From a virus (lineage: Duplodnaviria; Heunggongvirae; Uroviricota; Caudoviricetes): a stretch of 12,086 nt of DNA. The notes under the pieces are model-generated. The model did not search any database, was not told the origin of the DNA, and saw only the letters and a list, made by a program, of their open reading frames with translations. The first letter of the stretch is position 1. Every line of letters begins with the position of its first letter. Positions 1 through 12,086 of the stretch are shown piece by piece. The stretch spans positions 64,001 to 76,086 of IMG/VR virus record IMGVR_UViG_3300020718_000011. One strand, written 5' to 3'. The position numbers and the translations under genes are program-made.

Positions 1-267
1 ATACCAATCCAAACGTTAGATGACTTCCATCTCGTGGAGTCTCACCTTAAGAGGATAGGGTTTACTGGCATTGAGATAATGTTCATGCCACATATGGATA
101 ACTTCGGCTTCATGTTGCTACGGAATAAACAGTATATTGCAGGTAACCTTGATCGGGCAGTACACAACCAGGACGAAGACCTACCAGTTACTCCGCAGCG
201 TTTTTTGAAACTGACAGAGGTTCAGGTAAACTGTATTTTGGACACGGAAAACTTCATCGACGATTAA
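1..267 (+). CDS. Hypothetical protein, 5'-truncated by the window edge
   Basis: Frame is open from base 1 (IPIQTLDDFHLVESHLKRIG...) to TAA 265-267; the next ATG follows at 269. The GTG at 34 is probably internal. Confidence 0.75.
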   Translation: MPIQTLDDFHLVESHLKRIGFTGIEIMFMPHMDNFGFMLLRNKQYIAGNLDRAVHNQDEDLPVTPQRFLKLTEVQVNCILDTENFIDD

Positions 268-268
268 G

Positions 269-466
269 ATGGCATCCAAACGATATTTGGAATTTACTGA
301 TGTGCTCGCTACAACGGTAAGTCCATCTGACTTTAAGGAGTATGATCTGTACTATCAACATTGTGTTGATTTAGCATCGACTACTGTACCCAGCTTTACC
401 AGATACTATTTCGAGGAACTCAAAAAGTTCTGTACCGAAGAGTGGAACAATTCAAAAACTGAATAA
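269..466 (+). CDS. Hypothetical protein (65 aa)
   Basis: ATG 1 nt after the previous stop and 2 nt gap to the next gene; tight operon packing. Confidence 0.75.
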   Translation: MASKRYLEFTDVLATTVSPSDFKEYDLYYQHCVDLASTTVPSFTRYYFEELKKFCTEEWNNSKTE

Positions 467-468
467 CT

Positions 469-894
469 ATGTGCCAATTCAAATTTGACCCAGCCGATAG
501 GAGTTTTGCTAGCCACATCAAGTTTATGTATGATGATGACCTACCTGGTAACCTCGAAGAAATAAAGAGTGAATACGAATTCATTCCTAAACCAGATTGC
601 ATACCAGACCAAGCAGTTAGAACTGGAACATATGCTATTCGTGAAAGAGGTTTCTACCAAGAGGTAGAAAGGTATAAGGATCTCTGGGTAAAGAAAGGTA
701 GATGGGATAATCGTTATATGCAATCCCGCTGGGAATTATTTCCACAACTAGCTGACAAAGAATACGAAGCACTCTACAAGGTACCACAAAAGGTACTCAA
801 TAAAAAATGGTTAACCAATTTGAGATCATACTTACATTGGAAGGAGCTTCGAAAAATAAGTCGTGATGTCCGTAAAACTTTTTTGAAGGATTAA
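469..894 (+). CDS. Hypothetical protein (141 aa)
   Basis: Tightly packed + strand ORF; its TAA (892-894) lies inside the ATTAAC box of the next promoter. Confidence 0.85.
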   Translation: MCQFKFDPADRSFASHIKFMYDDDLPGNLEEIKSEYEFIPKPDCIPDQAVRTGTYAIRERGFYQEVERYKDLWVKKGRWDNRYMQSRWELFPQLADKEYEALYKVPQKVLNKKWLTNLRSYLHWKELRKISRDVRKTFLKD

Positions 895-936
895 CATTTC
901 CTTAACAAGGACCAATTAAACTATTGTTTACTTTTG
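890..936 (+). promoter_or_regulatory. Promoter P956 (Bacteroidota-type -7 box plus paired TAAC boxes)
   Basis: TACTTTTG at 929-936 matches TAnnTTTG; ATTAAC-N5-CTTAAC at 890-906; AT-rich leader to ATG 956; near-identical to P1973. Confidence 0.85.
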
Positions 937-955
937 TCTTATAAAATTAAAGGAC

Positions 956-1444
956 ATGGGATATACACATTCTTGGAAAAGATCTCTTACTCTCGATAAG
1001 GATAAGTTTAAAAGTTTCGTTGCAGATTGCCAACGCATAATGAGTGCGTCCGGAGTAGAACTAATAGATGGTAAATTCCACCAGGAATTCCACGAACTTC
1101 GCTACGGTAAAACTCCAATAACATCCTTGGTCATGCTTCGTTTCATTGGCAAGGACGCACAGGATGTATTCACCATTCCAAGAATATTAGTACCTAAGGA
1201 CTATCAAGGACCAGACGCAGAAGGACTATACTTCAATTGTTGTAAGACCATCAGGCTCCCTTACGATACTCCGGTATTGGCGTGCTTACTCGCACTCAAA
1301 CATTGGTTTCCCGAAACGAAAGTTCGTTCAGATGGTTGGCCAGAAGAGCTGGTTCTTGGAATGGAACTCTACAATAAAGTATTAGGTTATAACGATTTAG
1401 AAACATACCTCTTTGAAGGTTGTGGTCATATAAAAAACAAATAA
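956..1444 (+). CDS. Conserved phage hypothetical protein (MGYTHxW...CKT.x.PYD...SDG pattern)
   Basis: Directly downstream of a promoter. The MGYTHSW, FNCCKT..LPYD..V.ACL and SDG motifs resemble a widespread uncharacterised phage family (recalled from memory, not searched). Confidence 0.85.
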   Translation: MGYTHSWKRSLTLDKDKFKSFVADCQRIMSASGVELIDGKFHQEFHELRYGKTPITSLVMLRFIGKDAQDVFTIPRILVPKDYQGPDAEGLYFNCCKTIRLPYDTPVLACLLALKHWFPETKVRSDGWPEELVLGMELYNKVLGYNDLETYLFEGCGHIKNK

Positions 1445-1448
1445 TGTT

Positions 1449-1910
1449 ATGGGATTTCAAATACGAAACGACAAGGGAGAACCAGTTGTAATGAAAGTAC
1501 TCGACCAAGAAGCCTGCACCCTCTGGGGTGAAGAGAATGACCCGAAATATTGGGCGTCACCAATTAAAATCATACCCAAGCCATCTGACGAGGAAGGCCC
1601 GGAAGCGTTACAAAAATGGAAAGACCAATATGGTGGACAGTACCAACAGGCCAGTAAGAAGATGTCACACAACTGGTTTGACCAGGTTGGTTGGCTCATT
1701 CACGAAGGTGCGGACTCTTGGGATAAGTTACTCGAAATATACCTTGCTCCATACGAGAAAATGGTAACGGATATTGAAATCTCTTGCCCTGACGAGAAGG
1801 ATGAAGTACGCCCAATGATAATGGAGTCTGCACCAGTTAAACCTACTGTAGAACTTATCGAATTGTGGAGGAGTAAAGGCTACACTCCGCATCCTGTTAA
1901 AGATTATTAA
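1449..1910 (+). CDS. Hypothetical protein, paralogue family A copy 1
   Basis: Shares FQI..GE, LD.E, [WY]AS, NWF[DE]..G..IH, WD and KP...L...W..KGY.P motifs with 1973-2413 and 3929-4360. Confidence 0.92.
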   Translation: MGFQIRNDKGEPVVMKVLDQEACTLWGEENDPKYWASPIKIIPKPSDEEGPEALQKWKDQYGGQYQQASKKMSHNWFDQVGWLIHEGADSWDKLLEIYLAPYEKMVTDIEISCPDEKDEVRPMIMESAPVKPTVELIELWRSKGYTPHPVKDY

Positions 1911-1952
1911 CAACTCCCTAACAGGAACCGATTAAACTATTGATTACTTTTG
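1906..1952 (+). promoter_or_regulatory. Promoter P1973
   Basis: TACTTTTG 1945-1952; ATTAAC-N5-CCTAAC 1906-1922; ATTAAACTATTGWTTACTTTTGTCTTATAAAA shared with P956. Confidence 0.85.
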
Positions 1953-1972
1953 TCTTATAAAAATAATGGAAT

Positions 1973-2413
1973 ATGTTTCAGATAAAAAACGCTCAGGGTG
2001 AAACCATCAGTATGGGCAAAATAGATGAAGAGGTAGCAGCCTTCTGGGGTATTGAACTACGCCCAAGGAGTTACGCTTCACCAATTACGGTAACTCCTTT
2101 ACCTGAAGGGTACAAAAAGGAAGACGATGACGGGAAACTCCGTAAAAAGAATATGGAAGAGATGCAACAGAGGATACTCTGTAATTGGTTTGACCAATTG
2201 GGCTTCATCATTCATGAAGGTGCGGACACCTGGGATTTTGTAAAGGAGAAATACCTCAAGCCATACGAGGATTTGTTAAACGAATATAAGGAGGAGCCAA
2301 ACTTCGAGACGATACGTACCGAATTAATGAATACTCCGCCGGTAAAACCAATGCTCGACCTTATTGAGTACTGGAGGTCTAAAGGTTACACACCAGTCCC
2401 AGTAAAGGAATAA
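1973..2413 (+). CDS. Hypothetical protein, paralogue family A copy 2
   Basis: NWFDQLGFIIHEGADTWD and WRSKGYTPVPVKE closely match copy 1 (NWFDQVGWLIHEGADSWD, WRSKGYTPHPVKD). Confidence 0.92.
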   Translation: MFQIKNAQGETISMGKIDEEVAAFWGIELRPRSYASPITVTPLPEGYKKEDDDGKLRKKNMEEMQQRILCNWFDQLGFIIHEGADTWDFVKEKYLKPYEDLLNEYKEEPNFETIRTELMNTPPVKPMLDLIEYWRSKGYTPVPVKE

Positions 2414-2466
2414 CAAATCCTTAACGCTGGGTTTGATACAACCTATCCGACTATTGATTACTTTTG
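2409..2466 (+). promoter_or_regulatory. Promoter P2489 with degenerate palindromic operator
   Basis: TACTTTTG 2459-2466; AATAAC-N5-CTTAAC 2409-2425; GTTTGATA-N5-TATCCGAC 2431-2451. Confidence 0.85.
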
Positions 2467-2488
2467 TCTTAATAAAATAATCAATTCC

Positions 2489-2782
2489 ATGTTCAGTATT
2501 AATCTTAAAAACTACCCCGGAGCGTACAAGGCAGCAACCAAGACCTTTAGTATGAGTGAGAAAGGTATTCCCTTTGGGACTTCTTACGAATTACACAACC
2601 CCGATACGGGCGGGAAAATAGAAGTTGAGTTTAGTCACTCAACAGGCAGTGAGTGGGATCCAAAGACCATATACGTATGGAAATCTAAGGACAAGGAGTA
2701 CACATTGGAACTACATAACGACAAAGAAATAACGGAGCAACGTGCAGCCGCATACTTAGCAGCTAAAACTCGGAGAGCATGA
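2489..2782 (+). CDS. Hypothetical protein (97 aa)
   Basis: First gene after P2489; ATGA overlap with the next gene. Confidence 0.85.
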   Translation: MFSINLKNYPGAYKAATKTFSMSEKGIPFGTSYELHNPDTGGKIEVEFSHSTGSEWDPKTIYVWKSKDKEYTLELHNDKEITEQRAAAYLAAKTRRA

Positions 2783-3663
2783 AAAAGAAACTAAGTCTAT
2801 TTACGAAAACGCTCTTCGGGTTAGTTAATCACCGTGCGAAGAATGGTTACCCCGAATGTCCAATCCACGAGAGTAGGAGATTACCCAAAAGTGATTTGGA
2901 GCAAATGGAGTATTATACATATGACTCCGATGGGAACAACTATGAGATATACCGCAAAGAAATAGATAGGGGACTTAACTGGAAGGAGTATAAGTATTAC
3001 AACTACCGTGGCCGAGAGGTCAAAGAGGTTTGGCCTAAAGGAGAACGCAGAAAGAAACCTAAGAAGGGTGAGGAGAATATGGTAACGGAAACCATTGGTC
3101 AAAGAGTAAGACCAAAATGGGAGCAGGTTGAATCACATTGGGACAAGCAAGACATCGAGGAGTATGTGAATTTAATTACCGACGAACAAATAAAGAAAAC
3201 GAAATTCTGGTATCAGTTTCCCGTTGATAAGTTGGAGTTACCTCAAATAGTACAACTTATCATGGAGGACATAAACGAACTACTCCGACACAACGGTAAA
3301 TTCTACAACCTAATGAGTGAACGGGAAGAAGCCGCAGTGTGTGCAGGTAAGATGAAGATAACACTTGATGAGTTACAGGCTAAGTTACCCAAGGTAGAGG
3401 AGAAGGACGCAACAACAGTACGAGAGTTACTTAAGGCACTCAATATCCAATGGGTTGATGTATTATGTACCCAGATGAGATATGCAGGTATCAGGGATTT
3501 AGTAAGAGAGTTACATTATTCTGAAATACTCCGTATTAAAGAAGTCAGGTTTGAATATAAGAAGAGGCTCACACTACAAAAGGCAAGTGATGATGAGAGT
3601 ATAGCGAGGCACATGGGTATAGAGGAAGTGGTGCAAGGAAGAGAAGAGCACCAAACAAAATAG
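2779..3663 (+). CDS. Hypothetical protein (294 aa, charged, helical C-terminal half)
   Basis: Long ORF coupled by an ATGA overlap and followed by a terminator. Confidence 0.9.
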   Translation: MKKKLSLFTKTLFGLVNHRAKNGYPECPIHESRRLPKSDLEQMEYYTYDSDGNNYEIYRKEIDRGLNWKEYKYYNYRGREVKEVWPKGERRKKPKKGEENMVTETIGQRVRPKWEQVESHWDKQDIEEYVNLITDEQIKKTKFWYQFPVDKLELPQIVQLIMEDINELLRHNGKFYNLMSEREEAAVCAGKMKITLDELQAKLPKVEEKDATTVRELLKALNIQWVDVLCTQMRYAGIRDLVRELHYSEILRIKEVRFEYKKRLTLQKASDDESIARHMGIEEVVQGREEHQTK

Positions 3664-3689
3664 GTTTTAATGGTTACGTTTGATAGAAG

Positions 3690-3717
3690 AAGGTCACCCT
3701 CATCAGGTGGCCTTTTT
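3690..3717 (+). terminator. Intrinsic terminator
   Basis: AAGGTCACC / GGTGGCCTT 9-bp stem (one G-U) with T tail, 27 nt after the stop at 3663. Confidence 0.85.
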
Positions 3718-3831
3718 CATTATGAATAATGTCTTATGCGAGTGGTTGAAAAAATATGAATAATTGCGGGGCGCACTCTCGAATTTTTATTACATGAAAA
3801 TTTTAAAAATATAAAAGTGGTTGTAAAATAT

Positions 3832-3888
3832 CTTAACATAATATTAACAATAATAATTTTTTTATTTGAAATCGATTGATTACATTTA
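3832..3888 (+). promoter_or_regulatory. Promoter P3929 (variant -7 box TACATTTA)
   Basis: CTTAAC-N5-ATTAAC 3832-3848; T-tract/ATTTGAA spacer shared with P5649; TACATTTA 3881-3888 at the same 33-nt spacing. Confidence 0.7.
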
Positions 3889-3928
3889 CATGTAAATTAA
3901 AATTTTTAACAAATAGATAACTTTTCCT

Positions 3929-4360
3929 ATGTCGTTTCAGATAAGAAAGAATGGTGAACCTCTTAACATCAAAGCCCTCGACCAGGAGGCAGCGGACTTC
4001 TACAAGGTTCCGGTAGATCCAACAAGTTACGCAAGTCATGTCATACTTCCTGATGAGGATGACCCAAAATATCTGGATATGCTCCAACGCCAAATGGGAC
4101 TTAACTGGTTCGAACGTATCGGTGGTTCAATACATTTTGTTGGTAGCACTACAGAACCTGCACAACCTGAGGTTCAGCTCACATGGGATGCAGTCCGTAA
4201 GCAAATGATCCGTTATTACGTAGCGGCTTTCATGAAACACAACAAGACGGAAGAGGAAGCCACCAAAATGGTGGAAGAGGATACTACACACAACAAACCA
4301 TTACTTGACTTGACCCGTCATTGGGAAGGGAAAGGTTATGTTCCATATTATGTTTCATAA
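3929..4360 (+). CDS. Hypothetical protein, paralogue family A copy 3 (divergent)
   Basis: MSFQIRKNGEP, LDQEAA, YAS, NWFERIG..IH, TWD and KPLLDL..HWEGKGYVP match the family motifs. Confidence 0.9.
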   Translation: MSFQIRKNGEPLNIKALDQEAADFYKVPVDPTSYASHVILPDEDDPKYLDMLQRQMGLNWFERIGGSIHFVGSTTEPAQPEVQLTWDAVRKQMIRYYVAAFMKHNKTEEEATKMVEEDTTHNKPLLDLTRHWEGKGYVPYYVS

Positions 4361-4365
4361 GTTCT

Positions 4366-4509
4366 TTAAATGATGTAAAGGTAGGCTTAGAAGCAGCCAT
4401 CCTCTCAAGAGTGGGTTAACGAGGTAAAAGCTCGAACTTGCAACTCCGTTTAATCGGACGAGAAAGAGTAAGTATGACCCTTAGTCGTAACAGCACATAC
4501 ATCATTTAA
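4366..4509 (+). ncRNA. Structured ncRNA mimicking the 23S rRNA GTPase-associated centre (H43-H44, E. coli ~1054-1105) with a 72-nt insert
   Basis: 4384-4401 GGCTTAGAAGCAGCCATC is 18/18 identical to E. coli 23S 1062-1079; 4486-4497 CGTAACAGCACA matches 1092-1103 at 10/12; perfect 12-bp closing stem TTAAATGATGTA (4366-4377) / TACATCATTTAA (4498-4509); fills the intergenic gap. Confidence 0.85.
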
Positions 4510-4526
4510 TTTTAAAAATTCTAACT

Positions 4527-4877
4527 ATGCCACAGAAAAAGAAACTCAAACCGAGACTTAAAGACATCATACCACCAAACGCTACGGTGGAACAACTAAT
4601 TAAAATACTTCCCGCCAAAACGCATAACTGCGAACCCTTTGGATTGATGCTCATGACTACAGCACCAAAGGGTTGGTCGTGTACCTATTACACTCACTAT
4701 TCCAAAAAGAGTGACGACCGCTTCCGACCGTGCATAGCCAATACTCCGCAGGGTGCACTCAAAAAAATGATTGCGGAGTTTTTACGTAATGATATAGGTA
4801 CTGCTTTACGTGTTTCGAAGAGTACCCTAAAAAGAATAGGGTCTACTATAATACCTATCAAAAGAAGGTCCAACTAA
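4527..4877 (+). CDS. Hypothetical basic protein (116 aa)
   Basis: ATG after an AT-rich leader just downstream of the ncRNA; K/R-rich. Confidence 0.85.
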   Translation: MPQKKKLKPRLKDIIPPNATVEQLIKILPAKTHNCEPFGLMLMTTAPKGWSCTYYTHYSKKSDDRFRPCIANTPQGALKKMIAEFLRNDIGTALRVSKSTLKRIGSTIIPIKRRSN

Positions 4878-4908
4878 AACAATTACTTACCGCCTAAATT
4901 AGTCAAAC

Positions 4909-5412
4909 ATGCCGGACACAACTAAAAAACTCTCTAAGGAAGAGTTCGTGACCTATAAGAGGTCATTTGATTCAAACAAATACTTGGTAAACTATGATGT
5001 ACGAAACCTATTGACTGGTGACGGAGAAACCGAACACATTAACGAAGACCTCGAAGGTCTTGATATTGATGCCATTATGAAACTCCGGAGAGTACCACGT
5101 CATGTAGCCGAAGCATATTACGAATGGATGGAAAATCCATTTGAGCAAACCAAAGAGGATGACGAAAAACTACTTACCGTATTAAAAAGTGTATGTAGTC
5201 ATCCCGAACTAATTCTTGTTAACGATGCCCTTTGGTGTGACATCGAGATGGCTGAGAAATGGTCAGAGTTTAACGAAGGCCAAGACGATGGTTATAAACT
5301 TGGTGGAAAGAACGATGACTTCACCGACATTGGTACTGGTGCATTATTAAACGAAGACGCATTCCTCGACGCAATAGCACACGTTTGCGATGCGAGTGAA
5401 GAAGAGGACTAA
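4909..5412 (+). CDS. Hypothetical acidic protein (167 aa)
   Basis: ORF with about 41 D/E versus 17 K/R (hand count). Confidence 0.88.
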   Translation: MPDTTKKLSKEEFVTYKRSFDSNKYLVNYDVRNLLTGDGETEHINEDLEGLDIDAIMKLRRVPRHVAEAYYEWMENPFEQTKEDDEKLLTVLKSVCSHPELILVNDALWCDIEMAEKWSEFNEGQDDGYKLGGKNDDFTDIGTGALLNEDAFLDAIAHVCDASEEED

Positions 5413-5473
5413 AGAACGTTCCTGGTAGGGATTAACAAAGTCCTGTAGATTACTAAAATCTTACCTAAACGAT

Positions 5474-5505
5474 AAGGTTGTAAGTGAAAACTTATGACCT
5501 TTTTT
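5474..5505 (+). terminator. Intrinsic terminator with GAAA tetraloop
   Basis: AAGGTTGTAAGT-GAAA-ACTTATGACCTT 12-bp stem (two G-U) followed by TTTT. Confidence 0.85.
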
Positions 5506-5573
5506 AATGGGGATACCACAAAGGACCTGAGTTAGTAAGGCGCCCTCTCATAGATTATACGGCATCGAAAACA

Positions 5574-5630
5574 TTTATATTTTCTTTAACGATGGTTATT
5601 TTTTTATTTGAATACTATTCATTACATTTG
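5574..5630 (+). promoter_or_regulatory. Promoter P5649
   Basis: TACATTTG 5623-5630; TTTATA-N5-TTTAAC 5574-5590; CATTTATAWTTTCTTTAAC shared with P8292. Confidence 0.85.
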
Positions 5631-5648
5631 TCTTATAAATTTATTCTT

Positions 5649-6314
5649 ATGCCACAGGATAATACAAGTGATGAAATTAAACCAATAGAAGGATTAGGTA
5701 GATTGATACCACAAGAACGATGCCTAGATTTCGTACTTGCTGGAAAATGTATAATTACCGTTAAGAGTCTTGGACCTCGAAAACCAAATATGCCTGAGAG
5801 GGTTACCTACAAAATAGCCTGTAAGCGTGGGGTTAAACCGGAAGACGCAGACATTTGGTTTATAAACGTTCTTACTGGACCCAATAATAATTCTCATTAT
5901 AAGTATATGGGATTTATAAAACACATAAATGGTACTATAGAATATAGACGAGATAATAAAAAGAGTTCAATTGGTGAAGATGCACCCAGTAACATTATAT
6001 GGTCATTCGTCTTCAAGATGTTCGCCCAACGCCAAACTAGCAGATTATTGGAAGTGTGGCATGCTGGAAGATGTTGTCGTTGTGGCTTGAGATTAACAGA
6101 CCCCGATAGTATTGCTCTTGGATTAGGCCCACATTGTGCAGGGGTTACTAAAGTTTGGCGACCCTTACAAGTAATAGAAAACATTAAGAAAGGTACATTG
6201 GTGGATTACAATAAGATGTTAGAGAATCGTACCGACGTTACCCTAACACCCGAACAGGAAGAACGAGCAAGAAAATTGACAAAGGGACATAATTTACTAA
6301 ACCGAAATAAATAA
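5649..6314 (+). CDS. DUF6011-like Zn-binding domain protein
   Basis: GRCCRCGLRLTDPDSIALGLGPHC fits the DUF6011 pattern CxxCGxxLTdpxSixxGxGPxC; N-terminal VLAGK..ITV..TYKI..WFINVLTGPNN..Y.YMGFI block is typical of such phage proteins. Start moved from 5592 to ATG 5649 because 5592 lies inside the promoter. Confidence 0.8.
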   Translation: MPQDNTSDEIKPIEGLGRLIPQERCLDFVLAGKCIITVKSLGPRKPNMPERVTYKIACKRGVKPEDADIWFINVLTGPNNNSHYKYMGFIKHINGTIEYRRDNKKSSIGEDAPSNIIWSFVFKMFAQRQTSRLLEVWHAGRCCRCGLRLTDPDSIALGLGPHCAGVTKVWRPLQVIENIKKGTLVDYNKMLENRTDVTLTPEQEERARKLTKGHNLLNRNK

Positions 6315-6315
6315 T

Positions 6316-6537
6316 ATGGACATACTAATCAGAGTAACAAAAGCAGAAAACATCAAGGGTACAGGAGATACCCTATACTCAATATCCTATATGGATCCGA
6401 TGGAGGATATTGGTGGTAGTCAGCTCATACTTGCTAATGATGAAGACGAAGCAACCGAAATTTTTTGGCAGGAGTTCGATGGAGAAGAGGGTGAACTACA
6501 AATAATAGTAATTGGTAAAATAGTAAAAGAAAATTAG
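6316..6537 (+). CDS. Small acidic hypothetical protein (73 aa)
   Basis: 1 nt after the previous stop; about 17 D/E versus 5 K/R. Confidence 0.82.
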   Translation: MDILIRVTKAENIKGTGDTLYSISYMDPMEDIGGSQLILANDEDEATEIFWQEFDGEEGELQIIVIGKIVKEN

Positions 6538-6539
6538 TT

Positions 6540-6764
6540 ATGGCATTTACTAAACGATCACCCGAACGGGACGATAAAAGGTTTAAAGTTATACGGGAGA
6601 GTATTGTCTTGGCCAATTATGTTTTTAGCCAGGACTCTAAAACTAAACCCTGGTTAAAACCCGAAGGACGCAATCTAATTGAGATTGCCCGTAAAGAAGT
6701 ACCATATTCACAAAAAACTACGCCCAGGATATTTTTGGATGGTTGCGTAGAACATGGAAAATAG
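6540..6764 (+). CDS. Hypothetical protein; may extend to 6781 via a -1 frame change at 6732-6736
   Basis: Packed ORF; the -1 frame after the T5 run reads FGWLRRTWKIETNRI and stops at 6779-6781, 3 nt before the next ATG. Confidence 0.78.
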   Translation: MAFTKRSPERDDKRFKVIRESIVLANYVFSQDSKTKPWLKPEGRNLIEIARKEVPYSQKTTPRIFLDGCVEHGK

Positions 6765-6784
6765 AGACAAATCGAATATAAATT

Positions 6785-7549
6785 ATGAGTATCTATATTA
6801 CTAAAGACGGAAAAAGAGGGTTAGCTCCCTACTCCTATAAGAAGACTCTCCTAAAAGCAGGGAGTTGTTTTGCCGACGCCACCATTGCCTGGTTGGAAGG
6901 AGCGGACATACAAATGAAGTCCGATATAACTGGGTTCAGTAGTTGTGGTGGAGCAATCAATACAAATACTGGTATCATCTTTACCAGAGAGAACCTTCAA
7001 GAGATATTGGATAACCTCCCAGAAGGTGGTGTATTAAAAGTGGCAGGATGTAACAAGCTCGTACTCTCCGAGGGTGATAAATATAATAAGTCAGACAAAA
7101 CCGTCAAAGAGTCATTCGCACACGATAACATCATGGTACAATGTAACGCTACCACATTTGCACCTGGTGAGGAATCACGAGCCGAATGGGAAATACAAGA
7201 GAGTGAACGGCAAGAGATTGAGAGTAGAACCCCAAAAATAATGACTCTCCTCGAATTTTTTAACTTACCTGAAGGGAGTGAAGTATATGTAACTAACGTT
7301 GGTGTAAAAAATTATGAAAGGTTCAGGGTAAAGGTAAATAAGTCACGAGATAAACGAGAGGTCACTTCAATCACCCTATCGTCTACGACTACTAATATGA
7401 AGATACTAGTTAAAAATAGGAAAAGGATTGCACCTGATGATACTCATTATTATATTCACTTCTTTTCCACCCATAGTGGACAGGAAGTAACGAGTACTTA
7501 TTTTTATACGGCACCAGAAAATGCAATAGAAGAGTTTCGAGCATACTAA
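6785..7549 (+). CDS. Hypothetical protein (254 aa)
   Basis: Long + strand ORF inside the P5649 unit; no recognisable motif. Confidence 0.9.
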   Translation: MSIYITKDGKRGLAPYSYKKTLLKAGSCFADATIAWLEGADIQMKSDITGFSSCGGAINTNTGIIFTRENLQEILDNLPEGGVLKVAGCNKLVLSEGDKYNKSDKTVKESFAHDNIMVQCNATTFAPGEESRAEWEIQESERQEIESRTPKIMTLLEFFNLPEGSEVYVTNVGVKNYERFRVKVNKSRDKREVTSITLSSTTTNMKILVKNRKRIAPDDTHYYIHFFSTHSGQEVTSTYFYTAPENAIEEFRAY

Positions 7550-7560
7550 AATAAAAAAAT

Positions 7561-7746
7561 ATGGAAAACACAACACTACAACAAGCACTTGACAACATGC
7601 GTGGAGGTTGCGCTCACAACTTCGATAGTTCAGATAGAAAACCAGGGCCTTTTACTAACTTGGAATATAATGTGGCCAGGTGGAAAGAAAAATATGGTAC
7701 TGAAGTTCCAGAGCACGTACTAAACTATTGGAAAACAATGAGTTAA
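7561..7746 (+). CDS. Hypothetical protein (61 aa)
   Basis: A-rich leader (AAATAAAAAAAT) before the ATG; ends just before the next promoter. Confidence 0.78.
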   Translation: MENTTLQQALDNMRGGCAHNFDSSDRKPGPFTNLEYNVARWKEKYGTEVPEHVLNYWKTMS

Positions 7747-7751
7747 AATTC

Positions 7752-7808
7752 TTTAACTTTTCTTTAACAAACTAAATTTTTTTAATCAAATACTTTTAAT
7801 TACATTTG
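7752..7808 (+). promoter_or_regulatory. Promoter P7835
   Basis: TTTAAC-N5-TTTAAC 7752-7768; T-tract; TACATTTG 7801-7808. Confidence 0.85.
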
Positions 7809-7834
7809 TTATTCAAATTTCAAATTTCAAATTT

Positions 7835-8077
7835 ATGTTTACATTCATCCACAAAACAAATCCAAAAGAGGGATCAGTAGTAATTCCCGCCTCTAACGAG
7901 GAATCAGCTCGCCATAAATTAGTAGAGCTAGGTAAAAATCCACAAGACTACAAAATTGCTACACCAGACGAGAAGAAACGCGAAGAGTATCACCTGACAT
8001 CCGGTAACCCTCACGCCGATGATGACCATTCGATACCAGAAGAGGTACACGAAGCCCGTAAAGCAGTGAGTGTATAA
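7835..8077 (+). CDS. Hypothetical protein (80 aa), monocistronic
   Basis: Bracketed by promoter P7835 and terminator 8109-8133. Confidence 0.85.
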   Translation: MFTFIHKTNPKEGSVVIPASNEESARHKLVELGKNPQDYKIATPDEKKREEYHLTSGNPHADDDHSIPEEVHEARKAVSV

Positions 8078-8108
8078 CTACACTTTACGGGATTTGGAAT
8101 TTGAAAGT

Positions 8109-8133
8109 AGGTCTGCAAGTGCAGACCTTTTTT
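8109..8133 (+). terminator. Intrinsic terminator
   Basis: AGGTCTGC-AAGT-GCAGACCT perfect 8-bp stem followed by TTTTT. Confidence 0.9.
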
Positions 8134-8212
8134 ATGCCTACCCAAAATGGTTCCTCTGAAAATTTCCCCCGGGGCGCCCGCAGAACTCAAGGTCTCCTGA
8201 GTAAGAAAATCA

Positions 8213-8269
8213 TTTATAATTTCTTTAACAATTAGAATTTTTTTATTCAGAAACAATTTATTACTTTTG
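8213..8269 (+). promoter_or_regulatory. Promoter P8292
   Basis: TTTATA-N5-TTTAAC 8213-8229; T-tract; TACTTTTG 8262-8269. Confidence 0.85.
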
Positions 8270-8291
8270 TCTTAATAAAAATAAATATTCT

Positions 8292-8450
8292 ATGCTCAAG
8301 ACTATCCTAATTATTATCCTCGTTCTCATCCTCCTCGGTTATGGTGGAATGATTGGTGAAGGCGTACACGCCATACTCAACACCGTAAAGGGTATGAGTA
8401 TCACTACAATACTCGTTATTATTCTCATCATTATTCTCATACGAAAATAA
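8292..8450 (+). CDS. Small two-TM membrane protein (52 aa; not in the ORF track)
   Basis: MLKTILIIILVLILLGYGGMIGEGVHAILNTVKGMSITTILVIILIIILIRK; first ATG after P8292 at the usual ~22-nt distance; stop is 6 nt before the next ATG. Confidence 0.82.
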   Translation: MLKTILIIILVLILLGYGGMIGEGVHAILNTVKGMSITTILVIILIIILIRK

Positions 8451-8456
8451 CTCGAT

Positions 8457-9167
8457 ATGGTACACACAGGAGAACGCAAAGCACCACCAGTAAGGGTCAA
8501 GATACCCAAAGAGGACAGACCAATGAGGTTTCCGAAAGAGGAACGCATCTTCAATGATGGAAGTGGAAGACGTATGAAAGACGTGCCACCAGAGGAGATA
8601 GACGCACACAAACGGGCAATGACTAACCGAATGTCCCAATCCCACAGGGATTACCTCAAGTCATTATCACCCGAAGCACTCGCCGAGTATAAGTCTAACC
8701 AGAAATGGGCACGGGAAGAACGACAAAGAGTGAAGGAAGAAAAGGCTCGGGTCAAAGCCCAACAGGTACTCAATGAGCGGGAACTTGCCATACTGGGATA
8801 TATGGTTAAAAGTGGTACATTTTATTACCATCATGGGGAAGCGGATAATATGCACCCAGAAATTATTAAAGCCATGACCTATGTAATGGAAAATAAAAAG
8901 CATACGGAATACAATTCATATATCTGGAACTATCAAGGGGAGGGTAATAACGATATGTCGGTATCCCTCTTCGGTAAACTCTGGAGACACAGCGACTTCG
9001 AAACTATATACGATGTACCATTAGATGGAACCTGGATATTCTACGGATACGACTCGGGTGAAAGAGGCTCAGGCTCCTTCCATCGTATGAGTGCTCATCC
9101 TGCCGGTAAACCCCCATACGTTCCAAAAGTTAACCCGGGTGGACTCCCACAAATAACTGCACCATGA
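8457..9167 (+). CDS. Hypothetical protein (236 aa; charged N-terminal half, aromatic/Gly-rich C-terminal half)
   Basis: Long ORF with ATGA overlap to the next gene. Confidence 0.9.
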   Translation: MVHTGERKAPPVRVKIPKEDRPMRFPKEERIFNDGSGRRMKDVPPEEIDAHKRAMTNRMSQSHRDYLKSLSPEALAEYKSNQKWAREERQRVKEEKARVKAQQVLNERELAILGYMVKSGTFYYHHGEADNMHPEIIKAMTYVMENKKHTEYNSYIWNYQGEGNNDMSVSLFGKLWRHSDFETIYDVPLDGTWIFYGYDSGERGSGSFHRMSAHPAGKPPYVPKVNPGGLPQITAP

Positions 9168-9493
9168 CAGAGGTAAAACGAAGTGATCCGAGGGAATTAA
9201 AACCAATTACTACTAGTGTGTTTGAACAGATTAAAACCATGCTGGACCCTACTCGGGATTTTTGGATCAAAAACCTATTAGTGGAAACACGGTCTCCATT
9301 GAGGTTGAAGTATTCCTTTATTAACCTGACTAATGATCGTGATGGCGAAGACGAGTTTCTCATTGTCCACATTAAGTATAATGAGAAATTCGAAGTTGAG
9401 ATCCGTTGGAGAGATAAGGAAGATGAGTTTATTGTATGCCCAATAGAAGAGATTGGTGATGTATTTAAGAAACTTAAAATATCTGCGTCATGA
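9164..9493 (+). CDS. Hypothetical protein (109 aa)
   Basis: ATGA overlaps at both ends. Confidence 0.85.
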   Translation: MTEVKRSDPRELKPITTSVFEQIKTMLDPTRDFWIKNLLVETRSPLRLKYSFINLTNDRDGEDEFLIVHIKYNEKFEVEIRWRDKEDEFIVCPIEEIGDVFKKLKISAS

Positions 9494-9654
9494 CTAAACC
9501 ATCCAAAGGCCAGGAATACGTAAGCAGGGTACCAGGACTTACAGTTAAGGTTTTATCATATGAAGATCCCGGGGTTGGTATGTATTGGATACTAAAAGTG
9601 GAAGCACTTAATGAGGGACTAGGGGTAAAAAAAGGTGAACAAAATTTAATCTAA
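9490..9654 (+). CDS. Hypothetical protein (54 aa; not in the ORF track); may extend to 9758 via a -1 frame change
   Basis: ATGA-coupled start; reads MTKPSKGQEYVSRVPGLTVKVLSYEDPGVGMYWILKVEALNEGLGVKKGEQNLI; the -1 frame stays open from 9639 to 9758. Confidence 0.7.
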   Translation: MTKPSKGQEYVSRVPGLTVKVLSYEDPGVGMYWILKVEALNEGLGVKKGEQNLI

Positions 9655-9777
9655 TAGAAGGTACCGAAAATTCGGCGGGTGGAGCAGTTTACCTCACGTG
9701 GAGAGGTAAAAGAGTCTACTATACACATCATGTAGTGGGAATAGAAGACTTTCTTTAAACTAACCACCTAATAAATC

Positions 9778-9835
9778 CTTAACAACCCTTTAACAATATG
9801 TTTGATACAACTTATCAAACTATTCATTACTTTTG
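9778..9835 (+). promoter_or_regulatory. Promoter P9855 with perfect palindromic operator
   Basis: CTTAAC-N5-TTTAAC 9778-9794 (third phased CCTAAT at 9767-9772); GTTTGATA-N5-TATCAAAC 9800-9820; TACTTTTG 9828-9835. Confidence 0.88.
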
Positions 9836-9854
9836 TCTTATAAAATTAAAGGAT

Positions 9855-10277
9855 ATGAGAGAAAATGGCTTCTATTGGTTAAAAGGAAAACCCGGCACGG
9901 GAATAAACGAAACCTGGTTCGTTGCAGAATTCATGGACACTGGCTGGGATTTTTTCGGGGGAGTATTAGAAAACAAATACTCCTTTGACAACAAACTAAT
10001 CATCCTCGAAGAACGTCTACCCAACCCAGGAGAACCAGACTTCACTTCTCGGAGAAAACCAATACTCCCTGGACAAGTCAGACTCTATTGGGAACATGAT
10101 TGCGGTAACTCTGCAAAATCAACACCAGTAGACCTATTACCAGGAGACGTATTCTACCTCACCCCCTTCTTTAAGAACGAAATACCAATATACACGGTCT
10201 ATCGCGGCATGAGAACATACTTCACCCCGCTAGTACCCGAAATCAAAAACCAAATAAGTGAACTAACAGCTTTATAA
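9855..10277 (+). CDS. Hypothetical protein (140 aa; MRENGFYW N-terminus)
   Basis: Start moved from 9798 (inside the promoter) to ATG 9855; leader TTATAAAATTAAAGGA is the same as at P956. Confidence 0.85.
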   Translation: MRENGFYWLKGKPGTGINETWFVAEFMDTGWDFFGGVLENKYSFDNKLIILEERLPNPGEPDFTSRRKPILPGQVRLYWEHDCGNSAKSTPVDLLPGDVFYLTPFFKNEIPIYTVYRGMRTYFTPLVPEIKNQISELTAL

Positions 10278-10286
10278 TATAATACT

Positions 10287-10445
10287 ATGCCAGACCAAGA
10301 CACAAACCAAAAACACTCGGCTCAAATAGAAAAGCCCACGACCAAAGAACGCATTCTCAAAGGAGAGTTCTCATTCGAAACGGTAAACTGGACTTCCGGT
10401 GCCACACCTAAAATGTGGAATTCCAGGAAGTACTACAAGCCATAA
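10287..10445 (+). CDS. Hypothetical protein (52 aa; not in the ORF track); probably extends to 10522 via a -1 frame change
   Basis: MPDQDTNQKHSAQIEKPTTKERILKGEFSFETVNWTSGATPK..., starting 9 nt after the previous stop; the -1 frame ends TAA 10520-10522 abutting ATG 10523. Confidence 0.68.
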   Translation: MPDQDTNQKHSAQIEKPTTKERILKGEFSFETVNWTSGATPKMWNSRKYYKP

Positions 10446-10522
10446 CGGCACTCCGCGACGAATGCCAACGGCAAATTGACAACCAGGAAAAATGTCCGTT
10501 CCACACCAAAAAATCATCCTAA

Positions 10523-10915
10523 ATGCGTAAACCAAAGAAACGAATATTCATCCCTGGTGGACCCAAGATAAACACATCCGCATGCCCCAATGCGTTGTCC
10601 ACCAAATTTAAAAACACCAGGATTACCCTACTCGAGGACAAGGAATTTGGCCCCGAAGGGCATAAGGAACATGGTAACATCTTCCAATTCGTCCGTGCAC
10701 AAGAAACGGACATAGAAGCGTATTGCCTAAGAAAGAAACTCCGCGTACTCAACGGCAAAGCCACTACTATCTGTGAAATAGGACTTACCGACGAAGCACT
10801 CGAAGCCATGTACATCATGCTCCGGGTCAGGTTCGAAGGCATACCCAAAGAGTGGAGAAAGAAATCTCACCCACTCACCGACGAACAAATACAAGAAGCT
10901 ACTCAAACCATATAA
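10523..10915 (+). CDS. Hypothetical protein (130 aa)
   Basis: + strand ORF consistent with the operon orientation. Confidence 0.85.
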   Translation: MRKPKKRIFIPGGPKINTSACPNALSTKFKNTRITLLEDKEFGPEGHKEHGNIFQFVRAQETDIEAYCLRKKLRVLNGKATTICEIGLTDEALEAMYIMLRVRFEGIPKEWRKKSHPLTDEQIQEATQTI

Positions 10916-10946
10916 ATATATTCAAATATCATCTAAACGATAACCA

Positions 10947-11135
10947 ATGGCACAATCAACCACAATAGCACAAGACCATCTGGAACTATCCAACGCAGTC
11001 CACTATGCACTAATGCTCTCCGAGAACATACTCAAGAGAACAGACCTCACAGAAGACCAAAAGGACCAGTACCTGGCAATACACACAGCCGAAAAGATGT
11101 GCGACCATAAACTAACTACCAATGGCAAAAACTAA
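10947..11135 (+). CDS. Hypothetical protein (62 aa)
   Basis: Helical, protein-like sequence; 14-nt overlap with the next gene. Confidence 0.75.
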   Translation: MAQSTTIAQDHLELSNAVHYALMLSENILKRTDLTEDQKDQYLAIHTAEKMCDHKLTTNGKN

Positions 11136-11406
11136 AACTCCGAAACAATTACAAGACCATATAGGTCGTAAAGCTAAACTACTCAGGGACAATCCACTTG
11201 TCTCGGAGATAGCCATAGACTTCCTCAAGAAGTTCGCCAATAGCGAGGTTAAAGTACCCTCAGACCTATACGACCTATACAAAAAGGAGTTCAATGCCAT
11301 CGACATACCTAATCCCATCCTCTCACTAAAATTACCAACACCAGCTATTATACATTACCACAGATGGCATCGAGTCAGAAGGTACTCTTATAGAAATACT
11401 ACCTAA
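11122..11406 (+). CDS. Hypothetical protein; true C-terminus probably in the +1 frame ending at 11515
   Basis: N-terminal 70 aa look protein-like; a startless 61-codon frame runs 11330-11515. Confidence 0.7.
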   Translation: MAKTKTPKQLQDHIGRKAKLLRDNPLVSEIAIDFLKKFANSEVKVPSDLYDLYKKEFNAIDIPNPILSLKLPTPAIIHYHRWHRVRRYSYRNTT

Positions 11407-11537
11407 CGACCACCCAAAAGAAAATCGACCCTACTGCTGGTTCCTTCCCACAAAAGGTCAAGGTCCAAAAGTAATGGTCTTCCTCGATGAGGTAAGCCCA
11501 ATAAATCTAAAGTAAAGAAAAGAAAAGAAAATAGTAT

Positions 11538-11642
11538 ATGAGAACTACAAAAGATAAAAAACGAAACAATCAAACAAAACCAACCCCAGCCAAAAAGAAA
11601 AAATTAAGACCCTCTAATATATTTACCAAATGGCCTGAGTAG
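11538..11642 (+). CDS. Possible small basic peptide (34 aa)
   Basis: MRTTKDKKRNNQTKPTPAKKKKLRPSNIFTKWPE lies before the last terminator; could be a by-product of A-rich DNA. Confidence 0.35.
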   Translation: MRTTKDKKRNNQTKPTPAKKKKLRPSNIFTKWPE

Positions 11643-11689
11643 GAATAAACACCTCTTTATCTTGGCATAGGATAAACTATGAACCCTTC

Positions 11690-11716
11690 AAGGCCCGCAA
11701 CGTGCGGGCCTTTTTT
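11690..11716 (+). terminator. Intrinsic terminator
   Basis: AAGGCCCGCA-ACG-TGCGGGCCTT perfect 10-bp stem followed by TTTT. Confidence 0.92.
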
Positions 11717-12010
11717 ACGGAATCCAAATCCATTCCCCCATTTCATTTCCAATCGAATGCGCCCCAACAAACTCTCCTCTCTATTAATTTTTTATAACTA
11801 TTATCACCCAATTTGGGGGCATAAATATTATTCACTTGGTCATTAATTTGGTCGATTTTAAGCATGATTTAAAGCGACCAAATTTCTTTTTAATATCTTC
11901 ATTAAGGAATAATCTATGGGTCGCTTAAATTGAAAGTATTTTAACCAAATAATTAGAGGATTTCTTTAATGCTACCAACTAACAAACCCCTATCTAAACG
12001 ATTCTCGCCC

Positions 12011-12086
12011 GCCTCGTACTCTCGCCTCGTACTCTCGCCTCGTACTCTCGCCTCGTACTCTCGCCTCGTACTCTCGCCTCGTACTC
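12011..12086. repeat. Perfect 13-bp tandem repeat (GCCTCGTACTCTC) x5.85, running off the window end
   Basis: Units start at 12011, 12024, 12037, 12050, 12063 and 12076 (partial, 11 nt); no spacers. Confidence 0.97.

Follow-up and report, generated by a model that had tools for sequence, protein, structure and literature searches.

Results

Genomic position of the element

An RNA element of 144 bases lies at positions 4366–4509 of the window, by which we mean the whole stretch of 12,086 nucleotides that was analyzed. It is carried by a huge freshwater phage and occupies a 166-nt intergenic gap between two small ORFs (Table 1), where no promoter or terminator of its own is seen. A terminator-like site (3767–3781) and an AT-rich region (3800–3925) upstream would bound the start of the unit. 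It is only from the terminator-like hairpins at 3767–3781 and 5474–5501 that we infer co-transcription of the element with the flanking small ORFs from a promoter upstream of ORF 3929, and the label "early" that the original prediction gave to this operon is unsupported. Neither flanking ORF belongs to a Pfam family, and IMG/VR contains no relative of ORF 3929 or ORF 4527. A megablast search with the whole window against phage records returned no match. Neither the window nor the whole 76-kb record contains a tRNA gene.

Table 1. Features at the locus (window coordinates; numbers such as 1067 are E. coli 23S rRNA positions)
Feature	Position	Strand	Remarks
Upstream ORF, 143 aa	3929..4360	+	Ends 5 nt before the stem; from the ORF list
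Closing stem 5' strand, top of H42	4366..4377	+	12 perfect pairs with 4498–4509; the inner two, 4376 and 4377, correspond to 1054 and 1055
A1056 equivalent and H43 copy (1057–1081)	4378..4403	+	A1067 loop at 4389, U1060 at 4382
1082–1086 turn (CUCAA) and GAGU (1087–1090)	4404..4412	+	A1088 at 4410 and U1090 at 4412, both family-like
68-nt insert domain	4413..4480	+	Closed by GGGU (4413–4416) with ACCC (4477–4480)
Linker UUAG	4481..4484	+	Family consensus UUUG
H44 copy (1091–1103), GUAACA loop	4485..4497	+	A1095 at 4489; 10/12 against E. coli 1092–1103
Closing stem 3' strand	4498..4509	+	Pairs with 4366–4377
Downstream ORF, 116 aa	4527..4877	+	Starts 17 nt after the stem; from the ORF list
Terminator-like hairpin, 12 pairs then T run	5474..5501	+	Consensus scan; putative end of the unit ORF3929, element, ORF4527, ORF4909

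Similarity to the GTPase-associated center of 23S rRNA

We checked all coordinates against the letters of the window and the E. coli rrlH sequence. The segment GGCTTAGAAGCAGCCATC (window 4384–4401) is identical to E. coli 23S rRNA 1062–1079 at 18 of 18 positions, for which the chance expectation is about 3.5e-7 (12 kb, both strands). E. coli 1092–1103 agrees with window 4486–4497 at 10 of 12 positions, the differences being U1097C and U1101A. Four pairs have changed relative to E. coli and still pair: U4376:A4499 (1054:1105), A4377:U4498 (1055:1104), G4380:C4402 (1058:1080), and U4412:A4495 (1090:1101). In the H43 copy the pairs 1057–1059:1079–1081 and 1062–1065:1073–1076 are present together with the whole invariant core. 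The 1056·1103 mismatch is A4378·A4497 and sits on a closing stem that continues 1053–1055:1104–1106. H44, in turn, is interrupted by 72 nt. A1061 is also present, a substitution that has served in structural work to stabilize the tertiary fold of the GTPase-associated center (PMC1802607).

No family in Rfam 15 matched the element at the gathering score in cmscan. In E-value mode (E up to 10), the only matches were a 25-nt LSU fragment (4379–4403) and two chance matches to snoRNAs, and therefore no other rRNA flanks the element. A 23S rRNA fragment (RF02541) was rejected as an assignment: there is no match at the gathering score, its H44 copy is split by 72 nt, and ORFs lie on both sides.

Most of what the original prediction had read from the letters proved accurate. 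The two matches to 23S rRNA and the four compensated pairs are as it described them, and the perfect 12-bp closing stem is indeed not rRNA and has no further rRNA around it. The Rfam search gave the outcome that it had foreseen, a partial LSU match and no dedicated family. It had also described the triple-forming positions C1072/C1092–G1099 as kept, and C1092:G1099 is present in the window. Its statement that G1091–C1100 is kept requires G4413 to be read as G1091; in the register of the family described below, U4485 stands opposite C4494 (U·C).

A family of phage RNAs

Two scans of IMG/VR yielded at least 147 distinct parsed homologues. From 5' to 3' they share a terminal stem, a copy of H43, GAGU, a variable insert of 24–365 nt, a UUUG linker, a copy of H44, and the other strand of the terminal stem. 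Paired positions are complementary in 93.1% of cells compared to 69.4% in shuffles, and none of 500 shuffles reaches the observed value. In 19 of 22 pairs there are changes on both sides, and slid controls pair at 28–55%. RNAalifold independently recovers the same helices. The pair 1058:1080, for example, is UA in 54 members, GC in 48, AU in 32, and CG in 5 (G:C in the window), and the positions of the terminal stem pair in 121–142 of the 147, with each of the four Watson-Crick types represented. The ends of the insert are paired as well: the three bases that open it are complementary to the three that close it in 136, 134, and 125 of the 147 members, and shuffles give 85, 76, and 64.

Conservation is high elsewhere. 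The linker positions are 93–99% conserved, G1091:C1100 is G:C in 144/147 and U1090:A1101 is U:A in 128/147; 1056·1103 is G·A in 80/147 and A·A in 55/147. Counted in members that were found through the 3' anchor alone, the H43-core nucleotides G1059, U1060, G1063, U1066, G1071, C1072, and A1077 are invariant; so are G1093 and A1098. The tips of the loops vary more than this core, with A1067 in 42 of 55 members (G in 9/55) and A1095 in 84 of 91 (92%); A1067 rises to about 85% once 31 consensus rows are added. The window keeps every invariant core nucleotide as well as A1067 and A1095. G1087 and the linker G, the two candidate partners of C1102, are both too conserved in the family to offer informative variation.

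We built a covariance model, R1, from 40 other members, with the window excluded. R1 finds window 4367–4508 with 79.1 bits (E 2.4e-21), covers model positions 1–151 of 151, and places it at rank 67 of 104. Genuine 23S rRNAs reach only 35–48 bits on R1, so the window scores at least 31 bits higher. The element at 4366–4509 is thus almost certainly a member of a phage RNA family that mimics the GTPase-associated center.

The covariance model and the IMG/VR search had both been proposed by the original prediction, and the homologues they turned up do covary. Its view that the fold is under selection, rather than being a captured fragment, agrees with at least 147 homologues that show heavy compensatory change in every helix and share derived traits that genuine rRNA lacks (U1090:A1101, the insert, and the UUUG linker). 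We find it strongly supported, from comparison of these sequences, that the element is a folded stand-alone copy of the GTPase-associated center (top of H42, H43, and H44; E. coli 1051–1108) and that selection acts on this fold. The register needs correction: the insert had been placed between 1091 and 1092, but the family puts it between 1090 and 1091, followed by the 4-nt linker.

Five of the 147 members, all with long inserts, contain a hairpin resembling the sarcin-ricin loop. One of these is identical to 23S rRNA 2654–2665 at 12/12 positions and another at 11/11. These members thus reproduce a larger part of the factor site than uL11 would require.

Distribution and genomic neighborhood of the family

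Most members lie in phage tRNA arrays, on the strand of the tRNAs. A tRNA gene is found within 300 nt of 82 of 146 elements, and the tRNAs are on the element strand in 879 of 880 cases in the family loci and in 160 of 160 in the genome-contig loci. About a quarter of the members sit between small ORFs, as do the copies in the window and in phage GAP32; 39 of 146 family loci have no tRNAs nearby. No protein is conserved in the neighborhood, the largest cluster covering 6 of 146 loci. A scan of bacterial genomes with a 16-base 3' motif gave 120 matches, of which 89 are chance matches inside genes and 31 are true elements; the latter come mainly from metagenome bins, on contigs rich in tRNAs.

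Unannotated copies are present in the phages pf16, GAP32, CBB, XacN1, Serratia BF, Aeromonas 4_4572, and Paenibacillus Pd_22F. Cultured carriers infect Pseudomonas, Cronobacter, Aeromonas, Xanthomonas, Erwinia, Yersinia, Serratia, and Paenibacillus. The pf16 copy takes up the whole of a gap that carries no annotation and separates tRNA-Asn from tRNA-Pro. This gap and the arrays on the tRNA strand suggest that the element is made as a stable RNA.

The window copy and its insert

The window copy is a somewhat atypical member. Its family position 1091 is U (1/147), which forms U·C with C1100; G4413:C4494 could substitute. In the family, the base after U1090 (G4413 in the window) changes in concert with the base that ends the insert, and the conserved G that pairs with C1100 comes after the insert. 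The change of A1084 to C is unique among 147 members, the C1082·A1086 mismatch occurs in 6/147, and the A at the third base of the linker (UUAG) in 5/147. With these departures at near-invariant positions the window copy could bind uL11 more weakly or be drifting. The C1084 and C1082·A1086 changes had been missed in the original prediction. The turn-region sequence CUCUCAAGAGUG also occurs in three genuine bacterial 23S rRNAs, the sole matches in a 20-mer search of metagenomes; the window-specific variant is absent from IMG/VR.

The 68-nt insert is a lineage-specific domain that interrupts the 5' strand of H44 directly behind U1090. It has no similarity to the 146 other family inserts or to E. 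coli 16S and 23S rRNA, and it does not contain a sarcin-ricin-like hairpin. On its own it is predicted to fold as a Y-shaped three-way junction (−17.8 kcal/mol). For the whole element the minimum free energy is −38.3 kcal/mol, compared to −26.2 kcal/mol when constrained to the rRNA-like fold, and the z-score is only −2.0. Thermodynamic folding hence does not favor the rRNA-like fold, although that model ignores ions and uL11, on which the real center depends. We discarded the minimum free energy fold itself (GUGGGUU with AACUUGC, UAUGAC with GUCGUA) because it conflicts with the covarying helices of the family.

Discussion

A possible decoy of the ribosomal stalk base

The C-terminal domain of uL11 recognizes exactly the fold of the GTPase-associated center. 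Its contacts have been mapped to 1058–1060, 1062–1065, 1075–1083, and 1088 (PMC1802607). All of these nucleotides are conserved and are not interrupted by the insert at 1090/1091; the window has C at 1084. No uL11 gene was found in the phage's own record or in four complete genomes of element-carrying phages, while controls were recovered in 14 of 14 cases. Since there is neither a conserved neighbor protein nor a phage uL11 gene, the partner must be a host component, and the wide host range of the cultured carriers fits a universal ligand. We consider it probable, although well short of certain, that the element binds host uL11. We consider binding of uL10 unlikely, as no sequence is conserved in the part of the terminal stem beyond 1053/1106.

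Our best explanation extends this reasoning. The RNA would be transcribed with the two flanking ORFs, perhaps trimmed back to the closing stem, and would bind uL11 of the host. The RNA, or the particle it forms with uL11, would then act as a decoy of the stalk base off the ribosome. By drawing uL11 or stalk-base-binding factors away from ribosomes it could blunt RelA-dependent stringent signaling while the phage drives translation. This last step, the decoy and its effect on the stringent response, is tentative, and we lean somewhat against it. What argues against a decoy is that a quick lytic cycle leaves scant time for new ribosomes to form without uL11. The explanation as a whole (family membership, uL11 binding, and a stalk-base decoy off the ribosome) appears to us evenly poised between right and wrong.

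Alternative explanations

Could the element simply be host rRNA, either captured by the phage or joined to it in a chimeric assembly? The 18/18 identity to 23S rRNA and the partial LSU match of 25 nt would be expected in that case. However, 25 nt is the most that matches any LSU model, phage ORFs lie on both sides, and the window carries the family-specific U1090:A1101 as well as the insert and the linker. Moreover, the four Bacteroidota 23S rRNAs that we examined have G1067 and an extra U after 1078, both absent from the window. Together with at least 147 covarying homologues, this makes capture or chimerism extremely improbable. One could also argue that the window copy is a relic, inactive and drifting in this particular phage. 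It departs from the family at three near-invariant positions, including the lost G1091:C1100, has a unique insert, lacks a tRNA context, and has no relatives that would show conservation. Yet its invariant tertiary core, all helices, and the perfect 12-bp stem are intact, and its model score is mid-range (67 of 104). G4413 can replace the lost G through C4494, the 1080–1091 variant occurs in working bacterial 23S rRNAs, and the insert folds neatly alone. We therefore give the relic little credence. A different possibility is that the window copy works in cis, as an mRNA element that binds free host uL11, tunes translation or stability of the flanking ORFs, and so reports the state of host ribosome assembly. 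Mimicry of rRNA by leaders is an established regulatory principle, and the position of the element, in the 166-nt gap inside an inferred three-gene unit and 17 nt upstream of ORF 4527, would suit it. Nor are there nearby tRNAs for the window copy (none in the 76-kb record), the GAP32 copy, or 39 of 146 loci. Against this, most members sit in tRNA arrays without a consistent downstream ORF, no neighboring gene family is conserved, and relatives of the window's flanking ORFs are not found beside other elements. An isolating 12-bp closing stem is also more in keeping with an excisable module, and we regard regulation in cis as rather improbable.

The remaining alternatives concern what the RNA would attract. 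It might bind translational GTPases or RelA directly, without uL11, so that EF-G, IF2, RF3, or RelA is sequestered or triggered unproductively. The GTPase-associated center is the ribosomal contact of translational GTPases and RelA, and some members add a copy of the sarcin-ricin loop, the other half of the GTPase center. [quoted passage not shown] Direct factor binding is improbable on these grounds. Alternatively, the element could soak up agents that attack or modify the factor site, such as a host anti-phage ribotoxin, an rRNA-modifying enzyme, or a thiopeptide-type antibiotic at the A1067/A1095 cleft, so that ribosomes are spared. Ribotoxins classically attack the sarcin-ricin loop, and the hairpins resembling it in 5 of 147 members, all with long inserts, suit this idea, as do the absence of a conserved phage protein partner and the fact that A1095 (92%) and A1067 (about 85%) are largely kept. 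On the other hand, the insert in the window lacks such a hairpin, and A1067, the key contact of thiopeptides and factors, is the least conserved loop position (G in 9/55). We also know of no bacterial defense effector or toxin aimed at H43/H44. We think it unlikely that the element shields ribosomes in this way.

Relation to known RNAs

Among the closest counterparts of the element is the bacterial 23S GTPase-associated center itself, the 58–60-nt domain bound by uL11 and thiostrepton. The two share the same helices, the 1056·1103 mismatch (G/A·A), the A1067 and A1095 hexa- or heptaloops, and the tertiary nucleotides G1059, U1060, G1063, U1066, G1071, C1072, A1077, A1088, G1093, and A1098. In contrast to the ribosomal domain, the element is free-standing and phage-encoded, has an unrelated closing stem, and carries a 68-nt domain and a 4-nt linker after 1090. 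U1090:A1101 also replaces A:U or U·U, and R1 separates the two groups by at least 31 bits.

Leaders of ribosomal protein operons, such as the L10 leader (RF00557) and the L1- and L20-type leaders, likewise mimic rRNA sites recognized by a ribosomal protein, and the window copy, too, is part of an mRNA and followed closely by an ORF. Those leaders, however, are cis-regulators of cellular operons that reproduce the contact motif only, whereas the element copies a whole tertiary domain, is phage-borne, and is found mostly in tRNA arrays, not beside ribosomal protein genes. A ribosomal protein leader was also rejected as an assignment, with no Rfam leader matching (E up to 10) and no Pfam family for the flanking ORFs. 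The 6S RNA and the CsrB/RsmZ sponges offer an analogy to the proposed principle only, that of an abundant stable RNA that resembles a nucleic-acid site and thereby sequesters a core host protein. They are cellular RNAs that target RNA polymerase and CsrA and have no relation to the element in sequence or structure.

Among phage RNAs, rnaC and rnaD of T4 (species 1 and 2) are small stable RNAs that lie with phage tRNAs on the same strand, as most family members do. As relatives they were rejected, since their best score on the family model, about 4 bits, is not significant. GOLLD and ROOL are also associated with phages or prophages, often located by tRNA genes, and highly structured. Both are much larger, the element has no Rfam match to either, and we know of no rRNA mimicry in GOLLD or ROOL.

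Significance of the family

The original prediction knew of no named family for the element, and this holds for Rfam 15 and the searchable literature. Among open-access papers and bioRxiv, searched also with the literal loop sequence, we found only structural papers on the ribosomal domain. No rRNA-like candidate is pointed out in a catalogue that comprises more than 10,000 structured RNAs of viruses, although large collections of predicted viral RNAs such as this one (PMC10690425) may include the family without a name. It is apparently a large, undescribed family of phage RNAs.

If this family works as its anatomy suggests, then phages would carry a complete functional domain of rRNA in a copy that acts in trans. 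Phage tRNA arrays and uL11 would thereby be tied to the stringent response or to immunity aimed at ribosomes, a connection that is open to testing. To our knowledge, rRNA mimicry has so far been known only in cis, in the leaders of cellular ribosomal proteins. The family would also provide hundreds of natural variants of one of the most thoroughly studied RNA tertiary folds, including natural insertion sites at 1090/1091 and 1077/1078. Cultured phages carry copies that lack annotation, so the idea is already within reach of laboratory work.

It is possible, although we find it somewhat doubtful, that a phage-made replica of the stalk base (with a copy of the sarcin-ricin loop in some members), together with host uL11, forms a particle off the ribosome that intercepts RelA during stringent signaling, translational GTPases, or immune toxins directed at the ribosome. 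If true, the replica would be a new class of viral countermeasure that acts through mimicry of an rRNA domain, and the phage in the window would carry a divergent version embedded in an mRNA.

A stand-alone copy of the GTPase-associated centre

The element at window positions 4366-4509 is a real and striking feature, and the observation behind the original prediction is borne out. We read the window at 4200-4700 against segment 1051-1108 of the real E. coli rrlH gene (L209). The claimed identity of 4384-4401 with 23S rRNA 1062-1079 is complete (18/18, with a chance expectation of about 3.5e-7 in the window), and 4486-4497 matches 1092-1103 at 10/12, as predicted, with U1097C and U1101A as the differences. 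Four pairs are altered relative to E. coli and still pair, and the closing stem 4366-4377:4498-4509 is perfect at 12/12 pairs; both had been claimed. At gathering score no Rfam family matches the element. In E-value mode Rfam returns a 25-nt LSU fragment, as anticipated, two chance snoRNA matches and nothing else.

R1, a covariance model built from 40 other family members, was used to score the window, phage copies and true 23S rRNAs.

Positions of the element and its neighbours, with R1 scores of copies and of true 23S rRNAs (equivalents in E. coli 23S rRNA numbering)
Feature	Position	R1 score	Remark
Upstream ORF	3929-4360		same strand as element
1055 equivalent	4377		rRNA numbering
U1060 equivalent	4382		rRNA numbering
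A1067 equivalent	4389		rRNA numbering
A1088 equivalent	4410		rRNA numbering
U1090 equivalent	4412		rRNA numbering
A1095 equivalent	4489		rRNA numbering
1104 equivalent	4498		rRNA numbering
Downstream ORF	4527-4877		same strand as element
Window copy	4367-4508	79.1 bits	E 2.4e-21, full length, rank 67 of 104
Pseudomonas phage pf16 copy	L001:2443-2695 (KU873925.1 about 29,400-29,660)	100 bits	250-nt gap unannotated in record
Aeromonas phage 4_4572 copy		90.4 bits	
Cronobacter phage GAP32 copy		84.4 bits	
E. coli 23S		48 bits	
A Bacteroidota 23S		41 bits	
A metagenomic 23S		35 bits	

A family of phage RNAs

A blastn search with the element region led to a stretch of phage pf16 that lies between tRNA-Asn and tRNA-Pro and has no annotation. 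IMG/VR was scanned for two exact patterns, with the H43 18-mer and the 3' motif TTGGCGTAANAGCACAC as anchors; the scans yielded at least 118 and at least 119 loci, respectively, and almost none of the pattern matches listed is contiguous rRNA. After parsing there are at least 147 distinct elements, all on one plan: a terminal stem; GG-R-A-NNGU-N; the H43 hairpin; AUC-NNN-UAAR-GAGU (1079-1090); an insert of 24-365 nt (median 137) with a short closing helix; a UUUG linker; G1091, C1092, a GUAAnA loop, G1099 and C1100, then A1101-C-A-C-C; and the closing strand of the terminal stem.

Covariation among these IMG/VR homologues, a check that the original prediction had proposed, is present. Pair 1058:1080 occurs as UA (54), GC (48), AU (32) and CG (5) and is paired in 143/147 members against 62 after shuffling. 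The terminal stem (1051-1054:1105-1108) uses four Watson-Crick types, with 121-137 of 147 paired against 58-101 shuffled, and the three closing pairs of the insert are paired in 136, 134 and 125 of 147 against 85, 76 and 64. Pair 1082:1086 is UA in 66, CG in 40, AU in 15 and UG in 14 members; at 1056.1103 the family has the G.A or A.A known from rRNA. Applied to 40 short-insert members, RNAalifold arrives at the same helices, with compensatory change in 17 of 22 pairs. In 104 model-aligned members 93.1% of cells pair, against 69.4% when shuffled (0/500 shuffles reach 93.1%); in 19/22 pairs both partners vary, and the slid controls reach 28-55%. That alignment was fitted to the model and hence favours the structure; the direct pair counts and RNAalifold are independent of it and agree. 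Together with the R1 score, the homologues and their covariation support reading the element as a stand-alone copy of the centre.

Conservation was counted free of anchor bias, the 5' half from members found by the 3' anchor only (n=55) and the 3' half from 5'-anchor members (n=91). G1059, U1060, G1063, U1066, G1071, C1072 and A1077 are present in 55/55, and G1093 and A1098 in 91/91. Conservation is weaker at the exposed loop tips: A1067 is kept in 42/55 (about 85% once 31 consensus-18-mer rows are added), G1068 in 35/55, A1070 in 40/55 and A1095 in 84/91. The listed contacts of the C-terminal domain of uL11 are 1058-1060, 1062-1065, 1075-1083 and 1088 (PMC1802607). By these counts, the fold core and the face for this domain are held more tightly than the factor/thiopeptide tip. 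Neither contact list of that paper includes the site of the main insert, after 1090.

The inserts vary. In about a dozen members the H43 copy has an additional inserted hairpin, placed between A1077 and C1079 (among them L123, L144, L154, L176, L191, L207, L157 and L172), and these members score lower with R1 (43-59 bits); four examined Bacteroidota 23S rRNAs carry an extra U at the same spot. In 26/147 members (e.g., L001:2630-2677, L173, L115, L010) the main insert terminates in a recurrent sub-domain made up of AGUA and, a few bases on, CACCC, followed by a covarying 3-bp hairpin (CCG-GAAA/GAGA/UAAC-CGG), UAAGG and GA; its GGUAAGG begins at a fixed distance, 18 nt before the insert end, and its AGUA/GAA may form an S-turn-like arrangement. 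The window element lacks this sub-domain. One phage contig, L045 (IMGVR_UViG_3300042197_004918), holds two copies about 320 nt apart (5138-5155 and 5456-5473; 76 and 57 bits). Further weak matches lie about 200-320 nt from the main element in L128 and L147 and about 740 nt away in L134, and could be second copies or halves of long-insert members.

Capture of host rRNA, or a chimeric assembly, is not a viable explanation, in line with the original argument. Real 23S rRNA has no counterpart of the family-specific U1090:A1101 pair, of the linker or of the insert. The four Bacteroidota 23S rRNAs compared (Olivibacter, Pedobacter, Prolixibacteraceae and Hymenobacter; L335-L339) share G1067 and an additional U following 1078, and the window has neither; the pf16 copy differs from the gammaproteobacterial-type 23S of E. 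coli at 1058/1080. G1067 occurs in 9/55 and C1078 in 13/55 unbiased members. Possibly, the mimic follows the rRNA variant of its host at 1067/1078, the window itself being unlike the Bacteroidota form.

The belief that no named family exists also held: Rfam 15 has no family for such mimic RNAs, and we found no description in full-text literature (open-access papers and bioRxiv). The text of a 2023 catalogue of >10,000 predicted structured RNAs from viruses mentions no candidate resembling rRNA (PMC10690425). In cultured phages the copies either lack annotation or are covered by genes called as 'hypothetical protein'. T4 rnaC and rnaD do not match the family model.

Genomic context

tRNA genes are found in 107/146 family loci, within 300 nt of the element in 82/146, and 879/880 tRNAs of the family loci lie on its strand; 39/146 loci are tRNA-free. 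In pf16 a spacer of 10 nt separates the end of the copy from the 5' end of tRNA-Pro; processing of the array by RNase P would thus define the 3' side of the copy. The GAP32 copy sits between small hypothetical ORFs. In the 596-Gb collection of bacterial and archaeal genome contigs, 31/120 matches of a 16-base motif (L210-L329) are real elements, most of them on metagenome-bin contigs rich in tRNA genes (160/160 tRNAs on the same strand), and 89/120 are chance matches inside ordinary genes; a match to this motif counts as a family member only once its 5' half has been confirmed.

The window and its 76-kb record contain no tRNA gene, a setting shared with those 39 loci, and the record has a single copy of the element. 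CheckV estimates the record to be 14% complete, which puts the whole genome at about half a megabase. The element occupies the 166-nt gap between its flanking ORFs, neither of which has a Pfam family, in what appears to be a three-ORF unit between terminator-like hairpins at 3767-3781 and 5474-5501. The sole Pfam match among ten ORFs tested around it is DUF6011, in a 240-aa ORF at 5592-6314 (E 1.3e-10).

The window copy and a possible function

The window copy is a divergent and apparently mRNA-embedded family member. One could argue that it is a drifting relic. It alone among 147 members has C for A1084 and has U4485 for G1091 (U.C with C1100); its C.A at 1082.1086 is found in 6/147 and its UUAG linker in 5/147. 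It retains every family-invariant nucleotide. The CUCUCAAGAGUG variant (1073-1090) is not necessarily damage, because the same 20-mer occurs in three metagenome bacterial 23S contigs: L332 and L334 are genuine by the LSU model (1088-1146 bits), one of them accompanied by a same-strand 5S gene, and L333 is contiguous rRNA by sequence. Working ribosomes thus do carry the C1084/A1086 variant. The original prediction placed the insert between 1091 and 1092 and took G1091 as kept. This is not the family register, since the family's equivalent of G4413 covaries with the last insert base; G4413, the first insert base, could pair with C4494 in place of the lost G1091. Alone, the 68-nt insert (4413-4480) is predicted to fold into a Y-shaped junction (-17.8 kcal/mol), and it resembles neither other family inserts nor E. 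coli rRNA segments. Alternatively, within the presumed mRNA this copy might be a cis sensor.

Less probably, the element binds translation factors directly, or it is a decoy against toxins or modifiers that target the ribosome. The latter gains from five long-insert members (L206, L143, L097, L037 and L180; inserts 309-346 nt) that add a sarcin-ricin-loop-like hairpin, its copy AGUACGAGAGGA matching 23S 2654-2665 at 12/12 in L206 and 11/11 in L143. We favour a host ligand at the stalk base. No protein family recurs beside the element (the largest cluster covers 6/146 loci). No uL11 gene was found in the element's own record, pf16, GAP32, Aeromonas 4_4572 or a complete 224.7-kb IMG/VR genome, with 14/14 control genomes positive, and the hosts of cultured carriers span Pseudomonadota and Bacillota. 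Hence, the ligand should be a universal host component. uL11 binds the isolated centre fold tightly through its C-terminal domain (PMC1802607 and references therein).

Every step beyond folding like the centre is one that we infer. The element RNA would bind host uL11 away from the ribosome and thereby serve as a stalk-base decoy. RelA activation requires uL11, as relC/rplK mutants show. The pay-off for the phage may be damped stringent signalling, which is plausible because RelA needs uL11 and because most members would be expressed alongside large sets of phage tRNAs.
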